A DNA stretch of 47,567 nt, taken from NCBI GenBank assembly GCA_029253965.1, contig JAQWYM010000059.1, positions 1-47,567 on the forward strand, written 5' to 3'. Below, in pieces: positions 1-47,567 of this stretch (its first letter is position 1; each line of letters starts with the position of its first letter). A model generated the notes under the pieces. It made no database searches. It was not told the origin of the DNA and was given only the letters and a program-made list of their open reading frames with translations. The DNA comes from Gammaproteobacteria bacterium. GTDB lineage: Bacteria; Pseudomonadota; Gammaproteobacteria; UBA4575. A program made the position numbers and the translations under genes.

Positions 1-855
<855 letters not shown>

Positions 856-870
856 GAAGACCATGACGTA

Positions 871-2022
871 GTGACCGATAAGCAGGAAGGTACTTTAGAA
901 ATAAGTTTTCATCGCGCAATTGCAGAGATTGGTGCGCATGATTGGAATAGTTTAGCCGGCACGGCAGACCCTTTCATGCGCTATGAATTTCTAGTCGCGC
1001 TGGAAGAACAAGACTGTGTTGGCCCTGATTTTGGTTGGTTGCCCTACCATATTGCTGTGCGCGATGCTGATCAGCAACTCGTTGCTGCCTGCCCTATCTA
1101 TATAAAAACCAATTCCTATGGTGAGTTTGTTTTTGATTGGAATTGGGCCTCAGCCTATGAACAGGCAAAACTTGAATACTATCCGAAGATGGTCAGTTCA
1201 GTACCCTACAATCCAGCCACTGGCATGCGTATTTTAAGCCAGAATGCCGCATTAAAGGCCCTCATTATTCAACAAACTATTGCGGTTGCTGAAAAAATGA
1301 AAATGAGTGGCATGCATTGGCTCTTTACCACTGCTGAAGATACCGCTCTATGTAAGCAACAGGGCCTTATGTTGCGCATGGGCTGCCAATACCACTGGTT
1401 TAACCGCAACTACACATCATTTGATGATTTCACCGCAAGCTTTGTTTCTAGGAAACGAAAAAAAGTTAATCGCGAGCGCCGTATGGTCGCTGAGCAAGGC
1501 ATCGAAATTCGCGTTATTCATGGTAATGAGGCGACTGCAGAGCAGATTGTCCGTGCCCATGAATTCTATGTCAGCACCTTTGATCGAAAATCAGGCGTGC
1601 CTACCCTACAGTTAGCATTCTTTCAGCAGATTTGCCATAGCATGGGGCAGCAGGTGGTTTTCTTTTTTGCCTACAGTGAAGAGCAGGCCATTGCCTGTGC
1701 TATTTGCTTACGCAGTGATGACACCTTGTATGGTCGCTTTTGGGGTTGTGATGAGCAGTACCATAGCCTGCATTTTGAAACTTGCTTCTATCAAGGCATT
1801 GATTATTGTATCAAGCATAAACTGCGACGATTTGAACCTGGCGCACAGGGTGAACATAAAATTGCCAGAGGCTTTACTCCAAGTCAAACCTGGTCAGGGC
1901 ATTGGATTGAAAATGAGCAATTCCGTCCGCTGTTAGAAAACTTTTGTCAGCGTGAACAGCAAGGCATTCAACATCAAATCGATGAACTCTCAAGCATGTT
2001 GCCTTTCCGTGAAGATCCATGA
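871..2022 (+). CDS. GNAT-family / FemAB-like (DUF482) protein
   Basis: YIKTNSYGEFVFDWNWA, LYGRFWG, LHFETCFYQGIDYCI, FEPGAQGEHKIARGF are family signatures; usual position between trxB and aat. Confidence 0.88.
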   Translation: MTDKQEGTLEISFHRAIAEIGAHDWNSLAGTADPFMRYEFLVALEEQDCVGPDFGWLPYHIAVRDADQQLVAACPIYIKTNSYGEFVFDWNWASAYEQAKLEYYPKMVSSVPYNPATGMRILSQNAALKALIIQQTIAVAEKMKMSGMHWLFTTAEDTALCKQQGLMLRMGCQYHWFNRNYTSFDDFTASFVSRKRKKVNRERRMVAEQGIEIRVIHGNEATAEQIVRAHEFYVSTFDRKSGVPTLQLAFFQQICHSMGQQVVFFFAYSEEQAIACAICLRSDDTLYGRFWGCDEQYHSLHFETCFYQGIDYCIKHKLRRFEPGAQGEHKIARGFTPSQTWSGHWIENEQFRPLLENFCQREQQGIQHQIDELSSMLPFREDP

Positions 2023-2768
2023 GTGATGATGATCTCCCGTGGTTAGACGCAAACAATGAGTGCGCAGCCTTCCCTCATCCTGAGCAAGCATTAAACGAGC
2101 CCGATGGCTTATTAGCTGTTGGTGGTAAGCTTTCAACAACACGCATCCTAAATGCTTATAAAAATGGCATCTTTCCTTGGTACTCCCAGGATCAACCTAT
2201 TTTGTGGTGGTCTCCTAACCCGCGAGGTGTGCTTTGGCCTCGTGATTTCATCGTCCATAAGAGTTTGAAACGGCTTATTAACAAAGGCTGGAAAGTGACT
2301 TATGACCAAGATTTTGAAGGTGTCATCAGGGCTTGCGCAGAACCAAGAGCGGATAATAATGGCACCTGGGTGACGGAAGATATGATTCAAGCCTACTGCG
2401 AGCTACATCGGCTGCACTCCGCACATTCGATTGAGGTTTGGGATGCTGACAAACTGGTCGGTGGTGTCTATGGCATTGCTTTAGGCAAATTATTTGCTGG
2501 GGAATCGATGTTTTCCCGTCAGACTGGAGGCTCTAAAATAGCTTTATTGTATCTAGCCGCCTATCTCGACAGCTGGGACTATGCATTAATTGATACACAA
2601 ATGCCTACTGAACACCTCAGCAGTTTAGGCGGTTGCAGCATATCCAGAGGCGATTATTTATCTTTATTAGAGGCTAACTGTGATCAACCGGTTGCTGAAC
2701 AGGCTTGGAAAGCTGGACAAGATATTAATATAAAGCAATGGCTTTGTTCTCAATCAAGTCGATCTTAA
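2019..2768 (+). CDS. aat: leucyl/phenylalanyl-tRNA--protein transferase
   Basis: PDGLLAVGG, AYKNGIFPWY, ILWWSPNPR, AHSIEVW, FAGESMFSR; ATGA overlap with upstream gene. Confidence 0.96.
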   Translation: MSDDDLPWLDANNECAAFPHPEQALNEPDGLLAVGGKLSTTRILNAYKNGIFPWYSQDQPILWWSPNPRGVLWPRDFIVHKSLKRLINKGWKVTYDQDFEGVIRACAEPRADNNGTWVTEDMIQAYCELHRLHSAHSIEVWDADKLVGGVYGIALGKLFAGESMFSRQTGGSKIALLYLAAYLDSWDYALIDTQMPTEHLSSLGGCSISRGDYLSLLEANCDQPVAEQAWKAGQDINIKQWLCSQSSRS

Positions 2769-2895
2769 ACCAGCCGCTTACAACACCCTTTCTAAACACA
2801 CTGACTAGAAACTCCAGATTAACTCCTAACTCAGCGACCTAGTTAGATCAACGCACTATTTCCAGCTATCTCTCTTTTGAGAAAAAATACAATTA

Positions 2896-2913
2896 ATAGT
2901 TTAATTAAACTAT
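2896..2913. promoter_or_regulatory. perfect 18-bp palindrome ATAGTTTAATTAAACTAT, possible operator
   Basis: Sequence is its own reverse complement; lies in an AT-rich intergenic tract. Function inferred only. Confidence 0.35.
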
Positions 2914-3022
2914 AGTTATTATTTAATATATTCATGATTATTAGACGAATCTTATTAATAATAAGACTAGCCCAGAAATTACAAAGATGATCAATATTCA
3001 GGATAATTAAGTGTAGGAAGAA

Positions 3023-3318
3023 ATGAAGACCTGCCTATTCCTAGCATTAAGCCTTATTACATTAACAGCTTTTATCAGGAGAAACGCTTAAGGTTAATGG
3101 CAGTTACAAAACAAAAGGTTATATGATTCGCACTGCTAAAACATAAAATTGCAGTCGTCTGTATATACACATTTAGTAACAGTAATGACGTGACATTAAA
3201 TGGGAGCGGAGTGAATTTTACCTTGAGTGATGTCATTGCTCTTCCAGAACATATGCAAGGTAAAATAAAAGCGAATCTACGTGGCAAGTTTATAAAATGC
3301 ACTACAAGATCATTTTGA
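3023..3318 (+). pseudogene. possible degraded gene for an exported protein
   Basis: AGGAAG RBS then ATG MKTCLFLALSLITLTAF (signal-peptide-like) ending at TAA 3091; another stop-free frame runs 3127-3318. Confidence 0.3.
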
Positions 3319-3534
3319 CTATGACAGTGAAAACTGACGTTACTGCAGGTTAATTATTCGTCTAAAGCACGAGGTTTTTGATACCAAGATCGAGAAATTT
3401 AAATATCTCTTTACGCAATAACCAGTAGAAGATTGTGACTTATTGCCGCAGGCTTTAAGCGACGCCGAGCCACACTTGCTTACCAGACTTTGCGCTATAC
3501 CAGCATACAGCGCAAAGCACGTTCTAAGCCATGC

Positions 3535-4674
3535 TTAATCCATGTTGCTGAGGATGGCATCTTTAACATCAGCAAGCTTGGCATCAATCGTGATCAGCTT
3601 GCTGGTGGCTTGTTTGATGGCTGTATCAGGATCTTTCAGACCATGGCCTGTCAAGGTACAGACAACGGTACTTCCAGCAGGAATTTTGCCACTCTCAATG
3701 TCACGCAAGGCGCCAGCAACGGAGGTTGCTGATGCGGGTTCACAGAAAACCCCTTCGGATCCGGCTAAGAGACGCTGAGCAGCAAGGATTTCATAATCAC
3801 TGCACTCATCAAACCATCCACCTGATTCTTTGTGAACCTTCCAGGCATTATCCCAACTCTGTGGATGACCAATACGGATAGCGGTTGCTAATGTTTCTGG
3901 GGCATCCACCATTTCACCGCGCATAAAGGGGGCACTTCCTGCCGCTTGATAACCAACCATCTGCGGACGTTTGGCACTCTTCATACCCTGTAAGAACTGA
4001 CATTTGCCAGAGCAAAGACTGCAAGACTGGGTGCATTGATTAGCGTATTCTGAATAACCAATCCAATGCGCCGTAATATTGCCCGCATTCCCAACCGGTA
4101 AACAGTGAAAGTCTGGAGCAACACCGAGCTCATCAACAATCTCAAAGGCTGCTGTTTTCTGCCCCTGTAAGCGGTACGGATTAATACTGTTTACAATATC
4201 GACCGGCGCTTCTTTTGCAACCTCTTTAACCAGTCGCATACCATCATCAAAGTTACCTTTAACCTGAATCACAACAGCACCTTGAATCATCGCTTGAGCT
4301 AATTTACCCATGGCGATCCTGCCCTCTGGGATCAATACAAAAGCCGAGATGCCTGCACGTGAGGCGTAGGCTGCAGCAGAAGCTGAGGTGTTACCAGTAG
4401 AGGCACAGATAATTGCACGACTGCCATCTTGTACGGCCTTGGTCACTGCCATAGTCATACCACGATCTTTAAATGAACCGGTGGGATTAAGCCCCTCATA
4501 TTTAAGCAGTAGACGAATATTATACTTTTTTAAGAGCTCAATATTATGGCACTCAATCAGTGGCGTATTGCCTTCACCAAGACTGATAATGCGACCATTA
4601 GGGTCAATTGGCATACGCGAGATATAGTTATTAATAAGCCCGGTATAACGATTTTCAGTTGCGTTTGTAGTCAT
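3535..4674 (-). CDS. thrC: threonine synthase (short type) with Cys-rich insert
   Basis: SLGEGNTPL, PLP-lysine motif EGLNPTGSFKDRGM, CASTGNTSASAAAY, VFCEPASA, TLTGHGLKDP; downstream of hom. Confidence 0.95.
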   Translation of the reverse strand: MTTNATENRYTGLINNYISRMPIDPNGRIISLGEGNTPLIECHNIELLKKYNIRLLLKYEGLNPTGSFKDRGMTMAVTKAVQDGSRAIICASTGNTSASAAAYASRAGISAFVLIPEGRIAMGKLAQAMIQGAVVIQVKGNFDDGMRLVKEVAKEAPVDIVNSINPYRLQGQKTAAFEIVDELGVAPDFHCLPVGNAGNITAHWIGYSEYANQCTQSCSLCSGKCQFLQGMKSAKRPQMVGYQAAGSAPFMRGEMVDAPETLATAIRIGHPQSWDNAWKVHKESGGWFDECSDYEILAAQRLLAGSEGVFCEPASATSVAGALRDIESGKIPAGSTVVCTLTGHGLKDPDTAIKQATSKLITIDAKLADVKDAILSNMD

Positions 4675-4677
4675 AAT

Positions 4678-6009
4678 TTAACCCAAAGATTCCACGCGGA
4701 TACGGACAATGTCAGCATGTACCGCATCTAGTTTGTGCAAGGCATCCAATGCAATTTGCATATTCGACTCTAAGCATACATGGCTAAGCATTACTAAGGA
4801 TACGCAGCCTTGTTCATCTTCTTTATCTTTTTGTACGATCGCCTCTATGCTGATATTACAGTCAGCAAAACAACGCGTTATATCAGCTAATACCCCTGCC
4901 TCATTACTCACCTGAAGTCGCAGATAGAAAGCCGTCATGACCGCTGACATCGGCAGTATCGTTAAGTCTTTAATGGCATCAGGCTGAAAGGCAAGATGGG
5001 GCACACGGTTGCCAGGATCACTGGTAAAGGCACGACAAACATCAACCAGATCAGCAACGACAGCTGATGCTGTAGGTTCAGCACCGGCACCAGGGCCGTA
5101 ATAAAGTGTTGGTCCTACGGCATCAGCATTGACCAAGACAGCATTCATCACGCCATCGACATTAGCAATCAGGCGACGCTCTGGAATCAACGTCGGATGC
5201 ACACGCAACTCAACACCCGCCTCAACTCGACGCGCGATGCCTAGATGTTTTATCCGGTAACCCAATTCTGCAGCATACTCAACATCACTTTTCTGAATCA
5301 CTGAAATACCTTCGGTGTAGACCTTTTCAAATTGCAGTGGCACACCAAAAGCAATCGATGCCAAGATCGTTAACTTATGCGCCGCATCAATACCCTCAAC
5401 ATCAAAGGTCGGATCAGCCTCGGCGTAACCAAGTGCCTGAGCTTCACTGAGTACATCATCAAAGTCACGACCCTTATCACGCATCTCGGTGAGGATGAAG
5501 TTTCCGGTGCCATTTATAATGCCAGCCAGCCATTCGATTTGGTTACCTGCAAGGCCTTCACGAATCGCTTTAATAATTGGGATACCACCGGCAACAGCAG
5601 CTTCAAAGGCAACACTGACGCCTTTTTCCTGGGCTGCGAGAAATATCTCATTACCATGCAAGGCGATTAAGGCCTTGTTGGCGGTCACCACATGCTTACC
5701 GTTGTTGATAGCGCGCAGCACTAGATCTCGAGCGAGATCAGTGCCACCAATCAATTCAAGTACGATATCAATATCAGGATGGTTAACAATTTCATTAGAG
5801 TCTTCAGTTAGCAAGATGCCTTCTATATCGACATCACGTGGCTTCTTAATATCACGCACACTAGCTGCTAGGAGTTTAATCTCTCTACCTGCACGACGTG
5901 CAATCTCTTCAGCATTACGACGCAGTACGGTGGCCGTGCCACCGCCAACGGTACCTAATCCAAGGATGCCGACATTTACTGGCTTGATCTGTTCATCTGA
6001 CTTATTCAT
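4678..6009 (-). CDS. hom: homoserine dehydrogenase with C-terminal ACT domain
   Basis: [59 protein letters not shown]. Confidence 0.97.
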
Positions 6010-7190
6010 TCATTATCCGTTTGTCTAAACATTTTCTTAATGCCACGTAAGGCTTGCCTAATGCGATGCTCATTTTCAATCAAACTAAAGCGCACATGAT
6101 CGTCTCCGTAATGGCCAAAGCCGATACCGGGTGATACTGCAACCTTAGCGACTTCCATCATATGCATGGAAAAATCCAACGATCCCATCGCAACAAAAGC
6201 CTCAGGGATTTTAGCCCAGACAAACATAGTTGCCTTTGGAGGCGTCACTGCCCAGCCCAGCTCATTCAAGCCACTGACTAGGACATCACGGCGAGATTTG
6301 TACATATCACGAATCTCATCAACACAATCCTGTGGGCCATCCAATGCTGCGATTGCTGCAATCTGAATCGGTGTGAACATGCCGTAATCTAGATAAGACT
6401 TGAGGCGCGCTAAGGCAGCTACCAAGGTTTTATTACCGCACATGAAGCCAACTCGCCAACCTGGCATATTGTAGGTCTTAGACAGCGAGTAAAATTCTAC
6501 TGCAATATCTTTTGCACCTTCCACCTGTAAGATAGAAGGTGGCTCATAGCCATCAAAGGTGATTTCGCCATAAGCAATATCATTAACAACCCAGATCTTA
6601 TGTTCTTTCGCAATCGCAATAACTCGCTCAAAGAATTTCAGCTCAACACATTCAGTTGTCGGATTACCCGGGAAATTAAGGATCAATAACTTCGGCTTTG
6701 GCCATGCGTTTTTAATCGCTTTTTCTAATTCGGCAAAGAAATCAGTATCCTCACGCGCGGGTACATAGATGACTTCAGCGCCGGCTATAATGCAACCATA
6801 GGGATGAATTGGATAAGCTGGATTAGGCACTAGTACAGCATCACCCGGACCAAGAACAGCCAGTGCCAAATGCGCCAAGCCCTCTTTTGAACCAATCGTG
6901 ACAATGGCTTCATCTTCTGGATCTAGCGCGACATCAAACTTACGCTGATACCAGTCGCAGATTGATTTTCTCAGGCGAGGAATACCGCGTGATAGAGAGT
7001 ATCTATGCGTATCATCACGCATCGCAGCTTCTGCTAATTTATTTTTAATATGCTCAGGTGCACCTTGATCAGGATTACCCATGCCAAAATCAATAATATC
7101 TTCACCCGCGGCTCTAAATTCAGCTTTTCGCTCGTTTACGATATTAAAAACGTAGGGTGGTAATAGCTTAATTCTTGGAAAATCGTCCAT
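6006..7190 (-). CDS. alaC: alanine transaminase AlaC (class I PLP aminotransferase)
   Basis: [57 protein letters not shown]; known alaC-hom-thrC arrangement. Confidence 0.9.
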
Positions 7191-7412
7191 GCGTCAGCAC
7201 TTCATTAAAACAAAGGCGATATGATACGCGAATACGCCCGTATAAATAAGTAACTTCCACCGCAAATTTCCTGTTTTAGTAGTCTTGCCAGCGGATGAAA
7301 ACCTAATGATCAGCTAAATAAAGGATCGTTGAATCGATCTCTATCAGCGTTTAAGTCAGTAAAAGGCGTTAATTCAACGGCTTTACCTTAAATTAAGCGT
7401 GCTTTATCGCCT

Positions 7413-8120
7413 TTAACGCGGTAGATAACGCAAAGGATCGACTGGATCACCATTTTTACGGATTTCAAAATGCAGCTTGTTGCGATTGGTCCCAGTACTT
7501 CCCACTTCAGCTATCTTCTGTCCGCGCTTAACGTCATCGCCCTCCACTACCATTAGCTTGCGGCTATGCGCATAGGCACTGAAATAGGTCGCGTTATGTT
7601 TAATGATGAGCAAGTTTCCATAACCACGAATGCCATTGCCGGCATAAACAATACGTCCGGAAGCCGCGGCCTTCACCGCAGTACCCTTGTTGGCAGCAAT
7701 ATCAATGCCATTGCGGTCTGCTGAATACTGACTGATCAACTGACCTTTAAGCGGCCAGCTCCATGAACCTGGTGCCTTGACCTCCGCTACTTTTTTCTTT
7801 GCTTGTGTAGCCTGTTGTTTGCGAGATGACGACTTGCTCGTCTTTGCCGTCTCTGTTTTAGCTTTATTCGACCCTGAATAAGCTAGGCGAAGTCGTTGTC
7901 CCGGTTTAATAACATAGGGGTCTTTTAGATTATTCCAGCGCGCAATACTTTTGGCGTTGAGACGATAACGCCAGGCAATAGCAAATAAGGTATCGCCTTT
8001 TTGCACGATGTAGTAGCGCGTCTGTTTATTGGGCTGAACGACACCGGTGTAACAACCACTTAAACTAAGACCCAGCGCTAGAATTAGACTCAGAAGTATT
8101 TTTGAAAGCATTATATTCAC
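7413..8120 (-). CDS. nlpD: LysM/M23 lipoprotein NlpD-like
   Basis: Lipobox LSLSGC, LysM YIVQKGDTLFAIAW, M23 domain GIDIA..YGNLLIIKH..SAYAH..LHFEIR; surE-pcm-yqaA-nlpD synteny. Confidence 0.88.
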   Translation of the reverse strand: MNIMLSKILLSLILALGLSLSGCYTGVVQPNKQTRYYIVQKGDTLFAIAWRYRLNAKSIARWNNLKDPYVIKPGQRLRLAYSGSNKAKTETAKTSKSSSRKQQATQAKKKVAEVKAPGSWSWPLKGQLISQYSADRNGIDIAANKGTAVKAAASGRIVYAGNGIRGYGNLLIIKHNATYFSAYAHSRKLMVVEGDDVKRGQKIAEVGSTGTNRNKLHFEIRKNGDPVDPLRYLPR

Positions 8121-8698
8121 TTTGAATTAACCCCAATAATGGCGAGTACAATGAGAACAACCAGCAACCAGCCTATGTACTCAATGTAGCGCAGCAGATG
8201 CCGCTCTATTTTTTGTCCAAACAGCTTAATCAATAAGGCCAGCAAGAAAAATCGACTACCCCTGCCTAAAACTGATGCCAAGATAAAGGCGATCAAGGGC
8301 TGGCCCATGGCACCGGCAGTTACGGTAAATAGTTTATAAGGGATGGGCGAGAAACCAGCTATCAGTACAACCCATAGCCCCCAGCCCTGAAACCATGCCC
8401 TAACCTGCTGATAAAGCGGCCAATAACCATTATCTTGTAATAGTTGCTCGGCAAGATCTAGACTATAGCGGCCGATAAAGTAGCCCATAATGCCGCCAAG
8501 AACAGAAAATACAGTTGTCAGGAAGGCAAAATAAAATGCACGATGCGGCTGCCTTAAGGCCATAGGCGCTAACATCACATCTGGTGGGATAGGAAAAAAT
8601 GAAGATTCTGCAAAGCTCAACACACTGAGATAAAACGTCGCCCTGCGATGCTCTGCCCAAGCCATCACACGCGCATAAAGATTGCCAAAAAGATTCAT
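8117..8698 (-). CDS. yqaA: YqaA/DedA-family membrane protein
   Basis: LSFAESSFFPIPPDVML, AGFSPIPYKLFT, GRGSRFF; start may be 8698 or 8728. Confidence 0.88.
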   Translation of the reverse strand: MNLFGNLYARVMAWAEHRRATFYLSVLSFAESSFFPIPPDVMLAPMALRQPHRAFYFAFLTTVFSVLGGIMGYFIGRYSLDLAEQLLQDNGYWPLYQQVRAWFQGWGLWVVLIAGFSPIPYKLFTVTAGAMGQPLIAFILASVLGRGSRFFLLALLIKLFGQKIERHLLRYIEYIGWLLVVLIVLAIIGVNSK

Positions 8699-8711
8699 TT
8701 TTTGCTTGGTC

Positions 8712-9377
8712 TCAACTTTTGGCTTCATTCACGAAGGGCACAAAGACGACGTCTTCGAGTTTGTTTTTTTCGAAACCTGCTGCTGTTCGCGTCAGTGTTA
8801 GTAATTGTTGCTTATCATCTTGTTCACCCACTGGAATGATCATGCGACCATCCATCGCTAACTGCTGCTGCAATGACTCTGGAATCTCACTCGCCGCAGC
8901 CGTTACGATGATAGCGTCATAAGGCGCATAGTTCTGCCATCCCCAGGTACCATCTGATAATTTGCAGTGCACATTATGTAGGTTCATAGAATGCAGAAGC
9001 TTGCGTGTCTGCTGGTATAATTCTGGAATACGCTCCACTGTATAGACGTCTTTAACCAGCGCGGCTAACAAGGCTGATTGATAGCCCGAACCGGTGCCAA
9101 TCTCCAGCACTTTTTGTGGCTTATCATCAGCCAATAAGGCCTCTGTCATGCGTGCAACGGTATACGGTTGAGAGATGGTCTGACGATAGCCTATAGGTAA
9201 GGCATCATCCTCATAAGCGCGGGACGCTAAGGCTTCATCCACAAACAGATGCCGTGGCAAGACACGCATCGCCTGCAACACACGTTCATCTTTAATGCCT
9301 TTATCTCTGAGCCGCGCTATTAATCTATCTCGTGTTCGCTGCGAGGTCATACCAATACCCGCACTGGCATGATTCAT
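8712..9377 (-). CDS. pcm: protein-L-isoaspartate O-methyltransferase
   Basis: GIGMTSQRTRDRL, QTISQPY, VLEIGTGSGYQ, APYDAIIVTAA. Confidence 0.96.
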   Translation of the reverse strand: MNHASAGIGMTSQRTRDRLIARLRDKGIKDERVLQAMRVLPRHLFVDEALASRAYEDDALPIGYRQTISQPYTVARMTEALLADDKPQKVLEIGTGSGYQSALLAALVKDVYTVERIPELYQQTRKLLHSMNLHNVHCKLSDGTWGWQNYAPYDAIIVTAAASEIPESLQQQLAMDGRMIIPVGEQDDKQQLLTLTRTAAGFEKNKLEDVVFVPFVNEAKS

Positions 9378-10132
9378 GTGCTTAGTCCTGACTCTTCAAC
9401 CCAAGACTGCAACGTCTCTAGGCTGCGATAGCGAGTCAAATCCACATGGATTGGGCTGATCGAGACATAGCCATGATTAATCGCGTGAAAATCAGTGCCC
9501 GGGCCAGCATCTTGTTCAGGGCCTGCTGCCCCAACCCAATAAATCGGCTTACCTCTAGGGTCCTCTGCTCGAACAGCAGGCTCAGCTTTGTGCCGATTAC
9601 CCAAACGCGTGGTCTTAAATCCTTTTATTTTTTCTAAAGGCAGATCAGGAATATTAACATTCAGGATCATATTCTCCTGAATAGGATTCAATAACAGACT
9701 ACTGATAAGTCGTGCGCTTAAGCTAGCGGCCGCCTTAACATGCTGAGGCCTAAATGAAGTTTGTGATATCGCTACGGCAGGCAGACCCAAAAAACGTCCT
9801 TCCATCGCAGCAGCTACGGTACCTGAATAAATCACATCATCGCCTAGATTAGCTCCCGCATTGATCCCAGAGACCACCATATCTGGCGTCTCCTCTAAAA
9901 GACCAGTCAAACCTAAATGCACACAATCAGTCGGCGTGCCATCAACGGCATAACTGCGTTCTGCATAAGCCTGTGCGCGCAGTGGTCGCTCCAGCGTTAA
10001 GGAGTTACTGGCTGCACTACGGTTACGATTGGGTGCGACGATAGTAATCATCGCTAAATCTTGTAAAGCTGCGGCCAGCTCAATTAATCCTTGGCCTTGA
10101 TAGCCATCATCATTACTTAGCAAAAGGTGCAT
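9374..10132 (-). CDS. surE: 5'/3'-nucleotidase SurE
   Basis: LLSNDDG, SAASNSLTL, VDGTPTDCV, SGINAGANLGDDVIYSGTVAAA; start set at MHLLL. Confidence 0.96.
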   Translation of the reverse strand: MHLLLSNDDGYQGQGLIELAAALQDLAMITIVAPNRNRSAASNSLTLERPLRAQAYAERSYAVDGTPTDCVHLGLTGLLEETPDMVVSGINAGANLGDDVIYSGTVAAAMEGRFLGLPAVAISQTSFRPQHVKAAASLSARLISSLLLNPIQENMILNVNIPDLPLEKIKGFKTTRLGNRHKAEPAVRAEDPRGKPIYWVGAAGPEQDAGPGTDFHAINHGYVSISPIHVDLTRYRSLETLQSWVEESGLST

Positions 10133-10251
10133 TCGTTCTTGTTCTCGCAGGCTGTACACTTGGCATGGAATTACTAAAGATTATACTATCAGCTTAGCGC
10201 TAGAAGTACGTAGAATATGCATAAGCAAATAGGTTTAAATGAGGCTTGATT

Positions 10252-10794
10252 ATGGCAAATAGAGATGATGATGAAAATAAGGACGCCAGTTTTGCCGAGA
10301 TGATGGGTGATATCAAACTCATCACCTCTGATCGTGTCATTTCAAACAAGCCAAAACCCTACCCTACCCCACGACAGCGTGATTTAGACGAGCAACGAGT
10401 CCTTGTCGAGTTATCCCATTCAATGATAGAGGATGAGGACATGCAAGCCGGTGATGTACTCAGCTATTGCCAGCCAGGCATTCAAAAACAAGTCTTTCGA
10501 AAACTAAAGCGTGGCCAGTACTCGATCAATACTGAACTTGATCTACATGGTCTGACCCGTGCCGAGGCAGAAGTTGAGTTAATCGACTTTATTGATTACG
10601 CCCTTACTGAGAACATTCGCTGTGTGCGTATTATTCATGGCAAAGGCCTCAGTTCAAATAATAATGGCCCAGTAATAAAGCCATTGGTTAATCGTTGGCT
10701 ACGACGACGTAATGACATTCTTGCTTTCTGCTCAGCAAGGCCCGTTGATGGTGGCACCGGTGCGGTCTATGTATTACTCCGCTCTAAACATTAA
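10252..10794 (+). CDS. Smr/MutS2-domain endonuclease (SmrA-like)
   Basis: LDLHGLT, IIHGKG, DGGTGAVYVLL; GAGG RBS before ATG 10252. Confidence 0.92.
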   Translation: MANRDDDENKDASFAEMMGDIKLITSDRVISNKPKPYPTPRQRDLDEQRVLVELSHSMIEDEDMQAGDVLSYCQPGIQKQVFRKLKRGQYSINTELDLHGLTRAEAEVELIDFIDYALTENIRCVRIIHGKGLSSNNNGPVIKPLVNRWLRRRNDILAFCSARPVDGGTGAVYVLLRSKH

Positions 10795-10921
10795 GCTAAT
10801 CATTAACCAGTGCAGTGTTTTGCCAGTTATCATGATTTAATCAAGTAAAAGCCCAATCATCCCCTGATCCTAATCAGCAGCAAGTCTGATTAGAAAAAGA
10901 AAAGACCCGAGTAAAGAAGAC

Positions 10922-12190
10922 ATGAGTAAAGAGCCCATTCAATATCAAGCCAGCTGCATGGATGATTATGACCCATCATCAATGGATGCTGCTGTTGCAC
11001 AAAAGCATATCTTAGACAGTGTGCAAGCTATCGAAGATGTCGAAACTGTGACCATCCGTAATGCCTTAGGTCGTATTCTAGCCAGCCCTATCAGCTCTGA
11101 ACTCGATGTCCCCGGGCATACTAATTCAGCCATGGATGGCTATGCCGTTCGCAGTGATGACCTGCCTAGCGCAGGTACGCAACGCTTAAAAGTGATCGGC
11201 ACAGCCTTTGCAGGGAGGCCATTTACCTCAGCTGTTGCTGAGCAAGAATGTGTGCGCATCATGACAGGTGCAGTAATGCCACTGGGCTCTGACAGTGTAG
11301 TTATGCAAGAACATGTGCAACGTGAAGAGGACGAGATTCTTATTGATGATCAACAACAGGCCGGACAAAACGTCCGCCTTACCGGTGAGGATATTGCAAA
11401 AGGTGATTTTGTTTTTCAGTCTGGGCGTCGACTCAGCCCAGCGGATATAGGCTTACTCGCCTCGCTGGGCATTGCTGAAGTCTGTGTCATTCGCAAGCTG
11501 AAAGTCGCCTTCTTTTCTACCGGTGACGAACTAGTATCGATTGGTCAGCCACTAGCCAGCGGTCAGATCTATGATAGTAATCGCTACACTCTCTGGAGCA
11601 TGCTCAGCGAGCTTAATATTGAAGTCATAGACTTAGGTGTGGTGCGTGATGCCCCTGAATTAGTAGAGCAAGCCTTTAAAGAAGCGGCAGCTAAAGCAGA
11701 TGTCATCCTTACCTCAGGCGGTGTTTCTGTTGGGGAAGCTGATTTTGTTAAAGAAACACTGGCTAGCCTCGGTCAGGTTAACTTCTGGAAAGTAGCGATG
11801 AAACCGGGGCGGCCACTTGCCTTTGGTCAAGTAGAACAAGCCTATTTCTTTGGATTACCCGGTAACCCAGTATCGGTGATGGTGACCTTTTATATTTTCG
11901 TACAGGCAGCAATAGAAAAAATGATGGGTGGCGAGCCACGTCCCCGCATTCGTTTGCAAGCGCGTTGCAAGAATCAATTACGTAAACGTGCAGGTCGAGT
12001 TGAATATCAGCGTGGCGTTTTTGAAGTGGATGCTGATGGTGTTTATAGCGTGAGCAAAACAGGCGCCCAAGGGTCCGGTATATTACGTTCCATGTCGGAT
12101 GCTAATTGCTTTATCTTTCTACCAATGGAGAGTGAAGGCGTTGCTGCTGATGCTATGGTTGAGATTTGGCCGTTTGACTCTTTTCGCTAA
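10922..12190 (+). CDS. moeA: molybdopterin molybdotransferase
   Basis: NSAMDGYAV, RIMTGA, FSTGDEL, IYDSN, TSGGVSVG, MKPGRP, GLPGNPVS, QGSG. Confidence 0.96.
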   Translation: MSKEPIQYQASCMDDYDPSSMDAAVAQKHILDSVQAIEDVETVTIRNALGRILASPISSELDVPGHTNSAMDGYAVRSDDLPSAGTQRLKVIGTAFAGRPFTSAVAEQECVRIMTGAVMPLGSDSVVMQEHVQREEDEILIDDQQQAGQNVRLTGEDIAKGDFVFQSGRRLSPADIGLLASLGIAEVCVIRKLKVAFFSTGDELVSIGQPLASGQIYDSNRYTLWSMLSELNIEVIDLGVVRDAPELVEQAFKEAAAKADVILTSGGVSVGEADFVKETLASLGQVNFWKVAMKPGRPLAFGQVEQAYFFGLPGNPVSVMVTFYIFVQAAIEKMMGGEPRPRIRLQARCKNQLRKRAGRVEYQRGVFEVDADGVYSVSKTGAQGSGILRSMSDANCFIFLPMESEGVAADAMVEIWPFDSFR

Positions 12191-12213
12191 GAGTAGATTT
12201 CAAGCCCAAGCTC

Positions 12214-12960
12214 TTAGCCCTGAGCTTTTAATCGCTGAAGATCTTCTGCGGTATCGATGCCGTGACCACTGTCCTCTTGAGCCACTGCAATAGCAATGGC
12301 ATCACCGGCTTGCAGTGCACGCAGCTGTTCCAAACGTTCGCTGGTTTCTAGGGATGAGGCAGGCTTAGTAACAAAGCTTTGCAGATAGCCAGCACGATAG
12401 GCATACAGCCCAACATGCCGATAAACTGCTAAGCCTGCTAAATTAGTGAGCTGATCAGAGGCTATATGCGGCAAGCCAGACCGGCTAAAATATAAGGCGA
12501 GGTCTTGATCTGTTTTGGTTACCTTGACGACATTTGGATCTTCATAATCACGCAACTCAGAGATAGGCTCACACAGTGTTGAGATCTGAGCATTCGGCAT
12601 ATCCTGCAATAACTGTGCAACCTGCTGAATATTAGCAGAAGGCATTTTGGGCTCATCTCCTTGCAGATTAACGATGATAGTATCATCGTCCCAACCCTGC
12701 ATAGCGGCTGCTTCAGCAATGCGATCAGTACCGGAATGATGTTCAGTAGAAGTCATACAGACTGTCGCACCAAAAGCCTCTGCCACAGTAGCAATACGCG
12801 TATCATCAGTCGCGATTAAGATAGACTGCGGTTGAGCAGCCAAGGCACGCTGGTAAACATGCTCAATCATGCTCGCGCCTTGGAATCTTAGTAAGGGCTT
12901 ACCCGGTAATCGACTCGAGTTAAAGCGTGCGGGAATGACAATATGAAAATCCGCCATCAT
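12214..12960 (-). CDS. kdsB: 3-deoxy-manno-octulosonate cytidylyltransferase
   Basis: IPARFNSSRLPGKPL, SGTDRIAE, VNLQGDEP, ALYFSR, HVGLYAY, ERLEQLRAL. Confidence 0.96.
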   Translation of the reverse strand: MMADFHIVIPARFNSSRLPGKPLLRFQGASMIEHVYQRALAAQPQSILIATDDTRIATVAEAFGATVCMTSTEHHSGTDRIAEAAAMQGWDDDTIIVNLQGDEPKMPSANIQQVAQLLQDMPNAQISTLCEPISELRDYEDPNVVKVTKTDQDLALYFSRSGLPHIASDQLTNLAGLAVYRHVGLYAYRAGYLQSFVTKPASSLETSERLEQLRALQAGDAIAIAVAQEDSGHGIDTAEDLQRLKAQG

Positions 12961-13154
12961 CGTTGCTTCTGATATTCCTCATATTCAGCAGGACTTAACT
13001 CACGTGCCTGATCTTCGATCATTACTGGAATATCATTCTTAACGGCATAGGCCAAGCGTGCGCTGAGTGAGATCAGTTCAGACTTTTCTTTATCAAAAAT
13101 CAAGGGGCCTTTAGTCACAGGACAGGCTAGGATTTCAAGAATTTTAGTATCCAT
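12957..13154 (-). CDS. ycaR: Trm112-family protein YcaR
   Basis: MDTKILEILACPVTKGPL..LAYAVKNDIPVM; overlaps kdsB start. Confidence 0.93.
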   Translation of the reverse strand: MDTKILEILACPVTKGPLIFDKEKSELISLSARLAYAVKNDIPVMIEDQARELSPAEYEEYQKQR

Positions 13155-13218
13155 TTTTTGTCTATAGCATTCGGTTGAAGGTCATCTTAGTGTAGCTCAA
13201 CATGAGGTGACTTGCGCG

Positions 13219-13647
13219 CTATTTAATAGCCTCTAATGGCTTTGTATCAGCAGCAATTGAGATATTCAAAAGACCAACAGCCGCCGCCGCATCTAAAAGC
13301 CACATCAGTGATTGATGACTGCTCTGAGCATCAGCACGTATGACCACGTTAAGATTACCATTTTCAGAACGAAGTGCTTTTAGATGCTCGCGCAAAGCGG
13401 TTGCAGAATGATTTTGAAGTACTTGATTATTGACGGCATAACGCCCTTCTTTATCAATCAACACCTCAATACTAATAAGCCTGTCTTCTTGTTCTAGTGA
13501 ACTCACCTCAGGTAGATCAATGGATAAGGTGGTTTCTTGTTTGAATGTAGTCGTCAGCATAAAGAAAATAAGCAGCAAGAAAACAACATCAATCAGTGGG
13601 GTTAGATTGATCTCGTCATTATCTTCTTCTGCGGCTAAAAATTTCAT
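13219..13647 (-). CDS. exbD: ExbD/TolR biopolymer transport protein
   Basis: INLTPLIDVVFLLLIFFM with the conserved TM Asp; VIRAD. Confidence 0.92.
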   Translation of the reverse strand: MKFLAAEEDNDEINLTPLIDVVFLLLIFFMLTTTFKQETTLSIDLPEVSSLEQEDRLISIEVLIDKEGRYAVNNQVLQNHSATALREHLKALRSENGNLNVVIRADAQSSHQSLMWLLDAAAAVGLLNISIAADTKPLEAIK

Positions 13648-13664
13648 GCTTTATGCCTTCTCTA

Positions 13665-14264
13665 TTAGGGAGCTATACGGTCGATGAGTAATATCGCTTG
13701 AGTTTCCATCTGCAGTACTAAGCCTATAACTTTTCGACGAAAATAACGGACAAAAATAAGGCTGGGTATTGCCACCGAAATACCCGCTGCCGTAGTAATC
13801 AATGCCTTAGCAATGCCGCCAGCTAAAGCTTCCGGTTCACTAACAGTCATCGCACTCATCGCCATGAATACATCAATCATGCCTAGCACTGTGCCAAGCA
13901 AACCCAGCAGTGGCGTTATTACCGCAATGGTTCCTAAGGTGGTCAAAAAAAACTGCAGCTGATGCACGATCTGACGACCAACTTCTTCCAGTCGTTCTCG
14001 CGCAATTGCCTTACTAGCCGTTCGTTGCTGTATGGCTACATTAATCATCGCCGCAAAGACTGAATCATCATCAATGCTAGCAATCTCACTATCAACTGTC
14101 ACTAGATGCTGCTTTAGTACGCTTATTTTCTGCAGCAGTTCTGGCGGCATAATACGATCCTGTCGTAGACTCCAAAAGCGCTCAAATATAATACCCATGG
14201 CAATAACCGAAGACAGTAGGATCGGCCATATCATCCAGCCACCAGATTGAATAATCTCTAACAT
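13665..14264 (-). CDS. exbB: MotA/TolQ/ExbB proton channel protein
   Basis: GGWMIWPI, LGTIAVITPLLGLLGTVLGMI, LAGGIAKALITTAAG. Confidence 0.92.
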   Translation of the reverse strand: MLEIIQSGGWMIWPILLSSVIAMGIIFERFWSLRQDRIMPPELLQKISVLKQHLVTVDSEIASIDDDSVFAAMINVAIQQRTASKAIARERLEEVGRQIVHQLQFFLTTLGTIAVITPLLGLLGTVLGMIDVFMAMSAMTVSEPEALAGGIAKALITTAAGISVAIPSLIFVRYFRRKVIGLVLQMETQAILLIDRIAP

Positions 14265-14285
14265 CTAACCTCATCAGGGGTTCGT

Positions 14286-16631
14286 TTATTTGCAGTGAGC
14301 CAACATCGCTGTCGGCTGCCAATAGCGTCGGCTACGTTCTCGGTAGTTTGCATCTACACTAAGACTGTTAGGCTTCTTACTATCTAAGAGTATGCTTATT
14401 GCACCGGCTTCAGCCGTTGTGATACAAAAAATTCCGAGTTCTTTATAGCGCTCTAGAATAGTAGCATGCGGGAAATCATAGCGGTTATTGTGGCCATAGG
14501 AAAATAAGGCGATCTCTGGCTTAACAGCCTTTAAAAAAGCTGCTGTAGACGAGCTAGCACTACCATGATGTGGCACCTGTAAAATACGACTTCTTAAGGG
14601 CTTTGCTGGATCCCTACGATACCGCCGCAGAAGCTCATATTCAGCACTTTTTTCAATATCGCCAGTCAGTAGTATATGTCCTGCAGGATGATCAATGGAT
14701 AACACGCAGGATCGATCATTATCACTGCCTTGCCAGTCTAAATCAGGATGTAGTATCTGAAAGCGTACCTGCCCCCAACGCCAAGATAAGCCAGAGTAAC
14801 AAAGGGAACGGTTTCTAATATCGTCTTTTGCGAGCTTTTTATCGAGTTGGCTACGCATAACCTCTGCAACCATCTTGCTTTCGACTAAGGCTGCTAAGCC
14901 ACCAACATGATCATTATCATTATGGCTGATAACCACCCGATCGATAACTCTTATACCCTGTTGCAGCAAAAACGGGGCAATTACCGCCTCTCCCATATTG
15001 AATCCTGACTGGTATTTTGCACCACTGTCATACAATAAAACCTTTCTGCCCTGTTCACTCTGCACTTCAACAACGATTGCAGATCCCTGAGCAACATCTA
15101 AGGTCGTTAACCTCAGCTGTCCCGTCTGTAACTTTTGTGGCTGATAAAACCAAGGAGCAAGCAATAGAATTAATGCTAGCAATCGATGTCGACAGGGTAG
15201 CGGAAGAATCTGTAAAAGCAGTCCTATTTCAAAGTAGATCAGTGTTAATAAACTGCTATATCCGAGAAAACTCGCCATCGGTACTGCACTTAATATCTCA
15301 AGAAAGCCGATCAATATTGAGAGACTGGCATCGGTCAAGGTAAACAGATGCTCGTAAAAAGGCAGCGCAAAATACCACAGTAACAGTGCACTAAATAACA
15401 GCGGTAAAACAACAAAGCTAAGCCACGGTATTGCCAGCAGATTTGCCACTGGCGCTAATGCCGAAGCCTGCTCGAAGTAATACAAGCTGATCGGTATCAT
15501 TGCGCTGCTCAATACCACCTGTATATAAATAGCCAAGGCCAGCTTTGATTGCAGCGGTGCTATCCGCAGAATAAGTAAAATAATTAGGACTGCACTGAAC
15601 GACAGGTAGAAGCCAATTTCTAAAAGTAGATACGGTTGAAATAAGAACAGACTAATAAAACTAATAGAAACTACGGTTAGCCCTTCACAACGCCGATTCA
15701 AAGCTAGGAGGCAGGCAGCAACACTCGCCATCATTACTGCACGCTGGGTTGGAATCGAAAAGTTTGCCAGATAAGCATAGCTAAAGATCACAGGAATCAT
15801 CATAAAGGCGGCTAATCGTTGTGCAGCGATTTTGCTGCATAGTCGCGCATTGCAACGCAATAACTGCAGTATTAGAAAGTAACTAAAGGCTGCAATAATG
15901 CTGATATGCAGACCCGATATGGCTAACAGATGGGTTGTTCCAGTACGCCGTAAAGTCTGCCATTGGGCATCGCTTATAGCGTTACGCTGACCAAACACTA
16001 AGGCCTGCATTAACGGCATCTGTGTATAGGGTAATGTCTTAAACTCCTGAAATAACTTTTGCCTGAGCCCGATAACTAGTGGTTTTTGACAGTCGCCCTG
16101 CTGCACAGAGCCAGTCGCCACTATGCCTTGTGAAAATAAATAGCGTTGATAGTCACTACTCCCAGGGTTGGCTAAGCGCCAAGCTTTGCGCAGGCGAAGT
16201 TTTAGTTGGCAGGAGCTGTCTACAATTAACTTCGATGTTGGCTTATACCAACTGACTAATAGTTTATTGCCTGACTTTAACCCGGCATGAGACTGTTCAT
16301 CACTGAGTACGAAGAGAAAACGACTATAGCCCGGTGTGTTAATCTGTACTTGTTGGATAACACCCCGTGCTATATGGCTGCTTTTAGGCCATTCCAAGCC
16401 GGTATCTACGTTAGACGAAAAATGAACCAGTAACAGAGTCCATAGAAAACCAAATAGTAGACAGTACAGCGCCCGAAACTGGGGCAGAAAGAAGCTTGCA
16501 GGTAATAGTGGAATCAGTAAAAAGGTATATTCAATCGGCAACAGCTCTCGGCTGAGCTGAAAAAAACAGCCACCAATGAAAATCAATCCTGCCGTTGTCG
16601 TAATAGTCGTGGGATAATAAGTCACATACAC
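14286..16631 (-). CDS. comEC: competence protein ComEC/Rec2
   Basis: TGTTHLLAISGLH, PTQRA, metallo-beta-lactamase motifs LDVAQG, ISHNDNDHVGG, LLTGDIE, VPHHGS; start codon uncertain. Confidence 0.93.
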   Translation of the reverse strand: MYVTYYPTTITTTAGLIFIGGCFFQLSRELLPIEYTFLLIPLLPASFFLPQFRALYCLLFGFLWTLLLVHFSSNVDTGLEWPKSSHIARGVIQQVQINTPGYSRFLFVLSDEQSHAGLKSGNKLLVSWYKPTSKLIVDSSCQLKLRLRKAWRLANPGSSDYQRYLFSQGIVATGSVQQGDCQKPLVIGLRQKLFQEFKTLPYTQMPLMQALVFGQRNAISDAQWQTLRRTGTTHLLAISGLHISIIAAFSYFLILQLLRCNARLCSKIAAQRLAAFMMIPVIFSYAYLANFSIPTQRAVMMASVAACLLALNRRCEGLTVVSISFISLFLFQPYLLLEIGFYLSFSAVLIILLILRIAPLQSKLALAIYIQVVLSSAMIPISLYYFEQASALAPVANLLAIPWLSFVVLPLLFSALLLWYFALPFYEHLFTLTDASLSILIGFLEILSAVPMASFLGYSSLLTLIYFEIGLLLQILPLPCRHRLLALILLLAPWFYQPQKLQTGQLRLTTLDVAQGSAIVVEVQSEQGRKVLLYDSGAKYQSGFNMGEAVIAPFLLQQGIRVIDRVVISHNDNDHVGGLAALVESKMVAEVMRSQLDKKLAKDDIRNRSLCYSGLSWRWGQVRFQILHPDLDWQGSDNDRSCVLSIDHPAGHILLTGDIEKSAEYELLRRYRRDPAKPLRSRILQVPHHGSASSSTAAFLKAVKPEIALFSYGHNNRYDFPHATILERYKELGIFCITTAEAGAISILLDSKKPNSLSVDANYRERSRRYWQPTAMLAHCK

Positions 16632-16650
16632 CTAACCCAAAAAGACTGCA

Positions 16651-17181
16651 GTGCCAAAAAAAAAATTTCAACAATGGTTAAGTCATTCCGACCAAGGCCG
16701 ATTCAGGAAAGCTGCCAGCTTCTTTGGTGATTTCTCCCATGATCCCAATATATGGCGCATCAATCGACGTTCTGTTGTGCGCGCTATTGCCATAGGCTTG
16801 TTTACTGCTTTTATGCCCATCCCCGTGCAAATGCTTTTAGCAGCAGCGCTGGCTATTGCTTTTGCCGCTTACTTACCGGTAGCCCTTATCTTGGTCTGGA
16901 TTACCAACCCTGTGACCATGCCTGTGTTTTTCTACTGGGCTTATCACTTAGGTGCCTATTTATTAGATATGCCGGCAGAGCCGATTCAAGTTGAGATGAG
17001 CTTTAATTGGCTATTCACACAGCTGTTGCATCGCTGGCAACCCTTTTTGGTTGGCTGTTTGTGTGCGGGTGCATTGGCTGGTGGGATTGGCGCCACTGTG
17101 GTCAATTTATATTGGCGTTACCATGTCTCAAAGGAATGGAAGAAACGCTCACTATTACGTAAGTTTAAGGGCAAAAAATAA
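16651..17181 (+). CDS. DUF2062 membrane protein
   Basis: DPNIWRINRRSV, AFMPIPVQM, VWITNPVTMP; usual position between lolD and comEC. Confidence 0.88.
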   Translation: MPKKKFQQWLSHSDQGRFRKAASFFGDFSHDPNIWRINRRSVVRAIAIGLFTAFMPIPVQMLLAAALAIAFAAYLPVALILVWITNPVTMPVFFYWAYHLGAYLLDMPAEPIQVEMSFNWLFTQLLHRWQPFLVGCLCAGALAGGIGATVVNLYWRYHVSKEWKKRSLLRKFKGKK

Positions 17182-17183
17182 CC

Positions 17184-17885
17184 TTAGCCGATGATCTTGC
17201 CGTCACTCAGAGTAATCACTTGATCCATAGTCTTTGCAAGCTCAACATCATGAGTCACCAAGACAATAGCAGTGCCACATTCCTGCTGTAATTCATCCAT
17301 CAGAATAGCGATCTGCGCTGCACTTTTACGATCGAGGTTACCGGTGGGCTCATCCGCTAACAGTACCTGTGGACGCATCACCATAGCGCGTGCAATCGCC
17401 ACACGTTGACGCTCACCGCCGGATAACTCATTCGGCTTGTGTTTGCCACGCTTAGTAAGCGCAACACGCTGTAGGATATCTGCGGCGCGCACCTTGGCCT
17501 GTCGACAGGAATAGCCACTCATTAGTAAAGGCATGCAAATGTTTTCAATAGCGCTAAATTCAGGCAATAAATGATGAAATTGGTAAACAAAGCCAAGACT
17601 ACGATTCCTCAGTTTGGCAGCCTTTTTTTCACTTAACGAGGCAAAGTCATCCCCCTCAAAAAGCACGCGACCACTGCTGACATCATCTAAGCCACCCATG
17701 ATTTGTAAGAGCGTACTTTTGCCACTACCACTGGCACCAACGATAGCAAGTCGCTGCTTTGGCTGTACCTGAAACGAAATCTCAGACAGTACCTTGACAC
17801 TCAGCGCACCATCATTGAAATGCTTGCTGACGGCTTCAACACTGAGCAGAGGTTGAGCAGTTGTAGTTGTAGTCTCAAGACTCAT
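17184..17885 (-). CDS. lolD: lipoprotein-releasing ABC transporter ATPase
   Basis: GASGSGKSTLL, GFVYQFHHLLPEF, LSGGERQRVAIARA, DEPTGNLD. Confidence 0.95.
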   Translation of the reverse strand: MSLETTTTTAQPLLSVEAVSKHFNDGALSVKVLSEISFQVQPKQRLAIVGASGSGKSTLLQIMGGLDDVSSGRVLFEGDDFASLSEKKAAKLRNRSLGFVYQFHHLLPEFSAIENICMPLLMSGYSCRQAKVRAADILQRVALTKRGKHKPNELSGGERQRVAIARAMVMRPQVLLADEPTGNLDRKSAAQIAILMDELQQECGTAIVLVTHDVELAKTMDQVITLSDGKIIG

Positions 17886-19129
17886 TCATACCTCAGCGCT
17901 GCAGCGGGTTGTATTTTTGCGGCACGTCTTGCGGGGTATAAAGTAGCAATAACCGTTAAGAAAAAAGAAAGTCCAGCAACCAGTAAGACATCGCTGGCAA
18001 GCACTTTTGAAGGGAGATCGCTGATGTAGTAAACACTGGCATCTAAGAACTGGATATGCAGCAGGCTTTCTAAACCGGCGACCACAGCCTGCAAATTAGT
18101 GGCTAATAAGAGACCACCAGAGACACCAACTATTGTGCCGACTAAACCAATCATGCTGCCCTGTATAATGAAAACCCACATCACACTTCTGGGTGAAAAC
18201 CCCATGGTCCTAAGGATAGCAATGTCAGCCTGCTTATCATTGACAACCATAACCAGCATCGAAACGACATTAAAGGCAGCGACCGCGACGATTAAAATCA
18301 TGATGATAAACATCATCGTTTTTTCCATCTTAATCGCACGGAAGAAATTACGGTTACTACGTGTCCAATCGGTGACCCAGTATTTGCCTTCAAATGCTTG
18401 GTTTAAGGTTCTTGCTAGTAATGGCGCTTGAAACAGATCATCGAGCTTCAATCTAATGCCACTCACTTCATCTTTCATTTGAAATAAGCGTTGAGCATCT
18501 GCGATATGAACCACTGCGGTATTACGATCAATTTGATTCATACCGACTTGATAAATACCCGCTACACGTAGACGTTTTAGCTTAGGCATGATGCCAGCTG
18601 GGGTAACCGAGGCCTGCGGTGTAATCAAGGTAATGCGTTGACCAACAGAGACACCCAGATAAGCCGCTAACTCAGCCCCCATAAAAATATTGAATTGCTT
18701 GTCTTCTAAGCTGCTGATATCGCCTTCGACGATAAATTCATCAAGACTGGAAACATTGGCTTCTAGCGTCGGTTCAATGCCACGCAGCATAACTCCGGTA
18801 ACCTGCTTACCTTTAACCAGCATGACCTGACCTTCAACAAACGGTGCATGCTCTATAATTTCATCATGATCTTTTAGGCGTTCAGCAATATTTGGCCAGT
18901 TAGCCAGTGAACCATCTAATTCTAGCAATGTGGCATGTGCTGTCATCTGCAGCATGCGATCTCTGATCTCGCTTTGGAAACCATTCATCACTGAAAGCAC
19001 GGTTATAAGGACAATAATGCCAAGACTGATACCAATCACTGAGCTCATTGAAATAAACGAGATAAAATGATTTCGGCGTTTTGCGCGCAGGTAACGCAGA
19101 CCAATAAAAAGCTCTAGTGGTTTAAACAT
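17882..19129 (-). CDS. lolE: lipoprotein-releasing ABC transporter permease (single LolC/E-type)
   Basis: LFIGLRYLRAKRRNHFISFIS, VLSVMNGF, DIAILRTMG, YPARRAAKIQPAAALRYE; only one permease gene is present here. Confidence 0.9.
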   Translation of the reverse strand: MFKPLELFIGLRYLRAKRRNHFISFISMSSVIGISLGIIVLITVLSVMNGFQSEIRDRMLQMTAHATLLELDGSLANWPNIAERLKDHDEIIEHAPFVEGQVMLVKGKQVTGVMLRGIEPTLEANVSSLDEFIVEGDISSLEDKQFNIFMGAELAAYLGVSVGQRITLITPQASVTPAGIMPKLKRLRVAGIYQVGMNQIDRNTAVVHIADAQRLFQMKDEVSGIRLKLDDLFQAPLLARTLNQAFEGKYWVTDWTRSNRNFFRAIKMEKTMMFIIMILIVAVAAFNVVSMLVMVVNDKQADIAILRTMGFSPRSVMWVFIIQGSMIGLVGTIVGVSGGLLLATNLQAVVAGLESLLHIQFLDASVYYISDLPSKVLASDVLLVAGLSFFLTVIATLYPARRAAKIQPAAALRYE

Positions 19130-19357
19130 GGCTACGGCTTAGTTTCGCTCAAAATTAGAGGCCATAAGCTGCTCACAGCCATAGCGCGATGATATGTGGA
19201 TAAGTGCCATCATAAGAGTCTCCTAGTGTACCGCAGGCGTGATCGCCTAAGCCAGATCTAGATAATAAAATTTTGACCCTCACTCTCTGTTAGTGAGGCT
19301 TGCGTTTCCGCAAATAAGGCTAATAATGCAGGTAATTAAAGTCACTCTGACATCAAG

Positions 19358-20425
19358 ATGCCTGCATACCCAAGCGCTGAATGGGCGCCACAAAAAGCCA
19401 CTGTCGTCGTTTGGCCTCATCTACATTCAGACTGGACTCATTATTTAGTTACGGGCGCAGACAATGCGCTTGAAGAGCATTACCGCAAGCTCTGTGAACA
19501 CATAACGGCGCATCAACAGCTCATTATTATTGCCTATGATAGCGCCCATCAGCAGCATATTCAGCGGCAGTGCCATGCTATAGCCGAAGACAAGCGAGTC
19601 ATTTTCATGATTAAAACCAATGACACTTGGGTGCGTGACTTTGGACCGCAGTATTTTGCTCAGCAGGGTTTGGATTTACAGTTTAATGGCTGGGGTAATC
19701 AATACCCCTGCTCTCTGGATGCCGCCTTTGCTGAAAACCTTCATCGCCAACTACTGACACAGCACGCAATAACGATGGCTGCTCATACTATTCAGCACTT
19801 AAGAGCGACGCAATGGGCACTCGAAGGTGGCAATTTAGAGTTCAATGGCAGTGGCGTGCTGCTCTTTAATTACCGTTGTATTGCAAACAATAACCCAACA
19901 TTAAACTTATCTGTAAAAGAAGTAAGACAACAGCTATGTCAGCAGTTTTCACTAGATCACGCCTTAGCTGTCGATGTGCCAGCGCTCGCTGGTGACGATA
20001 CTGGTGGCCACATTGACACCCTCGCCCGTTTTATTGATGAGAAGCATATTGTCTATGCGAGGACGCATCAAACCAAGCATGTCGATGCTATAGCCTTCGC
20101 TAAACTGGAAGAGGACTTACAAGCATTAGCTGCAGTTCATGGCTTTCAATTGACCGCGGTAGAGGCATCGACAAAGCCACTCTACAATCAAGAGAATCAA
20201 ATTGTAGCGGCTAGTTATCTGAATTTTGCATTTATTAATAACGCCTTATTATTACCCCTATATAATCTGGATAGTGATGCCACAGTGCTAAGACAGTTCC
20301 AGAAACTCCTACCAAAGCATAAGATCATTGGTATTGATGCCACTGCCCTAATCGAACAATTTGGTAGCATTCACTGTGCGACACTACACCTCACAGCAGA
20401 CTTTTTTGAAATGGATAGCAAATGA
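19358..20425 (+). CDS. agmatine deiminase / peptidyl-arginine deiminase family protein
   Basis: AEW, NDTWVRDFGP, FNGWG, LEGGN, DDTGGHIDTLARF, ASYLNF, catalytic Cys in GSIHCAT. Confidence 0.88.
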   Translation: MPAYPSAEWAPQKATVVVWPHLHSDWTHYLVTGADNALEEHYRKLCEHITAHQQLIIIAYDSAHQQHIQRQCHAIAEDKRVIFMIKTNDTWVRDFGPQYFAQQGLDLQFNGWGNQYPCSLDAAFAENLHRQLLTQHAITMAAHTIQHLRATQWALEGGNLEFNGSGVLLFNYRCIANNNPTLNLSVKEVRQQLCQQFSLDHALAVDVPALAGDDTGGHIDTLARFIDEKHIVYARTHQTKHVDAIAFAKLEEDLQALAAVHGFQLTAVEASTKPLYNQENQIVAASYLNFAFINNALLLPLYNLDSDATVLRQFQKLLPKHKIIGIDATALIEQFGSIHCATLHLTADFFEMDSK

Positions 20426-21303
20426 AAATTGGATTTATTCAGCAGGCTAATCAAGCCCAACGCGAGATGAATTTACAACACTCGATAAGTCAAATAGCAA
20501 GGCTTGCTGCAGCGGGTGCAGAATTAATTGTGCTACCCGAATTACACACCTCATTGTATTTTTGCCAACGGCAACAAGCGCAGCACTTTGAGCTTGCCGA
20601 GGCGCTAAAAGGGCCCACTTTTGAGACCTTAGCAGCGACTGCAAAACAGCATCATGTCGTCATACTCGCTTCCATCTTTGAGCGTCGCCACAGTGGTGTC
20701 TATCACAACACCGCCTTAGTCATTGAATCTGACGGCAGTTTGGCGGGGCATTATCGCAAGATGCATATACCGGATGACCCGGGCTATTATGAAAAATACT
20801 ATTTCACACTCGGCGATACTGGTTTTAAACCCATAGAGACCAGCGTTGGTCGTCTCGGCGTCTTAGTCTGTTGGGATCAATGGTTTCCTGAGGCCGCCAG
20901 ACTCATGGCGCTAGCCGGCGCTGAGATTCTCATCTACCCAACAGCTATCGGTTGGGATCCGGCTGATGAGCCAGCTGAAAAGCATCGACAATGTGATGCT
21001 TGGGAGACCATACAGCGTGGCCATGCTATTGCAAATGGTCTGCCACTGATCAGTGTCAACCGTGTCGGTCGCGAGCTAGCCGCCGCTGAGGATGAATCCA
21101 CTGCAATCGACTTTTGGGGAAATAGTTTTGTCTGTGACACCATGGGCCAGGTGTTACTGCGTTGCTCACAAGATAATGAACAGAGTGAAGTGATTAATAT
21201 CAACTTAACTGAGTCGGAGGAAACCCGTCGCATTTGGCCATTTATGCGTGATCGTCGTATTGATGCTTATGGCGCACTGCTGACGCATGGCAAAGAGGAC
21301 TAA
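20422..21303 (+). CDS. carbon-nitrogen hydrolase (N-carbamoylputrescine amidase-like)
   Basis: Glu-Lys-Cys triad: LPELH, YRKMHIPDDPGYYEKYYF, VLVCWDQWFPEAAR; coupled to the deiminase gene. Confidence 0.9.
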   Translation: MKIGFIQQANQAQREMNLQHSISQIARLAAAGAELIVLPELHTSLYFCQRQQAQHFELAEALKGPTFETLAATAKQHHVVILASIFERRHSGVYHNTALVIESDGSLAGHYRKMHIPDDPGYYEKYYFTLGDTGFKPIETSVGRLGVLVCWDQWFPEAARLMALAGAEILIYPTAIGWDPADEPAEKHRQCDAWETIQRGHAIANGLPLISVNRVGRELAAAEDESTAIDFWGNSFVCDTMGQVLLRCSQDNEQSEVININLTESEETRRIWPFMRDRRIDAYGALLTHGKED

Positions 21304-21312
21304 GCGCCTGAA

Positions 21313-22149
21313 CTATTGCGCATTTGGGAAAAACAGTTGATCACCATCAATATGATAATCTGCAATCGCCTGCTGCCCACGGTCTGTCAGTAACCAGTCT
21401 GCAAAACGCTGTGCCAACGCTAACTTAACATGTGTATGTCGTGCTGGATTAACGACGATCACACTGTATTGATTATGCAATGGCGGATCACCCTCAAACA
21501 GCAGACGATAGTCCTGTTTATTACCAAAATTCAACCACGTCGCTCGATCACTCAAGGTGTAGGCCTGTAACGCCACTGAGGCATTCAAGGTTGCCCCCAT
21601 GCCTGCACCCACCTCTTTGTACCAGCCACCGCTGGCACCACTGACTGAGATGCCAGCAGAGCGCCATAATTCTAATTCTTTAGTATGCGTACCACTATCA
21701 TCTCCGCGCGAAACAAAACTGCTACCGACTTTAACAATACGTTGTAACGATTCTTTTACTGTCTCAGACTTAGCCACATCTGCTGGGTCTGAAGCTGGTC
21801 CAACAATAACAAAATCGTTATACATAAACTGATGCCGTTGCAAACCAAAACCCTGAGCAACAAATTTTTCTTCTCGCGCCTTAGCATGCACAACAAGCAC
21901 ATCAGCATCACCATTCTCAGCATTACGTAAGGCTTGGCCAGTACCCACCGCAACGACACGCACATCAATTCCAGTGTCTGTTTTAAACAATGGGATCAGA
22001 TAATCATAGAGACCAGAATTTTTTGTCGAGGTGGTTGATTGCAGTAGAATAAAATCATCATCAGCAAAAAGTGCAGCGCAATAAAAAAAGCTGATTAACA
22101 GCACTAATGAAGGCAGGCGCATAGGTTTAATTTTAGTATTCTTTAGCAT
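21313..22149 (-). CDS. tupA: tungstate ABC transporter substrate-binding protein TupA-like
   Basis: STTSTKNSGL, VAVGTGQAL, DADVLVVHA, MYNDFVIVGP, FVSRGDDSGTH, YTLSDRATW; signal peptide. Confidence 0.88.
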   Translation of the reverse strand: MLKNTKIKPMRLPSLVLLISFFYCAALFADDDFILLQSTTSTKNSGLYDYLIPLFKTDTGIDVRVVAVGTGQALRNAENGDADVLVVHAKAREEKFVAQGFGLQRHQFMYNDFVIVGPASDPADVAKSETVKESLQRIVKVGSSFVSRGDDSGTHTKELELWRSAGISVSGASGGWYKEVGAGMGATLNASVALQAYTLSDRATWLNFGNKQDYRLLFEGDPPLHNQYSVIVVNPARHTHVKLALAQRFADWLLTDRGQQAIADYHIDGDQLFFPNAQ

Positions 22150-22174
22150 TAAATCATGGCTCAGTCAGTAATGG

Positions 22175-23398
22175 CTACTCGACTAGCTGTTGAATAGAGA
22201 GGATCACTTCATGTTCAGCCTGCTGATCAAAGTTAACTGTAGATGCTGCTGAAATAAGATCACCGGCTTGGCTGATCGCCTGTCCACTAGGAGAGATCCT
22301 AGCCAACACTTCAACCTGCTCGAAACTACGCAGAGTCATACTCGGCAACATTGAACTAGCCTCGGTTAGATCGACTTGAATCGGGAGAGCTGACAAGGGA
22401 ACGCGCACCAAAGACAGTGGCATTTTTGGGCCATTTTTTGCGCGTGCATAAATAAATACAGTGTCGCTGGCTTGATAATTTTTAGCTAGCTCTGCAGCAA
22501 CAGTAACTTGCACATGAAGTATCCGCGGTAGACTTCCCTGCACCTCAGGCTCTGTTGTTAATCCAGCTTTTTCACGTGCGTCAGCAACAAACTTATTCAA
22601 TGACTCACGCACATCATCTCTATCTGCAGGCACCAAACTGAGTAGTATCTGCCAATAGTCAACTGCCGCTTGATAATCATCAACACTGTAGGCTGCATAA
22701 CCCGCATACCAAAGCGCTCGCTCATGTTTGGGGTTAACAGCAAGGGCTTGTGTTAATAAGGTATTCTCAACTGAACCAAAGACACCCTCGTTAGCAAATG
22801 AAGAGGTTTCTGCAAGTAAGACTAAGAGGTCGGGATCCGAGTAATTAGCTAAAGCTGCCGCCTGCGAATAGGCCGCTACAGCCTTATCAAACTGCTGCAT
22901 GACGACATAGGATTGGCCGAGTATCTTCCAGCCTTCTATATCATCTGGCTTATTGTCTAAACGTTGCTCAAGATCACTGATTGATTGTTGAATGGTCTGC
23001 GTCTGCTGCGCTAACTTTTGTTGTTCGTTATATTCATCATTAGCGACATAAGTTGTGAATTGCTGATAAAGCAATATTGTAGACAGCGGCAAAGCGATAG
23101 TCAGCAGTATAACCATGCCAAGGTTACTGCGTTTTTGAGTTGAACTAACATTATCCGTAATGGCCACATCTGAGAGTAGACTGCGTTGTAGTTCCTGCTC
23201 ACTCTGCTGGTACTCAGAGGGATCTAATAAACCCTGCTCGAGATCAGCCTGCAGTTCATCAAGCTTACTTTCGTATAACGCTTTATTGACCTGCACACGG
23301 GATACCTGCGCAGATTCCCTTTGTCGTATTAAGGGCAGAATAATAAAGCCTAACCCTATTAGGGTAATCGCGGCTGCAGCCAACCAAAACAATGTCAT
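22175..23398 (-). CDS. ccmI: cytochrome c biogenesis TPR protein CcmI/CycH
   Basis: N-terminal TM, ELQADLEQGLL, TPR region GWKILGQSY, C-terminal VFIYARAKNGPKMPL..ARISPSG. Confidence 0.9.
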   Translation of the reverse strand: MTLFWLAAAAITLIGLGFIILPLIRQRESAQVSRVQVNKALYESKLDELQADLEQGLLDPSEYQQSEQELQRSLLSDVAITDNVSSTQKRSNLGMVILLTIALPLSTILLYQQFTTYVANDEYNEQQKLAQQTQTIQQSISDLEQRLDNKPDDIEGWKILGQSYVVMQQFDKAVAAYSQAAALANYSDPDLLVLLAETSSFANEGVFGSVENTLLTQALAVNPKHERALWYAGYAAYSVDDYQAAVDYWQILLSLVPADRDDVRESLNKFVADAREKAGLTTEPEVQGSLPRILHVQVTVAAELAKNYQASDTVFIYARAKNGPKMPLSLVRVPLSALPIQVDLTEASSMLPSMTLRSFEQVEVLARISPSGQAISQAGDLISAASTVNFDQQAEHEVILSIQQLVE

Positions 23399-23401
23399 CG
23401 T

Positions 23402-23851
23402 TTAATCATCTCTATCTTTTATTACAGCGTTTACTTGTCTTTTCTCGGCATCTGTCAGCGCACTACTTTTAGCCGTTTTATTATTCGACCGCACCACCTG
23501 TCTTATCCCTATGAGTCCAGCTAATAGGAGTATAAAAGGTCCAAACCAAAGCAACCAGGTGCGTGGTTTAACTGGTGGATTGTATAAAACGAAATCACCA
23601 TAGCGATCAGACATAAAGGTATATATTTGTTCATTGCTGCGTCCTTCCTCAAGCATTCGCTTAACCTCAAGCCTGAGGTCATCAGCTAAGCCAGAACCGG
23701 AATCCGCCAGTGTTTGGTTTTGACAAACCAGACAACGCAGTTCATGTAGAAGGCTGTTGTAGCGTTGTTGGTATTCGGGTGCGACCGTGACAATCTGTGC
23801 CTCAGCCAGACCAATCCATAAACCTAGTATTAATATGAAAGCACGACTCAT
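23402..23851 (-). CDS. ccmH: cytochrome c biogenesis protein CcmH
   Basis: LRCLVCQNQTLADS, RYGDFVLYNPP. Confidence 0.95.
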   Translation of the reverse strand: MSRAFILILGLWIGLAEAQIVTVAPEYQQRYNSLLHELRCLVCQNQTLADSGSGLADDLRLEVKRMLEEGRSNEQIYTFMSDRYGDFVLYNPPVKPRTWLLWFGPFILLLAGLIGIRQVVRSNNKTAKSSALTDAEKRQVNAVIKDRDD

Positions 23852-24381
23852 AGAGCCTCCCTACGCAGACGCTGAATAATCGGCAAAAAATCGCGTTGCC
23901 AGATTTTATCGTTCATTACACCGACCCGCTTATACCGAATGACACCTTTAGCGTCGATCAGAAAGGTTTCTGGCGCCCCATAGACACCAAAATCAATAGC
24001 AATACGGCCATCATCATCGGCGATAGAGAAGACATAGGGATTGCCTTCATCACGCAACCAAGAGCGTGCCTCAGTTTTATCCGTCTCTTTGTAGTTTAAG
24101 CCATAGATTGGAATATCGGTATTTATGGCTAAGGCGACTAAGTCAGGATGTTCCTGTTTACACGCAGGACACCAGGTAGCCCAGACATTGAGTAAGGCGA
24201 TCTCACCGATTATGTCGGCTTCAGTCACTGTTTTATGCGCATCAAAAAGCGTCGAAGCGCTAAAACTAGGCATTGATTTACCCACCAGCGGTGATGACAC
24301 CAGACTCGGGTCTTTATAGAGACCGACAAAGAGAAAGCCACTAATAATAAAAAATAATAAGGCTGGAATTAAGGACTTCAT
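23848..24381 (-). CDS. ccmG: thiol:disulfide interchange protein CcmG/DsbE
   Basis: NVWATWCPAC, FGVYGAPETFLID. Confidence 0.95.
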   Translation of the reverse strand: MKSLIPALLFFIISGFLFVGLYKDPSLVSSPLVGKSMPSFSASTLFDAHKTVTEADIIGEIALLNVWATWCPACKQEHPDLVALAINTDIPIYGLNYKETDKTEARSWLRDEGNPYVFSIADDDGRIAIDFGVYGAPETFLIDAKGVIRYKRVGVMNDKIWQRDFLPIIQRLRREAL

Positions 24382-26339
24382 GCGTTGACTGGCTTGGTTT
24401 TACGTTGCGCTCGATAACGACGATCTAAAGCGCCAACAATGCCACCTAAGGCCATTAACAAACACCCCACCCAAATCCATTGAATGAAAGGTCGATAATA
24501 GACTCTCAGTCCCCATTCATTACGTGTCACAGGCTCACCAAGAGCAACATATAAGTCTGCAAAGACACCGGTATAGATACTTGCCTCAGTCATAGCGTTT
24601 CGCTGCACGCTGTAGATACGTTTTTCGGGCAGTAGTGTTATCAGTAACTGTTGCTCTTTCTCGACCCGAATGGAGCCACGCATGGCATCATAATTTGGTC
24701 CTTTTACAGGGCCCACACCTTCCAAGATAAAATCGTATCCAGCAACACTAATCTTCTCACCGACTTTCACCGCCTGCTCTGCTTGCTCACTAAAAGCACT
24801 AGTAAAGACCACACCAATTATAAAGATACCCATGCCGAAATGAGCTAGGAGCATGCCATACATAGCTTTGGGTACTTTGGCATAGGCCTTAAGTAGCGAT
24901 GTTTTAGCATCACGCTTATGTGTCAAACGCACTACCGCAAAGATAGAGCTTAAGATCACCCAAGCCGCTGCAGCAATACCAACCGCAGTCATCACCGTGT
25001 TATTGCCATAAATAGCTAATGGCAAGACGACACCGACAACTATGGCTAAGGCAGCCAGCACCTTGAGTCGGTTAAGTAACTCACCGAGCTTTTCACGACG
25101 CCACTTAGCAACCGGACCCAGTGCCATCATGAAAACTAAAGGTAACATCAATGGTACAAAAACTGCTTCAAAGTAAGGTGCGCCTACTGATGACTTTGGC
25201 ATGCCTAAGGCATCTTCGAATAGTGGATATAAGGTGCCAATAAGGATGGTCAACATAGCGACAATCAAAAGCACATTATTCACTAGCAACATGGTTTCTT
25301 TTGAGACAATCTCATATTGACTGGTTGAGGAGAAACGCATCGCACGCCAGGCATAGAGAGTCAGTGAACTACCCACTACGACGGCAAGAAAACCAAGGAT
25401 ATAAACACCACGTGCAGGATCACTAGCGAAGGAATGCACGGATACCAAAACACCTGAGCGCACTAAAAAAGTCCCTAACAAACTTAAGGAGAAGACAATA
25501 ATAGACAGCAGTATTGTCCAGCTTTTAAAGGTAGAACGTTTTTCTGTTACCGCCAATGAATGAATTAAAGCGGTTCCAGCCAGCCATGGCATGAAGGATG
25601 CGTTCTCGACGGGGTCCCAAAACCACCAACCGCCCCAGCCTAGTTCGTGATAAGCCCACCAGCTGCCTAGTGCAATACCGATGGTTAAAAAGACCCAAGC
25701 CAAGTTGGCCCAGGGTCGTGACCAGCGCACCCAAGCTGAGTCCAACTCACCACTGATCAGAGCGGCTATGGCAAAAGCAAAGGCGACCGAGAAACCAACA
25801 TAGCCCATGTATAGCATCGGCGGGTGAATCACTAGGCCAGGGTCTTGTAGTAAGGGGTTTAGATCGCGTCCTTGTAATGCTGCTGGGAACAAGCGATCAA
25901 ACGGATTTGATGTCGCCAAAGTAAAGAGTATAAAACCAATACTGATCATACCCATTACGCTAAGCACACGCGCTAATAGGTCTTGTGGCAGACTGCGGCT
26001 AAAGATAGCAACAGCAAAACTCCATCCAGACAAAGCGAGAACCCAGAGTAATAGAGAACCTTCATGTGCACCCCAGACTGCAGAGATACGGTATTGAATC
26101 GGTAACGCAGTATTTGAATTATTAGCGACATAGAGCACAGAAAAATCATTGACGACAAAACTGTAAGCAAGACAAACAAAGGCTAATAGTAGGAATAAAA
26201 ATTGCCCGATAGCCGTACTTCGCCCGACCGCCATCCAATTAGCATTGTTTGTACTGGCTCCGATCAGTGGAATACTCGACTGCGCAATCGCTAAGCAGAG
26301 CGCCATTACTAGAGCAAAGTGCCCAATTTCTGGAATCAT
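24378..26339 (-). CDS. ccmF: heme lyase CcmF
   Basis: MIPEIGHF, WGAHEGSLLLW, HPPMLYMGYVG, WWD domain WGGWWFWDPVENAS, SVHSFASDP. Confidence 0.97.
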   Translation of the reverse strand: MIPEIGHFALVMALCLAIAQSSIPLIGASTNNANWMAVGRSTAIGQFLFLLLAFVCLAYSFVVNDFSVLYVANNSNTALPIQYRISAVWGAHEGSLLLWVLALSGWSFAVAIFSRSLPQDLLARVLSVMGMISIGFILFTLATSNPFDRLFPAALQGRDLNPLLQDPGLVIHPPMLYMGYVGFSVAFAFAIAALISGELDSAWVRWSRPWANLAWVFLTIGIALGSWWAYHELGWGGWWFWDPVENASFMPWLAGTALIHSLAVTEKRSTFKSWTILLSIIVFSLSLLGTFLVRSGVLVSVHSFASDPARGVYILGFLAVVVGSSLTLYAWRAMRFSSTSQYEIVSKETMLLVNNVLLIVAMLTILIGTLYPLFEDALGMPKSSVGAPYFEAVFVPLMLPLVFMMALGPVAKWRREKLGELLNRLKVLAALAIVVGVVLPLAIYGNNTVMTAVGIAAAAWVILSSIFAVVRLTHKRDAKTSLLKAYAKVPKAMYGMLLAHFGMGIFIIGVVFTSAFSEQAEQAVKVGEKISVAGYDFILEGVGPVKGPNYDAMRGSIRVEKEQQLLITLLPEKRIYSVQRNAMTEASIYTGVFADLYVALGEPVTRNEWGLRVYYRPFIQWIWVGCLLMALGGIVGALDRRYRAQRKTKPVNA

Positions 26340-26341
26340 GT

Positions 26342-26806
26342 TTATTTTACCGTTGTCTTAGGGATGGAGACTGGATGTTCTCCACCGGCCGCCTTTAATG
26401 CCTCAGCAACTTCTGGTGGCATATAGTTTTCATCGTGTTTAGCCAAAACCTCTTGGGCAACAAACAAGCCGTCTGCATTGAGTTTACCCTGCGCAACAAT
26501 ACCCTGACCTTCACGAAATAAATCAGGTAGTAAGCCGGTGTATTGCACACCCACATGCCCTTGCAAATCAGTTAAAGAAAACTGTGTGGTAATACCATCT
26601 GGCATGCGCACAACGCTCCCTTCAACGACTAAACCACCAAGACGAAATAACTGATCTTGCGTGATTCCCGCCTCAGCTAGTTGTGATGGGCTGTAAAAAT
26701 ATAGTAGGTTTTTTTGGAAAGCGAACAGCGCTAAGGCGGTAGCTGCAGCAAAGCCGCTTATCAGCACAATCACAAAAATCATTCGTTGTTTACGTTTAGT
26801 CGCCAT
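26342..26806 (-). CDS. ccmE: heme chaperone CcmE
   Basis: RLGGLV, LPDLFREGQG, VLAKHDENYMPPE. Confidence 0.96.
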   Translation of the reverse strand: MATKRKQRMIFVIVLISGFAAATALALFAFQKNLLYFYSPSQLAEAGITQDQLFRLGGLVVEGSVVRMPDGITTQFSLTDLQGHVGVQYTGLLPDLFREGQGIVAQGKLNADGLFVAQEVLAKHDENYMPPEVAEALKAAGGEHPVSIPKTTVK

Positions 26807-26809
26807 TAC

Positions 26810-26962
26810 TTAGTCCTCTTCGCTGAGCTCTTGTATCTGTTGCAAGATACGCTTTCGTCGCATTGTCGCGAAAATTAGGTTCGCAAGTAATACCCCAGCA
26901 GTGAGTCCATAACAGCCCCAAACGTAGAAGGCATAACCACCCATATGGAAGAAGTCGTTCAT
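26810..26962 (-). CDS. ccmD: heme exporter protein CcmD (50 aa, absent from ORF track)
   Basis: Translated by hand: MNDFFHMGGYAFYVWGCYGLTAGVLLANLIFATMRRKRILQQIQELSEED*; MGGYAFYVW signature; ATGA overlap with the ccmC stop. Confidence 0.93.
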   Translation of the reverse strand: MNDFFHMGGYAFYVWGCYGLTAGVLLANLIFATMRRKRILQQIQELSEED

Positions 26963-27699
26963 TCTGTGTCCTTCAGCAAGGCCTTAACCCAGCTAGTGTT
27001 TCTTTCTCGTAGCAACAACTCAGCGCGTGCGCGTTTAAATAACAACGCGAAAAAATAAGCTTTAAAGGCTAAGGCCATAATTAGTAGTGGTATTAGCATG
27101 CTTGGGTGAGCTGATGGTGAGTCAAACTTACTCACTGTTGGCCCTTGGTGAAGTGTGTTCCACCACTCCACTGAGTAATGAATAATCGGGATATTAACGA
27201 TGCCAACAACGGTCAAAATTGCTGCAGCCCTTGCTCCAGCACGTTCATCATCAAAGGCACCGGATAAGGCGATGACACCAAAGTAGAGGAACAATAAGAC
27301 TAACTCAGAGGTTAAACGTGCATCCCAAACCCAATAGGCGCCCCACATAGGCTTACCCCAGAGCATTCCTGTTATCAGAGCTAGCGCAGTAAACGAGGCA
27401 CCAATAACGGCACATTGGCCAATCATGATCTCGGCCACCTTGATGCGCCATATCAGAGTGACTATGGCGGCAGATGCCATCACCATATAGCCAAACATGG
27501 AAAGCCATGCGGCTGGTACGTGCACATACATGATGCGCACGGTCTCACCCTGTTGATAGTCAGCAGGAGAGTTCAGTAAGGAGTAGTAGAGTCCAACACT
27601 CATCAGCAGGACGGCAAGAATACTCGACCATTTTTGCCAGCTGGCAGACCATGCATAGAAGTATTGTGGAGATGCGAATTTGTGTAAAAAGGTAAACAT
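26959..27699 (-). CDS. ccmC: heme exporter protein CcmC
   Basis: DYQQGETVRIMYVHVP, WGKPMWGAYWVWDARLT, IIHYSVEWWNTLHQ; start set at MFTFLHK. Confidence 0.96.
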   Translation of the reverse strand: MFTFLHKFASPQYFYAWSASWQKWSSILAVLLMSVGLYYSLLNSPADYQQGETVRIMYVHVPAAWLSMFGYMVMASAAIVTLIWRIKVAEIMIGQCAVIGASFTALALITGMLWGKPMWGAYWVWDARLTSELVLLFLYFGVIALSGAFDDERAGARAAAILTVVGIVNIPIIHYSVEWWNTLHQGPTVSKFDSPSAHPSMLIPLLIMALAFKAYFFALLFKRARAELLLRERNTSWVKALLKDTE

Positions 27700-27700
27700 C

Positions 27701-28366
27701 TTAGCTATATGAAACTCGTAAGGCCGCAACAACAGCAAACGGCACTAATAATATTGAAACAATTAAAAACGCTGCAAGTAACGCATAATAACCGCTGACC
27801 GGTTGATTTACAGCCGCTGCATTAATCGCCATGGTGGAAAATATCAGTACAGGAATATAGAAAGGAAGGGTGAGTAAGGACGATAGAACCCCTCCACCCC
27901 TCAGGCTTAGGGTTAAAGCCACGCCAACCGCCCCCAATAGGCTCAAAATCGGTGTACTGATCAGCAGAGTAATAATAAGGCTAGGCAGTGCCTGTGTGGG
28001 TAAAAACAATAAAAAAGACATCAATGGCGCAATAATGACGAGGGGGAGACCAATACTGAACCAATGCGCAGCAATTTTCGCAGCAATCAAGACCACCTTA
28101 GACCCTGGCATCAGTAGCAACTGCTCTAATGAGCCATCGTCGTAGTCCGAGCGAAACATATTATCCATCGACATCAGCGCCGCTAGTAACGCGGTAACCC
28201 AAATAACTCCAGCGGCTAATTCGGCTAAAAAAGCATGATCAGGAGTCACCCCTAATGGGAACATGCTGACCACCATGATAAAAAAAACCAAGGGATTAGC
28301 AAGCTCGCGTCGACGCCGAATCGCCAGCAGTATATCGCGCTTAAATATGAATAAAAACAATCGCAT
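27701..28366 (-). CDS. ccmB: heme exporter protein CcmB
   Basis: FRSDYDDGSLEQLLL, AKIAAHW, LTLPFYIPVLIF. Confidence 0.95.
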   Translation of the reverse strand: MRLFLFIFKRDILLAIRRRRELANPLVFFIMVVSMFPLGVTPDHAFLAELAAGVIWVTALLAALMSMDNMFRSDYDDGSLEQLLLMPGSKVVLIAAKIAAHWFSIGLPLVIIAPLMSFLLFLPTQALPSLIITLLISTPILSLLGAVGVALTLSLRGGGVLSSLLTLPFYIPVLIFSTMAINAAAVNQPVSGYYALLAAFLIVSILLVPFAVVAALRVSYS

Positions 28367-28369
28367 AGA

Positions 28370-29017
28370 TTACTTTGTTAACCTATTATCTAGATTTAAT
28401 ATACGCACTTTTGCAGACCCAAGATCCAAACTTCTATGCGTGGTTAAGATTAACATACCGCCTCGTGCTAGGTGCGCTTGTATGCGTGCTTCAACGACTG
28501 CGATGAAGTCAACATCTAAGGCCGTTAACGGCTCATCCAGTATCCACAAAGCCTGATCGGACAGAAATAACCGTGCTAATGAGACGCGTCGTTGCTGGCC
28601 TGCTGATAAGCGTGAACAAATAACGCCTAAACGCTGTCGTAGGCCGACCTGCTCTGCCAGTTCAACCATGGTGTCAGCTGCGCAGTTATTAAGCGAATAA
28701 TGCAGGCGCAAGTTTTCACGCACGCTTAACTCTTGCTTTATTGCTGCTTGATGACCGATGAATAAAAGTTCTTGCTGATAAGCGTGCTCATCATCACTAA
28801 TCGATGCGGCATTCCAGAGAACCTCACCTTCTATTGCAGGATTAAGTCCCGTAAGGATACGCAGTAGGCTGGTCTTACCACTGCCGTTAGCGCCTTGAAC
28901 CAGCATAGCCTCACCGGCCTTAAGTTCAAAGGAGACGTTATCGAATAGCAGGCGACCACCACGCTCACATTGAAGTGCGCGGGATTGCAAGTGATTGGAG
29001 TTTTCGTACTTGGACAT
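28370..29017 (-). CDS. ccmA: heme ABC exporter ATPase CcmA
   Basis: CERGGRLLF, GANGSGKTSLLR, LSAGQQRRVSLARL, WILDEP. Confidence 0.95.
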   Translation of the reverse strand: MSKYENSNHLQSRALQCERGGRLLFDNVSFELKAGEAMLVQGANGSGKTSLLRILTGLNPAIEGEVLWNAASISDDEHAYQQELLFIGHQAAIKQELSVRENLRLHYSLNNCAADTMVELAEQVGLRQRLGVICSRLSAGQQRRVSLARLFLSDQALWILDEPLTALDVDFIAVVEARIQAHLARGGMLILTTHRSLDLGSAKVRILNLDNRLTK

Positions 29018-29161
29018 TAGTGCATTAATACATACACAGGCAGTTGAGCCCTGTATGCTTCTTGTTCACTTTAAAAAAGTTGTGAATTCACGTTGTTACG
29101 TGGCTCAATATTACCTAATATATCGCTTAATTATTCGCATACTAGCACCCAAAGCAAAACA

Positions 29162-29719
29162 ATGTCAGATCGTAAAAAATACACTTTAGGCTTCATCTCC
29201 GTCTTCGGCTTTATCGCCCTCATTGGTCTTGGATTCTTTTCAGCCCTCGGCTCTTCGGTGGCGTTAGAAAAGACCAATACCGTTGAATTCTGTACCTCCT
29301 GCCACTCCATGCAGTGGGTTAAAGAGGAATGGATGGAATCAGTTCACTACAAAAACGCCTCAGGCGTTCGTGCCGGCTGTCCCGATTGCCACGTCCCACA
29401 CTCTCTGGGGCCTAAGTTAATGGCTAAGGTTATGGCAGCAAAAGATGTCTGGGGCGAAATCATGGGCACCATCGATACTGAAGAGAAGTTCGAAGAACAT
29501 CGCTGGACTATGGCTAATCGCGTCTGGGCAACCATGGAAGCTTCTGATTCACGTGAATGCCGTAGTTGTCACGCCTTTGATGCGATGGATCCAAAAGAAC
29601 AAGAAAAAACATCGCGCAAGAAACACCGGAAGGCACAAAAACGTGGGCAGACCTGTATTGAATGCCACAAAGGTGTTGCGCATGAAGAGCCAACCGAACC
29701 CGATACAGATGAAGGCTAA
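29162..29719 (+). CDS. NapC/NirT-family membrane-anchored tetrahaem cytochrome c
   Basis: N-terminal TM helix; four CXXCH motifs (CTSCH, CPDCH, CRSCH, CIECH); TNTVEFC, NASGVRAGC, HKGVAH; start set at ATG 29162. Confidence 0.93.
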   Translation: MSDRKKYTLGFISVFGFIALIGLGFFSALGSSVALEKTNTVEFCTSCHSMQWVKEEWMESVHYKNASGVRAGCPDCHVPHSLGPKLMAKVMAAKDVWGEIMGTIDTEEKFEEHRWTMANRVWATMEASDSRECRSCHAFDAMDPKEQEKTSRKKHRKAQKRGQTCIECHKGVAHEEPTEPDTDEG

Positions 29720-29849
29720 TCAGTTTAAAAAAATGAACGCCATCTCAAACCAATAAGGTGCAGAGAAATCATCAAAATAGGCGCTTAAAGTGTTGTTCTT
29801 GAGCGCTTATCTACAGCATACTATTGTTCTAACCTGAGGAGTCTTAATA

Positions 29850-30506
29850 ATGAGAATAAAAGCTACTGCAACGGCCCTGCTGTGCATGGCCTCGCTGATG
29901 AGTACGACCGCAACTGCGGATCAGGCTCGCCAAGCGATGCTAGTCAACACCTGTGTCGCCTGCCATGGAGAAAACGGAAACAGCGTTGGTCCCGCGATAC
30001 CAACTCTTGCTGGCCTATCACCGAATTATTTAATGGGCGCAATGCTAGCCTACAAATACCCAGACGCAGACAAACTCGAAGAAGTTATTGATGCGGATAT
30101 AGACTTTGAAGATGTTGAGGCCTTTAACCGTTATGGCACCATCATGAATCGCCTCGCTAGCGGCTATACAGAAGAAGAAATTAAAATGATCGCGGCTTAC
30201 TTCAGCGATCAAGAAATGCACCGTCCAGATCAAGTGTTTGATAGCGCAGCAGCCAAAAAGGGCAAAAAGCTTCATACCAAGCACTGTGAAAAGTGCCATG
30301 AAGATGAAGGTCGTGTCGCCGATGATGATACCGGTGTGCTTGCTGGCCAATGGGCACCTTACTTCCTATACAGCATGGCTGACTTCAATAACGGTGATCG
30401 AGACATGCCGAAGAAGATGAAGATCAAGCTTAAGGAAATCCAAGACAGTGTCGGTCACGCTGGCTTTGAACAACTTGCGCATTACTACGCAAGTATCACT
30501 GACTAG
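29850..30506 (+). CDS. fccA: dihaem cytochrome c subunit of flavocytochrome c sulfide dehydrogenase
   Basis: Sec signal, CVACH and CEKCH, GNSVGPAIPTLAGL, TIMNRLASGY, LAGQWAPY, DRDMPKKM; directly upstream of fccB. Confidence 0.88.
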   Translation: MRIKATATALLCMASLMSTTATADQARQAMLVNTCVACHGENGNSVGPAIPTLAGLSPNYLMGAMLAYKYPDADKLEEVIDADIDFEDVEAFNRYGTIMNRLASGYTEEEIKMIAAYFSDQEMHRPDQVFDSAAAKKGKKLHTKHCEKCHEDEGRVADDDTGVLAGQWAPYFLYSMADFNNGDRDMPKKMKIKLKEIQDSVGHAGFEQLAHYYASITD

Positions 30507-30521
30507 CCGAGGACGCAAACA

Positions 30522-31805
30522 ATGAAAAAATTAAATCGTAGAGATTTTATTAAATACGGTAGCGGCACAGTAGCTGCTGGAGCGATCACTCTAGGCGCAC
30601 CCAATATTGCGCTGGGTTCAACGAAGAAAGTTGTTGTTATCGGCGGTGGTGCCGGTGGTGCGATTGCGGCTAAATACATCAAGAAGGCAGACAGCTCTAT
30701 TGATGTCACACTGATCGAAACCAACAAAGAATATTACACCTGCTTCATGAGTAACGAAGTACTGGGTGGAGATCGAGATATCAGCACCATTCGTCATGGC
30801 TATGAAGGCCTTAAGAAGCATGGCATTCATGTCGTGCATGCCAAGGCGACTGGCGTTGATCATGATACTAAAAAAGTGGTTACTGATGCCGGTGATAATT
30901 TTGCTTACGATCGACTGGTGCTGTCACCGGGTGTTTCGCTTAAGTATGGCGTCATCGAAGGTTATGACGAAGCCGCTGCTGAAATCATGCCGCATGCTTG
31001 GAAAGCCGGTCCACAGACCAGCTTGTTACGCAAGCAATTGGTTGAGATGAAGGATGGAGGCACTGTCATTATCGCGCCTCCAGGCAATCCATTCCGCTGT
31101 CCTCCAGGACCTTATGAGCGTACCTGTCAGATTGCTCATTACCTAAAACATAACAAGCCTAAATCAAAGATCTTAGTGATCGATGCCAAGGATAAGTTTT
31201 CTAAGCAAGGCCTATTCACACAGGGCTGGAAAGCACGTTATGACGGCATGATTGATTGGGTCCCTGCTGCCGATACCGGTGGTGGCGTAACCTCCGTCAA
31301 TGCCGCAGAGATGACGGTTTCTACAGACTTTGATGATATCCAAGGTGACGTTATCAATATCATTCCACCACAACACGCGGGCCATATTGCCCATGTTGCT
31401 GGTGTGACTGATGATTCGGGCTGGTGTCCGGTTGATCTGGGTACTTTTGAATCTAAGATTCATGCCGGTGTTTATGTTATTGGTGATGCCTGTGCAGCAA
31501 AAGGTATGCCAAAGTCAGGCTATGCAGCAAACTCACAGGGTAAAGTCTGTGCCACTGCTGTCATTGCCTCTTTGAATGACATTGAAATGACTGATCCGTC
31601 ATATGTTAATACCTGTTACAGCTTGATTGCACCTGATTATGGTATTTCAGTGGCTGCGGTTTACCGCTTAGCTGAAGATCGTTCGAAGATCGCAAAAGTT
31701 GCTGGCGGACTGACCCCTAGTGATGCCAGTAAAGAAGCCTTACAGCGTGAAGTGCAATACGCCTACAGTTGGTATGACAATATCGTTGCTGATATGTTTA
31801 CCTAA
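30522..31805 (+). CDS. fccB: flavocytochrome c sulfide dehydrogenase flavoprotein subunit
   Basis: Tat signal NRRDFIK, GGGAGG, FAD-linking Cys in [34 protein letters not shown]. Confidence 0.93.
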
Positions 31806-31826
31806 GGCTGTATCGTTCTAGGTTTT

Positions 31827-31855
31827 AAAAGCGGGGCTTAGGCCCCGTTTTTTTT
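31827..31855 (+). terminator. intrinsic terminator after fccB
   Basis: GCGGGGC-TTAG-GCCCCGT hairpin followed by a T run and preceded by AAAA. Confidence 0.9.
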
Positions 31856-32046
31856 GCGCTGGTTTTAATGCCAATAAATCTTTAGAAAGACCAATAAATA
31901 AGCGCTAAATATTACAGTTCAAGGCATCCCATGGGCTTATTATTCAATATACTAAGCACTCATTATCTAAGGCACTTGAATAGGCTAACTCTGACTAAAT
32001 ATCAGTATGTCTGTATTTAAGAACAACCGTTACCCCAGATTAAAGC

Positions 32047-35000
32047 ATGCATTATTTAGACACTAAGTTACCTAGCATAAAGAAAGATAAGACCTCATGG
32101 GGGCAGCTCTATGGTTGCTCAAAAAGCCTTGCCATTAGTAATGCTATTAAGCAGCACAAGGGCTTGGTTGTGGTCGTTACTGAAGATTCCTCCAGCAGTC
32201 ATCAGCTGCATACGGAATTACGTTTCATTCATTCAAGTATGGAAAACTTCCTCAGCTTTCCTGAATGGGAAACCCTACCCTATGATGTTTTCTCACCGCA
32301 TGAAGATATTGTTTCTGAGCGTGTAGCGACACTACAGAAACTCCCTAAGATTAAACAGGGTGTTATTGTCTTACCTATTTCAACCTGCATGCAGCGTGTG
32401 CCACCGAAGGAATTTGTTGCCAGTTTTTCAGTCAGTTTGGAAGTCGGTCAGCATATTAAACCAGAAATACTCAAGCGCACTTTAGTCAGTGCTGGCTATA
32501 ACCCAGTCTCACAGGTAATGACACGCGGAGAATTCACCAGTCGCGCCTCGATTATTGACTTCTTTCCCATGGGATCATCCCTACCCTATCGCGTTGAATT
32601 TTTCGATGATGAGATTGATACCATTCGTACTTTTGATATCGAGAAACAGGTTTCATTAGAGAAAGTACAGCGTATTGAAATATTACCTGCACGTGAAATA
32701 CCCACTAATAAAGAAGCCATTAAGGCTTTCCGTCAACGCTATCGTGCCAAGCTAGCGGGTGATCCAAACAAAAGTTTAATCTATCAAGAAGTCAGCAATG
32801 GGCACTTCCCTGCCGGCATTGAGTATTATCAACCTCTGTTTTTTGATCAGACGGTTCGCCTCTTTGACTATTTCCCTGAAAACACCTTATTTGTCATGGT
32901 CGATGAGATCGCACAGGTAGCAGAAGAATTTGAACAGGAGTTATTCAGCCGCTATGAACAACGCCGGCATGACATTGAACGTCCGGTGTTACCTCCTGCA
33001 GATCTCTATCTCAGTGCTGTCGATACCCTTGCTGAATTTCAGCAGAATTTCAGCATTCAAGTACATGGGCATAAAATTGATGAATACCATAAACCTAATA
33101 CTAATTTCCCAATATCAACACTACCGGCTATTCAAATTGATACGCGGCAAGCAAATCCTGCGGGCTTATTAAAAGATTTCCTTGAGCACCGCGTCGATAA
33201 GGCGGTTTTTATTGCTGAATCTTTAGGTCGGCGTGAATTCCTCAACGAGACTCTGCGCAGCTTTGGCATTAAACCTACTGTCGATAGTGATTGGTTTAGC
33301 TTCAGTGAAAGTCCTGAATCCACGCATCTACTGGTTGCACCTTTTGAGGAATCAATCTATCTGCAGAATGAGCGTGTTGCGATTATTTGTGAAAGTGCTT
33401 TATTTGGCAATAAGACGCGACAACGCACACGTAAGCGCCGAACACGTGATGCTGATGCCGTCGTTCAAAACCTCAGTGAACTGACGCCAGGTGCACCTAT
33501 AGTGCATGAAGAACATGGTGTTGGTCGCTATATTGGGCTGCAATCACTCGATATAGACGGCGATGGCACAGAATTCCTGATGATCGAATACTATGGCGGT
33601 GACAAGCTCTACGTTCCTGTCTCTAACCTGCATCTAGTCAGTCGCTACACTGGCAGTGGTTCTGAGAATGCACCCTGGCACAAATTAGGTAACGAACAAT
33701 GGTCACGGGCACGACAAAAGGCTGCTGAAAGAGCACGTGATGTCGCTGCTGAACTTCTCGATGTCTATGCCCGCCGTGAGGCAAAAAAGGGAATCTTCTT
33801 CGACACCAATTTATTGGAATACAACACTTTTGCGAGCAGCTTTGTCTATGAGGAAACCCCTGATCAGCAATCTGCGATTGATGATGTATTAGCCGATATG
33901 GGATCAACCAAACCCATGGATCGGGTTGTCTGTGGTGATGTTGGTTTTGGTAAGACAGAAGTGGCTATGCGCGCCGTCTTTATTGCTGCCAGTAATGGCA
34001 AACAGGCGGCTGTGCTAGCACCCACAACGCTACTGACACAGCAACATTACCAAAGTTTTTGTGATCGTTTTGCCGAGTGGCCATTTCGCATTGAATCCTT
34101 GTCTCGATTTAATTCAGCGAAGAAGCAAAAAGAAATACTGGCTGACCTCAAGGCTGGCAAAGTTGATATCGTCATTGGTACGCATAAATTATTCTCCGCT
34201 GATATTGAGTGGAGAGATCTAGGTTTAATCGTCGTTGATGAAGAGCAACGATTTGGCGTTAGACATAAAGAAAAACTCAAGGCTTTGCGTGCAGAAGTCG
34301 ATATGCTGACACTGACTGCAACTCCTATTCCACGAACCTTGAACATGTCTCTCAGTGGGTTACGTGACCTCTCTATCATCGCTACGCCACCCAGCCATCG
34401 CCATGCGATCAAGACCTTTGTATCAGAGTGGAATGATGCTGCGATCACTGAGGCCTGTGTGCGTGAGCTGAAACGCGGTGGACAAATCTACTTCTTGCAC
34501 AACGAAGTAAAGACCATCGATAAGATCGCAAAACAATTAGAAATCTTGGTACCTCATGCCAAGGTACGTGCTGCCCATGGCCAACTGGCGGAACGTGAAC
34601 TAGAAGAAGTCATGCATGATTTTTATCATGCGCGCTTCAATATTCTTGTTTGCACGACCATTGTTGAGAGTGGCATTGATGTCTCAACGGCAAATACTAT
34701 TATTATCAATCGTGCCGATAAGCTCGGTCTTAGCCAGTTACACCAGCTACGCGGTCGTGTTGGCCGCTCACACCATAGAGCCTATGCCTACCTCTTAGCA
34801 CCACCGCGTAAGTTGATGACAGCAGATGCTGTTAAACGTCTCGATGCCATTGAGTCATTAGAGGAACTAGGCGTTGGTTTCACCTTAGCAACGCATGACC
34901 TAGAAATACGTGGCGCCGGCGAACTATTGGGTGAAGAACAGAGTGGTCAAATACAAGAAGTTGGCTATACCATGTATAACGAATTGCTCGCCAGAGCGGT

Positions 35001-35499
35001 GAAAGCACTGCGTGCTGGCCAATTACCCGAAACTGATAGGCCACTAGACCATGGCTCAGAAGTTGAGTTAGGTGAAGCAGCGCTGTTACCTAACACCTAT
35101 GTGCCGGATGTGCATATGCGTTTAGTGCTATATAAGCGTATTGCCAGTGCGACTTCAGTAGAGCAGTTGAAAGATCTACAAATAGAGCTTATTGATCGCT
35201 TTGGCCTGCTGCCAGATGCCGCCAAAAACCTATTTTCAAGCACCGAGTTGAAACTGTACTGTGCCGGCTTAGGGATTACCAAGATTGCAGCGCATGAGGC
35301 AGGTGGCCGCGTCATCTTTGATAAAGAACCTAAAATTGATGTCACAGCCCTACTCAGCTTATTGCAAAATGAACCAAGCGTATTCAAACTAGTCGGAAAT
35401 GAGAAGTTATACTTCACTCTAGAACTAGATACGGTTGATCAACGCATTGATTATATTTTCAAATTGATTAATAACATCGCCATCCGCGAGGCTGCGTGA
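32047..35499 (+). CDS. mfd: transcription-repair coupling factor
   Basis: WETLPYDVFSPH, VHEEHGVGRY, VCGDVGFGKTEVAMRA, DEEQRFGV, TATPIPRT, QLRGRVGRS, TRCF C-terminal domain. Confidence 0.98.
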   Translation: MHYLDTKLPSIKKDKTSWGQLYGCSKSLAISNAIKQHKGLVVVVTEDSSSSHQLHTELRFIHSSMENFLSFPEWETLPYDVFSPHEDIVSERVATLQKLPKIKQGVIVLPISTCMQRVPPKEFVASFSVSLEVGQHIKPEILKRTLVSAGYNPVSQVMTRGEFTSRASIIDFFPMGSSLPYRVEFFDDEIDTIRTFDIEKQVSLEKVQRIEILPAREIPTNKEAIKAFRQRYRAKLAGDPNKSLIYQEVSNGHFPAGIEYYQPLFFDQTVRLFDYFPENTLFVMVDEIAQVAEEFEQELFSRYEQRRHDIERPVLPPADLYLSAVDTLAEFQQNFSIQVHGHKIDEYHKPNTNFPISTLPAIQIDTRQANPAGLLKDFLEHRVDKAVFIAESLGRREFLNETLRSFGIKPTVDSDWFSFSESPESTHLLVAPFEESIYLQNERVAIICESALFGNKTRQRTRKRRTRDADAVVQNLSELTPGAPIVHEEHGVGRYIGLQSLDIDGDGTEFLMIEYYGGDKLYVPVSNLHLVSRYTGSGSENAPWHKLGNEQWSRARQKAAERARDVAAELLDVYARREAKKGIFFDTNLLEYNTFASSFVYEETPDQQSAIDDVLADMGSTKPMDRVVCGDVGFGKTEVAMRAVFIAASNGKQAAVLAPTTLLTQQHYQSFCDRFAEWPFRIESLSRFNSAKKQKEILADLKAGKVDIVIGTHKLFSADIEWRDLGLIVVDEEQRFGVRHKEKLKALRAEVDMLTLTATPIPRTLNMSLSGLRDLSIIATPPSHRHAIKTFVSEWNDAAITEACVRELKRGGQIYFLHNEVKTIDKIAKQLEILVPHAKVRAAHGQLAERELEEVMHDFYHARFNILVCTTIVESGIDVSTANTIIINRADKLGLSQLHQLRGRVGRSHHRAYAYLLAPPRKLMTADAVKRLDAIESLEELGVGFTLATHDLEIRGAGELLGEEQSGQIQEVGYTMYNELLARAVKALRAGQLPETDRPLDHGSEVELGEAALLPNTYVPDVHMRLVLYKRIASATSVEQLKDLQIELIDRFGLLPDAAKNLFSSTELKLYCAGLGITKIAAHEAGGRVIFDKEPKIDVTALLSLLQNEPSVFKLVGNEKLYFTLELDTVDQRIDYIFKLINNIAIREAA

Positions 35500-36689
35500 A
35501 TAGAGCATTCTTTTTCATAGCTATGACACTACTTGCTTTCAGTGAGTACGCTTATGCGCAAAAAGACTATATATTTGAGATTATCTTTTTCACACCCAGT
35601 GAAGTTCAACAGCCTTACGAAGAGTTACCCAGTATAGAGCCTATCCCTGCTCTGGCAGAGGGTATTGATTTGGAGGCCTTGCGCGCCCTCTTACTTAAGA
35701 GATCAGAGCAGCAGGTTTTTAAAGATATTAGTGAACTCGAAGATGATTCCAACCCTCCTGAATTTATGCCAGCCGATAACCTTGATGTTACGCACACCGA
35801 GCCTCTGCCAATAGGCTCAGATAATGACGTCAGCGAGCAACAGCTAGCGACTAATAATAGCGATACCAGCGGTCTCATTAGGGAGCCAAAGCAAAGCTTG
35901 ACGATTACCGCCATGAAAGCACCTGTGCAGGCCTTGCGAGCAGAAGTTTCTAGTGCTGTGGTTGCCTCATTACCCAATGATTTAGATGATACTTTTGATG
36001 TTGCCCTGCCAAAACTAGAGGCTGCTGAAGCCTTTACTCAATGGTTGCCACTTGGTCATAATGATTATCAGTTAAAGGATCTACTCGCAGAGTTGGAGAA
36101 AAACAAGGCCTATCGTGTCTTACATCATATGGCTTGGCGACAGCCCGCCAGTAATGCCAGTAACAGTAAATCAATCGCTGTGCAGGCAGGGTTCGATTAC
36201 CAACATAATGTCGGCTGCTCTGACGAGGTTAGACCTGAATTAATATCTGAAGCCAGCTCAGAAACACAGAAGAGTAACCACTCTAAGGTCTTAAGTATTG
36301 CTCTCGAGGCGGTCCAAGTTATCGATTTTGAGGATGAGGAACACAGCGGTTTACTAAGAAAAAGCTTTGCCCAATTAGCTGCGCTAGCCACGCTAAATAC
36401 CAACCCTGATGTGATACATGAATTAGAAGGTAGCTTAAGGGTTGAGGTCGGACGTTACCTGCATCTATATACGGATCTTGTCTTCAGGGTTGAACAGGTG
36501 GAAGATAATAATGCGCAAAAAGCATTATATTGCATGCCGGCTAGAGACGATTTTCGCATTCAAAACCACCATCGCATGCGCAGTAGACAAGTCTATTATA
36601 TCGATCATCCTATGCTTGGAATGTTAGTCCAAGCAACACCGCTTAATGCGCCTAAGCCTGAACAGACAACATTAGAGTTAGCGAATTAA
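35496..36689 (+). CDS. peptidoglycan-binding CsiV-family protein (expanded)
   Basis: Signal peptide, YIFEIIFF, YRVLHHMAWRQ, ELEGSLRV..RYLHL, RMRSRQVYYIDHPMLGML; usual position after mfd. Confidence 0.8.
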   Translation: MNRAFFFIAMTLLAFSEYAYAQKDYIFEIIFFTPSEVQQPYEELPSIEPIPALAEGIDLEALRALLLKRSEQQVFKDISELEDDSNPPEFMPADNLDVTHTEPLPIGSDNDVSEQQLATNNSDTSGLIREPKQSLTITAMKAPVQALRAEVSSAVVASLPNDLDDTFDVALPKLEAAEAFTQWLPLGHNDYQLKDLLAELEKNKAYRVLHHMAWRQPASNASNSKSIAVQAGFDYQHNVGCSDEVRPELISEASSETQKSNHSKVLSIALEAVQVIDFEDEEHSGLLRKSFAQLAALATLNTNPDVIHELEGSLRVEVGRYLHLYTDLVFRVEQVEDNNAQKALYCMPARDDFRIQNHHRMRSRQVYYIDHPMLGMLVQATPLNAPKPEQTTLELAN

Positions 36690-36711
36690 AAGCCGCTACT
36701 GATAGAGCTAT

Positions 36712-37455
36712 TCAACTGGCTTGCAGTAAGCTTGCTATCAATGTTTGCACCTTCTTAGTTGCAGTCTTTGTCGCCTGCATAATCAGCTCCAAGGTAATCT
36801 CTTCTTGGCTGCGCCCCGCAGCCCAATTGACGGACATAGCACAATGCGCATAAGCCATGTCGAGCTCACGGGCTAAGGCCGCTTCTGGCATACCTGTCAT
36901 ACCGACAATATCGCATCCATCACGCTCTAAACGATCAATCTCAGCAGCCGTTTCTAGTCGTGGACCCTGTGTTGCTGCATAACAGCCACCGTCATAGCAA
37001 TCTAGATCAACACGGGCAGCAGCAGCGAGTAATCGTTGCCGCAGCGTTTCATCATAGGGCTGTGAAAAATCAATGTGCTTTACCTTCTGTAAGTCTTGCT
37101 CAAAAAAGGTATGTGGACGCGCGTAGGTATAGTCAATTATCTGTTTGGGAATAACGATGCGAGTGGGATAAAGTTCAGCGTTAATTGAGCCTACAGCAGC
37201 AACAGCAACAATACATTCAATCCCTTTTTCGCGTAGCGCCCAAAGATTGGCACAGTAGTTGATCATATGCGGTGGAATAGTATGTGCTGAGCCATGACGA
37301 GGAATAAAAATAACTTCACAGTCCGCATATTCACCATAGCTTATAGGGCCGGAAGGTGTGCCATAAGGGGTGCGTACCACTTCTTTCTTAAGCATTTTAA
37401 GCCCAGGAAATGATTTTAAACCGGTGCCACCAATAATTGCGATCTTTGCGCTCAT
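36712..37455 (-). CDS. mtnP: S-methyl-5'-thioinosine/thioadenosine phosphorylase
   Basis: IAIIGGTG, TPYG, PRHG..HTIPPHMINY, TQGPRLETAAE, VGMTGMPEA, VNWAAG. Confidence 0.88.
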   Translation of the reverse strand: MSAKIAIIGGTGLKSFPGLKMLKKEVVRTPYGTPSGPISYGEYADCEVIFIPRHGSAHTIPPHMINYCANLWALREKGIECIVAVAAVGSINAELYPTRIVIPKQIIDYTYARPHTFFEQDLQKVKHIDFSQPYDETLRQRLLAAAARVDLDCYDGGCYAATQGPRLETAAEIDRLERDGCDIVGMTGMPEAALARELDMAYAHCAMSVNWAAGRSQEEITLELIMQATKTATKKVQTLIASLLQAS

Positions 37456-38018
37456 ACTTCTTTCAATGCGTATATATCAGATAAGTCTCTAAAGTAACCT
37501 TGATAATCCATGCCGTAACCATAAACAAATCTATCGGCAACTTCTAAGCCGATAACATCAGGCATCAAATCAAGCTTACGCTGTTGTTTGTTTTTATATA
37601 GTAGCACCGCAGTATAAATCTGTTTAGCTCCCTGCGCCTGACAATAGGCAATCAGTTCCTGAAGTGTCTCACCCTCATCAAAAATGTCATCCACTAAGAG
37701 CACGGTTTCTCCAGCTAAGTCATACTGTGGTTGCTTATGCCAGTACAGCTGTCCACCAACAGTCTTATCCTGATAACGCGCAACTTGCAGATAATCAATA
37801 CGACTATAGGTCTTTAATGCGAGGCTTATTTCAGCTGTCAAAATCATGCCACCATTCATTACTGCCATAATAATGGGGTCAGTCCCAGTCAATAACTGAT
37901 CTGCGGCCCTAGCCATTTGGCCCACGGCAGTTGTTATCTCTGCACGTGAAAAGACAAGATCAGAATCATCCCGTATTTGTTGTAGCTGTGACTGATTCAG
38001 CGGCACTTTTGAACTCAT
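37452..38018 (-). CDS. hpt: hypoxanthine-guanine phosphoribosyltransferase
   Basis: VMNGG, PRPP loop VLLVDDIFDEGETL, FVYGYGMDY. Confidence 0.9.
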   Translation of the reverse strand: MSSKVPLNQSQLQQIRDDSDLVFSRAEITTAVGQMARAADQLLTGTDPIIMAVMNGGMILTAEISLALKTYSRIDYLQVARYQDKTVGGQLYWHKQPQYDLAGETVLLVDDIFDEGETLQELIAYCQAQGAKQIYTAVLLYKNKQQRKLDLMPDVIGLEVADRFVYGYGMDYQGYFRDLSDIYALKEV

Positions 38019-38033
38019 CTCCTGCCCCAGTAT

Positions 38034-39161
38034 TTATGTTTTCTCTGCTGTTTTCGCTACTAATGCTTGAATCGTAACATTATCTTCAACATAGAGTGAG
38101 CGTGACGGAAAGGCCATCTCAGCGTCATGCTGATCAATAATATTCGCAATCTGTAGTAAGACATCTTGCTTAATCTCCTGAAAACGCACCCACTGGGTCG
38201 TCTTCGTAAAGGTATAGACCATAAAATCTACAGAAGACGAACTAAACTCTGTGAAGTTCACAATCAAGGTTTGTGTTTGATCAATTTCCTTATGGCTTCG
38301 TAGCATTTTTGTTACTGCCGCAACAATGGCTTCCATCTGATTAATATCAGCATAACGTAATCCAATATTCTCATAGATGCGACGATGTGACATGCGCGAT
38401 GCGTTTTCTACTGCGATTGAAGCGAAAACTGAATTTGGCACATAGATAGGCCGCTTATCAAAGCTGCGAATAACCGTTAATCGCCAGCCGATGTTCTCAA
38501 TGATGCCTTCAATCTCACGATCTGGGGAACGTATCCAATCACCCTCACTAAAGGGGCGATCAAGATAAATGGTCAAGGCACCAAAAAAGTTCGCCAGTAG
38601 ATCTTTTGCTGCAAAACCAATCGCTATACCACCAATACCACCAAAAGCCATAACACCAGAAACACTAAAGCCAAGCGTTTGCATGACAATCAATACTGTC
38701 GTGATGATTACTGCGGTACGCAGTAATTTAGCAACCGCTCGAATGGTTGTTGCATCAGCCCCCGTGTTATTTTCTTTGGCTAATTGAATGCTGGCATCTT
38801 GAACGCCTGAAATAAAGACAATGAGGCCCCAAGACAAGGTAATGATAATTAAGACATAACGTATAATACTAACAAGATTATTTATATCAGCAGCACTATC
38901 TTGATTAGCAATCTCAATCGCAAATGAGATGCCAGTAATTAAAATAAGATAATTAACGCGGGTCCTTAGTGCACTCACTAAGGCATCATCCCAAGGGTTT
39001 TGGGTGTTTGCTGCACGCACTGCTAACTTTGCAATCACCTGTCGTGCTGCCAATGAGACCGTCAGAACTAATAGAACAATAATGAAGATTTCATAAGCCC
39101 ATAAGCTGATGCCTTCAAAATTGAAAAATTTAATGAGTGGGTCTACTAAGAGTTCTTTCAT
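38034..39161 (-). CDS. MscS-family mechanosensitive channel
   Basis: AFGGIGGIAIGFAAKDLLANFFG, DRPFSEGDWI, IGWRLT, VPNS, FPSRSL. Confidence 0.93.
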   Translation of the reverse strand: MKELLVDPLIKFFNFEGISLWAYEIFIIVLLVLTVSLAARQVIAKLAVRAANTQNPWDDALVSALRTRVNYLILITGISFAIEIANQDSAADINNLVSIIRYVLIIITLSWGLIVFISGVQDASIQLAKENNTGADATTIRAVAKLLRTAVIITTVLIVMQTLGFSVSGVMAFGGIGGIAIGFAAKDLLANFFGALTIYLDRPFSEGDWIRSPDREIEGIIENIGWRLTVIRSFDKRPIYVPNSVFASIAVENASRMSHRRIYENIGLRYADINQMEAIVAAVTKMLRSHKEIDQTQTLIVNFTEFSSSSVDFMVYTFTKTTQWVRFQEIKQDVLLQIANIIDQHDAEMAFPSRSLYVEDNVTIQALVAKTAEKT

Positions 39162-39164
39162 GCC

Positions 39165-40205
39165 TTAAGGCTCCAGATTAAGGGATAGACTCTCGTTTTT
39201 CCCTAGGTCATTTATCCACGTGTTTAAAAGCTGTTGCGCTTCTTCAGTCAATGCTTTGGCCTTTCGTCCATGGTAGCGTGCCAATCGCAACTGCGAAGCC
39301 GGCACATTATAATCAATCAAATAGTCTAGTGCAGCAGGAACATCTTGTGGCCGATTACAGATTAATAACATATCACTGCCCGCCTCTAGAGCTTGCTCTA
39401 GGCGTTGCTCTATCGAACCCTGTGAGAGTGCACCTTGCATACTTAGATCATCACTAAAGATAACGCCTTGGAAAGATAGCTGCTGTCTTAGAACTTTTTG
39501 CAGCCAAATGGGAGACAGGCTTGCCGGCTTACTATCCACCGCCTCATAAATCACATGACTACTCATCACACCGGCTAACTGGTTAGCAATAAGCCGTTGA
39601 AATGGAATAATATCAGCATTCCAAATTTCAGCTTCCGAACGTGTATCAATCGACACTTCGGTATGTGTGTCTGCCTTGACACCACCGTGCCCAGGGAAGT
39701 GTTTTGCTACACTTTCCATACCGCCATCACGTAAACCTGATTGAAAGCTTATAGCCAAACGTGAGAGTGCATCAATATCACTGTGAAAGGCCCGATCACC
39801 AATGACCGTGCTCAGCCCATAATCAATATCCAGCACTGGTGCAAAGCTCAGATCAATACCAATATCACGCAGCTCAAAGGCGAGTTGCTGAGCAAAATAA
39901 TGACTTAACTGAACAGCCTTTGCCGCATCTTGGTCAAAGCTATGCCCCAGATTACGGACAGCAGGAAATGCAGTAAAACCATCGCGTAATCGTTGCACAC
40001 GCCCCCCCTCTTGATCGATAGCTACCAGTAAGCGTGGTGATTTAATGGCATGTATTTCAGCAATTAAATCCTTGAACTGGCTCTTATCAATGAGGTTACG
40101 TGTAAATAAAATAACACCACCGACAGCTGAGTGTTGTAACCAATCACGCTCCTTTGGAGTAATTTCAGTTCCTGCCAAGTCAATCATTAGTGGACCGATC
40201 GTCAT
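39165..40205 (-). CDS. nagZ: beta-N-acetylhexosaminidase
   Basis: GGVILFTRN, IDQEGGRVQR, KHFPGHGGVKADTH, FSDDLSM; start ATG 40205 or GTG 40214. Confidence 0.96.
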   Translation of the reverse strand: MTIGPLMIDLAGTEITPKERDWLQHSAVGGVILFTRNLIDKSQFKDLIAEIHAIKSPRLLVAIDQEGGRVQRLRDGFTAFPAVRNLGHSFDQDAAKAVQLSHYFAQQLAFELRDIGIDLSFAPVLDIDYGLSTVIGDRAFHSDIDALSRLAISFQSGLRDGGMESVAKHFPGHGGVKADTHTEVSIDTRSEAEIWNADIIPFQRLIANQLAGVMSSHVIYEAVDSKPASLSPIWLQKVLRQQLSFQGVIFSDDLSMQGALSQGSIEQRLEQALEAGSDMLLICNRPQDVPAALDYLIDYNVPASQLRLARYHGRKAKALTEEAQQLLNTWINDLGKNESLSLNLEP

Positions 40206-40354
40206 AATACTCACTCTATGCTGTTGTCATGAATTTGAGTAGGCTGCCGCAGTCAAACTATTGACTGCTTTCATATAAGTCTAATAATGCTACAACAGAA
40301 GACAGTTTTATATTAGTTTATTGCGAATACTAACTGCTAAACGGCGCTGAATTT

Positions 40355-40378
40355 AAAAAAGGGCACTGATTAGTGCCC
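40355..40378 (-). terminator. intrinsic terminator of the candidate sRNA
   Basis: Minus strand GGGCACT-AATC-AGTGCCC-TTTTTT; no minus-strand protein-coding gene ends nearby. Confidence 0.85.
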
Positions 40379-40452
40379 AATGTAAGTGGAGTCTATGGAG
40401 AATAACAACACCTATGAACTAAATTGATGACACTATGTGTCATCATCATAGG
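40355..40452 (-). ncRNA. candidate sigma-54-dependent small regulatory RNA (~98 nt)
   Basis: Bounded by a -24/-12 promoter and an intrinsic terminator; 5' hairpin; unpaired UGUUGUUAUUCUCCAUAGACUCCAC anti-SD region; no RBS-led ORF inside. Confidence 0.7.
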
Positions 40453-40459
40453 AAATAAA

Positions 40460-40475
40460 TGCAGCATTTATGCCA
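40460..40475 (-). promoter_or_regulatory. sigma-54 (-24/-12) promoter
   Basis: Minus strand TGGCATAAATGCTGCA has exact GG-N10-GC spacing, close to consensus TGGCAC-N5-TTGCW. Confidence 0.75.
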
Positions 40476-40493
40476 TAAATTTTTATGCCTATA

Positions 40494-40506
40494 AAACAAT
40501 GACTTA
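40494..40506. promoter_or_regulatory. IHF-like binding site
   Basis: AAACAATGACTTA vs WATCAA-N4-TTR (one mismatch), in AT-rich DNA between enhancer and sigma-54 promoter. Confidence 0.55.
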
Positions 40507-40538
40507 GAAAAAAATCGTCTTATCCAATCAGTTTAAGC

Positions 40539-40554
40539 TGTAGAAAATGCTACA
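40539..40554. promoter_or_regulatory. palindromic upstream activator sequence for an enhancer-binding protein
   Basis: TGTAG-AAAATG-CTACA (TGT-N10-ACA form), about 90-105 bp upstream of the predicted start. Confidence 0.55.
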
Positions 40555-40654
40555 TATCAGCACAAATCATCTATGCTGCTACAGTATTTAGAAGATTAAG
40601 CTATGCACATTCCAGCCGCCATAAAGTAACAGCCAACACATTTATAAAACACCT

Positions 40655-41755
40655 ATGCCAAAGATTCGTTACCAACAAGACTTACAATCGGAAGAGTTCA
40701 ACCTCGATCCCGCTCAAATGATAGTAGTAGAGCATTTGCATGCGCTGGAGCAGGCCTTAATCAATCACCACGAAGGCAGTAACGGTATTGCTTCACGTGT
40801 CATGTCTCTATTCAGTAACAAGGAAAGCCCGAGCACAGCTGTTCGTGGCCTCTATATCTATGGCACGGTAGGCCGTGGTAAGACCTACCTCATGGATCTG
40901 TTTTATGACTGCTTACCCAGTGATAAAAAGATGCGCATGCATTTTCATCGATTCATGCATGAGATTCATCAGCGACTAAAAAACATCAAAAATGAAGAAG
41001 CTCCGCTGAAGTTAGTAGCTGCTCATTTTCGTAAACGTACACGTATACTTTGTTTGGATGAATTCTTTGTCGCCGATATTGCTGATGCCATGCTGCTATC
41101 TGGACTCTTGGCCGCTATGTTTGAGAGTGGCATTACCTTAGTCACCACCAGTAACTGCACGCCTGACGGACTCTATAAAGATGGTTTGCAACGCACGCGA
41201 TTTCTCCCTGCCATCGAATTGCTTAAACAAAACACCAATATCATCGAGCTCGGTGGTAGAACAGATCATCGCCTGCAGTTTTTACAGCAAGCAGACATTT
41301 ATCATTACCCATTAGATGCCAATGCTGAGCAGGTGATGTTAGAAAACTTCAATCATATTGCCCCTGATGCAGGTAAGGAAAACGAGGCACTAGAGATCGA
41401 AGATCGCCGAATTCAAAGTAAACGTAGTGCTGATGGTGTTGTCTGGTTTGAGTTTAATGACTTATGTAATGGACCTCGAAGTGCAGCAGACTACATTGAG
41501 ATTGCACGCTGCTTTAATACAGTATTAATTTCAAATCTCCCTGATTTAACCGACAATAATGATAGTGCCAGACGCTTTATCACAGCAATTGATGAATTCT
41601 ATGACCGTTCTGTGAAGTTGGTCATTTCAGCGCATGCAGAGGTAGACCAGCTCTACAGAGGCAAGAAACTTGCATTTGAGTTCCAACGAACCGTGAGTCG
41701 CTTAATCGAAATGAGATCCAAGGAATACTTAGCAAAAGAACATAAATCCCTGTGA
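40655..41755 (+). CDS. zapE: cell division ATPase ZapE (AFG1 family)
   Basis: GLYIYGTVGRGKTYLMDLF, RMHFHRFM, LCLDEFFVADIADAM, DGLQRTRFLPAI, FQRTVSRLIEM. Confidence 0.95.
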   Translation: MPKIRYQQDLQSEEFNLDPAQMIVVEHLHALEQALINHHEGSNGIASRVMSLFSNKESPSTAVRGLYIYGTVGRGKTYLMDLFYDCLPSDKKMRMHFHRFMHEIHQRLKNIKNEEAPLKLVAAHFRKRTRILCLDEFFVADIADAMLLSGLLAAMFESGITLVTTSNCTPDGLYKDGLQRTRFLPAIELLKQNTNIIELGGRTDHRLQFLQQADIYHYPLDANAEQVMLENFNHIAPDAGKENEALEIEDRRIQSKRSADGVVWFEFNDLCNGPRSAADYIEIARCFNTVLISNLPDLTDNNDSARRFITAIDEFYDRSVKLVISAHAEVDQLYRGKKLAFEFQRTVSRLIEMRSKEYLAKEHKSL

Positions 41756-41780
41756 CATAACATCACTAATTCGCTATGAT
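41752..41780 (+). promoter_or_regulatory. putative sigma-70 promoter of mdh
   Basis: GTGACA-N17-TATGAT, each box one mismatch from consensus, ending 28 bp before the ATG. Confidence 0.5.
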
Positions 41781-41808
41781 TAGTCTAGAATATTTACCTT
41801 AGAGAAGT

Positions 41809-42792
41809 ATGAAAAAACCAGTCACAGTTGCGATAACTGGCACCGCTGGCAACATCGGTTATGCCATCGCTTTTCGCATTGCCTCCGGCGGTCTATTTGG
41901 TCCAGAGCAACCCGTAAACTTACATTTGATTGAGATTGAGCCTGCTCTAGGGGCACTCGAGGGTGTCGTTATGGAGCTTCATGACTGCGCCTTCCCGACA
42001 TTAAATAATGTCGTTGCTACAGCAGATTTAGATACTGGCTTTGCAGATGCTGACTATGTCTTTTTGATTGGCTCAAGACCGCGTTCAAAAGGTATGGAGC
42101 GACAAGATTTGCTGCTTGCTAATGGTTCAATATTTAAGCCTCAGGGTGCAGCAATAGATAGAAGTGCAAGCAAGGATGTGCGTGTCTTAGTGGTCGGTAA
42201 TCCGGCTAACACTAATGCATTAATCACCTTACATAATGCACCAAATCTTGAGCCAACACAGGTCTCATCAATGATGCGCTTAGATCATAATCGCGCTATC
42301 AATAAGCTATCTAGACAGTTAGAAGCTAAACCCAATGTGATTAAGAACATCACTGTCTGGGGTAATCATTCGACAACTCAATTCCCAGATATACAACACT
42401 GTACTGTAGACGGTAAGGCAGCAGCCAGTCTAGTTGACCAAGACTGGTACCGCAGTGAATACATTTATAAGATACAACATCGTGGCGCGCAGATTATTGA
42501 AGCCCGTGGTGCCTCATCAGCAGCTTCAGCTGCCTCAGCCGCAATCGATCATATGCGTAACTGGGCCTTAGGCACAGATTCTTCAAGCTGGGTTAGCATG
42601 GGTGTCATGACTGATGGCAGTTACTACAATGTAGGCAAGGACTTGATCTTCTCATTCCCAGTTCATTGTAAGGATCACAGTTTTGAAATTGTTGCGGACC
42701 TAAGCTTAGATGACTACTCGATGAAGATGATTCACGCTTCAGAAAAAGAACTTATCAAAGAACGCGACATGGTGCTTGATCTCCTGCGCTGA
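41809..42792 (+). CDS. mdh: malate dehydrogenase (MDH type 2)
   Basis: VAITGTAGNIGYA, MELHDCAFP, PRSKGMER, VVGNPANTNA, RLDHNRA, WGNHSTTQFPD, ARGASSAASAA. Confidence 0.96.
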   Translation: MKKPVTVAITGTAGNIGYAIAFRIASGGLFGPEQPVNLHLIEIEPALGALEGVVMELHDCAFPTLNNVVATADLDTGFADADYVFLIGSRPRSKGMERQDLLLANGSIFKPQGAAIDRSASKDVRVLVVGNPANTNALITLHNAPNLEPTQVSSMMRLDHNRAINKLSRQLEAKPNVIKNITVWGNHSTTQFPDIQHCTVDGKAAASLVDQDWYRSEYIYKIQHRGAQIIEARGASSAASAASAAIDHMRNWALGTDSSSWVSMGVMTDGSYYNVGKDLIFSFPVHCKDHSFEIVADLSLDDYSMKMIHASEKELIKERDMVLDLLR

Positions 42793-42811
42793 TTGCCGGC
42801 AGCAATTAATC

Positions 42812-42853
42812 AAAAAAAAACGAGTAGACTCGATTAATTCGTCAACTCGTTTT
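42812..42853. terminator. probable bidirectional terminator between mdh and the hydrolase gene
   Basis: A9-CGAGT.GAC...GTC.ACTCG-TTTT inverted repeat between convergent stop codons. Confidence 0.65.
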
Positions 42854-42891
42854 CTCTAGCAGTCCATTAGCGTTTAGCGCAAAGCAACCGC

Positions 42892-43764
42892 TTATACTTT
42901 AGCAATCGTTACGCCAGCCCATTCTGTAACGAAGTCATTAATATATTCGGCAACCACATCAGGACGATCTTCCTGCACATAGTGACCTGCACGTTCAATC
43001 ACCTGAAAACGAACTGGACCGGCAATGGCTTTCTTTAAGCGAATGCCTGCCTCTACCGGCATCCATGCATCATGACGCGCCCAACAAACCATGGTAGGAC
43101 AGATTATTTTTGAGTGATCAACATTCATCGTCTCTTCATTTGTTGGTTCAGCACAGATTTTCACCAAACTTTTAAAGCCTAATAAATCTGGACCTCGCCC
43201 CCAAAACTGTAGATAATTTTGTTTCACATTCTTATCTGTGAAGGCCATTTTGTCATAGCTGCCGGTACGTAATAATCCAGGAAATGCAGCGGCTGCCTGT
43301 CCTAATCCCATCTGTAATGTTGCGTCATCAGCATCAACAAAGGCATTAAAGGCTTCAACTTCCAATACTGGCCAATAGTCGAATGTCACTGGGTTAATTA
43401 AAATTAATCGTGAAATATAGTCGCAGTATTTACTGGCGAAAATCTGGCAGGCACCACCACCATGATCATGTCCAACAAGGATGACTTTACCTTTTAAGTC
43501 GAGTGCATCAATAACACCACGAATAACTTCTGCTTGATTCGTTAAGGTATGTTTAAAGTCATCTAATGGCATATCTGATTGACCATAGCCAACCATATCC
43601 ATTGCCAAACAGGTATAGTCCTCTTTCAAATGTTCTTGCACATGTCGCCACAGACGCGCGTTGGTAGGAATACCATGCACCATCAGCAATGTTGTCTTAC
43701 CCGTACCCACTGCTTCTATATTAATAGTCAGTTCTTGTTGAGCAACTTTTATTAGCTGTTTCAT
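42892..43764 (-). CDS. alpha/beta hydrolase, Asp-nucleophile type (epoxide hydrolase/dehalogenase-like)
   Basis: HGIP oxyanion motif, DMVGYGQSD, GHDHGG nucleophile elbow, AGHYVQED; AAGGAGAGG RBS before ATG 43764. Confidence 0.85.
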   Translation of the reverse strand: MKQLIKVAQQELTINIEAVGTGKTTLLMVHGIPTNARLWRHVQEHLKEDYTCLAMDMVGYGQSDMPLDDFKHTLTNQAEVIRGVIDALDLKGKVILVGHDHGGGACQIFASKYCDYISRLILINPVTFDYWPVLEVEAFNAFVDADDATLQMGLGQAAAAFPGLLRTGSYDKMAFTDKNVKQNYLQFWGRGPDLLGFKSLVKICAEPTNEETMNVDHSKIICPTMVCWARHDAWMPVEAGIRLKKAIAGPVRFQVIERAGHYVQEDRPDVVAEYINDFVTEWAGVTIAKV

Positions 43765-43865
43765 TGTTATCCTCTCCTTGTAATTAATCATCTACTCTTT
43801 GTTAGATTGATTGAAAATTCCGTTCTGTATTAACCTCAAAATATTTTAAGACAAGCCTTTATACA

Positions 43866-44309
43866 TCAGTCAAAGCTATGACCACGGCGTAGCAAAAAGC
43901 TTAACCATTTAGATAAAAAACGATTGTCACGCCAACGATGCAGTAAGCGTTTATTTTCAAACTGCGTGCGGCTGTCACTGCCTTTTAGATTGGTTGGTAG
44001 CACCTCAGCCTGCATCGCGTCATGGTAGACACGAACTGTTAACTTCGGGTAATCAGCTGGCATACTGGTGTCATCTTTATTGAAACGATAACTTAAGATC
44101 AGTGTGTAGGTGTAGCGACTTCTCTCTGTAATCTGCATATGCAGGTCTAGATCAGCCGTTGAAACAGATAGATACTGGCCTACATTAGGGTTGATATTAT
44201 CGCATAACTTCCTGATTTTAATATAGTTACCCTCATAGACCTCCATCAAACCAGCGAATGTATTCGGCAATGGAGAGGGGATCATTGAGTTATCTAGAGC
44301 CTCACGCAT
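43866..44309 (-). CDS. DUF1249 (YqiB-like) protein
   Basis: LMEVYEGNY, RSRYT, VRVYHDAMQAEV, RWRDNRFLSKWLSFLLRRGHSF; start uncertain. Confidence 0.85.
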   Translation of the reverse strand: MREALDNSMIPSPLPNTFAGLMEVYEGNYIKIRKLCDNINPNVGQYLSVSTADLDLHMQITERSRYTYTLILSYRFNKDDTSMPADYPKLTVRVYHDAMQAEVLPTNLKGSDSRTQFENKRLLHRWRDNRFLSKWLSFLLRRGHSFD

Positions 44310-44760
44310 AAGTATTCCTAGTAGCATCTACCCTGGCTAACTCTTGCTTTTGTAGTGCCATACACTGTCGTAAAAAAGGGAGATATTCAGTCTCACTCAA
44401 GCTATTACTGCTGATTAATAAGCCCCAGCCTGATAAGCGAAAAAATTGATTGTCAGCAAGATGACGACGACCACGCAAAAGAATAATTCCAGCAAACAAG
44501 GGGCGAACAGATAAACTTTTAAGCTCTATAGTGCCACCCTGAGGCATGTAAACCGTGAAAGACTGCGGTCCTACCTGTAGCTTATTTAAAGGTTTAAGTT
44601 GCTGAAATATCTCGAGGATTGTAACCAGAGCCAGTAGCAATAAGAGGCCACATTTAACGCTCAGGCTGAAATCAAAATGAAGAATACAAAAGAGCATTAG
44701 TGCTAGATAAGCTAACAACAACAGCCTGAAATGACTTGAATGTTGTAAGCGGTAAAACAT
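44302..44760 (-). CDS. small membrane protein, YgfX-like by position
   Basis: Two N-terminal TM helices; directly after sdhE as in sdhE-ygfX operons; sequence divergent. Confidence 0.55.
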   Translation of the reverse strand: MFYRLQHSSHFRLLLLAYLALMLFCILHFDFSLSVKCGLLLLLALVTILEIFQQLKPLNKLQVGPQSFTVYMPQGGTIELKSLSVRPLFAGIILLRGRRHLADNQFFRLSGWGLLISSNSLSETEYLPFLRQCMALQKQELARVDATRNTYA

Positions 44761-44763
44761 GTA

Positions 44764-45009
44764 TCAGGGCTTAAGTTTAAGAACAATGGCTTCAATCATC
44801 GGGTCATCGAAGCTGGTATAGACAGTTAGAATATCGTACAAGATAGGATCTTGCAGAGTCAGCATATGTTCAAAGGCACGCTGCTCAGCTTCTGTAGCGT
44901 GGGGATAGAACGACTCTAAATATCGCGTCGTTAAAACATCAAGCTCTTTGGTGCCTCTGCGGCAACGCCAGCGTAGTTTTGCGAGTGCTGGCGTATTCTC
45001 AGTCGACAT
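44764..45009 (-). CDS. sdhE: succinate dehydrogenase flavinylation/assembly factor
   Basis: LRWRCRRGTKELD (RGxxE motif), QDPILYD. Confidence 0.93.
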   Translation of the reverse strand: MSTENTPALAKLRWRCRRGTKELDVLTTRYLESFYPHATEAEQRAFEHMLTLQDPILYDILTVYTSFDDPMIEAIVLKLKP

Positions 45010-45792
45010 TTAGTTTTTACGCTGAACGATTAATTTCTTGATTTCAGTAATCGCCTTTGCAGGATTCAAACCTTTCGGGCATGAATTAGTACAGTTCATA
45101 ATCGTATGACAACGGTATAATTTGAACGGATCTTCTAATTCGTCCAAACGCTCTCCAGTTGCTTCGTCACGACTGTCTGCAATCCAACGATACGCGCTTA
45201 ATAAAGCGGCTGGACCTAAGTAACGATCACTGTTCCACCAATAAGAGGGACAGCTGGTTGAACAACAGGCACACAGAATACACTCTTCTAAGCCTTCTAA
45301 TTGCTCACGATCTTCCTTTGATTGCAGGCGTTCACGATCTGGTGGTGGAGGTGTGTCTGATTGTATCCAAGGTTTTACTGATGCGTATTGCGCATAAAAG
45401 TTAGTCATATCAGGGACTAGATCTTTAATCACTTCCATGTGTGGTAGTGGGTAGACTTTTACATCACCTTTGACGTCAGAAATCGCTTTAATACAGGCTA
45501 ATGTATTACCGCCATCAATATTCATAGAACACGAACCACAAATCCCTTCACGACATGAACGTCTGAAAGTCAGTGTCGGATCAATCTCGCTCTTAATTTT
45601 AATCAGCGCGTCTAAGACCATTGGGCCACAGCTATCGAGGTCAAGATGATAGGTGTCAACACGTGGATTACTGCCACTGTCTGGGTCATAACGATAGATT
45701 TTGAAGCGCTTCACATTGGTCGCGCCGGCTGGGGCTGGAAAATCCTTGCCCTTTTTAACTATCGAGTTTGCTGGAAGATTAAACTGTGCCAT
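45010..45792 (-). CDS. sdhB: succinate dehydrogenase iron-sulfur subunit
   Basis: [46 protein letters not shown]. Confidence 0.98.
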
Positions 45793-45820
45793 TCAATAAC
45801 TCCTTAATATCCTTGCGCGA

Positions 45821-47566
45821 CTAGTAAACGCGAGCTTTTGGTGGGAACACTTCAACTTCGTCACTCATGGTAGTCATGTGCACTGGGCGGTATTCCATTT
45901 TCACCTCACCAGTAGCTGAAACGTTAGCCAGTGAGTGCTTCATCCATTTCTCATCATCACGGTCTTGGAAGTCGTCACGTGCATGTGCACCTCGACTTTC
46001 TTCACGATTCAGTGCCGATGCCACTGTCGCAACCGCCTGTGGTAGTAGATTAGAAAGCTCTAGTGTTTCAATCAAATCTGTATTCCAGATCATTGATTTA
46101 TCTGCAACACTAACATTTGAGAAGTTAGCATTAAGTGCATTCACTTTATCCATACCTGTTCTCAAAGAGTCACCCGTACGGAAAACAGCGGCATGTGATT
46201 GCATAGTCTTCTGAAGCTCTAAGCGAATCTCAGCGGTGCTGGTATCACCACTAGCAAATCTAATACCGTCAAAACGATCTAGCACCTTATCGGTGACATG
46301 ATCAGGTAATGATCGATGTGTGGTGTCTGCTTTTACTAATTCGGTAGCTCGCTTCGCCGCGGCTCTACCAAATACGATCAAATCCAGCAGTGAGTTTGAA
46401 CCTAAACGGTTTGCACCATGAACTGAGACACAGGCTGCTTCTCCGATAGCCATCAAGCCGGGAACGACATGGTCTGGGTTACCATCAACCAAATTAACCA
46501 CTTCACCGTGGTAATTTGTTGGCACTCCACCCATGTTGTAATGCACCGTAGGAATGACCGGAATTGGGTCTTTATTCACATCAATGTCTGCAAAGATGCG
46601 CGCGCTCTCAGCAATACCTGGAAGACGCTCAGCAATGACATCAGCACCTAAGTGTTCTAGATGAAGATGAATATGATCACCCTCAGCACCAACACCCCGC
46701 CCTTCATTGATTTCCATTGTCATAGAGCGACTAACGACATCACGTGAAGCTAAGTCCTTTGCATTAGGCGCATAGCGCTCCATGAAGCGTTCGCCATTAG
46801 AATTAGTTAGATACCCACCCTCGCCTCGTGAGCCCTCAGTAATTAAACAGCCTGAGCCATAGATACCGGTAGGATGAAATTGGACAAACTCCATATCTTG
46901 TAGCGGTAGACCGGCGCGTAATGCCATAGCATTACCGTCACCGGTACAGGTATGTGCTGAGGTACATGAGAAATAAGTACGACCATAACCGCCTGTCGCC
47001 AGTAGTACTTCATGACCACGGAAGCGATGTAGTTTACCGGTGGCGAGATCAATCGCCATAACACCACAACAGCTGCCATCTTCGGCCATCAGTAAATCCA
47101 ATGCGAAATACTCAATAAAGAACTCAGCATTGTGTTTTAAAGACTGTTGATAGAGTGTGTGCAGGATGGCATGACCGGTGCGGTCAGCTGCAGCACAGGT
47201 ACGCTGTGCGATACCTTCACCATAATGAGTGGTCATTCCACCAAACGGGCGTTGGTAAATTTTACCATCATCAGTACGTGAGAAAGGAACACCGTAGTGT
47301 TCTAGCTCAACAATGGCAGGAACGGCTTCACGACACATGTACTCAATGGCATCTTGGTCACCTAACCAATCAGAACCTTTGACTGTGTCATACATATGCC
47401 AGCGCCAATCATCGTCACCCATGTTACCCAATGAGGCACTCATGCCACCCTGGGCGGCAACGGTGTGACTTCGCGTTGGGAAGACTTTAGTAATACATGC
47501 GGTAGATAGACCGCTCGCGGCCATACCTAGGGTCGCACGCAATCCAGCGCCACCGGCGCCGACCAC
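45821..47566 (-). CDS. sdhA: succinate dehydrogenase flavoprotein subunit (5'-truncated by window edge)
   Basis: [54 protein letters not shown]. Confidence 0.98.
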
Positions 47567-47567
47567 T

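What the first reader, a model, noticed from the sequence alone, without database searches (positions are those of the whole stretch)
40355..40452. Candidate undescribed sigma-54-driven sRNA with an anti-Shine-Dalgarno seed between nagZ and zapE
Seen: the minus strand reads CCUAUGA-UGAUGACAC-AUA-GUGUCAUCA-AUUUAGU-UCAUAGG (9-bp inner stem, 7-nt bulge, 7-bp outer stem). An unpaired UGUUGUUAUUCUCCAUAGACUCCACUUACAUU with two CUCCA anti-SD motifs follows, then GGGCACU-AAUC-AGUGCCC-U6. No annotated gene explains the terminator, and an exact -24/-12 element lies just upstream. Known: 5' hairpin + single-stranded seed + U-tailed terminator is the layout of Hfq-dependent sRNAs; Vibrio Qrr RNAs are sigma-54-driven, and GcvB (GU-rich seed) and AbcR (anti-SD motifs) repress RBSs. 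Inference: a multi-target translational repressor of mRNAs with GGAGA(A)UAACAA-type leaders. I do not recognise it as a named family.
Basis: partly seen in the sequence, partly recalled or inferred. Interest (0 to 1): 0.85.

Follow-up and report, generated by a model that had tools for sequence, protein, structure and literature searches.

The report
Conserved sigma-54-driven small RNA gene
Between the zapE and nagZ genes of this uncultured marine bacterium lies a gene for a roughly 95-base regulatory RNA with a sigma-54 promoter, and the same gene sits at the same spot in most related genomes but is in no RNA family catalogue.

Summary
On the minus strand, a GG-N10-GC sigma-54 promoter (40475-40460), a strong 5' hairpin, an unpaired C/U-rich stretch and an intrinsic terminator with T6 (40378-40355) are all present.

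It is not a chance arrangement. A covariance model built from 7 homologs finds the element in 39 of 56 genomes of the same family (8 of 11 genera), and in 1 genome of another family.
- In 30 of 30 loci examined, TGGCA and TGC of the promoter are invariant.
- zapE lies divergently upstream in 30 of 30 loci, and nagZ directly downstream in 27 of 30.
- The terminator helix covaries: 4 of 7 pairs carry compensatory changes.
- The family consensus carries a near-invariant AUGUUGUUAUUCUCGACUCCUCCUGG segment.

The window's copy is a diverged member. It keeps GUGUUGUUAUUCUC and GACUCC, but its 5' hairpin is lineage-specific. Rfam 15 has no match, and no paper was found.

My reading is a trans-acting, probably Hfq-assisted, base-pairing sRNA. 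Three genomes (two scored 100% complete, one 87%) have NtrC as their only GAFTGA-bearing activator, which points to nitrogen control. However, the upstream sites are not NtrC-like.

No transcript evidence and no targets were obtained. I rate it a new family of a known kind, of moderate interest.

The parts
40355..40449 (-). Predicted small RNA of about 95 nt, from the inferred start to the end of the U-tail
   Evidence: Covariance models R1 and R2 match 40355-40449. The fold has z = -4.8. The start is inferred from promoter spacing and was not measured.
40460..40475 (-). Sigma-54 (-24/-12) promoter TGGCATAAATGCTGCA
   Evidence: TGGCA and TGC are invariant in 30 of 30 homologous loci while the spacer varies. 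rpoN is present in the genome.
40410..40452 (-). 5' stem-loop: 9-bp inner stem at 40445-40425, with an outer stem that may be only partly transcribed
   Evidence: It is specific to this species. Relatives have a different 5' stem-loop whose 3' arm is [A/G]UGUUG.
40379..40411 (-). Unpaired segment GUGUUGUUAUUCUCCAUAGACUCCACUUACAUU. The family-conserved parts are GUGUUGUUAUUCUC (40411-40398) and GACUCC.
   Evidence: It is unpaired in the minimum-free-energy fold. It aligns to the near-invariant family block AUGUUGUUAUUCUCGACUCCUCCUGG.
40355..40378 (-). Intrinsic terminator GGGCACU-AAUC-AGUGCCC followed by U6
   Evidence: The helix is 100% paired in 30 distinct sequences, and 4 of 7 pairs carry compensatory changes.
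40531..40566 (-). Block conserved within the genus, about 70-105 bp upstream of the promoter, including the inverted repeat TGTAG-N6-CTACA. It is a possible activator site.
   Evidence: Alignments. Its function is unknown. It matches neither the NtrC sites of this genome's glnA nor the palindromes seen in other genera.
39165..40214 (-). nagZ (beta-N-acetylhexosaminidase), the co-oriented downstream neighbour
   Evidence: NCBIfam NF003740, E = 6e-126. nagZ lies directly downstream of the RNA in 27 of 30 loci and also in G203 of another family.
40655..41755 (+). zapE, the divergent upstream neighbour
   Evidence: NCBIfam NF040713, E = 3e-127. zapE lies upstream in 30 of 30 loci.

Best explanation
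Positions 40449-40355 on the minus strand encode a free-standing small regulatory RNA. It is transcribed from a sigma-54 promoter and ended by its own intrinsic terminator. It belongs to an undescribed RNA family that sits between zapE and nagZ in most genomes of this uncultured or sparsely cultured marine gammaproteobacterial family.

Shown by comparison: the promoter, the terminator, the position in the genome and a long sequence block are all conserved.

Inferred: the RNA acts in trans by base pairing. It would use the single-stranded U- and C/U-rich block just upstream of the terminator. That block is AUGUUGUUAUUCUCGACUCCUCCUGG in the family and GUGUUGUUAUUCUCCAUAGACUCC in this window. It would pair with purine-rich ribosome-binding regions of several mRNAs, probably with the help of Hfq, lowering their translation.

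Its synthesis needs an enhancer-binding protein. In three relatives the only GAFTGA-bearing activator found is NtrC, so nitrogen limitation is the most likely signal in those genomes. In this genome the activator is either NtrC or a second activator found only in this genus.

The window's copy is a diverged member. Its 5' hairpin has been remodelled and its C/U-rich seed partly changed.
For: **Genome equipment.** rpoN is present, as is hfq. There are two true activators: NtrC with NtrB, and an orphan regulator.

**Conservation within the genus.** The two sister species keep the promoter, UCAAUUUAGUUC, GUGUUGUUAUUCUC and the terminator, the last with a C-G to U-A compensatory change.

**Conservation across the family.**
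- Four relatives with NagZ at 55-61% identity show the same layout.
- Model R1 hits 39 of 56 family genomes, in 8 of 11 genera.
- Of the 30 loci examined: 30 keep TGGCA and TGC at fixed spacing, 30 have zapE upstream, and 27 have nagZ directly downstream.
- The terminator is 100% paired in 30 distinct sequences, with 4 of 7 pairs compensatory. The whole tested structure has a covariation score of 0.289 against 0.168 in shuffles, reached by 0 of 500 shuffles.

**The seed.** The 20-mer complementary to UUAUUCUCGACUCCUCCUGG was searched at up to 3 mismatches in all 56 genomes. It gave 40 matches, 30 of them exact. All but one coincide with covariance-model matches; that one (G022, 2 mismatches) was not examined.

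**Folds.** The folds show a 5' stem-loop, an open C/U-rich segment and the terminator.

**Sibling copies.** G014 has three tandem copies. Copies 2 and 3 keep the seed and terminator, but they lack the sigma-54 promoter and have a sigma-70-like TTGATT-N16-TACATA instead. That marks the seed as the functional module.

**Outside the family.** A homolog in another family (G203) has the same promoter and lies upstream of nagZ. It carries CGACUCCUCC twice.

**Activator.** In G015, G008 and G052, NtrC is the only PF00158 protein at E <= 1e-10 that has a GAFTGA/GSFTGA motif and a Walker A motif. The other hit is NtrX-like and has neither.
Against: **No transcript evidence.** The one RNA-library run that held part of the stretch covers only nagZ (39813-40028), and all runs laid were contigs.

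**No target found.**
- Duplex energies on 1383 start regions were no better than for shuffled seeds.
- Complementary 8- to 10-mers near start codons were not enriched.
- The nagZ and zapE start regions show no complementarity (mean z = 0.15 and 0.13).

**The seed in this genus is weaker.**
- In the two sister species the conserved GUGUUGUU is predicted to be paired, not open.
- The CUCCUCC motif of the family is lost in this genus. The anti-Shine-Dalgarno reading is therefore weaker for the window's own copy than for the family.

**The activator is uncertain.**
- Canonical NtrC sites, such as those upstream of glnA, are found upstream of 0 of 30 copies.
- Instead, 18 of 30 carry G.CAA-N3-4-TTG.C palindromes. 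These resemble the published NtrX motif (PMC9223101, passages read).
- The genus of the window has neither kind of site.

**Limits on the conservation argument.** Within the genus the spacer is about 70% identical overall, so blocks of 13-14 identical bases alone would not be significant. Related genomes are also not independent samples.
Confidence: 0.62

Rival explanations
1. The element is a cis-acting leader. The sigma-54 promoter would be the promoter of nagZ and the downstream genes, and the terminator would be a regulated attenuator. The short RNA would then be a by-product, possibly with a second role in trans.
For: The RNA is co-oriented with nagZ and lies 90-190 bp upstream of it in 27 of 30 loci. 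It is also upstream of nagZ in a second family, where zapE is not the neighbour. The consensus scan found no sigma-70-like promoter on the minus strand between the terminator and nagZ in the window.
Against: - In G014 the sigma-54-driven copy and a second copy are separated from nagZ by unrelated reading frames, and each has its own terminator.
- Terminators are strong (7-11 bp, G+C-rich, 6-8 U). No alternative anti-terminator pairing is conserved.
- A 20-26-nt invariant block has no evident role in an attenuator.
- By eye, relatives have -10-like hexamers between the terminator and nagZ (sequence). This is my own reading and was not tested.
Confidence: 0.12
2. The RNA is a protein-binding or decoy RNA. 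Its repeated C/U-rich motifs would titrate an RNA-binding protein, or mimic the 3' end of 16S rRNA, rather than pair with specific mRNAs.
For: The C/U-rich motif recurs in loops. The 5' hairpin loop of one genus reads UCCUC. The G203 homolog carries CGACUCCUCC both in the loop and in the open segment. No specific mRNA target could be predicted.
Against: There are only one or two motifs per RNA, far fewer than in known sponge RNAs such as CsrB or CrcZ (recalled). The conserved block extends well beyond the C/U motif (AUGUUGUUAUUCUCGA), which fits extended base pairing better. The layout of a seed next to a U-tailed terminator is that of pairing sRNAs.
Confidence: 0.1
3. The element is a small protein gene. 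In the window the reading frame would be AUG AUG AUG ACA ... UAG (18 codons). In the family consensus it would be AUG UUG UUA UUC UCG ACU CCU CCU GGU UAG.
For: Short open frames can be read in the sequence.
Against: - The frames differ between lineages, and they run into the terminator in one genus.
- The window's frame has no counterpart in the sister species.
- No Shine-Dalgarno sequence precedes them.
- The block is invariant at all three codon positions, which points to constraint on the RNA rather than on a protein.
Confidence: 0.03
4. The window's own copy is a decaying remnant of the family RNA. The promoter and terminator would still be recognisable, but the function would have been lost along with the CUCCUCC seed in this small-genome genus.
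For: The genus has lost GAGCCUC, the canonical 5' stem-loop, CUCCUCC and the upstream palindromes. The three species differ from each other in the seed's 3' half. The covariance score is lower here: 71 bits against 78-94 bits for most members of one genus.
Against: The promoter -24/-12 elements, GUGUUGUUAUUCUC, UCAAUUUAGUUC and a covarying terminator are kept in all three species of the genus and in three metagenome contigs. That would not be expected without selection, given about 30% divergence in the rest of the spacer.
Confidence: 0.08

Closest known systems
Qrr1-5 of Vibrio (LuxO/sigma-54-dependent, Hfq-dependent sRNAs; recalled knowledge)
   Same: Both have a sigma-54 promoter that needs an NtrC-family activator. 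Both are about 100 nt with a U-tailed terminator and a long, nearly invariant pairing segment. Both can occur as several sibling copies in one genome.
   Different: There is no sequence or structure match: no Rfam family, Qrr included, reaches threshold. The seed is different. No LuxO-type TTGCA-N3-TGCAA sites (recalled motif) are visible. The genomic position differs (zapE-nagZ). Sibling copies here can switch to a sigma-70-like promoter.
NrsZ of Pseudomonas aeruginosa and GlnZ of enterobacteria (RpoN/NtrC-dependent sRNAs; PMC9731577 passages read; PMC4253122 abstract seen)
   Same: [quoted passage not shown] That is the regulation inferred here for genomes whose only GAFTGA-bearing activator is NtrC.
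   Different: NrsZ lies downstream of ntrBC and is processed from repeats. GlnZ is cut from the glnA 3' UTR. This RNA is a primary transcript in another locus with an unrelated sequence, and no canonical NtrC sites lie upstream.
   Same: Both use an unpaired C/U-rich motif complementary to GGAGG-type ribosome-binding sites, placed in a loop and/or a single-stranded stretch, as a multi-target seed.
   Different: They are unrelated in sequence, in host lineage and in promoter type. Pairing with ribosome-binding sites has not been shown here.
MicA (best Rfam score in the region)
   Same: The only resemblance is a U-tailed terminator and an A/U-rich stretch.
   Different: The score is 18.4 bits against a gathering score of 41, with E = 2.6. 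This is noise, not membership.

Membership tests
Sigma-54-dependent transcription unit | -24 GG and -12 GC elements with exact 10-bp spacing (TGGCAC-N5-TTGCW-like) | tested here: met
   The window has TGGCATAAATGCTGCA at 40475-40460. TGGCA and TGC are invariant in 30 of 30 homologs while the spacer positions vary.
Sigma-54-dependent transcription unit | rpoN and at least one GAFTGA-bearing enhancer-binding protein are present in the genome | tested here: met
   rpoN scores 474.5 bits. NtrC carries GAFTGA and the orphan regulator carries GSFTGA.
Sigma-54-dependent transcription unit | Upstream activator sites for an identified enhancer-binding protein | tested here: inconclusive
   NtrC-type GCAC-N7-GTGC sites occur upstream of 0 of 30 copies. 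G.CAA-N3-4-TTG.C palindromes occur upstream of 18 of 30, against 0.06 expected. The window's genus has neither kind, only a genus-conserved block.
Sigma-54-dependent transcription unit | Transcription depends on RpoN in vivo | not testable with these tools
   This needs an rpoN mutant or in-vitro transcription.
Hfq-dependent trans-acting sRNA (general class) | Intrinsic terminator hairpin followed by a U-tail of 6 or more | tested here: met
   The helix covaries. Tails are 6-8 U in the homologs.
Hfq-dependent trans-acting sRNA (general class) | Conserved single-stranded seed | tested here: met
   The family block is exact in 30 of the 40 matches and open in the folds. In the window it is open. 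In the two sister species, however, GUGUUGUU is predicted to be paired.
Hfq-dependent trans-acting sRNA (general class) | hfq is present and the RNA binds Hfq | tested here: inconclusive
   hfq is present at 98.5 bits. Binding cannot be tested here.
Hfq-dependent trans-acting sRNA (general class) | Identified mRNA targets with complementary sites | tested here: not met
   No signal above shuffled controls. No long complementary site turned up in 56 genomes. These methods were crude, and no CopraRNA-type analysis was possible.
Any Rfam 15 family (including Qrr, GlmY/GlmZ, CrcZ and NrsZ, which I recall are in Rfam) | Score at or above the family's gathering threshold | tested here: not met
   There were 0 matches in the whole window and 0 in five homologous loci. 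At E up to 10 there were only noise hits of 18 bits or less.

The most novel reading that the evidence does not exclude
[quoted passage not shown] It would be an anti-Shine-Dalgarno RNA whose invariant 26-nt block masks strong GGAGG ribosome-binding sites of many mRNAs, acting as a broad translational brake. Sibling copies placed under sigma-70-type promoters would feed other signals into the same seed. An NtrX-like, GAFTGA-less regulator bound at the conserved CAA-N3-4-TTG palindromes would gate it, linking nitrogen status to the neighbouring cell-wall recycling gene (nagZ) and cell-division gene (zapE).
Probability: 0.2. Interest if true: 0.65.

Novelty: new member of a known kind. Interest (0 to 1): 0.5.

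Why it matters
Few sigma-54-dependent small RNAs are known. Those I can name are Qrr, GlmY/Z, CrcZ/Y, NrsZ, GlnZ and NfiS, partly from recall and partly. None of them comes from this largely uncultured marine lineage.

This is a clean, family-wide case with four features:
- an invariant promoter;
- a covarying terminator;
- a 20-26-nt invariant seed;
- sibling copies that swap promoter type.

It would give a ready entry point to post-transcriptional control, possibly of the nitrogen-starvation response, in organisms with only one or two enhancer-binding proteins. It would also make a well-supported new entry for RNA family databases.

It does not reveal a new kind of mechanism.

Tried and rejected
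**Expression.** The look-up of sequencing runs listed 24 runs. Only one was on record as RNA (X20, share 0.06). Read laying placed its single contig on nagZ, 39813-40028. X18 and X19 are labelled metatranscriptomic but are probably DNA; they cover 40063-40393 only partly. All four runs were contigs, so nothing can be said about expression either way.

**Targets.**
- A genome-wide sliding duplex scan timed out.
- Duplexfold of the seed against 1383 crude start regions gave 472 regions at or below -18 kcal/mol. Three shuffled seeds gave 306-508.
- Complementary 8-, 9- and 10-mers near 3564 candidate starts numbered 64, 13 and 2. Shuffled seeds averaged 71, 16 and 4.9.
- The exact 12-mer GAGAATAACAAC in 56 genomes hit almost only the RNA genes themselves.
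- The 20-mer search at up to 3 mismatches did likewise.
- The nagZ and zapE start regions of 26 loci showed no pairing signal.
- In the window, CAUAGGUGU (40416-40408) is complementary over 9 nt to the zapE start region (40649-40657). This is not conserved in the sister species, so I set it aside.

**Activator.**
- NtrC sites were sought and not found.
- The strict IHF consensus, which I recalled, occurred at one fixed position in only 7 of 30 loci, against 2 of 30 control windows. That is weak.
- The orphan activator of this genus has no close ortholog outside the genus: at most 37% identity, which is paralog level. It cannot explain the family-wide promoter.

**Metagenome scan.** The scan for the two conserved blocks returned 3 contigs. 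All are near-identical to the two sister species, so they add no diversity.

**Plasmids.** The plasmid collection gave no match.

**Covariation in the 5' stem.** On the model-fitted alignment, the CAACAU:AUGUUG helix is almost invariant: 5 of 6 pairs vary on one side only. It is therefore neither supported nor refuted. The rows of the window's genus are out of register there, and I re-read them by eye only.

**Literature.** Searches found no description of this RNA. Supplements are closed and were not seen. About 1.7 million PubMed Central articles are not searchable.

**Other limits.** I did not establish the taxon name. The closest named records are MAGs labelled Thiotrichales or Gammaproteobacteria.

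Full report
**What is in the sequence.**
One search shows the spacer between nagZ (39165-40214, minus strand) and zapE (40655-41755, plus strand). Both genes were named by NCBIfam equivalog models. On the minus strand it reads, in order:
- TGGCATAAATGCTGCA at 40475-40460, a GG-N10-GC element;
- a 5' hairpin at 40452-40410;
- the open stretch GUGUUGUUAUUCUCCAUAGACUCCACUUACAUU at 40411-40379;
- the terminator GGGCACU-AAUC-AGUGCCC-U6 at 40378-40355.

The terminator is picked up by the consensus scan. The strict promoter pattern occurs 21 times in the 1.47-Mb assembly, mostly inside genes.

By the usual -12 to +1 spacing, the RNA should start near 40449. The covariance-model match begins at the same place.

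**The organism.**
- The window is contig C4 of an 88-contig, 83%-complete, 44.8% G+C assembly.
- The nearest records are MAGs labelled Gammaproteobacteria or Thiotrichales, and the runs that hold the sequence are marine.
- The genome has rpoN and hfq.
- It has two true enhancer-binding proteins: NtrC next to NtrB, and an orphan response-regulator type.
- A third PF00158 hit is NtrX-like and lacks both the GAFTGA and the Walker A motif.

**Conservation.**
Within the genus, two species plus three metagenome contigs that duplicate them keep the promoter, UCAAUUUAGUUC, GUGUUGUUAUUCUC and the terminator. The terminator carries a C-G to U-A compensatory change. They do not keep the 5' hairpin. With the spacer about 70% identical overall, these blocks alone would be weak evidence.

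The decisive step was to look upstream of nagZ in more distant relatives, with NagZ at 55-61% identity. Four loci show the same design:
- a TGGCAT-N5-NTGC promoter;
- a 5' stem-loop whose 3' arm is AUGUUG;
- the open stretch UUAUUCUCGACUCCUCCUGGUUA;
- a G+C-rich terminator with a U-tail.

A covariance model built from seven sequences (A2, R1) then matched 39 of 56 genomes of the family. That is 8 of 11 genera. Three genera gave no match: 0 of 13, 0 of 2 and 0 of 1 genomes. Of the 30 loci fetched:
- 30 have TGGCA and TGC at fixed spacing, while the five spacer positions and the flanks vary;
- 30 have zapE divergently upstream;
- 27 have nagZ directly downstream. The three exceptions are one locus cut short by its contig end and two loci with extra copies or inserted reading frames.

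The terminator helix is paired in 100% of cells over 30 distinct sequences, and 4 of 7 pairs show changes on both sides. A second model (R2) was run on one genome from each of 150 other families of the class. It found one further homolog, G203. That copy has the same promoter, is again upstream of nagZ, and carries CGACUCCUCC both in the hairpin loop and in the open segment.

**The functional core.**
I searched the reverse complement of UUAUUCUCGACUCCUCCUGG at up to 3 mismatches in all 56 genomes. It gave 40 matches, 30 of them exact. All but one coincide with covariance-model matches; that one (G022, 2 mismatches) was not examined.

G014 has three copies within 3.5 kb between zapE and nagZ. 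The first has the sigma-54 promoter. The other two keep the seed and terminator but have a different 5' part and a sigma-70-like TTGATT-N16-TACATA (the promoter reading is mine, by eye). Sibling RNAs that share a seed but not a promoter are what one expects of a trans-acting pairing RNA, not of a leader.

In the folds the C/U-rich block is open between the 5' stem-loop and the terminator. Its CUCCUCC core is complementary to GGAGGAG-type ribosome-binding sites.

The support is weaker for the window's own copy. That copy retains UCUCC and GACUCC but not CUCCUCC. In its two sister species the GUGUUGUU block is predicted to pair with an upstream AACAGCAC or AACAACA. In the window, a species-specific perfect 9-bp hairpin takes up that upstream arm and leaves the block free.

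**Which activator.**
Sigma-54 needs an enhancer-binding protein (established knowledge). In G015 and G008 (both scored 100% complete) and in G052 (87% complete), the PF00158 hits at E <= 1e-10 are:
- NtrC, an equivalog match next to NtrB, with a GAFTGA/GSFTGA motif and a Walker A motif;
- the NtrX-like protein, which has neither motif.

By elimination NtrC should drive the RNA in those genomes, which points to nitrogen limitation as the signal.

Against this, canonical NtrC sites are plain upstream of glnA in G000 and G015 but occur upstream of 0 of 30 RNA copies. Instead, 18 of 30 copies have G.CAA-N3-4-TTG.C palindromes at fixed positions, against 0.06 expected from shuffles. These fit the CAAN3-5TTG motif reported for NtrX (PMC9223101, passages read). 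They could equally serve the divergent zapE promoter.

The window's genus has neither kind of site. It does have an activator found only in that genus, with at most 37% identity to any protein elsewhere in the family. I therefore hold NtrC control at roughly even odds for the family, and leave it open for this genome.

**What it is not.**
- Rfam 15 gives no match at gathering score in the window or in five homologous loci. At E up to 10 only noise appears; the best is MicA at 18.4 bits against a gathering score of 41.
- It is not a conserved small reading frame. The frames differ between lineages and the block is invariant at all codon positions.
- The neighbours nagZ and zapE show no complementarity to the seed.

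**What is missing.**
- No transcript evidence could be obtained.
- My crude target scans gave nothing above shuffled controls.
- Literature searches found no description of this RNA. Supplements and non-CC papers were not searchable.

**Verdict.**
This is an undescribed, family-wide, sigma-54-driven small RNA gene, and the window carries a diverged copy of it. It is a new family of a well-known kind (compare Qrr, NrsZ and GlnZ; and recall), so it is of solid but moderate interest.

| Claim | Confidence |
|---|---|
| Genuine RNA gene with a sigma-54 promoter | about 0.85 |
| Trans-acting pairing through the C/U-rich block | about 0.6 |
| NtrC / nitrogen control | about 0.45 |

The overall confidence given for the combined statement is 0.62.

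Noticed in passing
window 40283-40325 (minus strand): A 43-nt block, CGCAATAAACTAATAYAAAACTGYCTTCTGTTGTAGCATTATT, lies between the RNA's terminator and nagZ. It is the best-conserved part of the spacer within the genus. A 50-nt contig over it has 4-5 times the depth of its neighbours in two runs. It could be the nagZ promoter or operator, or a further element.
   Followed up: no
window 40408-40416 (minus) and 40649-40657 (plus): The RNA's CAUAGGUGU is perfectly complementary to ACACCUAUG, which spans the zapE start codon. The match is absent in the sister species, so it may be chance or specific to this species.
   Followed up: partly
G000 contig C13:741-2129 (locus L008): An orphan sigma-54 activator (receiver domain, AAA+ domain with GSFTGA, and HTH). 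No histidine kinase gene was seen among the reading frames read upstream. It is found only in this genus: 81% identity in G001 and at most 37% elsewhere in the family.
   Followed up: partly
G000 contig C35 (locus L009:35-2403); also G015, G008 and G052: A histidine kinase paired with an NtrX-like regulator that lacks the GAFTGA and Walker A motifs. The regulator is conserved across the family. The CAA-N3-4-TTG palindromes upstream of the RNA in other genera fit the published NtrX motif.
   Followed up: partly
G000 contig C27:10380-10395 (plus strand): A second intergenic sigma-54-like promoter, TGGCATGAGAATTGCT, is followed by a non-coding stretch of up to about 290 nt before the next long reading frame, which may start about 100 nt earlier at a GTG, by eye. 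It may be a long leader or another RNA.
   Followed up: no
L139 (G015:C5:93500-98000), about 955-1385: Between glyQ and glnA, a sigma-54-like promoter (TTGGCATAGCCCTTGCT) points towards glyQ, with about 400 nt before the reading frame. Motifs resembling the RNA's upstream sites (AATTGCC, GCCACAAATTGTC) lie upstream of it.
   Followed up: no
L141 (G014:C1:983500-990500): Three tandem copies of the RNA are interleaved with four reading frames of 132-201 aa that match no NCBIfam model. The two extra copies share an upstream block, AATTGCCGCAGTC.TG.CGCAAACAG, and a sigma-70-like promoter.
   Followed up: partly
G000 C53:10050-10757 and G062: These have only a weak RuBisCO-large-like hit (E = 6e-20 and 2e-21). 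Two other genera of the family have a true RuBisCO (E about 1e-135). The family therefore seems to mix autotrophs with organisms that carry only a RuBisCO-like protein.
   Followed up: no
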